Source: Candidatus Marinacidobacterium sp. (GTDB lineage Bacteria > Acidobacteriota > Vicinamibacteria > Marinacidobacterales > Marinacidobacteraceae). Taken from it: a DNA stretch of 64,000 bases. Positions 1 through 64,000 of the stretch are shown piece by piece (the first letter of the stretch is position 1; every line of letters begins with the position of its first letter). The translations under genes were made by a program, and so were the position numbers. The notes under the pieces are model-generated. The model was given only the letters and a program-made list of their open reading frames with translations. It did not search any database and had not been told where the DNA came from. Location: contig OZ244852.1 of assembly GCA_965220965.1 (NCBI GenBank), positions 672,001 to 736,000 on the forward strand. Reading direction: 5' to 3'.

Positions 1-2
1 TC

Positions 3-1754
3 GGCGCCAGCTCGTCGCTCAGCATCACCGACGGCAACTTCGTCGGCGAGGGACCGATCGCCGGGCGGGGCTCCTGGCTGCTGAGCGCCCGACGGACCTA
101 CTACGACGTGGTCGTGGGCCGCATCTTCGACCAGAACTTCCCCTCGTTCTCCGACATCCAGTTCCGGACCGACTGGGAGTGGGGGCCGGGGCACCGCCTC
201 ACCCTGACCGGGCTCAGAAGCAGGGAGAACACCGACTTCTCGATCGAGGACGACGACGAGCCGGACGAGATGGTGGACTTCCAGGGCGACACGACGAACG
301 ACCTGGTCTCGGCCCGCCTGGACGCCGTCATTTCCGATCAGGCCACCTCCTCGACCGTCCTGGCGTGGTACCGGAACGCGGAGCTTCTCGACTTCCTGGG
401 TCTGTTGCGCACCGGTACGCGGGGCGCCGGCGATGCGAGCGAGGAGGAGACCGAGCCGCTGGACCGCATCGCGTTCCGCCGTGAGCTGGCGGTGCGCGAC
501 TTCTCGCTGCGCCAGGAGTTCGGCTTCGAGATCGGGAGCCGGCACTTCCTCGGGATGGGCCTCGAGCTCCACCGCATCCGCTCCGGCCTCGACCAGACCA
601 TCGACGGGGTCCGCAACACCACCGCCGCCGACCCGACGAGCATCCAGGGGGGCTCGGCCCTTCCCGATTTCCTGGCGTCCGAGCTCGTTGGAACCCGCGG
701 AGGGGCCTGGATCCAGGAGACCTACCGGATGACGGACCGGTTCTCGCTGGAGCCCGGGCTCCGTCTCGAGTGGAGCACCGTGAACGGGCGGAGCACGCTG
801 TCGCCGCGGTTCGCGGCGGGCTACGACCTGGGCGCCGGGTTCCGGCTGCGGGCCGCCGGAGGGCTCTACACCCAGAGCCCGGGCTGGGAGAAGCTGCTGG
901 CCTCGGACAACCTCCTCGATCTGAACGCGGTGGACCGCCTGGCCTTCGAGCGGGCGGTCCACGCCGTCCTCGGGGTGGAGAAGTCGCTGGGGGCCGGCGC
1001 CCGGTTCCGCGTCGAGGCCTACTGGAAGCGCTACGAGGACCTGCTCTCCGGACGTCTGGAGACTCCCGCAGAGACCGCGTTCCGGGTCTCGCGCTACGCG
1101 TTCCCCGACGAGCTCGCCGCAGCGGTCCCCAGCGCGGCGCAGATCACGATCGATCCGGAGAACGGGGCTCGCGGCTCGGCGCGCGGACTCGATGTCTACG
1201 TCGAGCGCAACGACCCCTCGGCCCGCCTGGTGGGGTGGATTTCGTGGTCGCTGGGCCGCGCCGAGCGCGAGGTCTGGGGCGCCCGGTTCCCCTTCGACTA
1301 CGACCGGCCGCAGGCGCTCAACGTCGTCAGCGTGCTGCGGATCTCGGACCGCTGGAGCCTCGCGGGCACCGGGCGCTTCGCCAGCGGCTTCCCCTACACC
1401 CCGGCGGTGGGCGTGCGGGTGGCCGCCACCGAGGACGAGCGGGGACTCCTCGTCCCGGAGACCGACGGCCTCGGGAACCTGATCTACACGGTGGATCTCG
1501 GCGGGTTCGACAACCGGAACGCCGCCCGCCTCCCGAACTACGCCCGGCTCGACCTGCGCCTCACCTACCAGCACGGCGGACCGACCGGCCGCTGGTCGGT
1601 CTACGCCGAGGTCATCAACGCCACCGGACGGGAAAACGGCACCGCGATCGAGCAGGAAGTCGTCGCGGGTCCGGGCGGCGTTCCCACAGTCGAGGAGTAC
1701 CCGGAGTTCGGCTTCCCGCGCATCCCCACGATCGGGATCCGGTTCCGCTTCTGA
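3..1754 (+). CDS. TonB-dependent outer-membrane receptor (5' truncated by window edge)
   Basis: Frame of ORF 108..1754 is open back to position 3 (GASSSLSITDGNFVGEGP..SWLLSARRTYYD); beta-barrel-like segments, 'RLPNYARLDLRL', C-terminal Phe (IGIRFRF). Confidence 0.85.
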   Translation, partial: GASSSLSITDGNFVGEGPIAGRGSWLLSARRTYYDVVVGRIFDQNFPSFSDIQFRTDWEWGPGHRLTLTGLRSRENTDFSIEDDDEPDEMVDFQGDTTNDLVSARLDAVISDQATSSTVLAWYRNAELLDFLGLLRTGTRGAGDASEEETEPLDRIAFRRELAVRDFSLRQEFGFEIGSRHFLGMGLELHRIRSGLDQTIDGVRNTTAADPTSIQGGSALPDFLASELVGTRGGAWIQETYRMTDRFSLEPGLRLEWSTVNGRSTLSPRFAAGYDLGAGFRLRAAGGLYTQSPGWEKLLASDNLLDLNAVDRLAFERAVHAVLGVEKSLGAGARFRVEAYWKRYEDLLSGRLETPAETAFRVSRYAFPDELAAAVPSAAQITIDPENGARGSARGLDVYVERNDPSARLVGWISWSLGRAEREVWGARFPFDYDRPQALNVVSVLRISDRWSLAGTGRFASGFPYTPAVGVRVAATEDERGLLVPETDGLGNLIYTVDLGGFDNRNAARLPNYARLDLRLTYQHGGPTGRWSVYAEVINATGRENGTAIEQEVVAGPGGVPTVEEYPEFGFPRIPTIGIRFRF

Positions 1755-1789
1755 GGCGCCGACCCACCGGACTGCGAAGACAGCGTGTC

Positions 1790-2095
1790 ATGCGGGAACC
1801 CATCCACCCCGGGGAGACGCTGCGGGAGGATCTCGAAGCGCTAGGGATGAGCGCCGCGGAACTGGCGCGGCGGATCGAGGTCCCGGCGAGCCGCATCACC
1901 GGGATCCTGAACGGCCGGCGGCCCGTAACGGCCGACACGGCGCTCCGGCTCGGGCGCTTCTTCGGCACCTCGGGGGAGTTCTGGCTCAACGTCCAGAAGA
2001 TCTACGAGTTGCGCCTCGCGGAGCAGGAACATGGCGCGGAGATCGCCCGACTGCCGTCGCTGGCGGTCCGCAAGCCCTCGCCGGTCGCGAGTTGA
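1790..2095 (+). CDS. higA: HigA-family addiction-module antitoxin (HTH)
   Basis: ATG at 1790 gives MREPIHPGETLREDLEALGMSAAELARR...TADTALRLGRFFGTSGEFWLNVQ, the typical HigA signature (tail of ORF 770..2095). Confidence 0.9.
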   Translation: MREPIHPGETLREDLEALGMSAAELARRIEVPASRITGILNGRRPVTADTALRLGRFFGTSGEFWLNVQKIYELRLAEQEHGAEIARLPSLAVRKPSPVAS

Positions 2096-2148
2096 GTCGG
2101 GCCCTTATCCCACCACCGGGATCCGGGTCCGCTGTTGAGGCGTCCTGA

Positions 2149-3477
2149 CTAGGGGCGGGGACCTCCGGTTCCGAAGCCGCGGACGCCCACCCGCCTCGGG
2201 ATGTAGTGGTCCGGGTCCACGGTCCGGTGGTAGACGATCCGCCCGTTGCTCATGACGAACATCGGCTCGTGGGTGGCGTAGATGTCCTCGACCGGGTTGC
2301 CGTCCACCGAGACGAGATCGGCTTCGAGGCCGACCGCGATCCGCCCGGTCCGGTCCTCGACGCCGTAGACCTCCGCCGAGCGGATCGTCGCGGACTGGAG
2401 CGCCTGGAGCGGGGTCATCCCCATCTCCACGAAGTGGGTCATCTCGCGGTAGACCCGGTTGTTGCTCCTCGGGGAGTACTGGGTGTCGGTCGCCGTCAGG
2501 ATCGTCACTCCCAGTTCGAGCGCCCGCCGGAACCCTTTCTCCAGGTAGTGGAGCAGGTGCGATCCGCGCTGGAAGCTGGCGGATGAGTCGTAGTCGTCGT
2601 GGGGAAGCAGGAATCCGACGACCGAGGTGTAGGTGGGGACCCACGCGGTACCGCGCTCCAGCATCATCTGAAGCCCCTCCTCGTCCACGTAGGAGCCGTG
2701 CTCGATCGTTGCGCATCCGGCGACGATGGCGTTGCGAACCACTTCCGCGCCGTGGGCGTGGCACGCCACCTTGACGCCGAGCGCATCGGCCTCCTCGACG
2801 ATCGCGGTGAGCTCGTCGACGCTGTAGACCATCATCTTGGGATCCGGCCCGTCGGGGCCGGAAGTCGTGCCGCCGGAACGGGTCTTGATCCATCGCGCGC
2901 CCCGCGAGACATCCACCTGGACGACCTCCCGGACCGCCTCCGCGCCGCGCACTTCGCGGTTCAGGTACTTGTAGAGCCGGGGATCCGCGAGCGCCGATTG
3001 GCCCAGGTTCGGGAGAACGTAGACGCCGGCGGCGAAGATCTCCGGCCCGGCGATGTAGCCCTGTTCGACCATGTCGTTCATGCGGACATCCAGAAAGCTC
3101 CCGACCGCGGCGCTCTTCATCGTGGTGACCCCCGACTCGAGGGCGCGATAGAGCCCGTCGAGGGTCCGGCCGTGCCAGTGGCCGTCGAACAGCCCCGGGA
3201 TGAGATGCCGGCCTCCCATGTCGAGGATGTGCGCCCCCTCGGGCGGCGGGCCGGTCCCGACGGACTCGATGAGGCCGTCGCGCACAACGACGACGGCGTC
3301 CTCGGTGACCTCGCCGTTTTCGACATGGACGACATGGGCGTTCACCAGCGCGACGTGCGGCTGCGGCAGAACCCCGTCCTCCCCCGGCAGGTGGGGAACG
3401 GTGGGCTGGGCCGCGCCCGGGGCCGGGAGCGCGAGGAGCAGCAGACCGACGAGCAGGAACAGGCGGGTTCGGGACAT
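2149..3477 (-). CDS. secreted metal-dependent amidohydrolase
   Basis: Start MSRTRLFLLVGLLL (signal peptide) with AAGGAG upstream; amidohydrolase motifs PGLFDGHWH, IKT, HAHG, IEHG, TD, GRIAVGLEADLV. Confidence 0.85.
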   Translation of the reverse strand: MSRTRLFLLVGLLLLALPAPGAAQPTVPHLPGEDGVLPQPHVALVNAHVVHVENGEVTEDAVVVVRDGLIESVGTGPPPEGAHILDMGGRHLIPGLFDGHWHGRTLDGLYRALESGVTTMKSAAVGSFLDVRMNDMVEQGYIAGPEIFAAGVYVLPNLGQSALADPRLYKYLNREVRGAEAVREVVQVDVSRGARWIKTRSGGTTSGPDGPDPKMMVYSVDELTAIVEEADALGVKVACHAHGAEVVRNAIVAGCATIEHGSYVDEEGLQMMLERGTAWVPTYTSVVGFLLPHDDYDSSASFQRGSHLLHYLEKGFRRALELGVTILTATDTQYSPRSNNRVYREMTHFVEMGMTPLQALQSATIRSAEVYGVEDRTGRIAVGLEADLVSVDGNPVEDIYATHEPMFVMSNGRIVYHRTVDPDHYIPRRVGVRGFGTGGPRP

Positions 3478-3563
3478 GAGGCGCTCCTTCGGGCCATGCG
3501 GCCCGTTCCGATGGTACGTTGCAGAAACGCCGGAGCCCCTGCGCTCCGGGAAGGAGTCGCGAC

Positions 3564-4850
3564 GTGTTGCATCGAAGGGCCTTTCTGGCGGCCGCCGGCG
3601 GCGCGCTGACCGCGCTCCAGGCCGACGCCGCATCGCGGATCGCGGAAGCCGTCTCCGGCGTCGGCGCGACAAGCGCCCAGGAAGTCGCCAGCGACGAGGA
3701 CTTCTGGTTCCAGGTGCGGCAGGCGTTCACCATCGACCGGAACCACATCAATCTGAACTCGGGCAGCGTGAGCCCGGCGCCCACGCCGGTCCAGCGGGCG
3801 ATGCGCCAGTACTGGGAGATCACCAACATGGGGCCCTCGCTCTATGTGGACGAGCTCCTCGGACCCCGGATCGAGGTGGCCCGGCGGCGGCTCGCTGACG
3901 CGTTCGGCGCGAGCCCCGACGAGATCGCCTTCACCCGCAACGCCAGCGAGGCCATGGAGATCATCCAGTTCGGCCTTCCGCTCGAGGCCGGAGACGAGGT
4001 CCTGACCACGACGCAGGACTATCCGCGGATGCTCATGACGTTCCGCCAGCGGGAGCGCCGCGACGGGATCGTGCTCCGCACTGTCCCCTATCCGACGCCC
4101 CCCGAGGACCTCTCCGAGCTGACGCACATCCTCGAGCGCGCCATCACCCCGAGGACGAAGCTGCTGCTCATCTGCCACACCACCTTCACCACCGGCCAGA
4201 TCTTCCCGGTGGGCGAGATCTGCCGGATGGCGCGGCGTCACGGCGTCGAGACGATCGTGGACGGGGCGCACGGTTTCGCGCACTTCCCGTTCACCCGGGA
4301 TGAGCTCGACTGCGACTACTACGGAACCAGCCTCCACAAGTGGCTCTTCGCCCCGGTCGGGACCGGCTTCCTCTACGTGCGGAAGGACAAGATCCCGCGG
4401 GTCTGGCCGCTCATGAGCGCCCCCGCGAGCCAGGACGACGACATCCGCAAGTTCGAGCAGATCGGCACGAACCCGATCGCGGTGCGAGGCCCGATCACCG
4501 AGGCGCTCACCTTCCACGACGGCCTGGGGCCGGAGCGCAAGGCGGAGCGGCTCGTCTACCTTCGCCGCCGGTGGGCGGAGCGCGTCAAGGAGCTTCCCGG
4601 GGTCCAGGTCCTGAACCCGCCGGACATCCGCCAGGCGTGCGGCATCGGCGCCATGCGGATCGACGGCGTGGACTCCGGAGAGCTCACCGACTTCCTCGAG
4701 CGCAAGTACCGGATCCACGTCCGGCCCCGGTTCGTCAGGGGAGAGTTCGACTGCATCCGCGTTTCGCCGAGCGTGTTCACCACCCTCGAGGAGGTGGATC
4801 TGTTCTCGACCGGGATCGAGGACGCCGCCCGGAACGGAGTCGCGCTGTGA
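3564..4850 (+). CDS. Tat-exported class V PLP-dependent aminotransferase-like enzyme
   Basis: AAGGAG at 3551 then GTG 3564; twin-arginine HRRAFL signal; LNSGSVSP, DGAH, PLP Lys in TSLHKW. Confidence 0.85.
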   Translation: MLHRRAFLAAAGGALTALQADAASRIAEAVSGVGATSAQEVASDEDFWFQVRQAFTIDRNHINLNSGSVSPAPTPVQRAMRQYWEITNMGPSLYVDELLGPRIEVARRRLADAFGASPDEIAFTRNASEAMEIIQFGLPLEAGDEVLTTTQDYPRMLMTFRQRERRDGIVLRTVPYPTPPEDLSELTHILERAITPRTKLLLICHTTFTTGQIFPVGEICRMARRHGVETIVDGAHGFAHFPFTRDELDCDYYGTSLHKWLFAPVGTGFLYVRKDKIPRVWPLMSAPASQDDDIRKFEQIGTNPIAVRGPITEALTFHDGLGPERKAERLVYLRRRWAERVKELPGVQVLNPPDIRQACGIGAMRIDGVDSGELTDFLERKYRIHVRPRFVRGEFDCIRVSPSVFTTLEEVDLFSTGIEDAARNGVAL

Positions 4851-6046
4851 GCGGCGGAGACGGGTTCTCCCGACGCGCGCTTCTCAAGGGAGTTCTGGCG
4901 GCGGCCCCGGTCTCGGCGGCGTGCGCCAACGGGCAGGAGCCTGCGCCGACGACCGAGGGCGGGCCACCCTCGGGCGTGGCGCTCTGGGGTCAGGACCTCG
5001 GGCTCGGCGAGATGTTCCGGAGCGCGAACGGCGAAACCGAGGTCGAGGCCTACATCAGGAAGTGCGCCGACCACGGGGTCTCCCGGGTCTTCGCGCCCGG
5101 CGCATCGGAGGACCTGGTCCAGACCGGGCGCGACCACGGCGTGACCGTCCACCCCTACAAGGCGGTCGCCTCCCACGGCGGCATCCGGATGTATCCCGCC
5201 TGGTCGTCCAACTTCATGGTCCCGCGCTTCGGGACCGAGGAAGGGCGCATCACCCTCGACGCGCACCGTCCGATCTGGAGTCATCCGCAGCGCATCGAGA
5301 GCCTGAGCGACTTCCTGCGGGAGAACCCGCAACACCGTCACCGGAACCGGTCGCTCTCCGACGAAATGCAGCCCTACGAGCGCGTGTTCCTCAGCCCCGG
5401 CCTCCCGGAGGGAAGAGCGGAGGAGGCGCGGGCGTTCGCCGATCTCCTCACGAGCAGCGGGGGTCTCGGGATCCAGGCCGAATTCGTGTCGATCAACGAG
5501 GACGAGGACGGGGTGAGCACCGACGGCTACGAGGACTCGATCGCCTCAGCCTTCAGAGAGGCCACCGGCCGCGACCCGTTCGACATCCCGAACGCCGATC
5601 CCGACTGGGTGGACTTCCGGGCAGCCCGCTGGACCGACATGGTGCGCGCGATCCGCGACGCCGTGAAGGCCGTCCGCTCCGACGCGGTCTTCACGATCAC
5701 CGTGATCAACCGGGATCCCGACGGATACCGGACGCGCATGCAGGACTGGCCCACGTGGGTGGACGAGGGCCTCGCCGACGAGATGCACCTCTGGTTCCGC
5801 TCCACGACGGATCTCGGAGTGATCGAACGCCAGGCGCGGCACATGGTCGACACTGTCCGCGGCCGGGTTCCGGTGGTGGCGGAGTTCTCCTGCTACCACC
5901 CCGGCAGTCTCCAGACGGCCGACGCGATGATGGACGCGGCCCGCGCCACCCGCGCCGCCGGCGTGGACGGCCTCGGGATCTACCGCAGCCACGCGGTGGA
6001 GCAGCTCCGGTTCTGGCCGCTCCTCGAAGCGATGACGCAGTTGTAG
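4847..6046 (+). CDS. Tat-exported protein, glycoside-hydrolase-like (GHL10-like) TIM barrel
   Basis: GTGA overlap with upstream stop; SRRALLKG Tat motif followed by AAC; WVDFRA and QDWPTWVDEGLAD resemble the GHL10 C-terminal region. Confidence 0.55.
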   Translation: MSGGDGFSRRALLKGVLAAAPVSAACANGQEPAPTTEGGPPSGVALWGQDLGLGEMFRSANGETEVEAYIRKCADHGVSRVFAPGASEDLVQTGRDHGVTVHPYKAVASHGGIRMYPAWSSNFMVPRFGTEEGRITLDAHRPIWSHPQRIESLSDFLRENPQHRHRNRSLSDEMQPYERVFLSPGLPEGRAEEARAFADLLTSSGGLGIQAEFVSINEDEDGVSTDGYEDSIASAFREATGRDPFDIPNADPDWVDFRAARWTDMVRAIRDAVKAVRSDAVFTITVINRDPDGYRTRMQDWPTWVDEGLADEMHLWFRSTTDLGVIERQARHMVDTVRGRVPVVAEFSCYHPGSLQTADAMMDAARATRAAGVDGLGIYRSHAVEQLRFWPLLEAMTQL

Positions 6047-6191
6047 CGGGATCGGGTTCCAGAGCTGCGGGTTCGCTCAGCCTCCCTCCTGTTCCCCGGG
6101 GAAGTCCGGTTCCTCTCGGTTCACTCGCGCGCGCAACGCTTCGGTCTGCGGGCCGGCTTCGACTCCGGTGGTGTCCCGGCCGGAGCAACCC

Positions 6192-7451
6192 TCAGCGCAC
6201 GCGGATGGCGTCCCAGTTGTCCCAGGCGGAGGTGTCCGAGAGGACGACCTCATCACCTTCGGTGAGGCCGTCCAGCACTTCGATGCGGTTCACCGATCCA
6301 CGGCCCAGCCGGACCGGGATGCGCTCGGCGGTGGCGCCGTCCGGGCTGATCCGGAAGAGACCAACCGTGCTCCCCGGCTGGCCGTAGGCGGGACGGCCCA
6401 CGTGGAGCGTGTCGGGGATGCGGTCGAGCTGGATCGAGCCGTCCACCGAGAGGTCGGGCCGGGCGCCGCGGGGCAGGGCGCCTTCGAGGCGGATGTCCAC
6501 CCGGACGGCCCCGTCCCGGACGGCCGGATCCACTCGCGAGACGACTCCCGGGATGACGCCGTTTCTGGTGTCCACCAGGGCGGTCTGCCCCGGGGTGAGA
6601 TCGCCCGCCTGGGTCTCGGGAATGCGGAGGACGGCGCGGAGCTCGCTCACGTTGGCGACGCGGGCCAGGTTGTCCCCCGGACTCACCTCCTGGCCGACCT
6701 CCACCGGGGTCTCGAGCAGGACGCCGGCGCGCCCGGCGCGGACGGTGAGGGCCTCGAGCTGTCGGGTGCGGAGCTCGACGACCGCCTGGTGGCGGGCCAC
6801 GGTCGCCTCCTTCGAAGCGAGCTGCGCTTCGGAGGAGCCGGCGAGGGTCTCGAGACGCTCCTGCTCGAGGTCGCGCCGGACCTCGAGCTCCTCGGCGCGG
6901 ACGAGGCTTCGGCGGTGGATGAGCTCGCCGATGACGCCGGCCTGGAGGAGTTTCGCGTCGGCGTCCGCGCGCCGGCGGGCGCTCTCCGAAGAGGTCCGGA
7001 GCTGGTTGGCGGCGTTCTCCTGTTCGAGCAGGTCCGAGCGGATCCGGTCACGGAGGCGGCGAAGTTCGGCTTCCTGGCCGCGGAGCTGGAGCTCCGCCTC
7101 CCGGGTCTGCTGGACGAGCGTCGGGTTCGAGAGGACGAGCAGCACGGTGTCGGCTTCGACCGGCGTCCCGGGAAGGATCCGGCGCTCCTCGACCCGTCCG
7201 CGGGTTTCGGCCGCCAGCCAGCGGACTTCTTCGGGCGGGACTTCGAGGACGCCGGGGCCTCGGACCCTCCGGACGAGCTCACCCCGCTCGACGACTCCGG
7301 TCCACAGGGTGGATCGGCTCACCTCGGGCGCTCCCGGAGCGAGCCGGGTGAGCAGCCAGAGCGCGGTCGCCGCGCCCGCGATCCCAGCGGCCCAGAGGAG
7401 GAGCCGTCGCCGCCTGCGCTTGCGCTGCCGGTCGGCGATCTGGAAGTCCAT
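6192..7451 (-). CDS. efflux periplasmic adaptor subunit (HlyD/MFP family)
   Basis: N-terminal TM, GRVEERRILPG lipoyl half-motif, coiled coil, GARPDLSVDG, IEVLDGLTEGDEVVLSD. Confidence 0.85.
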   Translation of the reverse strand: MDFQIADRQRKRRRRRLLLWAAGIAGAATALWLLTRLAPGAPEVSRSTLWTGVVERGELVRRVRGPGVLEVPPEEVRWLAAETRGRVEERRILPGTPVEADTVLLVLSNPTLVQQTREAELQLRGQEAELRRLRDRIRSDLLEQENAANQLRTSSESARRRADADAKLLQAGVIGELIHRRSLVRAEELEVRRDLEQERLETLAGSSEAQLASKEATVARHQAVVELRTRQLEALTVRAGRAGVLLETPVEVGQEVSPGDNLARVANVSELRAVLRIPETQAGDLTPGQTALVDTRNGVIPGVVSRVDPAVRDGAVRVDIRLEGALPRGARPDLSVDGSIQLDRIPDTLHVGRPAYGQPGSTVGLFRISPDGATAERIPVRLGRGSVNRIEVLDGLTEGDEVVLSDTSAWDNWDAIRVR

Positions 7452-7477
7452 GTCTCAGGCCGCTCCAGTGACTCGCC

Positions 7478-9367
7478 TTAGTCGAAGACGAGGGCGGGGA
7501 GCGTCAGCGTGAGCCAGGGGGCGTAGGTCACCAGCAGCACGGCGCCGGCGCGGATCGCGAGAAACGGCAGCGCGGCCCGGTAGACCTCGCCGAGCGGCCG
7601 CCGGAACCGGTAGGACGCGAGGAAGAGGTTCATGCCGACCGGGGGCGTCAGGTAGCCGAGCTCCAGGTTCGTCAGAAAGATGACCCCGAGATGGATGGGA
7701 TCGACCCCGTAGGCGAGGCCCAGCGGGGCGATCAGCGGCACGACCACCACGATGGCCGAGTAGATGTCCATGAGACACCCGGCGACCAGCAGGACCAGGT
7801 TCAGCAGCAGCAGGAAGAACAGCGGGGACTCGACGAAGGACTGGACCCACGCCACCGCGGTCGCCGGGATGTCGGCGAAGATCAGGTAGTTCGTCAGGCC
7901 GAGCGCGCAACCCAGGATGAGCAGCACGCCGCCGATCAGGGTCACCGCGTTCCCTCCGGTGCGCACCAGGTCGCCGAGGCCCTTGCCCTCGCGGTGGACG
8001 ACGTACTCCACGAAGAGGACGTAGAGCACGGTGATCGCGGCGGCCTCGACCAGGGTTGCGATCCCGCCGAGGATGACCCCGATCACCACCACCGGGATCG
8101 CCGCCTCCCACTTGGCCTCCCACAGCGCAGAGAGCGCCGTCCGGATCCTGAACGGCGTCGTCCCGCCGGCTGGCGCCGATCCCTCCGCCGGCCGCCGTCC
8201 CACCCGGCGGGCGACCAGGATCGTGAACCCGGCGACGAGCCCGATCTCCAGCAGCGCCGGCACGAACCCGGCGACGAAGAGCCGCTGGATGTCCACCTCG
8301 GCGACCAGCCCGTAGAGGATCACCGCCAGCGACGGCGGGAACAGCAGTCCGAGCGAGCCCGCCGAGGTGAGGAGGCCGGTCGAGAACTTCGCGCGGTGGC
8401 CGTCGGCGACCAGCATCGGGAACATGAGCCCGCCGATCGCCAGGATCGTGACGCCGCTTCCCCCGGTGAACGAGGTGAAGAAGGCTGAGACCACGATCGC
8501 CACGATCGCGACGCCGCCGGGGATCCAGCCGAACATTCCCCGGAAGAGCTTCACCAGTCGCCGGGGCGCGCCGCCATCCGCCAGGATGTAGCCGGCGAGC
8601 GTGAACAGCGGGATCGTGGGCAGCGTGGGCTTGCTCACCATCCCGTAGGCCTCGGCGGGGATCGCCGAGACCGGGTCCCAGTTCGCCCATAGCAGCACGG
8701 CGGCCGCGCCGCCGAGCGCCACGAAGATGGGCGCTCCGCCGGCGGCCGCGATCAGGATCAACGCCAGAAGCGGCCAGGCGATCCCGGTCTCGGTCAGGTC
8801 GAACCCGGAGACGCCCTCGTGGAGCAGAAGGGGAACGGCGAGCGCGACGAGCGCTCCGACCTTCCCCCAGCGGGTGGGGATCCGCCGCCAGATCCTCCAG
8901 CCGATGAGCGCGAAGCCGAGCGGCATGACGCCCTCGGCCACCCACACCGGGACGCCGAGGGCGAGCTCGCGTCCGCCTTCCCACTCGGCGCGGATCAGGA
9001 CTACGCTGGCGTAGGCCAGCGCTGCGGAGACGGCGACCCCGACGCCGCCGGACAGCGAGGCGATCACCGGCTTCCACCGCTCGGGCGCGGCGCTCGGTCC
9101 GGCGGTGAGCGCAAGCAGCTCCCCGCGGCGGGCGGCCACCGCGGCGCCGAGGAAACCCACCCAGAGCGCCAGGTGCTGCACCCACATCGAGGATCCCGGG
9201 ATCCCGGTGGGGAAGAACGGACGGATCGCCGCCTCCACGATGGGGATCGCGGCCATCAGGATCAGCGCGGTCAGCGAGACCGCCTCCTCGAAGACCGCGA
9301 TGCGGCCGCCGGCGCGCGAAACCGGCGCGCCTCCGGCGGCGGCCGGGGCGGGGTCCGGGCTGCTCAT
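7478..9367 (-). CDS. TRAP transporter fused small+large permease (DctQM)
   Basis: DctQ-like N-terminal TMs; DctM motifs IPLFTLAG, GSLGLLFPPS, GVDPIHLG, LTPPVGMNLF. Confidence 0.9.
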   Translation of the reverse strand: MSSPDPAPAAAGGAPVSRAGGRIAVFEEAVSLTALILMAAIPIVEAAIRPFFPTGIPGSSMWVQHLALWVGFLGAAVAARRGELLALTAGPSAAPERWKPVIASLSGGVGVAVSAALAYASVVLIRAEWEGGRELALGVPVWVAEGVMPLGFALIGWRIWRRIPTRWGKVGALVALAVPLLLHEGVSGFDLTETGIAWPLLALILIAAAGGAPIFVALGGAAAVLLWANWDPVSAIPAEAYGMVSKPTLPTIPLFTLAGYILADGGAPRRLVKLFRGMFGWIPGGVAIVAIVVSAFFTSFTGGSGVTILAIGGLMFPMLVADGHRAKFSTGLLTSAGSLGLLFPPSLAVILYGLVAEVDIQRLFVAGFVPALLEIGLVAGFTILVARRVGRRPAEGSAPAGGTTPFRIRTALSALWEAKWEAAIPVVVIGVILGGIATLVEAAAITVLYVLFVEYVVHREGKGLGDLVRTGGNAVTLIGGVLLILGCALGLTNYLIFADIPATAVAWVQSFVESPLFFLLLLNLVLLVAGCLMDIYSAIVVVVPLIAPLGLAYGVDPIHLGVIFLTNLELGYLTPPVGMNLFLASYRFRRPLGEVYRAALPFLAIRAGAVLLVTYAPWLTLTLPALVFD

Positions 9368-9401
9368 GGGAGGCCCGGAGAGACTACCGGGCGGCTTGGG
9401 A

Positions 9402-10424
9402 TCAGTCGCGGTCCGGGCTGCTCTGTCCGGCGCGGAACTCGTCGCGGATCCGGATCACCCGGTCGAGCACCGGACCCGGAACCAGCCGGTCGCGCACCAT
9501 CGGGAAGGACTTCTCGGCGAGACCCTCCCAGGCCGCGAGGAAGTCCGGCGACGCTTCGATGACCTGGAGCCCGCGTCGCTCCATCGCGGCGAGGGAGCGC
9601 TCCTCGGTCTCGCGGTTCGAGCTGCGGAACTCGGCGGCGGCGGCGTCGGCGTGACGGGTCACTACCTCGCGCTGTTCGGGGGTCAGCCGCTCCCAGCCGT
9701 TGTCGTGGATGATGAGCGCGCCCTGGAGCGGGGCCCAGCGGAGGCTGTTCATGAACCCGGCGGAGCGGTAGACCTGCGAGCCCTCGGCGAAGACGATGGG
9801 CAGCGGCGCGGCTTCGACGAGCCCGGTCTGGAACCCGCTCACCAGCTCGACCGAATTCACCTGGACCGGATCGAAACCCGCCCACCGCAGGAGGTCCACC
9901 GCGGTCGGATCCCCGGCGGCGCCCGCGAGGCGGAGGCCCTGGAGGTCCTCGACGGTATTGACCGGCTGGCTCGAGAAGAAATGGAGCCAGCCCACGTCGG
10001 CCCAGGCGAGCGCGCGAAACCCGTGCTCCTCGAGCGCCGCGCCGATCGCCGGGTTCATGACGTCCCGCACGTGGTCCCACTCGGCGTAGTCGTCGAACAC
10101 CATCGGGATCGAGAGCGTCCAGGCGCTGGCGTCGAGCTCGGCGAGCCCCACGTTCGTGACCGCCGCCATCTGGACCTGGCCGATCCGCATCTTCCGGATC
10201 ATGTCGGACTCGTCGCCGGCGGATCCCCCGCTGATGATGCGGATGCGGACCTCGCCGTCGGTGTCCTTGCCGATGTCGGCCGCCATCTTGCGGAGCGTGA
10301 TGTGCCAGCTCGAGCCGTTCGGCGCGAGGGTGGCGAGCCGCAGGTTCACCCGCGCCTCGACCGCGGTGGCGGCGAGGAGCAGCGCCGCCAGCGCGGCCCC
10401 GGTGATGCGGGTCCCGTTCTTCAT
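9402..10424 (-). CDS. dctP: TRAP transporter substrate-binding protein DctP
   Basis: Start MKNGTRITG with signal peptide; LRLATLAPNGSSW, GDESDMIRKMRIGQ, DLQGLRL. Confidence 0.88.
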   Translation of the reverse strand: MKNGTRITGAALAALLLAATAVEARVNLRLATLAPNGSSWHITLRKMAADIGKDTDGEVRIRIISGGSAGDESDMIRKMRIGQVQMAAVTNVGLAELDASAWTLSIPMVFDDYAEWDHVRDVMNPAIGAALEEHGFRALAWADVGWLHFFSSQPVNTVEDLQGLRLAGAAGDPTAVDLLRWAGFDPVQVNSVELVSGFQTGLVEAAPLPIVFAEGSQVYRSAGFMNSLRWAPLQGALIIHDNGWERLTPEQREVVTRHADAAAAEFRSSNRETEERSLAAMERRGLQVIEASPDFLAAWEGLAEKSFPMVRDRLVPGPVLDRVIRIRDEFRAGQSSPDRD

Positions 10425-10435
10425 GATGCCGTCCC

Positions 10436-11398
10436 TCACTCGTCGTCGAGGAAGTAGTCGTCGGTGCGCTCGATGAGCCACGCTGCCCTCTCCTGCGCCA
10501 CGCGGTTCAGCAGCCGCGCCTCCGGAAAGCTGTGGATGTCGAAGTCGAGCGTCTGCCGCAGCAGGCGCTCGAACTCGGCCCGGTCCCCGGTGGCGATCGA
10601 GCCGCTCTCGGCCCAGTTCGCCCAAAGGACCGGATGCCGCTCGGGACCGATCTCGAGGGCGTGCTCCCACAGCTCCCGGGCCCGCTCCAGCGAGCCGCCC
10701 GGGCGGATCGCCTCGTAGAGGCTCAGGTAGTCGTAGGCCACCCCGGCGTCCACCATCTCGTCGAGTTCCAGAACGCGCTCGAGGAGCGCGCCCATGACCG
10801 CGAGGTCGGCGGTGGCCTCGGGGTCCGCGGTGTTCATCGAGATCCACGCCCCGGTGGCGGTTCCGGTCCACAGCGCCAGCCCCGCGTCCTCTTCCTCGAG
10901 TTCGGCGGCGGCGGCCCAGGGATCCCGGCTGAGGCGCTCCCGGATGCCCGGGTGGTTGGCCTCCAGCCCCTGGAGCCCGAATTCGCGGGATCGCTCGTAG
11001 AGACGGGCGGCCCGGGCCCGGACGGCCTGCTCCTCCTCGAACTGGGTGAAGTCCAGCTCGAACAGGTTCGGCTCCACGAAGGCGTAGGCGTAGAGCGCGA
11101 ACCCCTTGGCGGCGGCGAGGAGCATGAGCCGGTGCTCGGGCTCCTGGAGGAGGAGCGACTCGACCGTCTTCAGGTTGAACGCGAGCGCCCGGCCCACGAG
11201 CTCGAGGTCGTCGTCGGAGCGATAGACGGCTTCGCCCTCGGCGAGCACCTCGGCGAGGGAGTTCACCGCGACCCCGGTCACGAGCGAACAGCCGGGGGAG
11301 AGCGCGGCGGCCAGGATCAGCGCCAGCAGCGCCGGGACTCCGGCGGCGCGCGGTGTCCGGCGGGCCCCGTTCGGGGGGAAATACGGCGCCTCGCCCAC
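10436..11398 (-). CDS. TRAP transporter TatT (TPAT) component lipoprotein
   Basis: Lipobox-like SPGC; helical TPR-like sequence (DDDLELVGRALAFNLKTVESLL, RARAARLYERS); directly upstream of dctP-dctQM. Confidence 0.8.
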   Translation of the reverse strand: MGEAPYFPPNGARRTPRAAGVPALLALILAAALSPGCSLVTGVAVNSLAEVLAEGEAVYRSDDDLELVGRALAFNLKTVESLLLQEPEHRLMLLAAAKGFALYAYAFVEPNLFELDFTQFEEEQAVRARAARLYERSREFGLQGLEANHPGIRERLSRDPWAAAAELEEEDAGLALWTGTATGAWISMNTADPEATADLAVMGALLERVLELDEMVDAGVAYDYLSLYEAIRPGGSLERARELWEHALEIGPERHPVLWANWAESGSIATGDRAEFERLLRQTLDFDIHSFPEARLLNRVAQERAAWLIERTDDYFLDDE

Positions 11399-11491
11399 GG
11401 CCGGAAAAGGTTACTTCAACGCCGGGCGGGCCGTTGAGCGCGCCCCGTCGCCGTTCGCTCCCCGGAAGCCGGTACGCTCGCCCCGATCACC

Positions 11492-12043
11492 ATGGCTCTG
11501 CTTTCCCGTCCCGCCTTCCTTCGCTTCGCGGCTCTGGTCGCGGCTTCGGCCTTCGTCGCCCCGGGCTGCGGCCCGCCGGACCCGGGCGAAACCGCCCCGG
11601 CGCCAGTGGCCGAAAGCGCCGCGCCCGACCCGCTCCTCGGGAGCTGGCGGCCGCAGACCTACCGGATCGGCGGGGAGGAGCCCACCGAGCTGCCGGTGGA
11701 TGGCCGGATCGTCTTCCTGCCCGGTTCCGGGGAAGACCCCGGCGAGTGGTCCGTGCTGTTCTTCGTGAACGACGAGGGCGGCGAGCCCCGGCGAGGTTCA
11801 GCCGAGGGCGGCCAGTGGTTCCGCGAGGGGGAGACGCTGGTGCTGACCCATGCGTGGCATCTGTCCGCGGGCGCGGCGGTGGGCCCGCTGTCCGAGGCGC
11901 CGCTACGGATGGAGCTGCGCTCCATGGAGACCGCGGCGCGCGACCACCGGGAGCCGTGCCGGGTCGGGATCGAGGGGGACGGGATGACCCTCTTCTTCCC
12001 GAGCGGGAACTCGATGTCCTTCGTCCGGATCAGCGGTCCCTGA
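11492..12043 (+). CDS. hypothetical lipoprotein (lipocalin-like)
   Basis: Signal peptide ending APGC; 'LLGSWR' lipocalin-like start motif; normal codon pattern. Confidence 0.6.
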   Translation: MALLSRPAFLRFAALVAASAFVAPGCGPPDPGETAPAPVAESAAPDPLLGSWRPQTYRIGGEEPTELPVDGRIVFLPGSGEDPGEWSVLFFVNDEGGEPRRGSAEGGQWFREGETLVLTHAWHLSAGAAVGPLSEAPLRMELRSMETAARDHREPCRVGIEGDGMTLFFPSGNSMSFVRISGP

Positions 12044-12521
12044 CGCCCCCGCTCCGGAGAAGCAGTTCCGGGGGTTCGCGCACCGGCTCGCCTTCCGGGC
12101 TGCAGAGGCGCACCATGAGCAGGGTGGCGTCGACGACGGCGCGCATGCGAAGCGCGGCGGGATCGAGGGTGGCGAGCTGGATCTCCCTCGGCGAAAGGCC
12201 GTCTTCCACCAGCCGGGCGACGGTGTCCTCGGCGCCGTCCACGAACTCCTCGGCGATCTGGCGGACCCGCTGATCCAGCTCCGTGGCGAGGCGGCATTCC
12301 CGCGTGAGCGGTTCCTCGGGCAACGCCTCGCGGAAGCTCTGAAGAAAGGAATCGTCCAGAACCATCCGGATGATGTTCCGATGCGCGGCCGAGGGCCCCG
12401 CCGGCTGGGAAGCCGGCCGGGCCGACTTCCCGGGGGGAGAAGGCGGCGCCGCGGCGCCCGCCGCCTCGCCGAGGGTCACCAGGGGGAATGTCGCCAGCAG
12501 AAAGGCCAGGAACCGGACCAT
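12030..12521 (-). CDS. hypothetical secreted protein
   Basis: GAGGAG SD and TAGACT -10-like box upstream on minus strand; N-terminal hydrophobic signal. Confidence 0.55.
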   Translation of the reverse strand: MVRFLAFLLATFPLVTLGEAAGAAAPPSPPGKSARPASQPAGPSAAHRNIIRMVLDDSFLQSFREALPEEPLTRECRLATELDQRVRQIAEEFVDGAEDTVARLVEDGLSPREIQLATLDPAALRMRAVVDATLLMVRLCSPEGEPVREPPELLLRSGGVRDR

Positions 12522-12595
12522 CGCAGTCCTCCTCGGTCCGGCGACGGCCGGACCCGATGATTCGAGTCTACCGGGCGACCTCGTCGCCCTTCCAG

Positions 12596-14011
12596 TCAGT
12601 TCTCTGGCGTTGCGAACTGGTATCCCCGGGCGCGGAGCGCCTCGATCAGCTCGGCGGGCAGCGGTTCGAGCTCCTCGCCGTCCGCGTTCTCCTGGCGCCA
12701 GGCGACCGTCTGGATCCGCCGGGTCTCGAGCTCGGCCCGCAGCGGTTCGGTGCTCATCCGGCCCTCGGCGTAGCGGTTCTCCGCCTCGTTCGGGTCGCGC
12801 ACCGTGTTGAACAGCGCGAACTGGGGCTCGGGCTGTCCCGGGACCGGCACCCGCAGCATCCGGAGTCGCCCGTCGAAGATCGAGAAGAGACCGCCGTCCG
12901 TCTCCGAGTAGAGGCGACGGTGGGGGCGCGGATTCTGACCCCGGAGCGACGGGACCAGCGACGTTCCGAAGTACCCGATGGGTCGCGGATCGGGGATGGC
13001 CTGCGGCGAACCGATGAGTTCCAGCGCCGTGGGCGCAAGATCTGCAAGGCTCACGACCCCGGGAAAGCGCACCTCCGAGGGGAGGCGGTCGGCTTCGGCG
13101 CCCGGCCAGCCGAAGACCAGCGGGACCCGCACGGTCTCGCGGAACAGGCCGCGCGGGCGATCGAAGACCGGGCCGCGCTCGCCCAGCGACTCGCCGTGGA
13201 GCCCGGCCACCACCACGAGCGTCTCCCCATCGAGGGGTCCCGCGCGCACCGCGTCGAGGATCTCGCCCACCGCGATGTCCACGCTCCGGATCGCGGCGTC
13301 GTAGCGGTCCACGCTCTCGCCGTACCCGCCGCCCGGATCCGGCGCGAGCGCCGACGCCGGGACCGGCCCGGGCCGGAGCCGGGGCGCCTCGGGCGTCAGG
13401 TTGTCGCCCCAGGACGGGTCCTCACCGGGAGGATGCGGTGGTTCTGGTCCGGCGAAGTGGAGCCACAGGAAGAGCGGCGCGGCGGTCGCGGCGGCGGAAT
13501 CCGCCGGAGCCGGCGCCGTCAGGATCTCGCGCGCCATGGCCACGACCTCGGCGGACGGATCCGCCGTCTCCGCATCGAAGAACTCGCGGTACTCCGCAAA
13601 GCCCGCCGAGAATCCGAGTTGCGACGCGAGCGCCGGGTGGGTCACCGCCGCCCGGGTCCGGTAGCCGGCGGCCGACAGGAGTTCCGCGAGACCTGCGCCG
13701 GGGAGGAGCCGCGCCGGCGCCCCCCGGGTGATGCGCGCCGGGTCCATTCCGGTGAGGACGGCCGCGGCGGCGACGCCGGTCTCGGGCCAGGGAGTCACCC
13801 CCTCCGACAGGATGGCGCCGGCGGCGGCGAAGAGATCCAGCCGGGGGGTGGCGTTCCTGACGTAACCGGAGATCCCGAGGTGATCGCTCCGCAGCGAGGA
13901 CACCGTGATGAGCACGAGGTTCCGCGACGGCTCGGGGACCCCGGCGTCTCCGCCGCAACCCGCGAGCGTGACGAGCGCCGTGAGCAGCGCGCTCCGCCGG
14001 AGGCCGCTCAT
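12596..14011 (-). CDS. sulfatase/alkaline-phosphatase-fold lipoprotein with degenerate active site
   Basis: ATGA overlap with tsaE; lipobox LAGC; NLVLITVSSLRSDHLG, TPRLD, YDAAIRSVD, HGESLGE, VRVPL sulfatase scaffold. Confidence 0.75.
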   Translation of the reverse strand: MSGLRRSALLTALVTLAGCGGDAGVPEPSRNLVLITVSSLRSDHLGISGYVRNATPRLDLFAAAGAILSEGVTPWPETGVAAAAVLTGMDPARITRGAPARLLPGAGLAELLSAAGYRTRAAVTHPALASQLGFSAGFAEYREFFDAETADPSAEVVAMAREILTAPAPADSAAATAAPLFLWLHFAGPEPPHPPGEDPSWGDNLTPEAPRLRPGPVPASALAPDPGGGYGESVDRYDAAIRSVDIAVGEILDAVRAGPLDGETLVVVAGLHGESLGERGPVFDRPRGLFRETVRVPLVFGWPGAEADRLPSEVRFPGVVSLADLAPTALELIGSPQAIPDPRPIGYFGTSLVPSLRGQNPRPHRRLYSETDGGLFSIFDGRLRMLRVPVPGQPEPQFALFNTVRDPNEAENRYAEGRMSTEPLRAELETRRIQTVAWRQENADGEELEPLPAELIEALRARGYQFATPEN

Positions 14012-14481
14012 CGGACGTTCCCCGCTCGCCGGACCTCGATGCGCCGGGTCCCGTCGGGCTCCGGCGCGAGTTCGACCTCGAGCGCGTCGTCGCGTCGGAA
14101 CCGGCCCAGCCGGTCCGGCCACTCCACAATGACCACGGCGTCTTCCTCCTCCATCTCCTCGATGCCCAGTTCCTCGAGTTCCGCCGGTTTCTCGATCCGG
14201 TAGAGATCGATGTGGTAGACCGGGCGCGCGCCCTCGGCGTAGCCCTGGACGAGGGCGAATGTCGGGCTCGTGACCTGGCGCGGGTCCACCGCGTAGTGGC
14301 GGGCGAGCCCCTTGGCGAAGACCGTCTTGCCGGCCCCCAGGGGTCCGTTCAGGTAGAACGCCCGCGCCGCGGGGAAGCGCGAGGCGAGCCGGTCGCCGGC
14401 GCGGAGCGTCTCGTCGGGATCCCGGGTGCGAAAGCGCGCCACGACCGCGGAAGCCTCCGGCGTGGGGAGAGCCGGCGTCAT
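14008..14481 (-). CDS. tsaE: tRNA t6A biosynthesis ATPase TsaE
   Basis: GPLGAGKT Walker A, VTSPTF, YHIDLYR, IVEW; follows nnr as is typical. Confidence 0.93.
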   Translation of the reverse strand: MTPALPTPEASAVVARFRTRDPDETLRAGDRLASRFPAARAFYLNGPLGAGKTVFAKGLARHYAVDPRQVTSPTFALVQGYAEGARPVYHIDLYRIEKPAELEELGIEEMEEEDAVVIVEWPDRLGRFRRDDALEVELAPEPDGTRRIEVRRAGNVR

Positions 14482-16052
14482 TGCTGTTTCCTTTCCTGAA
14501 GACGTTGCATGGCGCCGCCGATCGCGGCGGCGATCTCCGAGGCGGTGACCGCGTCCGCGCCGAGCCGTCGGCTCGCCTCCGCGCCGGCCGCTCCGTGCAC
14601 GAACACGGCGGCGCCCAGCGCCTCGGTGGGCGACAGGCCGCGCGCGAGAAGAGTCCCCGCGACGCCGGTGAGGACATCCCCCGAGCCGCCGGTCGCGAGC
14701 TCGGGACCGCCGGACAGGTTGACCGAAGCGGCGCCGTCCGGCGCGGCGACCAGCGTGCCCGGTCCCTTGTAGGCCACGACGCTCCCGGTGGCGCGCGCCA
14801 GCACGCGGGCCGCGGCGAGCCGGTCGGCGGGCGGGGGCGTGGCGCCCAGAAGCCGCGCCCCTTCGCCGCCGTGGGGGGTCAGCGCAAGACCTTCCCGTTC
14901 GCGCAGCTCCTCCGCCCGGCCGGCGAAGGCGTTCAGGCCGTCGGCGTCGAGCACCGCCGGGGCGGTCGTGGCCGCGACCAGGCGCCGCACCGCCTCGGCG
15001 CAGGCGTCGGATCCCCCGAGTCCCGGCCCCACCGCGAGGGCGTCGGCCCGAAAGGAACCAGCGAAGTCGCTCACCACGGCGGCCGCTTCCGGCGCCAACT
15101 GGCCATCCTCTCCGGCCGGGAGCGGGAGCCGCATGGCCTCGGGAGGCAGCCCGGTGAGCGCTTCCGACGGCCCCGCCACCGTCAGAAGCCCCACCCCCGC
15201 CGCCAGCGCCCCCCGCGCGGCGAGGGCCGCGGCGCCGGGCATCCGGCGCGAGCCGGCGACGAGCAGCAGGCGCCCCAGCTCCCCCTTGTGGGCCCCCGGC
15301 GCCCGCGTCGGGAGGAGTTCCGCCGCCTCCGGCGCGCCGATCGCGCGAAGCCCCTCGGGACCGGAGGAAAGCCACTGGTCCGGGATGCCGATCCGGGCGA
15401 CCCGCAGTTCCCCGCACGCCGAGCTCGCCGGGAAGACGACATGGCACACCTTGGCGGCGGCGAGGGCGACGGTGACGTCGGCGCGGAGCGCCACCCGAGG
15501 AAGTGCGCCGCTGTCGGTGGCCAGCCCGGTGGGGATGTCCACCGCCACCCGGGCCACGTCTTCGAACCGCGACTCCAGGTCGAGGACGACGCGTTCCAGC
15601 AGGCCCTCGAGCGGGCGGGTGACGCCGGTTCCGAGGATCGCGTCCACGATCACGTCGAGCGGCGACCCGCCGAGGGGTCTGTCGCCGAGCGCCCGGCGCC
15701 AGGCGTCCTCGTCGGGGATCTCGCGGACATCGAGCCCGAGCCGCTGCGCGGTCTCGAGGTTCGCCCGGGTGTCCGGCGCCAGCCGGTCCGCGGAGGCGAG
15801 GACGACGGCGGTCGCGGCGAGGCCCCGCTCGGCGAGCGCCCGCAGGATGACCAGGCCGTCGCCGCCGTTGCCGCCCCGTCCGCACAGGATGAGGATCCGC
15901 CCGCCGCCCCGGACGCGCTCCCGGACGAGCCCGGAAACGACCCGCGCCGCCTCCCGCCCGGCGTTCTCCATGAGGACCCGCGAAGGGATCCCGGCCTCCT
16001 CGATCGTTCGTCGGTCCGCCTCCCGCATGCGGGCGGCGGTGAGCACGTCCAT
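14478..16052 (-). CDS. nnr: bifunctional NAD(P)H-hydrate epimerase/dehydratase
   Basis: LMENAG, CGRGGNGGDG, DAILGTG, DIPTG, HKG, DADGLN, TPHGGE, LATGGSGDVL. Confidence 0.93.
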   Translation of the reverse strand: MDVLTAARMREADRRTIEEAGIPSRVLMENAGREAARVVSGLVRERVRGGGRILILCGRGGNGGDGLVILRALAERGLAATAVVLASADRLAPDTRANLETAQRLGLDVREIPDEDAWRRALGDRPLGGSPLDVIVDAILGTGVTRPLEGLLERVVLDLESRFEDVARVAVDIPTGLATDSGALPRVALRADVTVALAAAKVCHVVFPASSACGELRVARIGIPDQWLSSGPEGLRAIGAPEAAELLPTRAPGAHKGELGRLLLVAGSRRMPGAAALAARGALAAGVGLLTVAGPSEALTGLPPEAMRLPLPAGEDGQLAPEAAAVVSDFAGSFRADALAVGPGLGGSDACAEAVRRLVAATTAPAVLDADGLNAFAGRAEELREREGLALTPHGGEGARLLGATPPPADRLAAARVLARATGSVVAYKGPGTLVAAPDGAASVNLSGGPELATGGSGDVLTGVAGTLLARGLSPTEALGAAVFVHGAAGAEASRRLGADAVTASEIAAAIGGAMQRLQERKQQ

Positions 16053-16117
16053 GAGCCCTGGGATTCTGACGGATGGGGCGCTCCGGAGCCGGGTTCGACG
16101 GGCGTACTCTTTCCGGG

Positions 16118-17089
16118 ATGACCCCGTACTTCTCCGAGGAACTCGTCTCGGAAGCGCTGCCGATGGCCGACGCGGTCCGGGCGGTGGAGGCGGTGTTCGC
16201 CGAACTCGGCGCGGGAGGGGCTGAGAATCGTCCCCGCCAGCGGGTCCGGGTTCCCGGCCGGATGCTCCACACCATGAGCGCCGGGAGCGCCGAGCTCGGG
16301 TTCTGCGGGCTCAAGACCTACCTGACCGGACGCGACGGCGCCCGCTTCGTGGTGCTGCTGTTCGACGTCCGGACCGGTTCGCTCGCCGCGGTCATGGAGG
16401 CCGAGGCGCTCGGCCGGATCCGCACCGGCGCCGCCACCGGAGTCGCGGCGGATTACCTGGCGCCGACCGAGGCCCGCGCCTGCGGGATCGTGGGGTGCGG
16501 GTTCCAGGCCGGCGCGCAACTGGAGGCGCTCGCGGTCGTCCGTCCGCTCGAGCGGGTCGCGGCCTACTGCCGCGCGCCCGACCGGCGCCGCGCGTTCGCG
16601 GAGGAGATGAGCCGGCGTCTGGAGATCCCGGTGGCGCCCGCGCCCAGCGCGGAGGCGGCGGTCGCCGGGATGGACATCGTGGTCGCCGCCACCAGCGCCC
16701 GCGAGCCGGTGATCCATGGGGCGTGGCTCACCCCGGGAGCGTTCGTCGCCGGGATCGGGGGGAACTCGCTCCGTCGCCGCGAGCTGGACCGGGAGACGGT
16801 CCTCGGCGCCGAGCGCATCGTCGTGGACGATCTCGAGCAGGCGAAGATCGAGTGCGGGGATCTCGCCGCGGTGGTGGAGACCGGGGATCTCGCCTGGGAC
16901 CGGGTCGAGACGCTCGGCGCGGTCGTGGCGGCGGGGGCGAGAGCCGCGCCTCCCGGGGGCGCGCTGTTCGAGTCCCAGGGGATCGCCGCCGAGGACATCG
17001 CCGCGGCCGCCGTCGTCTACCGGCGCGCGCTCGGCGAGGCGGTTTCCCTGCCGATCCGGGGCCTCGAGACGCCGGATACCAACCCGTAG
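16118..17089 (+). CDS. ornithine cyclodeaminase / mu-crystallin family protein
   Basis: RIRTGAATGVAA, GCGFQA, FESQGIAAEDIA; ATG 16118 lies 7 nt after a TACTCT box. Confidence 0.88.
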   Translation: MTPYFSEELVSEALPMADAVRAVEAVFAELGAGGAENRPRQRVRVPGRMLHTMSAGSAELGFCGLKTYLTGRDGARFVVLLFDVRTGSLAAVMEAEALGRIRTGAATGVAADYLAPTEARACGIVGCGFQAGAQLEALAVVRPLERVAAYCRAPDRRRAFAEEMSRRLEIPVAPAPSAEAAVAGMDIVVAATSAREPVIHGAWLTPGAFVAGIGGNSLRRRELDRETVLGAERIVVDDLEQAKIECGDLAAVVETGDLAWDRVETLGAVVAAGARAAPPGGALFESQGIAAEDIAAAAVVYRRALGEAVSLPIRGLETPDTNP

Positions 17090-17098
17090 GATCGCCTC

Positions 17099-17257
17099 AT
17101 GGCGCCGCCCCTCCTGCTTTTCGGGCCGTTCGAGGCCACCGAACTGCTCGTCGCCTGGGGGGTGGCTACGCTCGTCCTCTGGGGGTCTCCGCTCGTGCTG
17201 CTCGCGCTCTGGCTCCACCGTCGACGCCGGCGCCGAACCGGTAGAATCCGGCCATGA
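17099..17257 (+). CDS. 52-aa membrane microprotein with TatA-like N-terminus (not in ORF track)
   Basis: [52 protein letters not shown]; stop overlaps tatA ATG; TAGGAT box 6 nt before ATG. Confidence 0.6.
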
Positions 17258-17475
17258 CCTTCCCGCTCCAGGTACCGGTCCTCCTTTTCGGACCGTTCGG
17301 CGCCACCGAGCTCCTCATCATCCTGGGGATCGTGATCCTGATCTTCGGGGCCTCGAAGCTGCCGCAACTGGGCGCAGGTCTCGGGCAGGGGATCCGCAAC
17401 TTCCGGCACTCGATGAAGACGATCACGTCGCCCGGATCGGACGAGCCGTCGGAGGGCGAGTCGAAGAAGGAATAG
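17254..17475 (+). CDS. tatA: twin-arginine translocase TatA/TatE subunit
   Basis: [40 protein letters not shown]. Confidence 0.93.
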
Positions 17476-17534
17476 CGCTCCGAAAGCCCCACCTCCATCC
17501 GGCCGGGGCGCTTCCGGCGCGGGTGAGCGCGGCG

Positions 17535-18617
17535 TCAGACGATGACGCGCAGGCCGTCGTGGGCCAGGTCGAAGACCGGGTCCGGGGTCTCCATCACGGC
17601 TTCCCCGGTGTGAACCAGCAGCACGCGCTTCGCCCGCAGGCGGGGAGCGGCCTCCTCGAGGTCGCGGAGGGCGGTGTGTCCGGGGAGCGGGTCCACATCG
17701 GTGCACTCGTGGATCAGCAGGTCCGCCCCGGCCGCCTCCCGGATCATCCGTGAGGTGAGCCCGGAGTCGCCCGAGGCCACGATCCGGCGTCCGCCGAGCC
17801 GCAGGGTCCACGAGAGCGCCCACCCGCCCGGCTGGTGGTCCGCGGCGAACGCGACCGCCGAGCCGCCTCCGGCGCTCTCCGGGAGCCGGACGCCCTCCCC
17901 CGGCAGGACCTCCACGATCCGGGTGGGTGATGGTGGCGTGAATCCGGGATAGAGGCACTCGCGCAGCGCGGGGAGCCGGTCCCGGGCCCCCGGGGGCGCG
18001 ATGACCAGCAGCGGTTCGCTTCGCCCGGTGCGCAGCCCGTCCAGCTCGAGGAACGGGACCCCCCCGAAGTGATCCCCGTGGAAGTGGCTCAGGAGCACGG
18101 CGGCGACATCGGAGGGGGACAGGCCCTCGGCCCGCAGGCCGCCGGCGCACCCCGGTCCGGCGTCGAGCAGGATGCCGAGTCGCTGGCCCCGGACCCGGAG
18201 AAAGACGGCGGCGTTTCGCTTGCCGCCGGAGCCGAAGGCGTCGCCCGTGCCGAGGAAACGGACCTCGACGCCGTCCCCCTCGCCGGAGGCGGGGTCCGTC
18301 GCCCCCTCGGCGGCCTCCCGCTGGCAGTCGCGGCAGACGAAGGGCCGCCGCGCCTCGTCCTCGGCTTCCGGGTCGCCGACTTTCTCGCAGCGGCGGCAGC
18401 TCATCCGGGCGTCGCCGAGCGCGTCGCGACGCCGCTCGAGCAGTCCGGCGATGTGCCGGACGATCTCCTCGCGGTCCCCGGCGGCGAACAGCCGGGAGTC
18501 CTCCAGCGGGTCTTCCTCGGGCCGCCGCCGCGCCGTGACCCGGACTTCGACGGTTCGTCCCGGGTCCGCCTCGTCCTCGTCGTCGGGGTCGGCGAGGACG
18601 AGGAGCTCGAGAGACAT
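17535..18617 (-). CDS. MBL-fold metallo-hydrolase (RNase Z-like) with N-terminal CxxC-x17-CxxC extension
   Basis: FLGTGDAFGSGG, LLDAG, SHFHGDH, SGDS, LIHEC, LVH motifs; start MSLELL 10 nt after larE stop. Confidence 0.8.
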   Translation of the reverse strand: MSLELLVLADPDDEDEADPGRTVEVRVTARRRPEEDPLEDSRLFAAGDREEIVRHIAGLLERRRDALGDARMSCRRCEKVGDPEAEDEARRPFVCRDCQREAAEGATDPASGEGDGVEVRFLGTGDAFGSGGKRNAAVFLRVRGQRLGILLDAGPGCAGGLRAEGLSPSDVAAVLLSHFHGDHFGGVPFLELDGLRTGRSEPLLVIAPPGARDRLPALRECLYPGFTPPSPTRIVEVLPGEGVRLPESAGGGSAVAFAADHQPGGWALSWTLRLGGRRIVASGDSGLTSRMIREAAGADLLIHECTDVDPLPGHTALRDLEEAAPRLRAKRVLLVHTGEAVMETPDPVFDLAHDGLRVIV

Positions 18618-18627
18618 CCCGCCCGGA

Positions 18628-19518
18628 TCAGCCCGGCGCCGGCTGTCCGGTCCGGAGCTCCTGAGACGCGAGGAACACCAGGTCCTTCTCCGGATCCGGT
18701 GGCCTCGCCGAACCCGCCGGCCGGTAGCCCCGCAGGTCGACGGCGGCCCGGGGATATCCGGCCGCCCGGAGCCCGGCGGCGAGCCGTCGCCGCATCTCCG
18801 GCGCCAGCGCGAGGCGGATGTCGTCCGGAGCGAGTTCGATCCTCGCCATCTCCCCGTCATCCCGGACCCGGAAGGCGGAGAAGCCGAGGTTCCGGACCGC
18901 CGCCTCTCCCGCCTCCACGCGTCCCAGCGCTCCGGCGGTGATCGGAACCAGACGCTCAACGCGGGAAGCGAGGCACGCCGAGGCGGGCTCCTCGGCGACC
19001 GGCAGACCGGCCTCGCGCGCCAGCGCCCGGATCTCCTCCTTCCCGAGTCCCGCCTCCAGAAACGGCGAACGGACGCCGTGGACCGAGGCGGCGCGGCGGC
19101 CTGGCCGATGGTCCCCGAGGTCGTCGCGGTTCGTCCCGTCGAGCACGGTCGCGAAGCCGCGGGAGCGGGCAAGTCTCCGCAACGTTCCGTAGAGCTCGTC
19201 CTTGCAGAAGAAGCACCGGTCGGCGCCGTTTCGGCGATAGGACGCGTCCTCGATCTCGTTCGTGTCGATCCACTCGTGCGGCATCGGGCTCTCGTTCAGC
19301 ACCGCCTCCACCAGGCCCCGCTGGTAGGACGAGAGGCTCGGACTCACCCCGGTCACCGCGAGGCTCCGGGCGCCCAGCACGCGGAAGGCGTGGTGGGCGA
19401 GCGTGGCGCTGTCGACCCCTCCGCTGAGCGCCACGACCGCCGATCCGCAGTCCTCGAGGACGTTCGTCAGGGAGGCCAGCGCGGCCTCCGCGGACCCCGC
19501 GTTAGCTGTCCCGGACAC
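18628..19518 (-). CDS. larE: ATP-dependent sulfur transferase LarE family
   Basis: PP-loop [37 protein letters not shown]. Confidence 0.88.
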
Positions 19519-20008
19519 CGTCGCTCCGCCTCCAGGGGCCGCTCTTGCCGCCGCGTTTCTCGAGGAGCCGCACGGCGCCGATCTCCATGCCCCGGTCGAT
19601 GGCCTTGAGCATGTCGTAGACGGTCAGCGCCGCAACCGAGACTGCGGTGAGCGCCTCCATCTCGGCGCCGGTGGACGCCCGGCACCGGACCCGCGACCGG
19701 AGTCGGACGCCGCGCTCCTCGAACTCGGCGGTGACCTCCACGTCGTCGAGGGGCAGGGGATGGCACAGCGGGATCAGCGAGGCGCACGCCTTCGCGGCCT
19801 GGATGCCGGCGATCCGCGCGGTCTCGAGGACGCTTCCCTTCGGCGCATTGCCCGTCCGGGCCGCTTCGAGCGCCTCCGGCGAGACCGAGACGAAACCCTC
19901 GGCGGCGGCCTCCCGCCGGGTGACCGGCTTGGCGCCGACGTCCACCATGCGCGCGCCGCCACGGTCGTCCACGTGGCTGAGCGCTCCCGGTCCCGGCGCG
20001 GAGCTCAT
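19502..20008 (-). CDS. moaC: cyclic pyranopterin monophosphate synthase MoaC
   Basis: [52 protein letters not shown]. Confidence 0.95.
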
Positions 20009-21288
20009 GTCCGCGAATCCTCCCACCAGGACCCTGCGTCCGGAAAGCCCTCGAGCGGCATGGCCAGGATCTCCTCGCCGGCGGGAATCACCCCGGCGTT
20101 CTCCGGCGCGACGAGAAGGGCGTTCGCCTGTCCCAGCGCGCCGATGTCCGCCGACCCCACGGAACGGACCGGCCGGGCTTCGAGCGAGCCATCCGGCCCC
20201 GAGGCGACGCGCCCCGGGAGGAAGGCGCGACGGCCTCCGCGGTTCGTCAGCGGGGCGGCGAGGCGCGCCCGGACCCGCGGGCGATCGGGATGCGACATCC
20301 CCTCCAGCCGGTCGAGCGCCGGGCGGGTCAGCACTTCGAAGGTGGTGAACGCCGACACCGGGTTCCCCGGCAGCCCGAAGATCAGCCGGCGGCTCTCCTG
20401 GCCGTCGTCACGCACGCCGAAGACGAAGGGCTTTCCCGGCCGGATCCGGACGGCGGTGACCAGCAGCCGCGCGCCGAGCCCTTCGAGCACGGGCTCGACG
20501 AAGTCGAACCGACCCATCGAGACGCCGCCGGAGAGCAGGAGGACATCGGACTCGAGGCCCACGCGCATCGCCCGGGCGAGCGCCGCCGGATCGTCCCGCA
20601 CGATGCCGAGCCGCCGCACCGGAAGCCCGAGGCTGCGGGCGCGGGCCGCGATGAGGTGGCTGTTCGCGTCCCGGATGCGCGCGGGTCCCGGCGCCCGGGC
20701 GCGCGGATGGACCAGTTCGTCTCCGGTGGAGACGACCGCGATCCGGGGGCGCCGTCCCACCAGCACCCGGGTTCTGCCGACGGCGGCGAGCACCCCGGTC
20801 GCGGGGGAGGAGAGACGGACGCCGGGGGTCAGGAGCGGCGCGCCCGCCCGGATTTCGGCGCCCCGCGGAGACACCCGCGTTCCCGGGCGGACCGGAGGCG
20901 GGGTCGTCCCCGGCGCCGGCCAGGAGACGAATTCGGTTCCCCCCTGGGTTTCCCGGACGGTGTGCTCCACCATGATGGCGGCGTCGGCGCCGGCCGGCAT
21001 CGGCGCTCCGGTCATGACCGCCACCGCCTCGCCCGGACCCACCGGGACGCGGGGCCACTGGCCGGCGGCGACTTCGCCCACCACCCGGAGCCGCCCGCCC
21101 CCGGCCAGCGAAGCCGCGCGGACCGCGTAACCGTCCACCGAGGCCCGGTCGAACGGCGGCTGGTCGCGGTCGGCGGCCACCGCCTCGCGAAGCACGCGTC
21201 CCCGGGCCGAACCCAGCCCGACCACCTCGGCGGGAAGCGGCCGGGTGTGCTCGAGGACGACGGCGGTCGCCTCCTCGACGCTCAGCAT
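20005..21288 (-). CDS. moeA: molybdopterin molybdotransferase MoeA
   Basis: [44 protein letters not shown]. Confidence 0.95.
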
Positions 21289-21382
21289 CCCGGCCCCCGG
21301 GCGGTCGCTCCCGCGCCGGCGCCCGGCTCGCCGCCGGATCGGGGGTCGCTGGCCGCTCGCCGGCGCCGCGGGCGATCCGGAG

Positions 21383-21730
21383 TCAGGCGTCCGCCTCGAA
21401 GCTCGCCACCGCCTCGTCCTCGGTCTCGTAGACCTCGAAGAGCGGCAGCACCCGGGCCACATCGAGGGCGCGGGCGACGCGCTCCCGGGGGTGGAGCGCC
21501 TTCAGCGCGCCTCCCGCTTCTCCGACCCGGCGCGCGGAGGCCACGAGTTCGCCGAGGCCGCCGCTGTCGATCACGCTCACTTCGCTCAGGTCCACCACGA
21601 TCCGGGTCCGACCCGACTCCACGAGCACGTTCACCGCCTCGCGCAACTGCGCGTCGCCGTGGCCGTCCACCAGACGTCCGTTGAGCTGCAGCACCGCGAC
21701 GCGGCCCCGGTCCTTCAGGTCGAGTTGCAT
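21383..21730 (-). CDS. STAS-domain anti-sigma factor antagonist
   Basis: MQLDLKDRGRVAVLQLNGRL..VDLSEVSVIDSGGLGEL..EAVASF. Confidence 0.88.
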   Translation of the reverse strand: MQLDLKDRGRVAVLQLNGRLVDGHGDAQLREAVNVLVESGRTRIVVDLSEVSVIDSGGLGELVASARRVGEAGGALKALHPRERVARALDVARVLPLFEVYETEDEAVASFEADA

Positions 21731-21735
21731 CCGGC

Positions 21736-23637
21736 CTACCCGATCAGCGAATGGAGCGCCTGCCGGTCGATGCGGATCTGGTAGCTCTCCTGGACGGTGG
21801 CGAGGAAAGCGGACCACAGGCGAGACCTCTTCTCCTCGGCCATCTGGGCCCGGAAGGGCTCCTTCTGCTCCTCGAACTCGGCTTCGTCGTAGCCCGCGAG
21901 GCTGTTTACGCGGATGACGGCGTAGCCCCGATCGGCCTCCACCGGCCCGAGAGTCTCGCCGGGCGCCGCCGCGAAGACCGCACCTTCCGCCGCGGGAAGG
22001 ATCCCGGCCGCGCCCAGCGGACTGCCGCGGAACCAGGTCGGCAGCGGCGTGGGGTCGGTCGGCGGGGTCTCGCCGGCGGTCGTCGCGGCGAGAACGCTCC
22101 CGGCCTCCTCCCGCGCGAGCTCCATCGCGCGCTCGTTGCGCATCTCGCTCATCAGTTCATCGCGGACCGCATCGAACTCCGGCACGTGGGGCGCCCGCTC
22201 CTCGGTCACCTCGATGAACGCAACCCCGGTGGCGAGGGCGACCGGGCCGCCCACGTCGCCGACATCCAGCGCGAAGGCCACGCTCGCCGCCTCGGCCGAG
22301 GCCAGTTCGAAGACGACTTCGCCCTCGGCGAAGAAGTCGGTCTCCTGCACCATGACGAGCGGATTTCCGCCGAGGAGGTCTTCGAGGCGCCCGGCGCCGG
22401 ACACCAGCTCTTCGAGTTCGATGACCCGCGTCTGCAGCAGTTCCGACGCCTTCTCCCGGCGAATCGTGGATTCGATGTCCTCCTGCACTTCGGAGAGCTC
22501 CTGCGTTTCCGCCGCCTCCAGACGCTCGAGGCGGACCACGTGAAAGCCGTAATCGGTCCGGATCGGATCGCTGATTTCCCCGGGCGCCAGAGCGAAGACC
22601 GCCTCCGAGAACTCGGGGAGCATCTCCTCCGGACCGAACACTCCGAGGGCTCCGCCGTCGCCGGCGGTCATCTCGTCCGCCGAGTAGGTGCGCGCCAGCT
22701 CGGCGAAGTCCTCTCCCTCCCGGGCCCGGTCGGCCAGCCGGGCGGCGAGCGTGCGCGTCGCCTCCTCATCGCCTTCGGACTCGGGCTGGAGCAGGATGTG
22801 GCTGGCTTCGGCGCGCTCGCCGGTCTGGTACTGGAAGAGGTTGCGGTCGTAGTAGCGCTGCACTTCCCGCTGGCGCACCGCGACTTCCTCGGCGATGGTC
22901 TGCTCCGAGAGCGTGAAGTAACGGATCCGCCGCTGCTGCGGGAGTTCGAGCGCCGCGGGGTTCTCGTCGTAGCGCGCCCGCGCCTCCGCCTCGCTCACCT
23001 CGACCTCTCCGAGGCGCGCCGCCGAGGAGACGAACCAGACATCCAGCGAGGCGCTCTCGTTCCGGCGGCGGTATTCCTCGAGCAGCTCCAGGTCCGAGAC
23101 ATGCGGGGACTGGGTGACGAGCGCCCGCAGCTTCTCCGCAAGCAGATCCGACCGGACCGAGTCCTCGAAGGTCCGGGGGTCGAGCCGCGCCGAGCGCAGC
23201 AGGTCCAGATAGGCGGCGGTTCCGATGAACGCCCCTTCACGCTGGAAGGCCGGCGAGTTGGCGATGGCTGCGCCCACCTCCGCGTCGGTCACCCGTAAAC
23301 CATGGCGCCCGGCTTCCAGAACGAGCATCCGGTCGCGGATCAGATCCGTCGCGACCTGTTCCGGAATCCCGAGCTGACGCGCGAGGTTGGCCGAGAACTG
23401 GCCGCTGGTCTGCTCCTGATACTGCTGCGCCACCTGGCGATAGCGGTCCAGAAAGGCGGAGGCCCGGATCGGCTCGCCGTCGACCCACGCCACGCCTCGC
23501 CGCATGGCGGCGGTGGCCGGGTCCCCCATGAAGTCGGGGAAGTAGAGGGCCACGAAGGCCAGGATGACGAGCGCGAGCAGCCCGGCTCCGAAGAACCAGC
23601 CGAACGACTTGCGGTTGCGGAAATACTCGAGGATCAT
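21736..23637 (-). CDS. ppiD: PpiD-like membrane-anchored parvulin PPIase / SurA-N chaperone
   Basis: N-terminal TM, SurA-N region, ASHILL, FAELARTYS, GGALG, PIRTDYGFHVV. Confidence 0.85.
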   Translation of the reverse strand: MILEYFRNRKSFGWFFGAGLLALVILAFVALYFPDFMGDPATAAMRRGVAWVDGEPIRASAFLDRYRQVAQQYQEQTSGQFSANLARQLGIPEQVATDLIRDRMLVLEAGRHGLRVTDAEVGAAIANSPAFQREGAFIGTAAYLDLLRSARLDPRTFEDSVRSDLLAEKLRALVTQSPHVSDLELLEEYRRRNESASLDVWFVSSAARLGEVEVSEAEARARYDENPAALELPQQRRIRYFTLSEQTIAEEVAVRQREVQRYYDRNLFQYQTGERAEASHILLQPESEGDEEATRTLAARLADRAREGEDFAELARTYSADEMTAGDGGALGVFGPEEMLPEFSEAVFALAPGEISDPIRTDYGFHVVRLERLEAAETQELSEVQEDIESTIRREKASELLQTRVIELEELVSGAGRLEDLLGGNPLVMVQETDFFAEGEVVFELASAEAASVAFALDVGDVGGPVALATGVAFIEVTEERAPHVPEFDAVRDELMSEMRNERAMELAREEAGSVLAATTAGETPPTDPTPLPTWFRGSPLGAAGILPAAEGAVFAAAPGETLGPVEADRGYAVIRVNSLAGYDEAEFEEQKEPFRAQMAEEKRSRLWSAFLATVQESYQIRIDRQALHSLIG

Positions 23638-23865
23638 GCGTCTGGAGGAGGGGGGTCGCCGGCCGCCGGATCCCGGTCCGGCGGGAATCGTCCGGGCGCC
23701 TGCGGGTGGCGCGGACGGGGCAACCCCTCATCGTACCGCCGCCTCTGTACGCCGGGCAAACCGGCTGTAGACTTTGGCGCGGATGCGGACCGTCCGGGGA
23801 ATCTCCGGGGCGAAATCCGAACCTTCCCGCCGCCTCGACCAGCGCCACCCTGAGGGCCCGGACTC

Positions 23866-24891
23866 ATGCTTCGCTATCTCCTGAGCCTGTTCTCGCTGGA
23901 CCTCGCGGTGGATCTGGGCACCGCCAACACCCTGATCTTCACCCAGGAGTCCGGGATCATCCTCCGGGAGCCCTCGGTGGTGGCGGTGAACCAGAGCACC
24001 AAGCGGGTGGAGGCGGTGGGCCACGAGGCCTACGCGATGGTCGGGAAGACGCCCGGCCACATCCAGGCGATCCGGCCGCTGCAGGACGGGGTGATCGCCG
24101 ACTTCGAGGCCGCGGAGCGGATGATCAACCACTTCGTGATGAAGGCCATCGGGCGTCGCTGGTGGGCCGCGCCCCGGATGGTGGTCGGCGTCCCGCTGAA
24201 CATCACGCCGGTCGAACGGCGCGCGGTCAAGGACTCGATCCTGCGGGCGCGAGCGAGCGAGGTGTTCCTCGTGGATCAGCCGGTCGCGGCGGCCATCGGG
24301 GCCGGCGTCGACGTGTCGAGTCCGGAGGGCAACTGCATCGTGGACATCGGCGGGGGGACCACCGACATCGCCGTCACCTCGCTCTCCGGGATCGCCGCCG
24401 GGACGTCGGTGCGCGCGGCCGGGGACATGTTCACCCGCTCGATCGCCGAGCACCTGCGGCTGAACTTCGGTCTGGCCGTGGGGGAGCGGACCGCCGAGCA
24501 GATCAAGATGCAGGTCGGCACGGCGGTGCCCCAGGACGAGCCGCTTCGGATGGAAGTGCGGGGGCGGCACCTCACCCGTATGGCGCCGGCCACGCTCGAG
24601 GTGACGGACGAGGACATCCGGCAGGGTCTCCAGCAGCCGCTCAACGAGCTGCTCCGGGCCATCCGCGTCGTCCTCGAGCAGACCGACCCGGAGCTGTCGT
24701 CCGATCTGGTGGATCGGGGCATCGTGCTGACCGGGGGAGGGGCGCTTCTCCGGGGCCTGCCGGAGTTCATCGCCGAGGACACGCACCTCCAGGTGAACGT
24801 GGCTGACAACCCCCTCGACTGCGTCGTGAACGGGGCTGGCATCATGCTGGATCAGATGGATCTGCTCCAGCGGGTTTCGAAGGCGGCATGA
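23866..24891 (+). CDS. mreB: rod shape-determining actin homolog MreB
   Basis: DLGTANT, EPSVVA, DIGGGTTD, LTGGGALL; head of mre-mrd operon. Confidence 0.93.
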   Translation: MLRYLLSLFSLDLAVDLGTANTLIFTQESGIILREPSVVAVNQSTKRVEAVGHEAYAMVGKTPGHIQAIRPLQDGVIADFEAAERMINHFVMKAIGRRWWAAPRMVVGVPLNITPVERRAVKDSILRARASEVFLVDQPVAAAIGAGVDVSSPEGNCIVDIGGGTTDIAVTSLSGIAAGTSVRAAGDMFTRSIAEHLRLNFGLAVGERTAEQIKMQVGTAVPQDEPLRMEVRGRHLTRMAPATLEVTDEDIRQGLQQPLNELLRAIRVVLEQTDPELSSDLVDRGIVLTGGGALLRGLPEFIAEDTHLQVNVADNPLDCVVNGAGIMLDQMDLLQRVSKAA

Positions 24892-24958
24892 CGTCGCGGC
24901 GGGCGGCGGGCGCTTCCCGGGCCCGGCTCATCGCATGAGGTGACGCGGGGAGCCGGAA

Positions 24959-25813
24959 TTGCCCAGGCGCAGAGGTCACGGGGCCGTCCTGCTCGTCGTG
25001 CTCGGGGTGAATTTCCTCGGGCTCACCTACCAGTTCCGGACCGGGACCGACATTCCCGTCCGGAATGCGCTCACCACCGTGTTCGGCGGCGCGCAGCAGC
25101 TCGTCGCCAGCGGCTTCCGGACCGCCGGGGACTGGGCGGGCGCGATCCGGGAAGCGCGCGAGGGGCGCGGCCGGCGGGACGATCTGCGGTCCCGGCTGGC
25201 GCGGAAGGAGTGGGAGCTGACGGTGATGCGCGGGCTCCTCGCGCGGGCCGAGGGACTGACCGCGCTGGACCGCGAAGAGTTCGCCCTGCGGGAGCCCATT
25301 GCCGGTGAGGTCGTGGGCGTCGGGGCGTCGCCGCTCGACCGGACGCTCACGGTGAACCGGGGGTCGAGTCACGGTGTCCGCCGGGACAGCCCGGTGATGG
25401 CGGCGTCCGGTCTGGTGGGACGGGTCGTTTCCGTGGGGATCCTCTCCAGCCAGGTCGAAGTGATCACCGGGGCCCGTTCCGGCGTGGCGGCCCTCACCTC
25501 CGAAAACCGGACGCGCGGGATCATCCACCGCTCCACCCAACCGGTGGAGGCGGGCGAGGATCTGATCCTCGACTACGTGCCCGTCGGCCAGCGGGTGGAC
25601 GTCGGGGAGCTCGTGATCTCGAGCGGCCTGGATCAGTTGTTTCCCAAGGGGCTGGTCGTGGGCGAAGTCGTGCGCGTGAGCGAGGGCTCGGGAATGTTGC
25701 TCGAGGTGGGCGTCCGGGCCGCGGTCGACTTCGACACGCTCGAGCGGGTGTTCGTCCTCGACGCCTCGACGCCGGCTTTCGCCGATCCGCCGACGGGGGT
25801 CGCCTCGCCGTGA
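24959..25813 (+). CDS. mreC: rod shape-determining protein MreC
   Basis: TTG start after GGGGAG; TM then coiled coil; GLVGRV, SSGLDQLFPKGL. Confidence 0.9.
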   Translation: MPRRRGHGAVLLVVLGVNFLGLTYQFRTGTDIPVRNALTTVFGGAQQLVASGFRTAGDWAGAIREAREGRGRRDDLRSRLARKEWELTVMRGLLARAEGLTALDREEFALREPIAGEVVGVGASPLDRTLTVNRGSSHGVRRDSPVMAASGLVGRVVSVGILSSQVEVITGARSGVAALTSENRTRGIIHRSTQPVEAGEDLILDYVPVGQRVDVGELVISSGLDQLFPKGLVVGEVVRVSEGSGMLLEVGVRAAVDFDTLERVFVLDASTPAFADPPTGVASP

Positions 25814-26349
25814 ACGTGCTGGAGCCCCGCCCGCGGCGTCGCGGCGGCGCCCGGTTCGCCGCGGCGCTGTTCGTCGGCTTCCTTCTCCAGACGGTGGTCG
25901 TGCCAACGTCGTGGGCCGAGGTCCTCGCGCCGGACTTCATCCTGGCGGCGGTCGCCGGGATCGCCATGGCCGGCGGCGCCGGCGCGGCGATCGGTTACGG
26001 CGCCCTCGCGGGGCTCCTCCAGGACTCCTTTTCCGGCGGATTCCTCGGGATGCACGGGTTTTCCAAGCCCCTGGTCGCGTTTGCGGTCGCCCGACTGGCG
26101 AGGGTGGTGCGCACCAGCTCCAGGTCGGCGACCCTGGCGCTCGTGCTCTTCGCGGTGGTCGCCGATGTGATGGTCCTGTGGGTCCTCGGCGTGATGGCGG
26201 GGGAAGGGGTGGTTCCCGGACGGATGGGCGCGATCGTCGCCGGCTTCGGGCTGACCGTTCCCGCCGGGTGGCTGGCGGCGCGCCTGCTGCGCCAGCCGAG
26301 GCGGGAGGAGTTCGGGATGCGGGAGGGACAGCGGCATGCTCCGGTCTGA
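25810..26349 (+). CDS. mreD: rod shape-determining protein MreD
   Basis: Hydrophobic, PDFIL and GLLQDSFSG motifs; position between mreC and mrdA. Confidence 0.82.
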   Translation: MNVLEPRPRRRGGARFAAALFVGFLLQTVVVPTSWAEVLAPDFILAAVAGIAMAGGAGAAIGYGALAGLLQDSFSGGFLGMHGFSKPLVAFAVARLARVVRTSSRSATLALVLFAVVADVMVLWVLGVMAGEGVVPGRMGAIVAGFGLTVPAGWLAARLLRQPRREEFGMREGQRHAPV

Positions 26350-28117
26350 TTGGGTCGCCACCATCCGGCGGCGACTCGGACTGCTCCACTATGCGCTGCT
26401 GATCGTGGCGGCGCTGCTCGGGCTGCGCTTCTGGAACCTGCAGATCGTGCGCGGCGACGAGTTCGCCGAGATCGCGCGCCACAACTACCTGCGCAGTGAG
26501 CGCCTGAGAGCCCCCCGGGGACTCGTTCTGGATCGGAAGGGAAGGACCCTCGCGGAAAGCGAGCCCTCGTTCGCGCTGATCGCCGACGCCCCGGGCATCG
26601 CCCGCCTCGAGGAACTCGGAGCGCTGCCGGATGCGGACGCCGGGGAGCTCGACGCGCTCCGGAGGCGCGCCGCTCGCGGGCCGGCCGTCGTGCGGACCGG
26701 CCTCGACTTCGAGGAGGTCGCTTACCTCGACGCCCGCCGCAGCGACCTGCCGGGGGTGCAGGTCGACTTCATTCCGGTCCGGCGATACCCGCTGGGGGCC
26801 GCAACCGCCCACCTGCTCGGCTACGCCGCGGAAGTCACCCCCGCGCAACTGCTGCTGGAGGAGTTCGTCGCCGCCTCGGACGGCGACATCGTCGGGCACA
26901 CCGGGGTCGAGCGGGCGTACAACACGCTGCTTTCGGGCGTGGACGGGCAAGTCGACCTGATCGTCGACAGCCGGGAGCGGATCCGCGGCGGGCCCGGGGT
27001 GCGGGCCACCGACCCCGTCCGCGGCGGCACTCTGCGGCTCAGCGTGAGCGGCGCGCTTCAGGAGGCGGCGCTCGCGGCGTTCGGCGAGGAGAGCGGCGCC
27101 TTCGCCGCGCTCGACATCGCGACGGGAGCCATCCTGGGGCTCGGGAGCTATCCCGCCGAGGACCCGACGCTCTTTCGTCGCGACGCCAGCGTGTTCCGCG
27201 AACTGCTCCGCCACCCGCGGACCCCGCTTCTGAACCGGGCGATCCAGGGCGGATTCCCGCCGGGCTCCGGGTTCAAGCTCATCACCGCGGCGGCGGCGCT
27301 CGCCGAGGGCGTGGTGGACGAGGACCACCGCGTCAACTGCACCGGCCGGACCAGGGTCGGGGGCCGCACCTTCCATTGCCACCGCACTGATGGGCACGGA
27401 GAGGTGAACCTTCTGAGGGCGCTCGCCGAGTCGTGCAACGTCTACTTCTACCGGATCGCGTCGCAGATGGATGTCGACGTCCTCGCCGGGTATGCGCGCG
27501 CGTTCGGCCTTGGCGCGCCCACCGGGGTGGACCTCCTGGGTGAAGTCTCCGGCCTCGTTCCGACGAGGGAGTGGAAGCGGGAGACCTACGGAGAGCGCTG
27601 GTACCCGAGCGAGACCGCCTCGGTCGCGGTCGGACAGGGGGCGATGGTCGTGACGCCACTGCAGATGGCGCGGGTCGTCGCCGCCATCGCCTCCGGGGGA
27701 AGACTCCTCAGCCCGGGCCTCACCGAGCCCGGCCCCGCCGGCGTCGTGGAGGGGATCGCTCCGGAACACCTCGAACTGATCCGGGCCGGCATGCGCGAGG
27801 CGGTGCTCAGCGGAACCGCGGCGCGCGCCCGGATCCCGGGGTTTGCGGCGGCCGGCAAGACCGGGACGGCGCAGGTCGCGAGCGCCGAGCGGGTGGCGGA
27901 TGAGAACGAGGACCGTCCCTGGGAGTTCCGCACCCACGCCTGGTTCCTGGGGTTCGCGCCGTATGAGGATCCGGAGATCGCGATCGCGGTCCTGGTGGAG
28001 CACGGCGGGGCGGGCTCTTCGGCGGCCACCCCGATCGGCCGGGAGATCCTGACGACGTGGCGGGACGAGCGGAGTTCCGGCGAGGGGGGCGCGGTTGATC
28101 TCGCTGCGGCCCGCTGA
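26336..28117 (+). CDS. mrdA: penicillin-binding protein 2
   Basis: RG..DR dimerisation start; PGSGFK (SxxK), SCN, KTGT motifs. Confidence 0.93.
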   Translation: MLRSDWVATIRRRLGLLHYALLIVAALLGLRFWNLQIVRGDEFAEIARHNYLRSERLRAPRGLVLDRKGRTLAESEPSFALIADAPGIARLEELGALPDADAGELDALRRRAARGPAVVRTGLDFEEVAYLDARRSDLPGVQVDFIPVRRYPLGAATAHLLGYAAEVTPAQLLLEEFVAASDGDIVGHTGVERAYNTLLSGVDGQVDLIVDSRERIRGGPGVRATDPVRGGTLRLSVSGALQEAALAAFGEESGAFAALDIATGAILGLGSYPAEDPTLFRRDASVFRELLRHPRTPLLNRAIQGGFPPGSGFKLITAAAALAEGVVDEDHRVNCTGRTRVGGRTFHCHRTDGHGEVNLLRALAESCNVYFYRIASQMDVDVLAGYARAFGLGAPTGVDLLGEVSGLVPTREWKRETYGERWYPSETASVAVGQGAMVVTPLQMARVVAAIASGGRLLSPGLTEPGPAGVVEGIAPEHLELIRAGMREAVLSGTAARARIPGFAAAGKTGTAQVASAERVADENEDRPWEFRTHAWFLGFAPYEDPEIAIAVLVEHGGAGSSAATPIGREILTTWRDERSSGEGGAVDLAAAR

Positions 28118-29216
28118 ACGCCCCTCCCCCCGACGGACCGATGTCGGGCTGCTGCTCTCGGCGTCGCTGCTCACGCTCGTCTCGATCGTCGTCCTCTACA
28201 GCGTGCTGGTCGGCGGCGCGGAAGCGGCGACCTTCACCGACCACGTCACCCGGATCGTCCTCGCGGCGGGCGTGGCGGCCGCCGCGTACTGGATGGACCA
28301 CCGCGTGCTGGCGCGACTGTCGCCGCTGCTGTTCGGGCTGGCGCTGGCGCTTGCGGCCTACGCCAACGTGGCCGCGGCGCTCCGCGCCGGGACCCGGCGC
28401 TGGCTGGACATCGGCGCGATCACGCTTCAGCCGGGGGAAATGGCCAAACTGGCCCTGGTCCTCCTCCTGGCCCACCTGATCGGTCGATCCGGCCACGAGC
28501 CGCTGAGCCGGCGCGCCAAGGTGGGCTGGTTCGTGGCCGCCGCGGCGCTGGTGCTCGCGGTGGCGGCGCAGCCGGATCTCGGCAGCGCGGCCATCCTGGT
28601 GGGTGTCGGGGCCGGCATGGTCTTTCTGGGGGGGCTCCGGCTCTCCCGCCGGCTGGTCGCCTGGGCGGTGGCGGGAGGGCTCGCCGCCGCGCCGCTGCTC
28701 TGGACGTTCGGGCTGCGCGACTACCAGCGCGCCCGCGTGCTCGCGTTCCTGAGCCCGGACAGCGACCCCCTAGGCGCGGGGTACCAATCGCTCCAGGCCT
28801 CCGTCGCGGTGGGTTCGGGCGGGTTCTGGGGGGCGGGCTGGATGCGGGGATCCCAGACCGCCTACGAGTTCCTGCCAGCGCCCCACACCGACTTCGTGTT
28901 CGCGGTGATGGCCGAGGAGTTCGGCTTTGTGGGCGTCGCCCTGGTGCTCGGGCTCTACGTCTGGCTGGGGCTGCGGCTGCTGGCGATCGCGATAGCCGCC
29001 GTGGACAACCACGACCCCACCGGTGCGCTGATCGTCGGCGGGCTCTTCCTGATGCTCCACCTCCAGGCGGTCTACAACATCGCGATGGTGGCGGGGCTGG
29101 TTCCGATCAAGGGGTTTCCGTTGCCGCTGATGAGCTACGGAGGCAACTCGCTGCTCGTCACCGGGGCGGCGATCGGCCTCGCGGCCTCGGTCAACCGGAG
29201 GAAGTGGCTGTCCTGA
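28095..29216 (+). CDS. rodA: SEDS peptidoglycan glycosyltransferase RodA
   Basis: RRWL, QPGEMAK, QPDLG, GYQ, PAPHTDFVF, EEFG, PLMSYGG. Confidence 0.92.
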   Translation: MISLRPAERPSPRRTDVGLLLSASLLTLVSIVVLYSVLVGGAEAATFTDHVTRIVLAAGVAAAAYWMDHRVLARLSPLLFGLALALAAYANVAAALRAGTRRWLDIGAITLQPGEMAKLALVLLLAHLIGRSGHEPLSRRAKVGWFVAAAALVLAVAAQPDLGSAAILVGVGAGMVFLGGLRLSRRLVAWAVAGGLAAAPLLWTFGLRDYQRARVLAFLSPDSDPLGAGYQSLQASVAVGSGGFWGAGWMRGSQTAYEFLPAPHTDFVFAVMAEEFGFVGVALVLGLYVWLGLRLLAIAIAAVDNHDPTGALIVGGLFLMLHLQAVYNIAMVAGLVPIKGFPLPLMSYGGNSLLVTGAAIGLAASVNRRKWLS

Positions 29217-29233
29217 CCCGGTTCTGACGCAAA

Positions 29234-29763
29234 CGGACCGCGACGCGCCTCCCGGTCCGGCGCGCCGTGCGCCGCCCGGAAGGGGCCGCCCCCCAGAAAT
29301 CGAAGCCGTGCGACGCGCAGGTCAGCGTGGCTGTCGTAGCGCAACGCCCGTCCCCGGGGGGAGGGTTCGGGAGGGGGTTTCCCCCTCCCGAGAGAGAAAG
29401 TCCGCTTCATCGTGACTTGACGCGGAGCGCAAGTCACGATGACGGCCCGGAGGGCCGTGCGGTGCGAGCGGCGGGGCGGCGGGTGGCGCTCGGAAGGAGG
29501 GCGCCCGGGGCTCGGGACGGCCGCCCCGCCGCTCGCACCGCGTGGATTCGAGGCGGAGGGCTCGGGAGGGGGTGTCCCCCTCCCGCAAATTAGTAATTTC
29601 GAATCGGAAACTCGCGCGCAGCGCAGTTTTCGATTCACGGCCCGGAGGGCCGTGCGTAGGGCGGGGAGGGCCGCCCCCCAGAAATCGAAGCATTGCGATG
29701 CGCATGCCGGAGCGGCCCCTCCCGCCCTACGCCCAGCTCCCCCGTGCTAGGTTTTTGGGCTGG
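29234..29763. repeat. intergenic array of palindromic modules with ~195-bp period
   Basis: Direct repeats 29283-29319/29668-29704, 29360-29390/29555-29585 and 29442-29461/29637-29656, plus position-equivalent hairpins of different sequence. Confidence 0.85.
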
Positions 29764-29780
29764 GAGACCCGAGCCTGGCT

Positions 29781-31373
29781 TTGGCCGCAACGGCCCGGTT
29801 CCCCGAAGTCGCCGCCGTGGTCCGTGAACTGATCGTCACCAGTCTGCCCGGCGAGACGCGCATGGCGCTGCTCGAGGACGGGGCGATCGTCGAACTCGGC
29901 GTCGAGCACCGGTCCGGGCAGAGCGTCCTTCACGGCATCTATCGGAGTCGCGTCCAGCGCGTTGTCCCCGGGACCCAGGCGGCCTTCCTCGACCTGGGCC
30001 TGCACCGGAACGGCTTCCTCCAGACGGACCAGATCCCTCCGGGGGCTGTCGAGGATTCGAGCGGGCAGGGCGAAGGACGGTCCGCCGGCGCCCGCCCCCG
30101 ACTCGAGGAGCTTCTCAAACCCGGACAGACAGTCCTCGTCCAGGTCGTGCGGGAGCCGCTCGGCCCCAAGGGCTACAAGGTCAGTTGCGATCTGCGCCTG
30201 CAGGGACGGTTCTTCGACTTTCGTCCGTTCGCTCCGGAGGGCGCCATCGTCAACCGCGCCACCGCGGGTCCCAGGGAGCAGTTGCGACTGGCCGCGCTGG
30301 TGCGACGCCGCACCGAGACGAAGGGGGAGTGGGCGGCGCGTCCGGCGGCCGAACAGATCGATGAAGAGACGCTGGCGGCCGATATCGCCCGGATCGAGGC
30401 GGACTGGGCCGACATCCGCAGGCAGGGCGCCGAGGGCCCTCCGTCCTGCCTGCGATCCGAAGTGCCCATGGTGTTCCGCTACGTCCGGGACGTTCTGGCC
30501 TCGGGATTCGACAGCATCCGGGTGGACGACGAGCGGCTCTACGGGCGCCTGCTCAACTTCGTGCGCCAGTTTCTTCCCGGTCTGGAGCACCGGATCCGCT
30601 TCTACTCGCGGAACTACCCGATCTTCCAGGAATATGGCGTGGAAGAGGCCTTCCGCCAGGCGACCCGGCGACGGGTGAAGCTCCCCTCCGGGGGCTCCAT
30701 CGTGATCGACCAGACCGAGGCGCTGGTCGCGGTGGATGTGAACACCGGGAGTTTCGGGGGCGAGACGAGCCGGCGCGACGAGACGAACACCGCCACGAAT
30801 CTCGAAGCCGCCGCCGAGACCGCGCGCCAGCTTCGTCTGCGCGGGCTGGGCGGGATCGTGGCGATCGATTTCATCGACATGAAGGAGGCGCGCAACCGGG
30901 ACCGGGTCTACCGCGCGCTCCAGTCGCACCTCAAGAAGGATCCGGCCTTCACCCGGGCCTCGCCCCCCGAGCCCCGGGCCGGGCTCGTCATCGTGACCCG
31001 CAAGCGCGAGCGGCCGTCGCTCGAGGCGGTCCTGCTGTCCGCCTGCGCGGTCTGCCGCGGGACGGGCAAGGTCGCTTCCGCTGGGGCGGTCTGCCAGGAA
31101 ATCCTGACCCGCGTCCAGAAGCGCGCCCGCGAGTTCGCATCGGGGCTGAACATCGAGGCGGCGCCTGAACTGGCCGCGGCGCTCCGGCGCTCCGGAGTGC
31201 TCCCCGAGATCGCCGGGATGCTCGCCGGACCGGTCCAGGTCCATGACGACCCCAACCTCGCCGAGCCCCGCTACGTCCTGGCGTCTCCCGCGGAGTCTCC
31301 GGACGGACTCGAGGAACTGGACGCATCCGCCGTGGTCGGCGAGCCCGAGGAATCGGCCGCTCCGGTGGCCTGA
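29781..31373 (+). CDS. rng: ribonuclease E/G family (RNase G-like)
   Basis: ETRMALLE, AAFLDLG, S1 region, VAVDVNTG and AIDFIDM catalytic Asp, CxxCxGxG; true start may be GTG 29817. Confidence 0.88.
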   Translation: MAATARFPEVAAVVRELIVTSLPGETRMALLEDGAIVELGVEHRSGQSVLHGIYRSRVQRVVPGTQAAFLDLGLHRNGFLQTDQIPPGAVEDSSGQGEGRSAGARPRLEELLKPGQTVLVQVVREPLGPKGYKVSCDLRLQGRFFDFRPFAPEGAIVNRATAGPREQLRLAALVRRRTETKGEWAARPAAEQIDEETLAADIARIEADWADIRRQGAEGPPSCLRSEVPMVFRYVRDVLASGFDSIRVDDERLYGRLLNFVRQFLPGLEHRIRFYSRNYPIFQEYGVEEAFRQATRRRVKLPSGGSIVIDQTEALVAVDVNTGSFGGETSRRDETNTATNLEAAAETARQLRLRGLGGIVAIDFIDMKEARNRDRVYRALQSHLKKDPAFTRASPPEPRAGLVIVTRKRERPSLEAVLLSACAVCRGTGKVASAGAVCQEILTRVQKRAREFASGLNIEAAPELAAALRRSGVLPEIAGMLAGPVQVHDDPNLAEPRYVLASPAESPDGLEELDASAVVGEPEESAAPVA

Positions 31374-31388
31374 GACCGGAGGTTCGGA

Positions 31389-31823
31389 ATGCTCGTCCGG
31401 CTCGATGTCGAGACCCGGATCGAGTGGGTCGAGGTGCTGCTCGGCGTGTTCGAGAGGCACTGCCGCCAGTGCGGCTACGACGCGGACGCCACCCACTGGA
31501 TGGGCGCGGCGCTTCGGGAGGCGGTCACCAACGGGATGCGTCACGGCAACCGGATGGACCCGAACAAGCGGCTCCTCGTCCGGATCGAGACCCGCTCCGA
31601 CGGGGACGGCGGGCCGGCGGTGCGGGTTCTGGTCGAGGACGAAGGGGAAGGGTTCGACTGCGACGAGGTGCCGGACCCCCTGAACGAGGACAACCTGCTG
31701 AAGGAGAGTGGCCGCGGCATCTTCTTCATGCGCCAGTTCATGGATTCGGTCACCTGGTCCCGCACGCCGCGCGGAGGCACCCGGGTCGAGCTGCTCCAGC
31801 AGCGCGTGTCCAGCGCGTCGTGA
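31389..31823 (+). CDS. RsbW-like anti-sigma factor / Ser kinase (HATPase_c)
   Basis: GGAGG SD; EAVTNGMRHGN, DEGEGFD, SGRGIFFMRQFMD. Confidence 0.88.
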   Translation: MLVRLDVETRIEWVEVLLGVFERHCRQCGYDADATHWMGAALREAVTNGMRHGNRMDPNKRLLVRIETRSDGDGGPAVRVLVEDEGEGFDCDEVPDPLNEDNLLKESGRGIFFMRQFMDSVTWSRTPRGGTRVELLQQRVSSAS

Positions 31824-32638
31824 ACACGGCTCCCGGCCGCGCCTGCGTCGAGGCCTGCTCGGCCGGGGCCCGCGTGATTCGCGAGGCGCACGCCGCCCGC
31901 CTGGCGGACCCGGGGACGGGACGCTTCTCGGTGGATCGGAAGAGCCGCATCGACCTGGTCACCTCGGTGGATCACGAGGCGGAGAGCGCGGTGGTCGCGA
32001 CGCTGGGGCGGCTCTTTCCGGACGTGCCGATTCTGGCCGAGGAGCGGGGGCTGGTCGGAGGCTCCCGCACCGATTGCCGGTTCGTGGTGGACCCGCTCGA
32101 CGGCACCACCAACTTCACCCACGGGTTCCCGGTGTTCTGCGTCTCGATCGCGTACGAGTTCGAAGGCGAGATCGTCGCCGGCGCGGTCCTGGATCCGAAC
32201 CGGGACGAACTGTTCACCGCGGAGGCCGGTGCGGGGGCCGCGCGAAACGGCGCTCCGATCCGGGTCTCGGAGGTGTCCCGCCTCGACGAGGCGCTCCTCG
32301 GAACCGGGTTTCCCTACGACCGGGAGTCCATGGACCGGGCGCTTGCGCTGTTCACCCGGATCATGCGGCGGGTTCGCGCGGTAAGGCGCGCCGGCTCCGC
32401 CGCGCTCGACCTCTGCTCGGTCGCCAGCGGGCGGCTCGACGCGTTCTGGGAGGAGACGCTGCGCGCCTGGGACACCGCCGCCGGCGAGCTCATCGTGCGG
32501 GAGGCCGGAGGCCGGGTGACGGACTTCGAGGGGGGACCGTTCACGAACGGCGGGCCGAACATCGCCGCCACGAACGCCGCCCTCCACGGAGCCCTGCTCG
32601 ACCTGCTCGCCGCCGCGAAAGAGGCGCCGGAAGACTGA
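31820..32638 (+). CDS. suhB: inositol monophosphatase family protein
   Basis: GTGA overlap; DLVT.VD, AEE, DPLDGTTNF, GSAALDL, WDTAAG. Confidence 0.88.
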   Translation: MNTAPGRACVEACSAGARVIREAHAARLADPGTGRFSVDRKSRIDLVTSVDHEAESAVVATLGRLFPDVPILAEERGLVGGSRTDCRFVVDPLDGTTNFTHGFPVFCVSIAYEFEGEIVAGAVLDPNRDELFTAEAGAGAARNGAPIRVSEVSRLDEALLGTGFPYDRESMDRALALFTRIMRRVRAVRRAGSAALDLCSVASGRLDAFWEETLRAWDTAAGELIVREAGGRVTDFEGGPFTNGGPNIAATNAALHGALLDLLAAAKEAPED

Positions 32639-32681
32639 TCGCCCTCCGGCGCCCGGCGTCAGCGGACCGGGGCCGGGACCC

Positions 32682-33551
32682 TCAGAACCAGAAGCGGATT
32701 CCCACCAGCGCGCCGGTGCGGGTGACCGAGAGGTCGCCGAACCCGTCGAACGCCTCGCGGTGCTCGAGGGTGGAGCGGGCGGCGCGGAACTCGCCGAAGA
32801 TCGCGCTGTGGCCGCGCCGCATCCGGAACACCGGGACCTCGAACCCGGCGCCGAAGAACATGCCCACCTGGAACGAGGTCTCCTCGTAGCGGTCGTAGAA
32901 GATGTCGTAGGTGTCGAAGTCCACGAACTCGCCGTCTTCCCAGTAGTCATAGACCATCCCGCTGGCGCCGATCACCAGGTAGGGGCGAATGCGGGCGGCG
33001 GCGTCAGCCAGCGGCAGGCGCACGCCGAGGGTGAGCTCGGTGGTGGAGAGCCGGGTTTCGTGCTCGATCTCCGAGCCGTCGTCCCAGACGAAGTCCGCGT
33101 AGGAGGACGACTGGCGGGCGCTGCTGCTGTCGAGGCCGAGGGTGAGCAGGAGGCGCGGGTAGACCGCGAAGTCGATTTCCCCCCCGACACGGGCGGCGAG
33201 GAAGTCTCCGGGGTCGAGCCCGAAGTCCAGTTCGTTGGCGTCGAACAGTTCGCTCTCCACCGCGAGGGCGCGGTAGCCGCTGTGGAACGAGATCCCGAAG
33301 CGGGGATCCGTCTGCCGCGGGCGCCGGGTGTTGGCCGGAGGTCCACCGAAGGGTGGGCGTCGGCGGGGCTGCGCCTCCGTCCCCGCCGCGCGAGCGCGTT
33401 CGACCAGAAGCGCTTCGGGCGCCTCGACTGCGGTGGCCCCGTTCTTCTCCTCCTCCGGCGGCGCGGGCCGCTCGTCGGCCCGGGCGCCCGGGACGACGGC
33501 GAGCGTCATGAGTAGGGAGAGCGGGAGCAGGACGTGAAGAAGACGGGGCAT
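32682..33551 (-). CDS. outer-membrane beta-barrel domain protein
   Basis: Signal peptide MPRLLHVLL; alternating beta strands, RPYL, C-terminal GIRFWF. Confidence 0.7.
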   Translation of the reverse strand: MPRLLHVLLPLSLLMTLAVVPGARADERPAPPEEEKNGATAVEAPEALLVERARAAGTEAQPRRRPPFGGPPANTRRPRQTDPRFGISFHSGYRALAVESELFDANELDFGLDPGDFLAARVGGEIDFAVYPRLLLTLGLDSSSARQSSSYADFVWDDGSEIEHETRLSTTELTLGVRLPLADAAARIRPYLVIGASGMVYDYWEDGEFVDFDTYDIFYDRYEETSFQVGMFFGAGFEVPVFRMRRGHSAIFGEFRAARSTLEHREAFDGFGDLSVTRTGALVGIRFWF

Positions 33552-33862
33552 CGGGTTCCTTTCGGGAGATCGGGTTCTGGTCGCCGCCGGATCGTCCCCC
33601 GCGGACCGGACCCTCGAGGCGGGTGACCGTGTCCAGCGGCGCCGGGCGCCGCTTTGTGAGCGGTGACCGGGAGGACGGCTCGGCGTCGGGAGCGGTTTGA
33701 GCAATGTATGTGCCAGCGACTGCCGGGAGGCCGAAGGTTCGCATGCCCGACCGGGCGCCGGATGGTCGCGGCCCGCGTTATATTCGGGAAAGTGTTCCGG
33801 AGCGCCCGGCGGGACCGGCCCGCCAGGGTGCTCTGGCGTTCCCCTCACCCGGGAGTCTGTTC

Positions 33863-35416
33863 ATGGTTCGGTACCTTCCTGTCATCCCCATCGGGGTGTT
33901 GATCGCCGCCTCCGCCTGTCTCGGACAGGACGCGCGGGAACGGCTTGGCGTCACCTCCTTCGCGGAGGCGCTTGTCGGCCAGGAGCAGGCCGAATCGGGT
34001 TCAAGGGCCCGGTTCGCCTCGCTGGACGAGGTCCCGGAACCCCAGGAGACGCCCCGGCGGGAGCGGACCGCGCCAGCGCTCAGTCTCTCGGACGCCTTCG
34101 CCGAAGTGGCCCGGGTGGCGACGCCGGCGGTGGTGACGCTCCAGGTGGAGCAGGAGATCCCGGCGGAGGACGTGCCGTTCCCGCTGCGCGAGCTGGCGCC
34201 TCCCGGGCCGCGCATGGGCGCCGGGTCCGGCGCCATCGTGGATCCGGCCGGTCTGGTCGTCACGAACAATCACGTCGTGGAGGGCGCCACCCGGATCGTC
34301 GCGATCTTCGCTGACGGCCGACAGGTCGAAGCGGACATCGTCGGGACCGATCCGCCGACGGACCTCGCGGTGCTTCAGCTCGAGTCGGAGGAGGGGGAGT
34401 CCTTCCCCTACCTGGCGCTCGGCGACTCCGAGGAAGTCCGGGTGGGTGACTGGGTGCTCGCGATCGGCAATCCGCTCGGAAACAGCCACAGCGTGACGGC
34501 GGGCATCGTGAGCGCGAAGGGCCGGGACCAGCGCGGCGATTACCAGGACTTCATCCAGACGGACGCCGCGATCAACCGGGGCAACTCGGGTGGCCCGCTG
34601 GTCAGCCTCGACGGACGGCTCATCGGCGTGAACACCATGATCCAGTCCGTTGTCGAGCGGACCGGAACCCCGGGGAACATCGGTCTCGGCTTCGCGATTC
34701 CCTCGAATCTGGTCCGACGGATCTACGACGACCTCGCGACCGAGGGACAGGTCACCCGGGGCTGGCTGGGGGTCTCGATCCGGCCGCTGACGCCCGATCT
34801 CCGCGAGGGCCTCGATCTGGACGCCGATGTGCGCGGCGCCATCGTGATGGACTTCGCCGGCGCCGATTCGCCGGCCCAGGCGGCCGGGCTGCGTCGCGGC
34901 GACATCATCACCCGCTTCAACGGCCGGACCGTCGAGGACTCCAGCGACCTCCAGTTCGCGGTGGCGGACGCCCGGCCCGAGGAGCCGGCCACGGTGGAAT
35001 TCCTGCGTGACGGGGAACCCGGCTCGATGGAGGTCGTTCTGGGCCAGCGCGCCTTCGAGGAGGCGGCGCCGATGGCCCGCGCTCCCGAACCGGCGGAGCC
35101 CTCCCGCCGCGAGCCCGCCGGACGGCTCGGGATCGTCGGCTCGGCGCTGGACCGGGAGCTTCGGGACCGCCTCGGCGTGGACTTCGACGGCGTGCTGATC
35201 GAGGGGATCGCCCAGGGCGGCGTGGCCGACCGGCTGGGTCTTCGGCCGGGAGCGGTCCTCACCGATGTCGCCGGAACGCCGGTCGCTTCGGTCGCCGACC
35301 TGGATGCGGCGCTCGCTCCGATCGCGCCCGGCGATCCGTTCGTGATCTGGATCGCGTTCGACGCCGGGTCCGGGGAGTGGCAGCGGACCGTGCTGGTGGC
35401 GGAGTTCGACGAGTAG
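33863..35416 (+). CDS. DegP/HtrA family serine protease with two PDZ domains
   Basis: GSG, TNNHVV, DLAV, QTDAAINRGNSGGPL, RGWLGV. Confidence 0.92.
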   Translation: MVRYLPVIPIGVLIAASACLGQDARERLGVTSFAEALVGQEQAESGSRARFASLDEVPEPQETPRRERTAPALSLSDAFAEVARVATPAVVTLQVEQEIPAEDVPFPLRELAPPGPRMGAGSGAIVDPAGLVVTNNHVVEGATRIVAIFADGRQVEADIVGTDPPTDLAVLQLESEEGESFPYLALGDSEEVRVGDWVLAIGNPLGNSHSVTAGIVSAKGRDQRGDYQDFIQTDAAINRGNSGGPLVSLDGRLIGVNTMIQSVVERTGTPGNIGLGFAIPSNLVRRIYDDLATEGQVTRGWLGVSIRPLTPDLREGLDLDADVRGAIVMDFAGADSPAQAAGLRRGDIITRFNGRTVEDSSDLQFAVADARPEEPATVEFLRDGEPGSMEVVLGQRAFEEAAPMARAPEPAEPSRREPAGRLGIVGSALDRELRDRLGVDFDGVLIEGIAQGGVADRLGLRPGAVLTDVAGTPVASVADLDAALAPIAPGDPFVIWIAFDAGSGEWQRTVLVAEFDE

Positions 35417-35609
35417 CCTCGTCGTCGTCGGACGTCTGAAGGCTCGCCAGACAGGTCGCTGATCCAACAGCCGTAGCCTCAGCGAACGCGGCCGCATTCC
35501 GGACTTCGACCAACGGGCGCGGGGCGCCTGCGGGAGCCGAGGTTCGGGTACGCTCTTCGCCGATCGTCGCTGTCCTCTGGCGTGACGCCGCCACCCTCCG
35601 GGATCCGAT

Positions 35610-38687
<3,078 letters not shown>

Positions 38688-38842
38688 GGGCGCCTTCCGT
38701 GTTCGGGAGACGCGATTCGGGCCTCCGGGCGGTCACCCGACCGCCCGGGAGCGGGTTCTTGTGCAGAACCCGGGTCGTCACCCGTGAGACCGCCGCCCCG
38801 GTACAAGATGACCGAGAGCCGCTAGAATTCGGGTTCCGACGG

Positions 38843-38917
38843 AGGCGCGTAGCTCAGGGGGAGAGCGCTACCTTGACGCGGTAGAAGTCGGCGGTTCAAA
38901 TCCGCCCGCGCCTACCA
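38843..38917 (+). tRNA. tRNA-Val (GAC)
   Basis: Acceptor AGGCGCG/CGCGCCT+A-CCA, D arm GCTC/GAGC, anticodon stem CTACC/GGTAG with loop TTGACGC, T arm GGCGG-TTCAAAT-CCGCC; TAGAAT box at 38823. Confidence 0.96.
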
Positions 38918-38987
38918 TCCGGTCGCCGAACCGCAGTCCCCGGGGAGTTCGCGACCCGCTTCGGCGACTGATCAGGAGAACCGCTTC

Positions 38988-40904
38988 GTGAATTCCGCCT
39001 CGATCCGCCTGTCCGTAGCCGGCGCCGGAGACGTCGAGCTGGAGGCCGGGTCACCGCTGGCCGCCGCCGCGCCCCGTGGCGCGGTGGCCGCCGTCCTCAT
39101 GTCGTCCGACGGCGAGCGCGAGGTCGACCTGACCTTCCGTCCGTCGTCCGACGTGGCCGTCCGGTTTCTCACGCCGGCGGACGCGGACGGGCTTCACGTC
39201 TTCCGGCACAGCTCGGCGCACCTGCTGGCGGCGGCGGTCAAGGAGCTCTTCCCGAACGCCCGCTACGGAATCGGGCCGCCGATCGACGGGGGCTTTTACT
39301 ACGACTTCGGCGGAACGGAGCCCTTTTCCCCGGAGGACCTCCAGCGCATCGAGAAGCGGATGAAGGAGATCGTCCGCCGGAAGGCCCCGTTCCAGCGGGA
39401 AGTCCTCTCGAAGGAAGACGCGATCCGGGTGTTCGAGGAGCTCGGCGAGTCGTTCAAGGTGGAGCTCATCCGGGAGAAGGGCGGCAACGAGGTCTCCTGC
39501 TACCGGGTGGGGGACTTCTTCGACTTCTGCGAAGGGCCCCACGTGCCCCACACCGGCGTTCTCCGCGCGGTCAAGGTGCTCTCCAGCTCGAACGCCTACT
39601 GGAAGGGCGACGCCGCCGGCGAGCCCATGCAGCGGATCTACGCCACCAGCTTTCCCGACCGGAAGGAGCTCGCGGAGCACCTCCACCGGATCGAGGAGGC
39701 CAAGCGGCGGGATCACCGCCGGATCGGGAAGGATCAGCGGCTCTTCCTGATCCTCGAGGAAGCCCCCGGGCAGGTGTTCTGGCTCCCGGCGGGGATGGGG
39801 GTCGTGAACCGGCTGGTGGACTCGGTGCGCGCCAAGCTGGACCGTCGCGGCTACCAGGAGATCCGGACCCCGCTCATCCTGAACGAGTCGGTGTGGGCGC
39901 GAAGCGGGCACCTCGACCACTACCGGGACAACATGTTCTTCATCGAGTCGGACGAGACCCGGTTCGGCGTCAAGCCGATGAACTGTCCGGGGGCGGCGCT
40001 GGTCTACCGCTCCGAGATCCGCTCCTGGCGCGACCTGCCGCTGCGGCTCGCCGAGTTCGGTCACTGCCACCGCTTCGAGCCTTCCGGCGTGCTCTCCGGG
40101 CTGACCCGGGTCCGCGCCTTCACCCAGGACGACGCCCACATCTACTGCCGGCTGGACCAGCTCCGCGCCGAGGTCATCGACCTCATGGACCTGGTGCGGG
40201 AGGTCTACGGCGAGTTCGGTTTCGAGGACATCCAGATCGAGCTCTCGACCCGCCCGGAGAAGTCCACCGGGACCGACGAGACGTGGGAGCGGGCCGAGGC
40301 GGCGCTTCGCGAGGCTCTCGAGGAGTCCGGCGATTCCTGGGTGCTGAACGCCGGGGACGGAGCCTTCTACGGCCCCAAGATCGACTTCCATGTGCGCGAC
40401 GCGCTGGGGCGCACCCATCAGTGCGCGACCATCCAGCTCGACTTCTCGCAGGCCCCGGCGTTCGATCTCTACTACGCCGCGGAGGACGGGACGCGCCAGC
40501 AGCCGGTCGTGATCCATCGGGCGATCCTGGGCTCGGTCGAGCGCTTCTTCGCCCTCCTGATCGAGCACACCGGCGGCGCCCTTCCCGTCTGGATCGCGCC
40601 GACCCAGGCTGTCGTGCTCCCGATCGCCGACCGCCATACCGAGGCGGCCGCCGCCGCGGCCTCCAGCCTGCGGGCCCGGGGTTTCCGGGTGGAGCTCGAC
40701 GATCGCCGCGAGAAACTGGGACTCAAGGTCCGCCAGGCCGAACTGCGCCGTGTTCCCTTCATGGCGGTGGTCGGGGACCGGGAGATGGAGACCGGCGCGG
40801 TCGCCCTGCGAACGCGCGGCGAGCCCGGACAGCGCATCCTCGATGTGGAGGCCCTCGGCGACGAGATCGAGCGTCTGGTCGACGACCGGTCGCTCACCCC
40901 GTGA
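38988..40904 (+). CDS. thrS: threonine--tRNA ligase
   Basis: RHSSAHLL, DFCEGPH, RDHRRIG, KPMNCP, RVRAFTQDDAH, YGPKID, IHRAILGS. Confidence 0.97.
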   Translation: MNSASIRLSVAGAGDVELEAGSPLAAAAPRGAVAAVLMSSDGEREVDLTFRPSSDVAVRFLTPADADGLHVFRHSSAHLLAAAVKELFPNARYGIGPPIDGGFYYDFGGTEPFSPEDLQRIEKRMKEIVRRKAPFQREVLSKEDAIRVFEELGESFKVELIREKGGNEVSCYRVGDFFDFCEGPHVPHTGVLRAVKVLSSSNAYWKGDAAGEPMQRIYATSFPDRKELAEHLHRIEEAKRRDHRRIGKDQRLFLILEEAPGQVFWLPAGMGVVNRLVDSVRAKLDRRGYQEIRTPLILNESVWARSGHLDHYRDNMFFIESDETRFGVKPMNCPGAALVYRSEIRSWRDLPLRLAEFGHCHRFEPSGVLSGLTRVRAFTQDDAHIYCRLDQLRAEVIDLMDLVREVYGEFGFEDIQIELSTRPEKSTGTDETWERAEAALREALEESGDSWVLNAGDGAFYGPKIDFHVRDALGRTHQCATIQLDFSQAPAFDLYYAAEDGTRQQPVVIHRAILGSVERFFALLIEHTGGALPVWIAPTQAVVLPIADRHTEAAAAAASSLRARGFRVELDDRREKLGLKVRQAELRRVPFMAVVGDREMETGAVALRTRGEPGQRILDVEALGDEIERLVDDRSLTP

Positions 40905-40943
40905 CGTGCGGCGGCCCCGATGGGCCGCGGGAACGGCGCTCGA

Positions 40944-40973
40944 TTGGCGTACCGCGCCGGATGCGGCGATAAT
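40944..40973 (+). promoter_or_regulatory. putative sigma70 promoter for infC-rpmI-rplT
   Basis: TTGGCG-N18-GATAAT upstream of the infC SD. Confidence 0.45.
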
Positions 40974-41008
40974 CCGCCGTCCCGCACCAACGCGGAGGTG
41001 AACCTCCT

Positions 41009-41665
41009 ATAGACAGTCTCAGGGTCAACGACCGAATCCGGGCGCCCGTCGTCCTCGTCATTGATGAAGCGGGCGCAAAACTCGGCGACTTCGCCCTTCC
41101 GGATGCCCGGCGGCTCGCGGCGGACCGCGGCCTCGATCTCGTCGAGATCGTGGCGAAGAGCCGTCCGCCCGTCTGCAAGATCATGGACTATGGGCGGTTC
41201 GTCTACCAGCAAAGCAAGAAATCCCAGGAAAGCCGCAGGCACCAGAAACAGAACCAGGTCAAGGAGGTCAAGTTCCGCATCATCATCGGTGGCCACGACC
41301 GCGCGACGAAGATGAAGCAGATTGATCGTTTCCTCCATGAAGGACACAAGGTCAAGGCCACGATCTGGTTCAAGCGGGCCCGCGAACGGAGCCGCCGGGA
41401 CATGGGCGACCGCATCCTCGATGAGGTGGCGGAGCACTTCCGGCCGGTGGCTGCCGTCGAGTCGCGTTCCAGCATCGTCGGCAACCAGATGAGCATGATC
41501 CTTGCGCCCACCCGCCGCCTGCTCGAGGAGCTGCGGATGGAACGGGCCCAGAAGGCCAGCCGGAAGGGCGGAGCGACCGAGGCTCCGGCGCCTCGCGTGC
41601 GCCGCGAGCAGCGCGAGCGCCCCACCCCGGATGACGCCGGAGACCAGGAGGAGCTGTCCTCATGA
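41009..41665 (+). CDS. infC: translation initiation factor IF-3 (ATA start)
   Basis: GGAGGTG SD 8 nt before in-frame ATA; frame reads [37 protein letters not shown], upstream of the GTG at 41150 used by the ORF track. Confidence 0.92.
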
Positions 41666-41856
41666 AGTTCAAGCTGAAGACCCATCGCGGCGCGGCCAAG
41701 CGGTTCCGCCGGAGCGCCTCCGGACGGATCCGGCGGCGGCGCGCCTACCACAACCACATCCTCACCAAGAAGTCCCCGAAGCGTCGCCGCCGGCTGCGCG
41801 CCGGCGCGTGGGTGTTCGAGGGCGAAGCGAAGAACATCGCCCGCTTCATCCCGTGA
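41662..41856 (+). CDS. rpmI: 50S ribosomal protein L35
   Basis: [19 protein letters not shown]. Confidence 0.95.
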
Positions 41857-41894
41857 CCCCGCATCGGGCCGGGTAGGATCAGGGAGAAAGTCTC

Positions 41895-42281
41895 ATGTCC
41901 CGAGTCAAGCGGGGAACCCATCGACGGGACCGTCGCCGGCGGGTGCTGAAGCTGACCCGCGGCTACCGCGGGATGCGCGGCAAGCTGTACCGGCACGCGA
42001 AGCAGGCGGTGGATCGCGCCCTGTCCCACGCCTACCGGGACCGCAGGAACCGCAAGCGCGACTTCCGGCGGCTCTGGATCACCCGGATCGGCGCCGCCTC
42101 CCGCGAGCGCGGCCTGGCGTACGCCCGGTTCTCGCACGGACTCAGCCTGGCGGGCGTCGGTGTGAACCGGAAGCAGCTCGCCGAGCTCGCGATCCACGAT
42201 CCGGACGCCTTCGATCAGCTCGTGCGCCAGGCCCGCGAGGCGCTGGACGGGGCCGCGGCGGAAGGAGCCGCCACCGCCTGA
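41895..42281 (+). CDS. rplT: 50S ribosomal protein L20
   Basis: MSRVKRG, AYRDRRNRKRDFRRLWITRI, NRKQLAELA. Confidence 0.97.
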   Translation: MSRVKRGTHRRDRRRRVLKLTRGYRGMRGKLYRHAKQAVDRALSHAYRDRRNRKRDFRRLWITRIGAASRERGLAYARFSHGLSLAGVGVNRKQLAELAIHDPDAFDQLVRQAREALDGAAAEGAATA

Positions 42282-42309
42282 AGCGCGCCGCCGGAGCGGC
42301 GTGGCCTCC

Positions 42310-42630
42310 ATGAAGCGAACCGGTTCCGGGTCGGATTCCGAGGCGGCCGGCGCGTCGCCGGCCGAGATGGTTCTCGGACTCCTGACCGATCTGGAGCGCG
42401 CGGCGGCGGCGCTCGAGCGGCGGCGAGCCGCCGGGGCCGACCTGCGCAGCGAACTGACCCGGGCGCGGAGCGAGCTCGCCAGGACCCGAAAGTCGCTCAA
42501 GGCGGCCCGCGCCCGCGGGAAACAGGTGGAAGAGGCGCTGGAGTTGCTGCGGGCGGAACGCGCGTCCGTCCGGGATACGCTGCGCCAGGTCGCGGGCGCC
42601 ACCGGCGCCGACCCGGCGAACGGAGCGTGA
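42310..42630 (+). CDS. coiled-coil protein, ZapB-like
   Basis: Heptad-rich helix ending LRAERASVRDTL; immediately upstream of zapA. Confidence 0.55.
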   Translation: MKRTGSGSDSEAAGASPAEMVLGLLTDLERAAAALERRRAAGADLRSELTRARSELARTRKSLKAARARGKQVEEALELLRAERASVRDTLRQVAGATGADPANGA

Positions 42631-42664
42631 GCGCCCGGAGAGGGGCCGGCCGGCCGATGTCGCG

Positions 42665-43024
42665 ATGAGCGGAAAAGACGCCGAGAATCCCTCCGGCGGC
42701 GCGGATGTCATCGAGGTGCGGATCGCCGGTGAGACCCACCGGCTGGTGGCCGACGCCGCGCCGGGCGCGACCGTGCGTGAGGCCGCCGGTCTGGTGGACC
42801 ACCGGATGCGCGCTGTCCTCGAGGCCGCGCCCGGGCTCTCGCGGGAGCGCGCCGCGATCCTCGCCGCCCTGAACCTCGGGCGCGAAGTCCTCGTCGCCCA
42901 GCGCGGTCAGAAGACCGTCGCCGCCGATGTCGGAGCCGCGGTGGCCCGGGTCCGCGAACGGCTCGGCGAGCTGGAAGCGGGGGCGGAAACCCCGTCGGAC
43001 GGGAGGGCTCCGGACACCGGTTGA
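42665..43024 (+). CDS. zapA: cell division protein ZapA
   Basis: IEVRIAGE, AGLVDHRMR, RAAILAALNL. Confidence 0.85.
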   Translation: MSGKDAENPSGGADVIEVRIAGETHRLVADAAPGATVREAAGLVDHRMRAVLEAAPGLSRERAAILAALNLGREVLVAQRGQKTVAADVGAAVARVRERLGELEAGAETPSDGRAPDTG

Positions 43025-44034
43025 CCGCCGAGGATCGGCTCCTCCGGGAGATCCTGGAGCGTCTGCCGGCGACGCCGCCCGGAGCGGAGGATGCGCCGCG
43101 CATCGTGGTCGGCCCCGGGGACGACGCGGCTGTCGTCCGCGCCGGAGGCGACGCCCGGGCGCCGTTGCTGCTGACCGTCGACGCCGCCGAGGAAGGCGTC
43201 CACTTCGACCGGAAGCTCCATCCCCCCGCCGCGATCGGCCGCCGGACGGTGGCGGCCGCCGTCAGCGACATCGCGGCCATGGGAGGGGCGCCGGTGGCGG
43301 CGCTCGCCTCGCTGGTGGTTCCCCGGGACGCGCGCCAGACCGCCCGGGAGGTCATGCGGGCGGCCGGGGAGCGCGCGGCGGAACTGGGAGCGCCGGTCGT
43401 GGGAGGAAACCTGAGTTCGGGGGCGCGGCTGGCGCTTCACGTGACGGTCGTGGGGACGGCGCCGGCGGGAGCGCCTCCGGTGCGTCGCCGCGGCGCCCGC
43501 CCGGGCGATGCGCTCTTCGTCAGCGGGCCCCTTGGGGGGGCTGCGCTTGGCCTCGAGGCGCTTCGTCGCCGGGCGGCCGGCGAGGCCCCGGGACGGCGAC
43601 TCAGCGGCCGGGAGGCCGCCTGGGTGGACGCCCATCTGGATCCTCAGCCGCGGCTCGCGCTCGGGGCCGAACTGGCCGGCCTCGCGACCGCCGGCATGGA
43701 CCTGTCCGACGGGCTGGCCCTCGATCTCCACCGTCTCCTCGAGGCCGCTTCGTGCGGGGGTGTCGTGGAGGCGGCGCGGATCCCCGCCGCCGGTCCGGGG
43801 CCGGACGGTCTGGAGGCGGCCCTGTTCGGCGGCGAGGACTACGAGCTGCTGTTCGCCGGCCCCGCCGGGGCGGTGGAGGCCCGGGCGGTCTCCGGCGGTC
43901 GGCCGTGGGCGGGAGTCACCCGGATCGGCGAGGTGACGTCCGGGTCCGGCGTGCGCCTCCGGTCGCCCGACGGCGGTCTGGCGCCGCTCGCCCGCCGGGG
44001 GTGGGACGCTCTGGAGGCCGGCGGCGACGCCTGA
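43021..44034 (+). CDS. thiL: thiamine-monophosphate kinase
   Basis: GPGDDAA, EGVHF, VSDIAAMG, VGGN, MDLSDGL, GGEDYEL. Confidence 0.93.
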   Translation: MTAEDRLLREILERLPATPPGAEDAPRIVVGPGDDAAVVRAGGDARAPLLLTVDAAEEGVHFDRKLHPPAAIGRRTVAAAVSDIAAMGGAPVAALASLVVPRDARQTAREVMRAAGERAAELGAPVVGGNLSSGARLALHVTVVGTAPAGAPPVRRRGARPGDALFVSGPLGGAALGLEALRRRAAGEAPGRRLSGREAAWVDAHLDPQPRLALGAELAGLATAGMDLSDGLALDLHRLLEAASCGGVVEAARIPAAGPGPDGLEAALFGGEDYELLFAGPAGAVEARAVSGGRPWAGVTRIGEVTSGSGVRLRSPDGGLAPLARRGWDALEAGGDA

Positions 44035-44037
44035 GAC

Positions 44038-45474
44038 TCAGTCGGGAACGTCCTCCGCGACGGAGGCCGCCGCGGCGAGCAGATCGGCTTCCGCCCAGGG
44101 CGCTCCCATGAGCTGGACGCCGAAGGGCAGCCCCGCGCGGAGGCCCGCCGGAAGCGCGATCGCCGGCAGCGAGGCGAGCGCCGCCAGGATGTTGAACCGG
44201 TCGGCGCGGTACTCGGCGCCCGGCGGGTCGGGCTCGTCGAGTCGGCGGGGAGGCCGCGGGCTCACCGGGAGGAGGATGGCGTCCGACGAATCGAGCAGCC
44301 TCAGGAGGTCCTCGCGGGTCCGGCGGCGCGCCGCGCTGGCGGCCCCGTAGACCGCCTCCCGGTAGCCCTGGGACAGCACCGTGGCCCCCAGCAGGATGCG
44401 TCGCCGCACCTCGGTTCCGAAGCCGGCGCTGCGGCTCGCCCGGTAGGAACCGCGAAGCGTCCCGTCGGCCGCTTCGCGGCGCCCGTAGCGGATCCCGTCG
44501 AAACGCGAGAGATTCGAGCTCGCCTCGGCGCAGGCGATCAGGTAGTAGGCAGCGACGGCGCTGCCCGCATCGGGGAGCGGCGCGCGCCGCGTCCGGCTGC
44601 CCGCGGCCTCGAACCGGCGCACGGCGGCGAGGAACGCCTCGCGCGACGCCGGGTCCAGCGCTTCGAGGTCGGCGTCGGAAGCCACCGTGAGCACCTTCGG
44701 AACCCGTGGCCGGGCGGCGGCCCCGGCGAAATCCGGAACATCCCGCCGGGCGCTCGTCGCGTCCCTGGGGTCGGCGCCGGCGATGGCGGCCAGCACCGCC
44801 CCGAGATCTTCGGGGTCCGAAGCCAGCACCCCGACCTGGTCGAGCGACGACGCGTAGGCGGTGACGCCGAACCGGGAAACCCGGCCCCAGGTGGGGCGCA
44901 TTCCATAGAGGCCGCAGTGCGCGGCGGGCTGCCGGACCGAGCCGCCGGTGTCGGTGCCGAGCGCGGCGAATGCCGCCCCGCAAGCGACCGCCGCCGCCGA
45001 GCCGCCCGAGGAGCCGCCGGCCACCCGCTCGGGCGCCGCCGGGTTCTTCGTTGCGCCCCGGAATCCGCGGGTGGTCGACGAACCCATGCCGAATTCGTCG
45101 AGGTTCGTGGTCCCCACCACGGTCGCCCCCGCGGCCTTGAGCCGCGCGACGACGGTGGCGTCGAACGGGGCGCGATAGTCGTCGAGCAGCGCCGACCCGG
45201 AAGTCGACGGGAAGCCCTCGACCGCGATGTTGTCCTTGACCGCGACCGGAAGCCCGAACAGCGACCGACCGCGGCGTCCCTCCGGCGCCCGATCCATGGT
45301 CCGCGCCCGCGCCCGCGCGCCCTCCGGGTCGCGGTGGAGGAACGCCTGGACTTCCTCGGCGGCGGGGCCGCGCCCGAGCGCCAGTTGAAGCGCGGCCTCG
45401 GCCCCGATCTCCCCGCCGCGCAGCCGGGCGGACCGCCGCCGGCGCTCGCGCGCCGGGAGCAGCAGCGGGCTCAG
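44038..45474 (-). CDS. gatA: Asp/Glu-tRNA amidotransferase subunit A (probable CTG start)
   Basis: PVAVKDNI, TNLDEFGMGSS, GGSSGGS, GTDTGGSVRQPA, SSNLSRFDGIRYG, FGTEVRRRILLG. Confidence 0.88.
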   Translation of the reverse strand: MSPLLLPARERRRRSARLRGGEIGAEAALQLALGRGPAAEEVQAFLHRDPEGARARARTMDRAPEGRRGRSLFGLPVAVKDNIAVEGFPSTSGSALLDDYRAPFDATVVARLKAAGATVVGTTNLDEFGMGSSTTRGFRGATKNPAAPERVAGGSSGGSAAAVACGAAFAALGTDTGGSVRQPAAHCGLYGMRPTWGRVSRFGVTAYASSLDQVGVLASDPEDLGAVLAAIAGADPRDATSARRDVPDFAGAAARPRVPKVLTVASDADLEALDPASREAFLAAVRRFEAAGSRTRRAPLPDAGSAVAAYYLIACAEASSNLSRFDGIRYGRREAADGTLRGSYRASRSAGFGTEVRRRILLGATVLSQGYREAVYGAASAARRRTREDLLRLLDSSDAILLPVSPRPPRRLDEPDPPGAEYRADRFNILAALASLPAIALPAGLRAGLPFGVQLMGAPWAEADLLAAAASVAEDVPD

Positions 45475-45770
45475 AGGACGCCGGGGACGCGGATCAACCG
45501 CCGGTCCCCGATCTCCGGGGCGAGGGCGCGGGTCGTCCCGATGGGGATGCCGGGTCCGGGTTCGTCCGCGCGCAGGGGGCACTCGGGAACATCCGTCTCC
45601 CTCTCCGCGCTCCCGGCCTCCGCCAGCCGCTTCACCTCGGTCGCGAACCCGGCGAGCGCCTCGTGCGCCCGGAGCAGCGCCTCGCGCTCGGCGGCCCCCG
45701 CGGGGGCGGCCAGCGCCGCCAGGTCGGCGATCCCGAGGAAATCGTCGTCCGTCAGGAAGGGGTCTGCCAT
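45471..45770 (-). CDS. gatC: Asp/Glu-tRNA amidotransferase subunit C (divergent)
   Basis: 99 aa; IADLAAL, PLRADE, LAPE, IRVPGVL C-terminus; coupled upstream of gatA. Confidence 0.7.
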   Translation of the reverse strand: MADPFLTDDDFLGIADLAALAAPAGAAEREALLRAHEALAGFATEVKRLAEAGSAERETDVPECPLRADEPGPGIPIGTTRALAPEIGDRRLIRVPGVL

Positions 45771-45924
45771 CGGGAAAGAAACCGCCGGGAGGGGGCCACG
45801 CCAGAGGCGGAAATCGCTGCGGCCCGGCCCGGACGTCCTGCCGGGCTCGTCTGGCCAGTATAGTCGGGGCGTGGCGGCGGGACGCTCGGGCGATGGGACG
45901 GCCATGAGGGAGTCCGGGTCGGGG

Positions 45925-47142
45925 ATGACAGCGGAATCCTTCGCATTCCCGGGGGAGTTCGAGCCGCAGCGGGCGCTCTGGATGGCCTGGCCCACCGGGG
46001 TCCACTGCCGGGGGTTCCCGATCGAGCCGCTGCTGCTCGACATCGTGCGCGCCGCGGCCGGGCGGGTCGTGTGCGAGCTGCTGGTGCAGGACGAGGACGA
46101 GGCCGCCGAAGTGCGGGACCGCCTGCGTCGGGAGGGAGTCCCGCCCGGGTCCGTCAGTCTGCGCGCCATCCCCCACGGCGACGTCTGGATGCGGGACATG
46201 GGGCCGATCTTCCTGCGCGGGGACCGCGGCGGCCTGCGGGTGGCCCATTTCGGCTTCAGCATGTGGGGCTACGCCACCGTGGAGCACCCGAGAGCCAGTC
46301 TGGACGCGGCGGTCGGTCCCGCGGTGGCTTCGGAGCTGGGAGTCGAGGTCGTTCCCTCACGACTCGTGGGGGAGGGGGGCGCCCGCGAGTTCAACGGAGC
46401 GGGGGTCATGCTCGCGGTGGAAGCGGTCGAGACCCAGCGAAATCCCGGATGGACGCTCAAGGCGATCGAGGCCGAGTTCCGCCGGGTGTTCGGACTGAGC
46501 CAGGTCATCTGGCTGGCGCGGGGAGTGGTCGAGGACGACCAGACCTTCGACGGGCCGATCCCGGGCGGCGCGTACACCTCGCTGGCCACCGGCGGGCACA
46601 CCGACGAGTTCGTCCGCTTCGCCGATCCACGCACCATCCTGCTGGCCGAAGTCACCCGCGAGGAGGCCCGCCGGGACGAGGTCGCGGCGCTCAACCGGGA
46701 GCGTCTCGAAGAGAGCTTCCGGCGGTTGTCGGCGGCGCGCGACGCCGCCGGGAGGCCGTTCCGGATCCTGCGGGTTCCGACGCCGGATCTGCGGGTCCAC
46801 CCGATGGGTCGGGGCGACCCGGTCTTCGCGCGGATCCGGGAGCTCGATTTCGCGGACGGTCGGCGCATCGGGGAGGACGAGGTCCTCCAGGTGGCGGCCG
46901 CCGCGAGCTACCTGAACCTTCAGGTCACGAACGGGCTGGTGATCACCGCCCGCTACACCGGGCCGGAGAGCCCGGCGGCCGAGCGGGAGAAGGAGGAAGC
47001 GGCGTTTCGAACGCTTCGGGCCGCATTCCCCGGCCGGAAGCTCGTCGCCCTCGACGCCATGGCGGTGAACCTGGGGGGAGGCGGGATCCACTGCATGCTC
47101 CAGCAGGAGCCGGCCCGGGTCGCGGCCGGCCCGCCGTCCTGA
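45925..47142 (+). CDS. aguA: agmatine deiminase family protein
   Basis: FPGEFEPQ..WP, WMRDMGP, EGG, GHTDE, SYLN, GGGGIHC; alternative ATG at 45904. Confidence 0.88.
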   Translation: MTAESFAFPGEFEPQRALWMAWPTGVHCRGFPIEPLLLDIVRAAAGRVVCELLVQDEDEAAEVRDRLRREGVPPGSVSLRAIPHGDVWMRDMGPIFLRGDRGGLRVAHFGFSMWGYATVEHPRASLDAAVGPAVASELGVEVVPSRLVGEGGAREFNGAGVMLAVEAVETQRNPGWTLKAIEAEFRRVFGLSQVIWLARGVVEDDQTFDGPIPGGAYTSLATGGHTDEFVRFADPRTILLAEVTREEARRDEVAALNRERLEESFRRLSAARDAAGRPFRILRVPTPDLRVHPMGRGDPVFARIRELDFADGRRIGEDEVLQVAAAASYLNLQVTNGLVITARYTGPESPAAEREKEEAAFRTLRAAFPGRKLVALDAMAVNLGGGGIHCMLQQEPARVAAGPPS

Positions 47143-47155
47143 GGGCCCGCCAGCC

Positions 47156-48541
47156 GTGGCGGGCGAGGCGGGAGGTTGGGGCGCGCTCAGCCTGATTCCC
47201 AGCCTGACCGTCTTCGGTCTGGCGGTCTGGAGCCGGCGGCCGCTCGAGGCCCTGATCGCCGGATCGCTGCTGGGCCACATCCTGCTGTCGGGCGCCGGCT
47301 TTCCGGCCGCCTTCCTGACGAACCTGCAGGCGGTGATCGCCGAGCCCACCAGCGTCTGGATCGTGCTGGTCGTCGCGCTGTTCGGAGCGCTCATCGGCGT
47401 CATCGCGCGCTCCGGCGGCGCCGCCGCGTTCGGGAGAGCGCTGTCGCGACGGGTGAGAACCGCGCGAGGGCTCCAGCTCTCCGCCTGCGGCCTGGGCGTC
47501 CTGACGTTCGTGGACGACTATCTGAACGCGCTCGCGGTCGGCGCCGCGTTCCGGGGCGCGGCGGATCGGGTCGGCGTGTCGCGGCCCCGGCTCGCCTATC
47601 TGGTGGACTCGACGGCCGCCCCGATCTGCGTTCTGGTTCCCGCATCGACCTGGGCGGTGTTCGTGGCGGGCCTGTTCGAGTCGAACGGGGTGGCGGAAGC
47701 GGGGGGCGGGGGCGCTCTCTATCTCTCGATCCTTCCGTTCCTGCTCTACCCGTGGCTCGCGCTCGGGCTGGTGCTCGCGTTCGCCGCCGGCCTGGTCCCG
47801 GCGCTTGGCCCGATGCGCGCGGCCGTCGGCCCGAAGCAGGGGGCGACCTCATCCGTCCGGGCCCCAGCGCTCGATGAAGGGCTCGAAGCGGAGACCGCCG
47901 GGGCGGCGCGACATCCGGCGCTGCTGCCCTGGTCGTTCCTGATCCCGATCCTCGCCCTGCCGGCGGCGACCCTCGTCTTCGGAGGGGACGCGCTCTACGG
48001 GGTCTCCTTCGCGATCGCGCTGGCGCTCGGGCTGGCGCTGCTGTCGGGCCCGCGAGGGACTCTGGGTCCGCTCGCGGAGGGCGCCGTCCTCGGGATGGAG
48101 AAGATGGTCTATCCGCTGGGGATCGTCCTCGTCTCCTTCGTGCTGCGCGACGTCAACGCCGATCTGGGTCTCACTGAGTTCGTTCTCGAGTCGGTGCGTC
48201 CGGTGGCGTCCGCGTGGATGCTGCCCGCGCTGGTGTTCGTCGCGCTGTCGCTGGTGTGTTTCGCCTCCGGCTCGTTCTGGGGCGCGTACGCAGTGAGCCT
48301 GCCGGTGGTGCTGGGACTCGCGGTCGAACTCCAGGCCCCGCTTCCGCTGACGCTCGGCGCCCTGGTCTCGGCCGGGGCCTTCGGGTCGCACGCCTGCTTC
48401 TACGGCGACGCCACCGTCCTCGCCGCCAGGAGCGCCGGATGCCCTATCCTGGACCACGCCCGGACGCAGCTTCCCTATGCGCTGATCGCGGCCGCCTTCG
48501 CCTTCGTCGGCTTTCTCGCGCTCGGCTGGGTCCTGGCCTAG
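47156..48541 (+). CDS. NhaC-family integral membrane transporter
   Basis: SLIP, SGGAAAF, FVDDYLN, LAYLVDSTAAP, FASGSFWG, GAFGSHAC..DAT. Confidence 0.82.
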   Translation: MAGEAGGWGALSLIPSLTVFGLAVWSRRPLEALIAGSLLGHILLSGAGFPAAFLTNLQAVIAEPTSVWIVLVVALFGALIGVIARSGGAAAFGRALSRRVRTARGLQLSACGLGVLTFVDDYLNALAVGAAFRGAADRVGVSRPRLAYLVDSTAAPICVLVPASTWAVFVAGLFESNGVAEAGGGGALYLSILPFLLYPWLALGLVLAFAAGLVPALGPMRAAVGPKQGATSSVRAPALDEGLEAETAGAARHPALLPWSFLIPILALPAATLVFGGDALYGVSFAIALALGLALLSGPRGTLGPLAEGAVLGMEKMVYPLGIVLVSFVLRDVNADLGLTEFVLESVRPVASAWMLPALVFVALSLVCFASGSFWGAYAVSLPVVLGLAVELQAPLPLTLGALVSAGAFGSHACFYGDATVLAARSAGCPILDHARTQLPYALIAAAFAFVGFLALGWVLA

Positions 48542-48594
48542 CGGTGACCGGCTCCTGAGAGGCGGGCGGCGCGCCGGCTAATCTTTCCGGCGCC

Positions 48595-49458
48595 ATGGCC
48601 ACCGTTCGACTCGGACTCATCCAGCGGGCCGTGGAGCCGGACCGCGACGCGGCGCAGGCCGCGACGCTCGCCGCGGTGCGCGAAGCCGCCGCCGGGGGCG
48701 CCAACATCGTCTGCCTCCCCGAGCTCTACGACGTCCCCTACTTCCCGAGGGAAAAGACCGTTCGCCTCTGCCGGCTGGCCGAAGAACAGCCCTCCGCGCG
48801 GGCGATGGAGCTCGGACGGCTCGCCGGCGAGCTGGGTGTGGTGGTGGTCGTCCCGCTCTTCGAGCAGGCGGCCCCGGGCGTCGCCTTCAACTCCGCGCTG
48901 GTCTACGACGCCGATGGCTCGCTTCTCGGCCGCTACCGGAAGAACCACATCCCCGACGGGCCCGGCTACAACGAGAAGTACTACTTCACTCCCGGCGACC
49001 TCGGGTTCCCGGTGTTCGAGACCGCCTTCGGCCGGGTCGGCGTGGGGATCTGCTGGGACCAGTGGTTCCCCGAGACCGCGCGGTGCCTGGCGCTCGGCGG
49101 CGCCGAGATCCTGCTGTTCCCCACCGCGATCGGGACGGAACCGGAACGCCCCGACTACTCCTCGGAGGACGCCTGGCGCACCGTGATGCGCGGCCACGCC
49201 ATCTCGAACGGCCTCTTCCTCGGCGCCGTGAACCGGGTGGGGGTCGAGGGCGGGACGACCTTCTACGGTGGAAGCTTCATCGCGGACCCATTCGGCGAGA
49301 CGCTCGCCCAGGCGGGAAGCGACCCCGCGATCCTCCTCGCCGACCTCGACCTGCGCCGGATCGGGGAGCTGCGCGAGCTGCAGCACTTCTTCCGGGACCG
49401 CCGGATCGAGGCCTACGAACGCCTCAAGCGAATCACGCCCGGCCCGGACCCCGCTTGA
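48595..49458 (+). CDS. aguB: N-carbamoylputrescine amidase (nitrilase family)
   Basis: LPEL, YRKNHIPDGPGYNEKYYFTPGD, ICWDQWFPE, PTAIG. Confidence 0.9.
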   Translation: MATVRLGLIQRAVEPDRDAAQAATLAAVREAAAGGANIVCLPELYDVPYFPREKTVRLCRLAEEQPSARAMELGRLAGELGVVVVVPLFEQAAPGVAFNSALVYDADGSLLGRYRKNHIPDGPGYNEKYYFTPGDLGFPVFETAFGRVGVGICWDQWFPETARCLALGGAEILLFPTAIGTEPERPDYSSEDAWRTVMRGHAISNGLFLGAVNRVGVEGGTTFYGGSFIADPFGETLAQAGSDPAILLADLDLRRIGELRELQHFFRDRRIEAYERLKRITPGPDPA

Positions 49459-50261
49459 GCGGCGGGGATCTCCCGCCCTCGACGGGCGGACGCCGGAGCG
49501 CCTCCGGCGAGGCGGCGCCCGCGCCGGAGGCGACCAGGGAAAGGGTCTTCCTCACGCTCGGGGCGGTGTTCCTGGCTGCGCTCGTGTCGTGCAACCTGAT
49601 CTTCCGCAAGTTCTTCTTCTGGGAAGTCCCCGCGCTCGGGTGGCTGGGGCTGAACCCGCGGATGGAGCTCTCGGTGGGGATCCTGGCCTATCCGGTGACC
49701 TTCATCTGCACCGATGTCCTCTCCGAGTTCTTCGGCCGTCGCCGGGTGAGCCAGCTCGTCACCGCCGGGTTCTTCGCGAGCGCCTTCGTGGTCGCGCTGG
49801 TGGCGGTCTCGAACGCTGTCCCGGCGACCGACTGGAGCGTGCTCGACGACGCCGCCTTCGATCTGGCGTTCGGGATCCAGGGGGTCGCGGTGGCCGCGTC
49901 CATGGGGGCCTATCTGGGGGCGCAGTACCTCGACATCCGCCTGTTCCACTTCTGGAAACGGCTGACCGAGGGCCGCCACCTCTGGCTGCGGAACAACGCC
50001 TCCACGTTCACCTCGCAGCTTGTGGACACGATCCTGGTGACCGTGCTGCTCTCGGTGCTGGGCGCCTCGGAGATCACCCCCGCGCGCCTGCCGGAGCTCA
50101 TCCTGAACGGGGTGATCTTCAAGTGGATCGTGGCGATCGTGGACACCCCGCTGGTCTACGGCGTCGTCTGGTTCCTCCGGACCCGCCTCGGCCTCCGCGA
50201 GCACCCGATCGCGCCGCGGTCTCCCCGGACCGGCGCCCCCTCAGCGGCGGTTGACAGCTAG
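49455..50261 (+). CDS. yhhQ: queuosine precursor transporter (YhhQ/Vut_1 family)
   Basis: TTGA overlap with aguB stop; YPVTFICTDVLSE, ASMGAYLGAQYLD, LWLRNNAST..SQLVDT, DTP. Confidence 0.85.
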   Translation: MSGGDLPPSTGGRRSASGEAAPAPEATRERVFLTLGAVFLAALVSCNLIFRKFFFWEVPALGWLGLNPRMELSVGILAYPVTFICTDVLSEFFGRRRVSQLVTAGFFASAFVVALVAVSNAVPATDWSVLDDAAFDLAFGIQGVAVAASMGAYLGAQYLDIRLFHFWKRLTEGRHLWLRNNASTFTSQLVDTILVTVLLSVLGASEITPARLPELILNGVIFKWIVAIVDTPLVYGVVWFLRTRLGLREHPIAPRSPRTGAPSAAVDS

Positions 50262-50272
50262 AGCGGAGCGGA

Positions 50273-51256
50273 TCAGACCGCCGCCGGCTGGCGAGTCCGC
50301 CCGGCGGCCGCGAGGATCGCATCGCAGGTCGCCTCGAGCCCCTCGGCGAGCGGGATGCGCGGCCTCCAGCCGAGACGCTGCAGGCGCGAGGTGTCCACCG
50401 CGTAGCGCACATCGTGGCCGGGTCGGTCCCCGACGTGTTCGATCCGGCCGCGTCGCCCGGTGTGGCGCGCCGCCAGGTCCAGCAGCCGGTTCGCCATGTC
50501 CAGGTTCCGGCGCCGGTCGCCGCTCCCGACGTTGTAGATCGCTCCCGGCCTCCCCGCCTCGAGGATGTGCTCGAGCGCCGAGCAGTGATCGTCCACGTGG
50601 AGCCACTCGCGGACCTGGAGGCCGTGGCCGTAGACCGGGAGCGGCTCTCCCGAGAGCGCGCGCGTCAGGAACGCGGGGACCATCTTCTCGGGGTGCTGCC
50701 GCGGGCCGTAGGTATTCGTGCCCCGGCTGATCAGGACCGGAAGCCGGTGGGTGGCGCGGTAGGCGAGGCAGAGCAGGTCCGCGCTCGCCTTGCTGGCGGC
50801 GTAGGGGTTCGTCGGGGCGAGCGGCGCCGTTTCGCTGGCCTCGCCGCTGCTCAGCGGGCCGTAGACCTCGTCCGTCGAGACCTGGAGAAACGCCCGGCCG
50901 CGCTGCGCCCGCCGGAAGGCCTCGAGCAGGACGGTGGTCCCCAGCGTGTCGGTCCGGGCGAACGCCTCGCCGTCCTCGATGGCGCGGTCGACATGGGTCT
51001 CGGCGGCCAGATTGATCACATAGTCCGCCCGGGCCACGAGCGGGAACACCGTGTCCCGGTCGCAGATGTCGCCGGGGACGAACTCGTGGCGAGGGTTGTC
51101 CAGCGCGGACCCCAGGTTCTCGAGCGATCCGGCGTAGGTGAGCTTGTCGAGCGTGATGACCCGGCGATCCGGAAACCGCCGAAGCAGGCGGTCCACGAAG
51201 TGGCTCCCGATGAAGCCGGCGCCGCCAGCGACGAGGAAGGTGAGGGACGCGGGCAC
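50273..51256 (-). CDS. rfbB: dTDP-glucose 4,6-dehydratase
   Basis: GGAGFIGS, DKLTYAG, AAETHVD, STDEVYG, YAASK, PEK, DRPGHDVRY. Confidence 0.9.
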   Translation of the reverse strand: MPASLTFLVAGGAGFIGSHFVDRLLRRFPDRRVITLDKLTYAGSLENLGSALDNPRHEFVPGDICDRDTVFPLVARADYVINLAAETHVDRAIEDGEAFARTDTLGTTVLLEAFRRAQRGRAFLQVSTDEVYGPLSSGEASETAPLAPTNPYAASKASADLLCLAYRATHRLPVLISRGTNTYGPRQHPEKMVPAFLTRALSGEPLPVYGHGLQVREWLHVDDHCSALEHILEAGRPGAIYNVGSGDRRRNLDMANRLLDLAARHTGRRGRIEHVGDRPGHDVRYAVDTSRLQRLGWRPRIPLAEGLEATCDAILAAAGRTRQPAAV

Positions 51257-51294
51257 GGGAGCGCCAGATTCTAGGGGTGGACGCCCCGAAAGCC

Positions 51295-52305
51295 TCAGGG
51301 AATGCGCAGCGCGATCTTGCCGAAGTGGCCGCCCCGCTCCATGAGGTCCAGCGCGGCGGGCAGTTCGTCGAGCGGGAAGACCCGGTCCACCACCGGGCGG
51401 AGCGAGCGCTTCTCCACGAAGGCGACGAGGTCCCGTAGCGCGCGGCGGCAGTCGGTCATGACGCCGGCGATGCGAATACGCCGCATCACCGCGGGCGCGA
51501 ACTCGACCGGGGCGGCGAGCCCGGTGAGGGCGCCCAGGAGCGCGACCGTCCCTCCGGCGGCGGTCGCCCGCAGCGACTGGCTGAGCGTCCCCGCGCCGCC
51601 GTTCTCGACGACCAGATCCGCTCCGGCGCCTCCGGTCAGCGTCCGCACCGTCCGGTCCCAGTCCGCGTCCTCGATGCGGTGGATCCCGTGGTCGGCGCCG
51701 AGCTGTTTCGCGCGCTCCAGCTTCTGGCCCGAGGAGGAGGTGATGATCACGCGGGCGCCGAGCGCCTTGCCGAGCTGGAGAGCGAAGACCGAGACGCCTC
51801 CCGTCCCGAGCGTCAGGACCGTCTCGCCCTCCCGCACCGGGCCCTCGGTCACCAGCGCGCTCCACGCGGTGAGCGCGGCGATCGGCAGCGTGGACGCCTC
51901 CTCGTGGCTCCAGCCCGCCGGGGCCCTGACGACCGCCGCCTCCGGGAGCGCGACCTGCTCCTGTCCCATCCCGGGGCCGGGCCCGCCGAGCGTGGCCCGC
52001 GCATACTCGCGCCGGAAGCGTCCGTCTTCCCACCCCACGACCGGATGGGTGATCACGCGGTCCCCGGGGCCAAACCCCCGGACCTCCTCACCCACGGCGA
52101 CGACCTCCCCGGCGCCGTCGCTGACCGGGACCTGGGGCAGGGGAAGGCGGGGGTTGTAGCGCCCCGAGAGGATCAGGAGATCCCGGTAGTTCAGCGAGGC
52201 GGCGCCCAGCCGCACCACGACCTCGCCGGGCCCGGGACGGGGCGGATCCACCTCCTCGAGGCGGAGGTTCTCGCCTCCGAAACGGTCGAACGCCCAGCGC
52301 TTCAC
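51295..52305 (-). CDS. MDR-family NAD(P)-dependent oxidoreductase
   Basis: ASLNYRD, SDGAGEV, LPIAALTAW, GTGGVS, HFGKI. Confidence 0.88.
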   Translation of the reverse strand: MKRWAFDRFGGENLRLEEVDPPRPGPGEVVVRLGAASLNYRDLLILSGRYNPRLPLPQVPVSDGAGEVVAVGEEVRGFGPGDRVITHPVVGWEDGRFRREYARATLGGPGPGMGQEQVALPEAAVVRAPAGWSHEEASTLPIAALTAWSALVTEGPVREGETVLTLGTGGVSVFALQLGKALGARVIITSSSGQKLERAKQLGADHGIHRIEDADWDRTVRTLTGGAGADLVVENGGAGTLSQSLRATAAGGTVALLGALTGLAAPVEFAPAVMRRIRIAGVMTDCRRALRDLVAFVEKRSLRPVVDRVFPLDELPAALDLMERGGHFGKIALRIP

Positions 52306-52395
52306 AGCGCAAATCCTAAGGCGGTTTCGTTGCGGCGCCCGGGGGCGCCGCCACGGCGTCATATCGCCTTCAGGCTGCTACAGTGTCGGATTCGT

Positions 52396-52851
52396 ATGCC
52401 CGAAGGCACGCTGTTCGACCGGATCATCCGCGGCGACATCCCCAGCCACCGGGTCTACGAGGACGATCTGGTGTTCGCATTCCTGGATATCGCGCCGCTC
52501 TCCGCGGGTCACCTGCTCGTCGTGCCGAAGGAGAGCCGGGCGACGCTGGGAGAGCTCTCCGACGAGTCGGCGGCGGCGGTCGGCCGGGCGCTCCCCCGGA
52601 TCTGCCGCGCCGCGGCCGCGGCGGCCGGGACCCCGCACTCCAACGTGCTCCAGAACAACGGCGCGCCCGCCGGACAGACCGTGCCGCATGTCCACTTCCA
52701 TGTGATTCCCCGCGCCGGCGGCGCGAGCGGCCCCGGTTCCGGACTCGCGACGAACTGGCGACCGGGCTCGCTGGGCGCCGCGGACGGCGAGCGGATCGCG
52801 GCGGCGATCCGGGAGGCGCTCGCCGCAGAAGGGGAGGCCGACCGCGCCTGA
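52396..52851 (+). CDS. HIT family protein
   Basis: LFDRIIRGDIP, AFLDIAP, GQTVPHVHFHVIPR histidine triad. Confidence 0.92.
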   Translation: MPEGTLFDRIIRGDIPSHRVYEDDLVFAFLDIAPLSAGHLLVVPKESRATLGELSDESAAAVGRALPRICRAAAAAAGTPHSNVLQNNGAPAGQTVPHVHFHVIPRAGGASGPGSGLATNWRPGSLGAADGERIAAAIREALAAEGEADRA

Positions 52852-52913
52852 GGGCCCGGCGGCCGCGCAAGCGAACCCACGGAGCCTTCGAGGGCCGACC
52901 CGAAACCCCCGAC

Positions 52914-54650
52914 ATGAAGAGCCCGAAGACCCGCACCGGGGCCCAGATCATCTGGGAGACGCTCCTCGAGGAGGGGGTCGACACCGTCTTCGGGTATCCG
53001 GGGGGCGCCATCCTGCCCGCCTACGACGCGCTGCTCGACTACCCGATCCGCCACGTCCTGGTGCGCCACGAGCAGGGCGCCACCCACATGGCCGACGGGT
53101 TCGCCCGCGCCACCGGAGGCCTCGGGGTGGCGGTCGCCACCTCGGGGCCGGGCGCGACCAACATGGTGACCGGGATCGCCACCGCGATGCTGGACTCGTC
53201 GCCCATCCTCTGCGTCACCGGCCAGGTCGGGAGCGGGCTCATCGGAACGGACGCCTTCCAGGAGACGGACGTGACCGGCGTCACCCTGCCGATCACGAAG
53301 CACAACTACCTGGTCACCGATGTGGACGACATCGCCCCGGCGCTCCACGAGGCGGCCTATGTGGCCCGCTCCGGCCGGCCGGGCCCGGTCCTGGTGGACA
53401 TCACCAAGGACGCCCAGCAGGCGTCCACCGACGGAAAGTGGGACCGGGGGGCGATCGAGCTTCCCGGGTACCGCCCGCACGAGGCGCCCCCGGAGTCCGC
53501 CCTGCGCGACGCCGCGCGCCTGCTGAACGAGGCTGAGCGGCCGGTCATCCTCGCGGGCCACGGGATCCTCATCTCGGGGGCGATGCGGCAGGTCCGGGAC
53601 CTCGCCGAGCGGGGACAGATCCCGATCGCCATGACGCTGCTCGGGATCGGGGCGATCCCGGCCGAGCACCGCCTCAACATGGGCATGATGGGGATGCACG
53701 GGGAGTCCTGGGTGAACCGGGCCATCCAGGAGGCCGACCTTCTCCTGGCGCTCGGGATGCGCTTCGACGACCGCGTCACCGGTCGCCTCGCGACCTACGC
53801 CCCGAAGGCGCGCAAGATCCACATCGACATCGACCCCGCCGAGTTCCACAAGAACGTGCGGGTGGACATCGCGCTCGCCGGCGACCTCGGGGTCGTCCTC
53901 GCCGGCCTCGGCCCGCGAGTGGAGTCGCGGGACCGGTCGTCCTGGCTCGGGGAGATCGCGGAATTCCGCGGGGACCACGCGGTCCGCGACATCCAGCATC
54001 TGCCCGACAGCGGCCGGCTCTACGCGGCGCATGTCATCCACGACATCTGGAGGCTGACCGGCGGTCGGGCGGTGGTGGCCACCGACGTTGGCCAGCATCA
54101 GATGTGGGAGGCCCAGTACTACCGGCACAACGAGCCGCGTTCGCTGATCACCTCCGGGGGCCTCGGAACGATGGGGTTCGCGCTCCCGGCGGCGATCGGG
54201 GCCAAGGTGGCCCGGCCGGACGACGAGGTCTGGGTGATCGCCGGAGACGGCGGTTTCCAGATGACGATGTGCGAGCTCGCGACGATCGCGCAGGAGCGGC
54301 TCAAGCTGAACATCGCCATCATCAACAACGGCTATCTGGGCATGGTGCGTCAGTGGCAGGAGTTCTTCTACGACCGCCGCTACGCCGGCACGCCGTTGCT
54401 GAGCCCGGATTTCGCCGCCCTCGCCCGGTCCTTCGGCCTCGGCGGCGAAGTCGTCACGACGCGCGGGGGGGTGGAGGACGCGGTCCAGCGCGCCCGCGCC
54501 GAGGAGCGAACGGTCGTCCTCGAGTTCCAGGTGGAGAAGGAGGACACGGTGTATCCGATGGTTCCCACCGGCGCGCCCCTCCAGGAGATGATCCGCCGTC
54601 CCAAACGCGACTCCGAGGACGCTCCGGCCCCGGCCGGGGTCGAATGGTGA
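52914..54650 (+). CDS. ilvB: acetolactate synthase large subunit
   Basis: FGYPGGA, RHEQGA, TSGPGATN, RFDDRVTG, DVGQHQMW, GDGGFQM..NN, MVRQWQ. Confidence 0.95.
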   Translation: MKSPKTRTGAQIIWETLLEEGVDTVFGYPGGAILPAYDALLDYPIRHVLVRHEQGATHMADGFARATGGLGVAVATSGPGATNMVTGIATAMLDSSPILCVTGQVGSGLIGTDAFQETDVTGVTLPITKHNYLVTDVDDIAPALHEAAYVARSGRPGPVLVDITKDAQQASTDGKWDRGAIELPGYRPHEAPPESALRDAARLLNEAERPVILAGHGILISGAMRQVRDLAERGQIPIAMTLLGIGAIPAEHRLNMGMMGMHGESWVNRAIQEADLLLALGMRFDDRVTGRLATYAPKARKIHIDIDPAEFHKNVRVDIALAGDLGVVLAGLGPRVESRDRSSWLGEIAEFRGDHAVRDIQHLPDSGRLYAAHVIHDIWRLTGGRAVVATDVGQHQMWEAQYYRHNEPRSLITSGGLGTMGFALPAAIGAKVARPDDEVWVIAGDGGFQMTMCELATIAQERLKLNIAIINNGYLGMVRQWQEFFYDRRYAGTPLLSPDFAALARSFGLGGEVVTTRGGVEDAVQRARAEERTVVLEFQVEKEDTVYPMVPTGAPLQEMIRRPKRDSEDAPAPAGVEW

Positions 54651-54657
54651 CGGCCTT

Positions 54658-55248
54658 TTGAGCGCGGCCCGCGAGGAAGCGGTCGCCGAGCGCATCTTCG
54701 CGCTGTGGGTGGAGGACCTCCCGGGGGTCCTGAACCGCATCACGTCGCTCTTCCGGCGTCGCGGCTTCAACATCGAGTCGCTGTCGGTGGGGCGGGCGCG
54801 CGAACCCGGCGTGTCCCGGATGACGATCGTGGTCCGGTGCGACCCGACAACGGCGCGCCGCCTCGCCGTCCAGGTCTCCCGGCTGGTCAACGTGCTTCGC
54901 TGCGACGAGATCACCGAGACCCCTTCGATCCAGCACGAACTCGCGATGTTCAAGGTGTCGGCGACGCCCGAGGAGCGCACCCAGGTGATCCAGCTCGCCA
55001 CCGCCACCGGGGCCCGCATCGTGGACGTGGCGCTCGAGTCGGTCGTGATCGAGGCCACCGCCTCCCCCAGGAAGATCGACGGCATTGCGGAGGTCCTCCG
55101 CCCCTACGGCATTCTGGAGCAGGTCCGCACCGGACTCGTGGGCATGGCGCGAAGCGCCGCCAGCGTCATGTCGGAGCCCGGGCCGCGGCATGTCGCGCGG
55201 CGTCGACGCGCGGCCTCCGGACCGCCCGACGGCTCCGGTTCCGTCTGA
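54658..55248 (+). CDS. ilvN: acetolactate synthase small subunit
   Basis: [30 protein letters not shown]. Confidence 0.93.
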
Positions 55249-55280
55249 TCGCAAACTCTCCCGCGAAAGGAGACAACTCC

Positions 55281-56294
<1,014 letters not shown>

Positions 56295-56356
56295 GCGGGG
56301 CGCGGACGCCGCGGCGCCCCGTACCATTCCCGGTTCTCCGCTGGAGGAGGTTGTTC

Positions 56357-58978
56357 ATGGTCCGAGCCGCTCTGCTGTCCCTGCTGATCGCTGCGCCGGG
56401 GGCTTTCGCCGCCGCCGCGCAGGCGCAAGAGATCCCGGCGCCCGCCGAGGCTCTCGGTTTCGAGCCGGGCGACGACTACAAGCTGGCGCTGTGGGACGAG
56501 CTCCTGTCCTACTACCGCGATCTGGCGGCGGCGAGCGACCGCGTCGAGTTGCGCCAGATCGGCGAGACGGTGCTCGGCAAGCCGCTCATCATGCTGTTCG
56601 TCTCCTCGCCGGAGAATCTGGCCCGCCTCGACGAACACCGCGCCAACGCCCAGGCCATGGCGCAGGCCGACATCTCCGAGGCGGAGGCGCTTCGCATCTC
56701 GCGGGAAGGCAAGGCGATCGTCTGGATCGACGCCGGCCTCCACGCCACCGAGGTGGCCCCGGCCCAGATGATGCCGCTCCTCGCCCATCGCATGGCCACC
56801 GAGGAATCGGACGAGATGGATGCGATCCGGGACCGCGTCATCACGATCCTGATGCCCTGCATGAATCCCGACGGGCTCGACATCGTGGCCTCCTGGTACC
56901 AGCGCAACCTGGGAACGCCCTTCGAGACGACGCGGCCTCCCGAGCTTTACCACCACTACGTGGGCCACGACAACAACCGCGACTGGTTCATGAACAACAT
57001 GCCCGAGACGGCCGCCGTCAGCCGCGTGCTCTACCACGAGTGGTTCCCGCAGATCGTCTACAACCACCACCAGACCGGGCCGGCGTGGGCGCGGATCTTC
57101 ATTCCGCCCTTCGCCGACCCGGTGAACCCGAGGATCCATCCCGGGGTGACGACTTCGGTGAACCTGATCGGATCGGCGATGGCGAACCGGTTCGCCATGA
57201 AGCGGATGCCCGGGGCCGTCTCCGACATGATCTATTCCATGTGGTGGAACGGTGGGATGCGCACGGTCCCCTACTTCCACAACATGATCGGCCTGCTCAC
57301 CGAGACCTCGCACGCCTCGGCGAGTCCCCGGATCTACGACCCGGCGGATCGTCCGGCTTTCGTCGGCAATCCCCGCAGGGGACAGGCGGCGCCCACGAAT
57401 GGCACGGATGTGTTCTACCCCTATCCGTGGGAAGGGGGTGAGTCACCCTTCTCCGATCCGATCCGGTACACGCTGACCGCATCGATGGCGGTCCTCGATG
57501 TGGCCGCCGACCTTCGCGAAAAGTGGCTGTTCGACATCTGGCGGATGGGGCGCGACGCCATCGAGAACAGCGACAACGACTGGATCGCGCCGGCCGGGCA
57601 GTGGGATCCGGGCGAGACGGCCGCGCTGATCAACGTTCTCCTCGAGGGCGGCGTCCGGGTCGAGCGGGCCACCAGGGAGTTCGAGGTGGACGGGGTCTCC
57701 TACGACGCCGGCTCCTACATCGTCCCCGGCGCGCAGGCGTTCCGCGCCTACGCCGAGGACCTGCTCGAGGAACAGGCCTACCCGGATCGGCGGCGCACGC
57801 CCGATGGCCCCCCGGATCCCCCCTACGACCTCGCCGGGTGGACGCTGCCGATGCAGATGGGCGTGCGGGTGGATCGCGTCCCGTCCATCGAGGTTCCCTC
57901 CGAGCCGGTCAACGGCCCGGTCCGGGCCCCGGCGGGCGAGGTGGACGTCGGGCGGTTCGGCTATGCGATCTCGCATGCGCCGAACGCGGCGGTCATCGCC
58001 CAGAACCGGCTTCTGGCCGCCGGCGCCGATGTCGCCTGGGCCCGGGAGTCCTTCTCCTCCCAGGGGCGCGACTTCCCCGCCGGAACGCTTGTCGTCCCGC
58101 GATCGGACCCGGCCGACGCCGCCATGGAGGGGATCGGATCCGAGCTGGGACTGGATGTCGCGGGCCTCGATGAGGCCCCCGCCGTCGAGCTGTATTCCCT
58201 CGCTCCCACCCGGGTGGGGCTCTACAAGTCGTGGGTGGCGAGCATGGACGAGGGCTGGACCCGGTGGCTGCTCGAGAACTACGAATACGACCTCACGAAC
58301 CTCTCGGATGACGATGTGCGAAGCGGCGACCTGTCCCGCCTCGACGTGATCGTGCTGCCGCATCAGTCGCCGCAGGAGATCCTTCAGGGCCACGCCCCGG
58401 GGACGATGCCCGCCGAGTACACCGGCGGCGTCGGACTCGAGGGCGCTCTCGCGCTTCACCGGTTCGTCGAGGAAGGCGGCACGCTGGTGGCGCTCGACCA
58501 GGCCAGCGACTTCGTGATTTCCCAGTTCGGACTGCCCCTCCGGAACGTCACCGCGTCGCTGTCCGAGAACCGCTTCTTCATCCCCGGTTCGCTGATCCGC
58601 GCGGTCGTGGACACTGGCCATCCGCTCGCCTTCGGGATGCGGGATGAGGTCGCGACCCAGTTCGTCCGCAGCCGCGCCTTCGACGTCGCATCGCTTCCGC
58701 GCCGCCGCGAGGGAGGGGAGGAAACGACGGTCGAGCCGCCCCCTCCGAACGTGGAGGTCATCGCCCGTTACGCCGAGAAGGATCTGCTCATGAGCGGCTG
58801 GGCGTTCGGGGAGGAAAGCGCCATCGGCGGCAAGATCGCCATGGCGCGCGTCCCCGTCGGCGCCGGGGAGGTCGTCCTCTTCGGCTTCCGCCCCCAGTTC
58901 CGCGGGCAGCCGCGCGGCACCTACAAGCTGCTGCTCAACGCGCTGAACGGCGCCACCGTCGAGGACTTCGGTCGCTGA
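56357..58978 (+). CDS. secreted M14 zinc carboxypeptidase family protein
   Basis: GGAGGAGG SD; signal peptide; GLHATE (HxxE), NPDG, DNNRD, NHHQ; C-terminal DEGWTRW domain. Confidence 0.88.
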   Translation: MVRAALLSLLIAAPGAFAAAAQAQEIPAPAEALGFEPGDDYKLALWDELLSYYRDLAAASDRVELRQIGETVLGKPLIMLFVSSPENLARLDEHRANAQAMAQADISEAEALRISREGKAIVWIDAGLHATEVAPAQMMPLLAHRMATEESDEMDAIRDRVITILMPCMNPDGLDIVASWYQRNLGTPFETTRPPELYHHYVGHDNNRDWFMNNMPETAAVSRVLYHEWFPQIVYNHHQTGPAWARIFIPPFADPVNPRIHPGVTTSVNLIGSAMANRFAMKRMPGAVSDMIYSMWWNGGMRTVPYFHNMIGLLTETSHASASPRIYDPADRPAFVGNPRRGQAAPTNGTDVFYPYPWEGGESPFSDPIRYTLTASMAVLDVAADLREKWLFDIWRMGRDAIENSDNDWIAPAGQWDPGETAALINVLLEGGVRVERATREFEVDGVSYDAGSYIVPGAQAFRAYAEDLLEEQAYPDRRRTPDGPPDPPYDLAGWTLPMQMGVRVDRVPSIEVPSEPVNGPVRAPAGEVDVGRFGYAISHAPNAAVIAQNRLLAAGADVAWARESFSSQGRDFPAGTLVVPRSDPADAAMEGIGSELGLDVAGLDEAPAVELYSLAPTRVGLYKSWVASMDEGWTRWLLENYEYDLTNLSDDDVRSGDLSRLDVIVLPHQSPQEILQGHAPGTMPAEYTGGVGLEGALALHRFVEEGGTLVALDQASDFVISQFGLPLRNVTASLSENRFFIPGSLIRAVVDTGHPLAFGMRDEVATQFVRSRAFDVASLPRRREGGEETTVEPPPPNVEVIARYAEKDLLMSGWAFGEESAIGGKIAMARVPVGAGEVVLFGFRPQFRGQPRGTYKLLLNALNGATVEDFGR

Positions 58979-59015
58979 GCCGGGCGGCGCTCCGGAGCGG
59001 TGTGGCGGTGTCGGG

Positions 59016-59738
59016 ATGACGCCCGTCACCCCGGCGCTGTTCGACTTCCTGCGCGATCTGGCGGCGAACAACGAGCGGGCCTGGTTCCAGGCGAACCGGG
59101 ACCGTTACGAGGCGGATGTCGTCCGCCCGATGCTCGATTTCGTGGCGGCCTTCGCCGCGCCGCTGGCCGAGATCAGCCCCCACTTCCGCGCTGACCCGAG
59201 GCGGAATGGCGGGTCCATGTTCCGGATCCACCGGGACGTGCGCTTCGCCCGGGACAAGTCGCCCTACAAGACGAATGTCGGGGCGCAGTTCCGCCATGCG
59301 ATGGGGAAGGATGTCCACGCCCCCGCCTTCTACCTCCATCTGGCGCCCGGCGAGTGCTTCGCCGCCGCGGGCGTCTGGCGGCCCGACTCCGGCGCCTTGG
59401 GGCGGATCCGCGACGCCCTGGTGGAACGACCGGCGACCTGGACGCGTATCGTCAGCGCCCCGGCGTTCCGGAGCACGCTGCGGCTGGCGGGCGAGTCCCT
59501 GAAGCGCGCTCCGAGGGGATACGACCCGGCGCACCCGCTCGTTTCCGACCTGAAGCGCAAGGACTTCGTGGCGGTCGCCGATCTTCTGGAGGAGGATGTC
59601 GTGCGGAGCGGCTTCCTCGAGGAGTTCGCCCGGATCGCCCGCGCCGCCGCTCCATTCATGGCGTTCCTCTGCCAGGCGATCGGCGTCCCGTTCGGGTCCG
59701 ATGACCCGCCGCCCACGGGCGCCGAGGTCGACTGCTAG
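59016..59738 (+). CDS. DUF2461 family protein
   Basis: FLRDLAANNERAWF, FRIHRDVRFARDKSPYK, LKRAPRGY, LKRK. Confidence 0.88.
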   Translation: MTPVTPALFDFLRDLAANNERAWFQANRDRYEADVVRPMLDFVAAFAAPLAEISPHFRADPRRNGGSMFRIHRDVRFARDKSPYKTNVGAQFRHAMGKDVHAPAFYLHLAPGECFAAAGVWRPDSGALGRIRDALVERPATWTRIVSAPAFRSTLRLAGESLKRAPRGYDPAHPLVSDLKRKDFVAVADLLEEDVVRSGFLEEFARIARAAAPFMAFLCQAIGVPFGSDDPPPTGAEVDC

Positions 59739-59752
59739 AATCCGCGCCGCTC

Positions 59753-60025
59753 ATGTCGCGCACCTGCCCGCTGACCGGAAAGCGTCCCCTCGCGGGGAAC
59801 TCGATCAGCCACGCCCACAACAAGAACCGGCGGCGCCAGCTTCCCAACCTGCAGTGGAAGTCGGTGTGGGTTCCGGAGCTGGGGCGCACCGTCCGGCTTC
59901 GGCTGAGCACGCGCGCGCTGCGCACCATCGACAAGAAGGGTCTCGTTCCGTACCTGCGGGGCGAGGGGCTGCGGCTGAAGGATGTCCTTCCTCCCCGCGC
60001 CCACGCCCGCAACGTCTCCATCTGA
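59753..60025 (+). CDS. rpmB: 50S ribosomal protein L28
   Basis: MSRTCPLTGK..GNSISHAHNK..PNLQ..LRTIDKKG. Confidence 0.95.
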   Translation: MSRTCPLTGKRPLAGNSISHAHNKNRRRQLPNLQWKSVWVPELGRTVRLRLSTRALRTIDKKGLVPYLRGEGLRLKDVLPPRAHARNVSI

Positions 60026-60112
60026 GCGCCGCCTCGCGCCTGGCCGCGGGACCCCGCGAACCGCCGGGTTCGAGCGGCCGGGAACCAGGCCTCCGCTGGT
60101 ATCCTTGAATCG

Positions 60113-60469
60113 ATGAGTCTTGTCGGCCGGGCTCTCGGAACCGCCGCGCCGTTCGTCCCCGCCAGAGAGATCGACGAGGTCCTCGCGGACCCGAAGGTGC
60201 TGCTCCTCGATGTGCGCACCGCACGCGAGCTGCACGAGGCGGGCACGATTCCCGGCGCGGTGCACGTTCATCTGGGTGAGCTCGCGGACCGGCTCGAGGA
60301 GCTGCCGCGCGACCGCCCGGTCCTGACCACCTGAATGGTGGGACCCCGGGCTGCGCGGGCCGCAGCCATCCTGGAACGCGCCGGGTTCGAGGTCGTCGGA
60401 TTCTCCGGCCTGGTCAAGTACACCGGTGAGCGCGAGTACCGCGCGATGGAAAACGAAGGAGGTTCGTGA
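60113..60469 (+). CDS. rhodanese-like protein, putative selenoprotein (TGA 60332-60334 = Sec74)
   Basis: LLDVRT..GTIPGA..LPRDRPVLTT-[TGA]-MVGPRAARAAAILERAGF; the rhodanese fold continues past the TGA at the catalytic Cys position. Confidence 0.85.
60349..60367 (+). promoter_or_regulatory. putative bacterial SECIS hairpin 1
   Basis: GGCTGCG-CGGGC-CGCAGCC, 7-bp stem with loop at +22..+26 after the TGA. Confidence 0.65.
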
Positions 60470-60912
60470 TGGAACAACGCGGAACACGGGTCGGGCTCGT
60501 TCCGATCACCGCCATGCTCGCCGGGCTGGCGCTCGGGGCGTGCGGAACCGGGGGCGGCGAGACCGCCGGCGGCGAGAGCGCCGGCGGGAGCGCGGAGCCT
60601 GCCGAGGCGGCGCCCCGGGTGGAGGCCGCCGACATCGACGCGGCGCTCGCGAACGGAGCGCTCCTGCTCGACGTGCGCACTTCCGAGGAACTCGCGGAGC
60701 ACGGCACGATCGACGGCTTCGTCCACATCCCGATCGACGAACTGGAGGCGAGGATCGGTGAACTCCCCACGGGAGTTCCCATCCTCACTGCTTGACAGGG
60801 TGGCGGAAGAGCCGCGCGTGCCGCGGAGCTGCTCACTGCGAATGGATACGAGGTCGTGGGTTTCTGCGGTCTCCGTGACTACGAGGGCGAGAGGGTCTAT
60901 CCGGGAAGCTGA
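60469..60912 (+). CDS. rhodanese-like lipoprotein, putative selenoprotein (TGA 60793-60795 = Sec109)
   Basis: GAAGGAGGT SD; lipobox LGAC; LLDVRT..LPTGVPILTA-[TGA]-QGGGRAARAAELLTANGYEVVGFCG. Confidence 0.85.
60812..60826 (+). promoter_or_regulatory. putative bacterial SECIS hairpin 2
   Basis: CCGCG-CGTGC-CGCGG, loop at +22..+26 after the TGA, same register as hairpin 1. Confidence 0.6.
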
Positions 60913-60962
60913 CCGGACGGACTGAACCGGGACACCCGCCCCGGGCCTCGGGCCTGAGGCAC

Positions 60963-60991
60963 ACCGCTCCCGCCTTCGGGAGCGGTTTGTT
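60963..60991 (+). terminator. putative intrinsic terminator after the rhodanese pair
   Basis: ACCGCTCCCG-CCTT-CGGGAGCGGT followed by TTGTT. Confidence 0.65.
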
Positions 60992-61112
60992 CGGGCCGGC
61001 TTCGAGAAGTTCGCCGGACACGCGATCGCCGGGCTTCTGTGACCCTGGCGATCCCGCGGGTAGCGTCCCGGGTTCACCGAACGCGCGGAATCCGTTGACC
61101 CGAGGCCACGAG

Positions 61113-61592
61113 ATGAAGACCTTCGGCGGCTTCCAGCGTCGCTTTGTTCGTTTTCTGGAACGGGCGACCGATGTCAGCAGCTTTACCGAACTGGCTACCA
61201 CCGAGCGGGCGTCCGCCGGTGTTTCGCACCGGTTGGACTACCTCAGGCAGAGCGACCCCTGCGACGCCGACTGGGTGGTCTTCCAGAGGGCTCCTGACGG
61301 CGAAGAAGTGCGCTGGATCGTGGTGACAAGAAAGAGCGACTGTCTCGAAGACAAAGACGACGACGCTCTCCATGACTGGTGTCGCCAGGCCAGGCGGGTC
61401 ACGGCGGAGGAGTGGCGTTTCACTCGGATCAACAAGATCGACTTCGATGCGGTCGAGGCGCAAGCGGAGACGTTCGGCGACCTCTTCGCGCATTGCTGGA
61501 TGCGGGAAGCGCGCCGCCTCCGGGAGGAACTCGGGATCGCCCCGATGACGCACGAGGAGATCAGGGCGGCCATCGAGGAGGGGAGAGAGTGA
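61113..61592 (+). CDS. hypothetical protein resembling a degenerate type III restriction Res C-terminal domain
   Basis: FQRRFVRFLERATDV, LDYL, DWVVFQ..DGE..WIVVTRK, WC, WRFTRI..FD; visibly more AT-rich than the flanks. Confidence 0.5.
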   Translation: MKTFGGFQRRFVRFLERATDVSSFTELATTERASAGVSHRLDYLRQSDPCDADWVVFQRAPDGEEVRWIVVTRKSDCLEDKDDDALHDWCRQARRVTAEEWRFTRINKIDFDAVEAQAETFGDLFAHCWMREARRLREELGIAPMTHEEIRAAIEEGRE

Positions 61593-61736
61593 AGCTGGCG
61601 TCCTGGTCGCTCTCGGCGCCCTCGTGGTCGTCCCGGGAGACCTGACGGGGAGCCAGGGCGGAACAGGAGCGGGAGTTCCGTTCCTGATCGGGCCGGGGTG
61701 GACGGTGCGCCCCTCGACGCTGACCCCCGTACAGCG

Positions 61737-61768
61737 AAAACCCCCGGGGCGCGAACGCCCCGGGGGTT
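61737..61768 (-). terminator. intrinsic terminator for the minus-strand aminotransferase genes
   Basis: Minus strand AACCCCCGGGGCG-TTCG-CGCCCCGGGGGTT then TT, about 20 nt past the stop at 61788. Confidence 0.8.
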
Positions 61769-61787
61769 CCGTCGGCGGAGTGTCGGG

Positions 61788-62963
61788 TTACGCCGCCATC
61801 TTCATGGCCGAGTCGAGCACGTTCGCCATCTTCGCGGCGGCGCGCTGCATCTCGTCCATCGTGCCGATCGAGATCCGGCAGCGGGTCCACAGCGGCGGGA
61901 ACGGCCGGCCGACCCGGACGCCTTCCGCGGCGCAGGCGGCCTGGAACTGCTCCACCGGCATCCCCACATCCGTGAAGATGAAGTTCGTCTGGGCGTCGGT
62001 CGCGTTGAAGCCACGGTCCCGGAAGAACTTCAGGATGAAGTCGCGGGCCTCGGCGTTCCGCGCCTTCTCGTTCGGCAGGAACTCGGGGTTGGCTCGGTCG
62101 CGCTCCAGCGCGGCGTTCGCCGCGACGAGCGCCGGGATGCTCACCGAGTTGCCCATGTGGAACTCGCTCAGCTCGGCGACCGTGTCGGCGTGCGCGATCG
62201 CGTAGCCGATCCGGAGACCCGCCATCCCGTAGGCCTTCGAGAAGGTCCGCGCCACGATGACCCGGGGGTTCTCGAGCGCCATCGGGATCATCGTCTCGTG
62301 GCCGGGAGTGGTCACGTAGTCGATGTAGGCCTCGTCCACGAGGATGCGGAGATCCTTCTCGGTGTCGAGCGCGCGGGTCAGGAAGTCCGTGCTGTCCGAG
62401 GGGTCAACCAGCGTCGCGACCGGGTTGTTCGGGTTGCAGTAGAACAGCATCCCGCTCCCCTTGACCGCGTGGAGCGTCTGGTCGAGGTCCATCTTGAAGT
62501 CCGCGGTCAGCGGGACGGCCTTCGTCCGGTAGCCCATGAGCGCCGCGTAACCGAAGCACTCCTCGTAGGTCGGCAGCGACCCGACGAGCGCCTTGTCGGC
62601 GCTGGCGTACTGGTGCGTGGAGTCCACCAGGATCTGGGTGGAGCCGGCGCCGATCAGGACGTTGTCGGTGCTGACGCCGAACTTCTCGGCGATCGCCTCC
62701 TGGGCGGGCCCGAGGAAGCGGAACGGGTAGCGGCCGGCGATCACGCCATCGGGACCGATGACGGAGTCGATCGCGTCCATCACCTCGTCACCAGGACCGA
62801 GAGAGTTCTCGTTGTTCGCCAGGTTGATCGCCTCTTCAGGCTGGATCCCCATTTCCGCCGCGAACGCGTACTGCTCGCGGAGACGGGACCGCACCATCGT
62901 GGCGGCGTAGAGGCCGGCGGCGCCAGCGGAAGCGTGCCGGAGGAAACGGCGGCGAGAGAGCAT
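61788..62963 (-). CDS. Tat-exported HisC-like class I/II PLP aminotransferase
   Basis: GAGGAGGT SD; MLSRRRFL Tat motif; NEN, RYP, CNPNNP, DEAY, RTFSKAYGMAGLRIG. Confidence 0.88.
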   Translation of the reverse strand: MLSRRRFLRHASAGAAGLYAATMVRSRLREQYAFAAEMGIQPEEAINLANNENSLGPGDEVMDAIDSVIGPDGVIAGRYPFRFLGPAQEAIAEKFGVSTDNVLIGAGSTQILVDSTHQYASADKALVGSLPTYEECFGYAALMGYRTKAVPLTADFKMDLDQTLHAVKGSGMLFYCNPNNPVATLVDPSDSTDFLTRALDTEKDLRILVDEAYIDYVTTPGHETMIPMALENPRVIVARTFSKAYGMAGLRIGYAIAHADTVAELSEFHMGNSVSIPALVAANAALERDRANPEFLPNEKARNAEARDFILKFFRDRGFNATDAQTNFIFTDVGMPVEQFQAACAAEGVRVGRPFPPLWTRCRISIGTMDEMQRAAAKMANVLDSAMKMAA

Positions 62964-63017
62964 GGGGTGACGACCTCCTCGGACCTGGCCGGGCGGGGAA
63001 AGGGAGCGCATGCGGCG

Positions 63018-63998
63018 CTATTGCTGCTGGTTGTCCGTGGCGGTGAGCCCGAGGACGTCGGCGAAGACCGCGGTGGCCCGCTTCATCTCGTCGAGCGTTC
63101 CGATGGAGATGCGGGCGTGGCTGTTCTCGTAGGGCGGGAAGTCCCGACCCACGAAGACGCCCTGCTCGGCGCACGCCTCGCGGAACTCCCTCGCGGAGCG
63201 CCCGATGTCCACGAACACGAAGTTCGTCTCGCTCGGGACCGGGTCGAGGCCGTGGCTCGAGAAGAAGTCCAGCGTGAACTTCCGGGCCTCCTCGTTGCGC
63301 TTCACCTCGTTCTTGATGTAGTCCGGGTCTTCGAGCGAGGCCATCGCGGCGCCGATCGAGAGGACGGACGTTCCGAACGTGAGCGCCAGCGGAGCCAGCT
63401 TGGCGATCGTTCCGGCCTGGCCCATCGCGTAGCCGACCCGGAGTCCGGCCATCCCGAACGCCTTCGAGAAGGTGCGGCCGATGAACACGTCGCGGTGCCG
63501 CATGGCGAGCTCCGCGCCGGTCTCGAAGGCCGGGTGCGTCACGTAGTCGTAGTACGCCTCGTCCAGCAGGATCGCGGTGTACGGGGACTCCTTCTTGACG
63601 AACTCGACGAAGTCGGTCACGTCGGCGAGCGAATGGACCGTCCCGGTCGGGTTGTTCGGGTTGCAGAGGAAGACGAGACCGGAGCCGATCGCGGCGCCCG
63701 CCATCTTCTCGAGGTCGAGGCCGAGGCCCCCGGTCATCGGGATCGCCTTGACCGGCGCCCCCATCCACCGGGCGGTGCGGATCGGGTTCTCGTAGGAGCA
63801 CTCCGCCGTCACCAGCGCGCGGTCCGGACCGGTGTAGAGGCGGACGGCGTTCCGCAGGATCTCGGAGGATCCGGGCGCGAGCACCACGTTCTCCGGACCG
63901 CCGCCGTACATCCCGCCGATCTTCCGGCGCAGATCCGCGTCGCTCGTCGCGGCGTTCATCGGATAGCGCATGATCGAGCCGTAGGCGGCGCGAAGGCC
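63018..63998 (-). CDS. HisC-like class I/II PLP aminotransferase (5' truncated by window edge)
   Basis: Frame open to the window edge; RYP, CNPNNPTG, DEAY, RTFSKAFGMAGLRVG. Confidence 0.88.
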   Translation of the reverse strand, partial: GLRAAYGSIMRYPMNAATSDADLRRKIGGMYGGGPENVVLAPGSSEILRNAVRLYTGPDRALVTAECSYENPIRTARWMGAPVKAIPMTGGLGLDLEKMAGAAIGSGLVFLCNPNNPTGTVHSLADVTDFVEFVKKESPYTAILLDEAYYDYVTHPAFETGAELAMRHRDVFIGRTFSKAFGMAGLRVGYAMGQAGTIAKLAPLALTFGTSVLSIGAAMASLEDPDYIKNEVKRNEEARKFTLDFFSSHGLDPVPSETNFVFVDIGRSAREFREACAEQGVFVGRDFPPYENSHARISIGTLDEMKRATAVFADVLGLTATDNQQQ

Positions 63999-64000
63999 CT

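What the first reader, a model, noticed from the sequence alone, without database searches (positions are those of the whole stretch)
60113..60912. Tandem pair of hidden selenoprotein rhodaneses (top candidate system)
Seen: two adjacent paralogs that the ORF track truncates at 73 and 109 aa. In both, the TGA (60332, 60793) sits exactly where the catalytic Cys of the rhodanese C-x-x-G-x-R loop belongs (U-MVGPRA, U-QGGGRA), and the frames continue with mutually homologous sequence (RAARAAAILERAGFEVVGFSGLVKYTGERE vs RAARAAELLTANGYEVVGFCGLRDYEGERV) to stops at 60469 and 60912. The genes are coupled (TGATG), with their own -10 box and terminator. TGA is an ordinary stop elsewhere in the window. Known: Sec is encoded by UGA at catalytic Cys positions, and Sec-containing rhodanese-like proteins have been predicted in bacteria. 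Inference: a two-gene selenoenzyme operon for sulfur/selenium transfer or detoxification that standard annotation would miss.
Basis: partly seen in the sequence, partly recalled or inferred. Interest (0 to 1): 0.9.

Follow-up and report, generated by a model that had tools for sequence, protein, structure and literature searches.

The report
Paired selenocysteine rhodanese genes, mis-annotated as fragments
Two neighbouring small sulfur-transfer enzyme genes each use the stop codon TGA to encode selenocysteine at the catalytic site, so routine annotation cuts them in half; the type is already known from predictions, but this pair, one form staying in the cell and one exported, is a clean, conserved example.

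Summary
Gene 1 (60113-60469) and gene 2 (60469-60912) are single-domain rhodaneses, each with an in-frame TGA (60332, 60793) on the catalytic Cys column.

- **Sec machinery:** the genome, a Vicinamibacteria (Acidobacteriota) assembly, has selA, selB, selD and tRNA-Sec.
- **Conservation of the TGA:** all 78 close matches in 42 related genomes keep it, and all 42 genomes have selA. In a sample of the phylum, 31 of 32 matches carry it.
- **Coding downstream:** dN/dS after the TGA (0.16-0.18) is about the same as before it (0.13-0.20).
- **SECIS-like hairpin:** a 5-7 bp stem with loop CG(U/G)GC starts 14-16 nt after each TGA. It fits the published bacterial SECIS model, has frozen synonymous sites and shows a few compensatory changes.
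- **Location:** gene 1 has no signal peptide. Gene 2 has a lipoprotein signal.

Public protein sets store the homologues as 70-77 aa fragments. Sec-containing rhodaneses with a U-x-x-G motif are already in published selenoprotein catalogues, so this is a new member of a known kind. The proteins are probably persulfide or thiosulfate sulfurtransferases, but that function is inferred, and neither selenium incorporation nor activity has been shown.

The parts
60113..60469 (+). Gene 1: cytoplasmic single-domain rhodanese selenoprotein, 118 aa with Sec74
   Evidence: AlphaFold model: pLDDT 88.2, pTM 0.80, rhodanese fold, Sec at the end of strand 70-74 just before helix 78-89. Foldseek top hits are rhodanese domains. 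No lipobox-type signal in 0 of 27 homologues.
60332..60334 (+). Sec codon (TGA) of gene 1, on the catalytic Cys column
   Evidence: TGA is kept in every gene-1 homologue found.
60349..60367 (+). SECIS-like hairpin of gene 1: 7-bp stem (60349-60355 with 60361-60367) and loop CGGGC (60356-60360)
   Evidence: -13.1 kcal/mol. It carries the U-A variant of a pair that is C-G in most homologues. Synonymous sites are frozen.
60455..60462 (+). Shine-Dalgarno-like GAAGGAGG ahead of the gene 2 ATG (6-nt spacing from GGAGG)
   Evidence: Read directly; inference.
60469..60912 (+). Gene 2: predicted lipoprotein rhodanese selenoprotein, 147 aa from ATG 60469, with Sec109. The start overlaps the stop of gene 1 (TGATG). 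GTG 60466 is an alternative start.
60469..60543 (+). Signal peptide with lipobox L-G-A-C; lipid-anchor Cys codon at 60541-60543; followed by a Gly/Glu/Ala/Pro-rich tether
   Evidence: By my own pattern rule, 26 of 27 gene-2 homologues and 20 of 23 order-level homologues carry it. No dedicated signal-peptide predictor was available.
60793..60795 (+). Sec codon (TGA) of gene 2, on the catalytic Cys column
60812..60826 (+). SECIS-like hairpin of gene 2: 5-bp stem (60812-60816 with 60822-60826) and loop CGUGC (60817-60821)
   Evidence: -7.8 kcal/mol alone, -16.9 with a lower stem. The five codons that form it have zero third-position entropy in 27 homologues.
60865..60867 (+). Conserved Cys133 of gene 2 (G-F-C-G), at the end of the strand next to the active-site strand; candidate resolving Cys
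   Evidence: Cys in 27 of 27 gene-2 and 24 of 24 order-level homologues. It is mostly Ser in gene 1. Closeness to Sec is inferred from the fold, not measured.
60963..60986 (+). Terminator-like 10-bp hairpin followed by UUGUU
   Evidence: Fold z -3.34. Not listed by the consensus scan.

Best explanation
Both genes are genuine selenoprotein genes. During translation, SelB carrying Sec-tRNA(Sec) binds a small hairpin 14-16 nt after each UGA and inserts selenocysteine where ordinary rhodaneses have the catalytic cysteine. This part is shown by comparative evidence only. The products are single-domain sulfurtransferases that would carry sulfane sulfur as a Se-S (selenopersulfide) intermediate. Gene 1 acts in the cytoplasm. 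Gene 2 is exported and lipid-anchored outside the inner membrane, where an invariant nearby Cys could form a selenenylsulfide with Sec. The pair resembles, as a layout, the cytoplasmic GlpE plus periplasmic PspE of E. coli. It belongs to a small thiol-redox selenoproteome in a genome that has no formate dehydrogenase. The function, the location and the Sec-Cys interplay are inferred, not shown.
For: **Sec machinery in the genome**
- selA 492 bits, selB 326 bits, selD 252 bits and tRNA-Sec 74 bits, all above their cut-offs. ARAGORN calls a tRNA-SeC with anticodon tca.

**Cys/Sec pairing**
- The TGA lies on the catalytic Cys column of PDB and database homologues.

**Conservation of the TGA**
- 78 of 78 matches at E <= 2e-21 in 42 of 61 related genomes carry an in-frame TGA. 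26 of 27 other genomes of the same family have both genes in tandem.
- All 42 of those genomes have selA above cut-off. The 3 of 61 genomes without selA have only stop-free (Cys) rhodanese matches.
- Across 301 genomes of the phylum, 30 have a match at 1e-15, and 31 of 32 matches carry the TGA.
- Real terminal stops of gene 2 vary (11 TGA, 3 TAA, 13 TAG), but the internal codon is always TGA.

**Coding downstream of the TGA**
- dN/dS upstream versus downstream: 0.15/0.18, 0.13/0.16 and 0.20/0.17 in the three groups.

**Hairpin**
- It meets the four criteria of the published bacterial SECIS model quoted: a 5-nt loop with G at position 2 followed by U or G, a 5-7 bp stem, 21 nt from UGA to the loop, and -13.1 / -7.8 kcal/mol.
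- All 5 core pairs are paired in 64 of 64 distinct sequences. One pair reads C-G 57, U-G 4, U-A 3. Another reads G-C 63, A-U 1.
- Third-position entropy at the five hairpin codons is 0.47 / 0.00 / 0.13 bits, against 1.18 / 0.89 / 0.99 at other conserved four-fold codons. dS there drops to 0.17 against 0.98 in gene 2.

**Same pattern elsewhere in the genome**
- Four further candidate selenoprotein genes, in families that have known Sec members, carry hairpins starting within about 20 nt of their UGA with G-containing loops (my reading of the folds).

**Fold and nearest structures**
- AlphaFold pLDDT is 88.2. The nearest structures are rhodanese domains of persulfide-handling enzymes: CoADR-RHD 3icr, NADH persulfide reductase 3nt6 and 4ocg, and persulfide dioxygenase-rhodanese 5ve3.

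**Lipoprotein signal**
-.
Against: - No experiment shows selenium in these proteins, and no sulfurtransferase activity has been measured.
- The 60-nt stretches after the TGAs fold no better than shuffled sequence (z +0.67 and +0.72; 150 and 152 of 200 shuffles fold at least as well). In DNA this G+C-rich, such a hairpin is not unusual by stability alone.
- Covariation is thin. Only 8 of 64 sequences differ at one pair and 1 of 64 at another. The sequences are related, and I picked them with a pattern that required U and RAA.AA, so amino-acid invariance there is partly built in.
- No Rfam family matched the hairpins at E <= 10.
- The loop does not fit the finer 'N1 pairs with N2' detail that the model describes as common.
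- No conserved neighbouring gene points to a pathway.
- The lipoprotein call rests on my own pattern rule, not a trained predictor.
- The distance between Sec and Cys133 was not measured.
Confidence: 0.88

Rival explanations
1. Same genes and same Sec insertion, but the chemistry is redox rather than sulfur transfer. Sec and the nearby conserved Cys would cycle through a selenenylsulfide, acting as a small reductase or redox sensor, for example for peroxide, selenite, arsenate or disulfides, in line with the other thiol-oxidoreductase selenoproteins of the genome.
For: Cys133 is invariant in 27 of 27 and 24 of 24 exported forms. The other candidate selenoproteins of the genome are all thiol-redox families: a Trx-like PDO, AhpC/TSA, AhpD-like and OsmC-like. 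The reviews note that most predicted selenoproteins are redox proteins.
Against: The cytoplasmic gene 1 mostly has Ser at that position (21 of the 26 sequences displayed). The active-site loop has the six-residue sulfurtransferase length (U-x-x-G-x-R). That this length separates sulfurtransferases from the longer phosphatase/arsenate-reductase loop is recalled knowledge, not tested here. The nearest solved relatives handle persulfides.
Confidence: 0.3
2. The UGA is read through or recoded without selenium, for example as Trp or Cys by near-cognate or mischarged tRNA, so the proteins are full-length but not selenoproteins.
For: Nothing here measures selenium. Read-through alone would also explain the coding constraint downstream.
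Against: Complete Sec machinery is present in all 42 genomes that carry the TGA form, and no TGA form was found in the 3 genomes without selA. The codon sits exactly on the catalytic Cys. A conserved hairpin at SECIS distance has frozen synonymous sites. TGA is not generally reassigned: selA, selB and selD have no internal stops.
Confidence: 0.05
3. The TGAs are true stops. The genes would be split or decaying rhodaneses, or gene 1 would be made as two peptides by stop-start coupling at TGA-ATG.
For: Gene 1 has ATG directly after the TGA in all 27 homologues. Public annotation treats the genes as 70-77 aa proteins.
Against: Genes 2 and their order-level relatives have CAG or AAC after the TGA, not a start codon. 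A Cys homologue has the same loop, C-M-V-G-P-R-A, so Met is a normal loop residue (P0076). Truncated products would lack the catalytic residue, the active-site loop, a helix and a strand of the fold. dN/dS downstream is 0.16-0.18. The internal codon is TGA in 78 of 78 matches, whereas terminal stops vary.
Confidence: 0.02

Closest known systems
Predicted Sec-containing rhodanese-related sulfurtransferases (COG0607/PF00581; 'forms 2 and 4', motif UxxG) in published prokaryotic selenoprotein catalogues
   Same: Single rhodanese domain, Sec at the catalytic position, U-x-x-G motif, Cys-containing homologues, known only from computation. I saw passages of PMC13188914, PMC9312934, PMC1976440 and PMC2398784.
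   Different: I could not fetch the exemplar accessions, so identity with this clade is untested. Those passages do not mention a tandem cytoplasmic plus lipoprotein pair, Vicinamibacteria, or the C-terminal G-F-C-G-L-x-x-Y-x-G-E-R/K motif. Supplements were not available.
NCBIfam NF041203 rhodanese-related (seleno)protein, 'LYCAU' / CxU form
   Same: Small rhodanese selenoprotein family used by NCBI for naming.
   Different: In that family Sec lies two residues after the canonical Cys (CxU). Here Sec replaces the canonical Cys. Scores are 25.8 and 14.6 bits against a cut-off of 115.
E. coli GlpE (cytoplasmic) and PspE (periplasmic) single-domain thiosulfate sulfurtransferases
   Same: About 100-aa single rhodanese domains, one inside and one outside the cytoplasmic membrane. 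Their roles are recalled knowledge.
   Different: They use Cys, not Sec. PspE is soluble, not a lipoprotein. The two genes are not adjacent. The NCBIfam equivalogs score far below cut-off: GlpE 24.7 and 17.7 against 102, PspE 13.2 and 16.4 against 102.
Rhodanese domains of persulfide enzymes: CoADR-RHD (3icr), NADH-dependent persulfide reductase (3nt6, 4ocg), persulfide dioxygenase-rhodanese fusion BpPRF (5ve3)
   Same: Best sequence and fold matches (E 7e-12; Foldseek E 3.9e-8, rmsd 1.2 A over 87 columns). The catalytic Cys aligns with Sec.
   Different: Those are domains fused to flavoprotein or dioxygenase partners and use Cys. Here the proteins stand alone and use Sec.

Membership tests
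Bacterial selenoprotein gene (Sec-UGA with SECIS) | In-frame UGA aligned with Cys in homologues | tested here: met
   The column is Cys in at least 90% of 54 aligned sequences.
Bacterial selenoprotein gene (Sec-UGA with SECIS) | selA, selB, selC and selD in the genome | tested here: met
   all above curated cut-offs. selA is present in 42 of 42 genomes with the TGA form.
Bacterial selenoprotein gene (Sec-UGA with SECIS) | Hairpin fitting the bSECIS model: 3-9 nt loop, 4-16 bp stem, G in the first two loop positions, 16-37 nt from UGA to loop, MFE <= -7.5 kcal/mol | tested here: met
   Criteria from PMC13188914, Fig. 2 legend. Here: 5-nt loop CG(U/G)GC, 5-7 bp stem, 21 nt spacing, -13.1 and -7.8 kcal/mol. 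Stability is not above shuffles.
Bacterial selenoprotein gene (Sec-UGA with SECIS) | Coding constraint continues after the UGA | tested here: met
   dN/dS downstream is 0.16-0.18, against 0.13-0.20 upstream.
Bacterial selenoprotein gene (Sec-UGA with SECIS) | Selenium demonstrated in the protein | not testable with these tools
   Needs 75Se labelling or mass spectrometry.
Rhodanese homology domain (PF00581) | Profile match above the gathering score, and the rhodanese fold | tested here: met
   49.7 and 40.0 bits against 22.2. Model pLDDT 88.2. Foldseek hits are rhodanese domains.
Rhodanese homology domain (PF00581) | Catalytically competent six-residue loop C/U-x-x-G-x-R after the central strand | tested here: met
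   U-M-V-G-P-R and U-Q-G-G-G-R. Sec lies at the end of strand 70-74, before helix 78-89. The loop-length rule is recalled knowledge.
NF041203 rhodanese-related (seleno)protein (CxU form) | Score above the 115-bit cut-off and a C-x-U motif | tested here: not met
   25.8 and 14.6 bits. The motif here is U-x-x-G.
Published 'rhodanese-like selenoprotein form 2 / form 4' (UxxG) | PF00581 domain with a UxxG motif | tested here: met
   Motif and domain as listed.
Published 'rhodanese-like selenoprotein form 2 / form 4' (UxxG) | Sequence relatedness to the exemplar accessions | not tested
   The exemplars could not be fetched with these tools.
Bacterial lipoprotein (gene 2 only) | Signal peptide ending in a lipobox with an invariant Cys | tested here: inconclusive
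   M-E-Q-R-G-T-R, a hydrophobic run, then L-G-A-C. My pattern rule finds it in 26 of 27 and 20 of 23 homologues and in 0 of 27 gene-1 homologues. No trained predictor or experiment.
GlpE / PspE equivalogs (NF001195, NF007627) | Score above the 102-bit cut-off | tested here: not met
   24.7 and 17.7 bits; 13.2 and 16.4 bits.

The most novel reading that the evidence does not exclude
This is a rhodanese clade that depends on Sec throughout: 31 of 32 matches across the phylum carry it, and all Sec forms make up one well-supported clade. Its cytoplasmic and lipid-anchored members would work as a matched pair moving sulfane sulfur (or selenium) on both sides of the inner membrane. The exported form would use a Sec-Cys selenenylsulfide, making it a lipoprotein selenoenzyme of the cell envelope. 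The gene also travels with its built-in SECIS as a roughly 0.7-kb repeated cassette between Sec-decoding Acidobacteriota.
Probability: 0.2. Interest if true: 0.65.

Novelty: new member of a known kind. Interest (0 to 1): 0.45.

Why it matters
No Sec-containing rhodanese has been studied at the bench as far as the passages I read show; the reviews list these families as predicted. This pair is an unusually clean candidate. It is small, conserved in a whole family of Vicinamibacteria and has close Cys relatives for comparison. It also offers a cytoplasmic and an exported version side by side.

It shows a systematic annotation error. Public protein sets hold these genes as 70-77 aa fragments named 'rhodanese-like' or 'hypothetical'. 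Selenoproteomes of Acidobacteriota are therefore undercounted, and NCBI's named selenoprotein models do not cover this clade.

It also illustrates how a SECIS hairpin laid over the codons of a conserved helix (A-A-R-A-A) freezes both the protein and the synonymous sites.

Tried and rejected
- **Rfam scan of 58000-64000 at E <= 10.** No SECIS or other family falls on the hairpins.
- **Single-sequence folding.** The stretches after the TGAs are no more stable than shuffles, so stability alone is not evidence.
- **Promoter scan.** No promoter-like site was found.
- **Genome-wide hairpin filter.** 2293 TGA sites pass a loose hairpin rule and 56 pass a loop-specific rule. The filter does not discriminate in this G+C-rich genome, so I dropped it in favour of a codon-position G+C filter plus family searches. 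My thresholds excluded the two rhodanese genes themselves, so that list is not a complete selenoproteome.
- **Candidate at G000:C1:209886 (C-V-G-C-TGA).** Rejected. It is the true stop of an ankyrin-repeat gene, followed in frame by a DUF429 gene.
- **SelD-like match inside the window (43021-44031).** It is a generic AIR-synthase-related protein, with no link to the finding.
- **Conserved neighbours.** rpmB lies upstream in only 8 of 50 loci. DUF2461 and the 201-aa ORF appear only in the window's own locus. The aminotransferase appears in 4 of 50. No functional partner emerged.
- **Formate dehydrogenase.** Not found in this 94% complete genome.
- **RNA evidence.** Contigs from two metatranscriptomic libraries of one study hold a relative's locus, roughly 80-88% alike over the laid pieces. 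One 1316-nt contig lies on both genes, across both TGA positions. The tool warns that DNA can be present in such libraries and that contigs do not show single transcripts, so this is only a weak hint of expression.
- **Complex prediction.** Not used. The two products are predicted to sit in different compartments.
- **Tools and files not available.** Supplementary files of the papers were not consulted and may hold the sequences of the published 'forms'.
- **Literature searches.** For this clade I searched rhodanese + selenoprotein + SECIS + bacterial, selenoprotein + Acidobacteria + rhodanese and Vicinamibacter + selenocysteine. None returned a paper on these genes. This covers only the held library.
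- **Unpublished genomes.** G036 is one of the 61 genomes; it has no TGA form and no selA. G107 is one of the 30 positives. The counts that include them rest partly on those genomes.
Full report
**What is in the sequence**

The region holds two adjacent plus-strand genes.
- Gene 1 runs from ATG 60113 to TGA 60467-60469.
- Gene 2 starts at ATG 60469, overlapping that stop as TGATG, with GGAGG 6 nt upstream. GTG 60466 is an alternative start. It ends at TGA 60910-60912.
- Read through, the proteins are 118 and 147 aa.
- Pfam Rhodanese matches both across the TGA (E 5.3e-13 and 5.6e-10).
- The TGA sits at the head of the active-site loop (U-M-V-G-P-R-A and U-Q-G-G-G-R-A).
- In the best PDB alignment it lies on the catalytic Cys of the rhodanese domain of the persulfide dioxygenase-rhodanese fusion 5ve3. 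That residue is Ser in the chain 5ve4, which Foldseek's titles describe as the rhodanese-inactivating C314 mutant.
- In a 54-sequence alignment the column is Cys in at least 90% of rows.

**Can the organism decode Sec?**

Relatives' records name the lineage as Acidobacteriota, class Vicinamibacteria. The window's own genome is 3.25 Mb in 2 contigs and 94% complete. It has:
- selA at 492 bits;
- selB at 326 bits, matched over positions 1-580 of 581;
- selD at 252 bits;
- a tRNA-Sec at 74 bits, which ARAGORN calls SeC with anticodon tca.

TGA is not generally reassigned. These long genes have no internal stops, and rpmB just upstream ends in TGA.

**Is the TGA conserved, and is the downstream part coding?**

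- In 61 related genomes, 78 of 78 matches with E <= 2e-21 carry an in-frame TGA. They lie in 42 genomes.
- 26 of 27 other genomes of the same family have both genes in tandem. The weaker matches are mostly stop-free Cys forms.
- All 42 genomes have selA above its cut-off. The three genomes without selA (G036, G055, G059) have only stop-free matches.
- In an even sample of 301 genomes of the phylum, 30 have a match at E <= 1e-15. Of the 32 matches, 31 carry the TGA.
- dN/dS after the TGA is 0.18, 0.16 and 0.17 for gene 1, gene 2 and the order-level homologues. Before the TGA it is 0.15, 0.13 and 0.20.
- The terminal stop of gene 2 varies (11 TGA, 3 TAA, 13 TAG), whereas the internal codon never does.
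- Caveat: the sequences were collected with a pattern that requires U and RAA.AA. The unbiased count is therefore the one.

**The hairpin**

Each TGA is followed by a small G+C-rich hairpin formed by the codons of A-A-R-A-A.
- Gene 1: 7-bp stem at 60349-60367, loop CGGGC, -13.1 kcal/mol.
- Gene 2: 5-bp stem at 60812-60826, loop CGUGC, -7.8 kcal/mol alone and -16.9 with a lower stem.
- The hairpins meet the four criteria of the published bacterial SECIS model. I read these in the Fig. 2 legend of PMC13188914: loop 3-9 nt, stem 4-16 bp, G within the first two loop positions, 16-37 nt from UGA to loop (here 21), and MFE <= -7.5.
- In 64 distinct sequences the five core pairs are always paired. 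One pair reads C-G 57, U-G 4, U-A 3. Another reads G-C 63, A-U 1. The window's gene 1 carries the U-A variant.
- Synonymous sites are frozen. Third-position entropy of the five hairpin codons is 0.47, 0.00 and 0.13 bits. At other conserved four-fold codons it is 1.18, 0.89 and 0.99.
- The Arg codon that supplies the loop U is CGT in 27 of 27 and 23 of 23 sequences, and T or G only in gene 1.
- dS in the hairpin region of gene 2 is 0.17, against 0.98 further downstream.

Points against the hairpin reading:
- The stretches fold no better than shuffles.
- The covariation is sparse and comes from related sequences.
- Rfam gave no match.

The case for a SECIS therefore rests on position, the model criteria and nucleotide-level conservation.

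**Other selenoproteins in the genome**

A scan for TGA codons flanked by coding-like G+C3 on both sides, followed by family searches, gave four further candidates. In each, the domain spans the TGA at a known redox motif:
- a Trx-like protein disulfide oxidoreductase (T-U-P-W-C; TIGR02187, 156 bits, query cut at its N-terminus);
- an AhpC/TSA protein (W-U-P-F-C; PF00578, 1.6e-29);
- an AhpD-like peroxidase-related protein (C-H-Y-U; TIGR01926, 142 bits against a cut-off of 81.8);
- an OsmC-like protein (PF02566, 1.8e-11).

By my reading of the folds, each has a hairpin starting within about 20 nt of its UGA with a G-containing loop. No formate dehydrogenase was found. The genome has only four rhodanese domains: one two-domain Cys protein and these two. 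The Sec machinery thus appears to serve a small thiol-redox selenoproteome in which the two rhodaneses are the only single-domain rhodaneses.

**What the proteins are**

- The AlphaFold model of gene 1 is confident (pLDDT 88.2, pTM 0.80). It places Sec74 at the end of strand 70-74, followed by the loop and helix 78-89. From recalled knowledge, this is the standard rhodanese active-site arrangement.
- The best fold and sequence matches are rhodanese domains attached to persulfide enzymes: CoADR-RHD, NADH-dependent persulfide reductase, CoA-persulfide reductase and persulfide dioxygenase-rhodanese.
- Gene 1 has no signal sequence. By my pattern rule, 0 of 27 gene-1 homologues have a lipobox.
- Gene 2 begins with a basic stretch, a hydrophobic run and L-G-A-C, followed by a Gly/Glu/Pro-rich tether. 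By the same rule, 26 of 27 gene-2 homologues have this signal. The 27th visibly has one too. Among order-level homologues, 20 of 23 have it.
- The exported forms all keep a Cys in G-F-C-G at the end of the next strand (27 of 27 and 24 of 24). Gene 1 mostly has Ser there.
- I infer that Sec forms a Se-S intermediate in sulfane-sulfur transfer, and that in the exported form this Cys may pair with Sec. Neither point is shown.

**Evolution**

In a maximum-likelihood tree of the 54 aligned rows, all Sec forms plus one odd database protein (P0061) form one clade, with support 100/99. That protein has Gly and an extra residue at the site. Gene 1 is sister to the exported forms, and the Cys proteins lie outside (midpoint root only). 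Outside the window's family, genomes usually carry only the exported form. One genome has an exported-then-cytoplasmic tandem (L056).

**Comparison with what is known**

- Sec-containing rhodaneses are in print as predictions. The 2026 review lists five forms, two of them PF00581 with a UxxG motif.
- Earlier metagenome surveys list 'sulfurtransferase COG0607' and 'rhodanese-related sulfurtransferase' selenoproteins.
- I saw only passages, not supplements, and could not fetch the exemplar sequences.
- NCBI's selenoprotein model for rhodaneses (NF041203, CxU form) does not cover these proteins (25.8 and 14.6 bits against 115).
- Public protein sets hold the close homologues of gene 1 as fragments. 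Of the 66 hits with E <= 2.3e-18, 64 are 70-77 aa long and cover 59-62% of the query. They are named 'rhodanese-like domain-containing protein', 'hypothetical protein' or 'rhodanese-related sulfurtransferase'. The other two are the odd P0061 and a frame-shifted 116-aa call.

**Verdict**

This is a real, conserved pair of selenoprotein genes that annotation truncates. It is a new member of a known, so far purely predicted, kind rather than a new system. Its interest lies in the tidy cytoplasmic and lipoprotein pairing, the near-universal use of Sec in the clade, and its suitability for a first biochemical study of a Sec-rhodanese.

Noticed in passing
L088-L091 (G000:C1:1184723-1185358, 1193730-1194335, 1905922-1906575, 1192655-1193230): Four further candidate selenoprotein genes elsewhere in the same genome: Trx-like PDO (U-P-W-C), AhpC/TSA (W-U-P-F-C), AhpD-like (C-H-Y-U) and OsmC-like. 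In each, the domain spans the TGA and a hairpin follows it. Three of them lie within about 9 kb of each other.
   Followed up: partly
G000, whole genome: The Sec machinery is complete, but no formate dehydrogenase alpha subunit was found with TIGR01553 in this 94% complete genome. The selenoproteome appears to consist only of thiol-redox proteins.
   Followed up: partly
L060:1357-2074 and the matching parts of L061, L063, L065-L069, L072: A unit of about 0.7 kb carries the exported Sec-rhodanese gene. It recurs at 96-99.9% identity at six places in one 10-Mb genome (G045) and in genomes of other genera and families (G030, G039; 94-95% in G042 and G043). It is flanked by shuffled short repeats, which suggests a small mobile cassette or recent transfer.
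   Followed up: partly
L064 and L072: Two copies of that cassette look decayed. One lacks the signal-peptide part. The other has an extra in-frame TGA inside the signal peptide.
   Followed up: no
L074, L075, L077, L078; L076; L079: Relatives carry other rhodanese types with in-frame TGA. One is a V-V-Y-U-A-V-G-G-R-S type, with Sec again on the Cys column. Another is V-F-T-U-D-T-G. A third is a C-T-U type that resembles the published CxU form.
   Followed up: no
P0061 (database protein, 134 aa): A lipoprotein-type member of the Sec clade has Gly and one extra residue where the others have Sec (L-V-L-G-A-S-G-D-A-R-A-A-R-A-A). It may be an inactive variant or a sequencing or gene-calling artefact on a 2.4-kb contig.
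   Followed up: no
window 60026-60112: The rpmB to gene 1 spacer is strongly structured (-46.3 kcal/mol, z -2.15; 7 of 200 shuffles fold as well). It could be a terminator of rpmB or a leader of the pair.
   Followed up: no
L022:2543-3337 (minus strand): In the most sampled genus of the family, the gene beside the pair on the opposite strand looks by eye like an FGE-sulfatase/EgtB-type domain. This resemblance is recalled and was not tested with a family search. Upstream lies a large hydrolase-like ORF.
   Followed up: no
window 60203-60375 and 60653-60912: Contigs from two metatranscriptomic libraries of one study hold a relative's two-gene locus on a single 1316-nt contig, with both TGA positions unchanged. 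This is only a weak hint of expression.
   Followed up: partly
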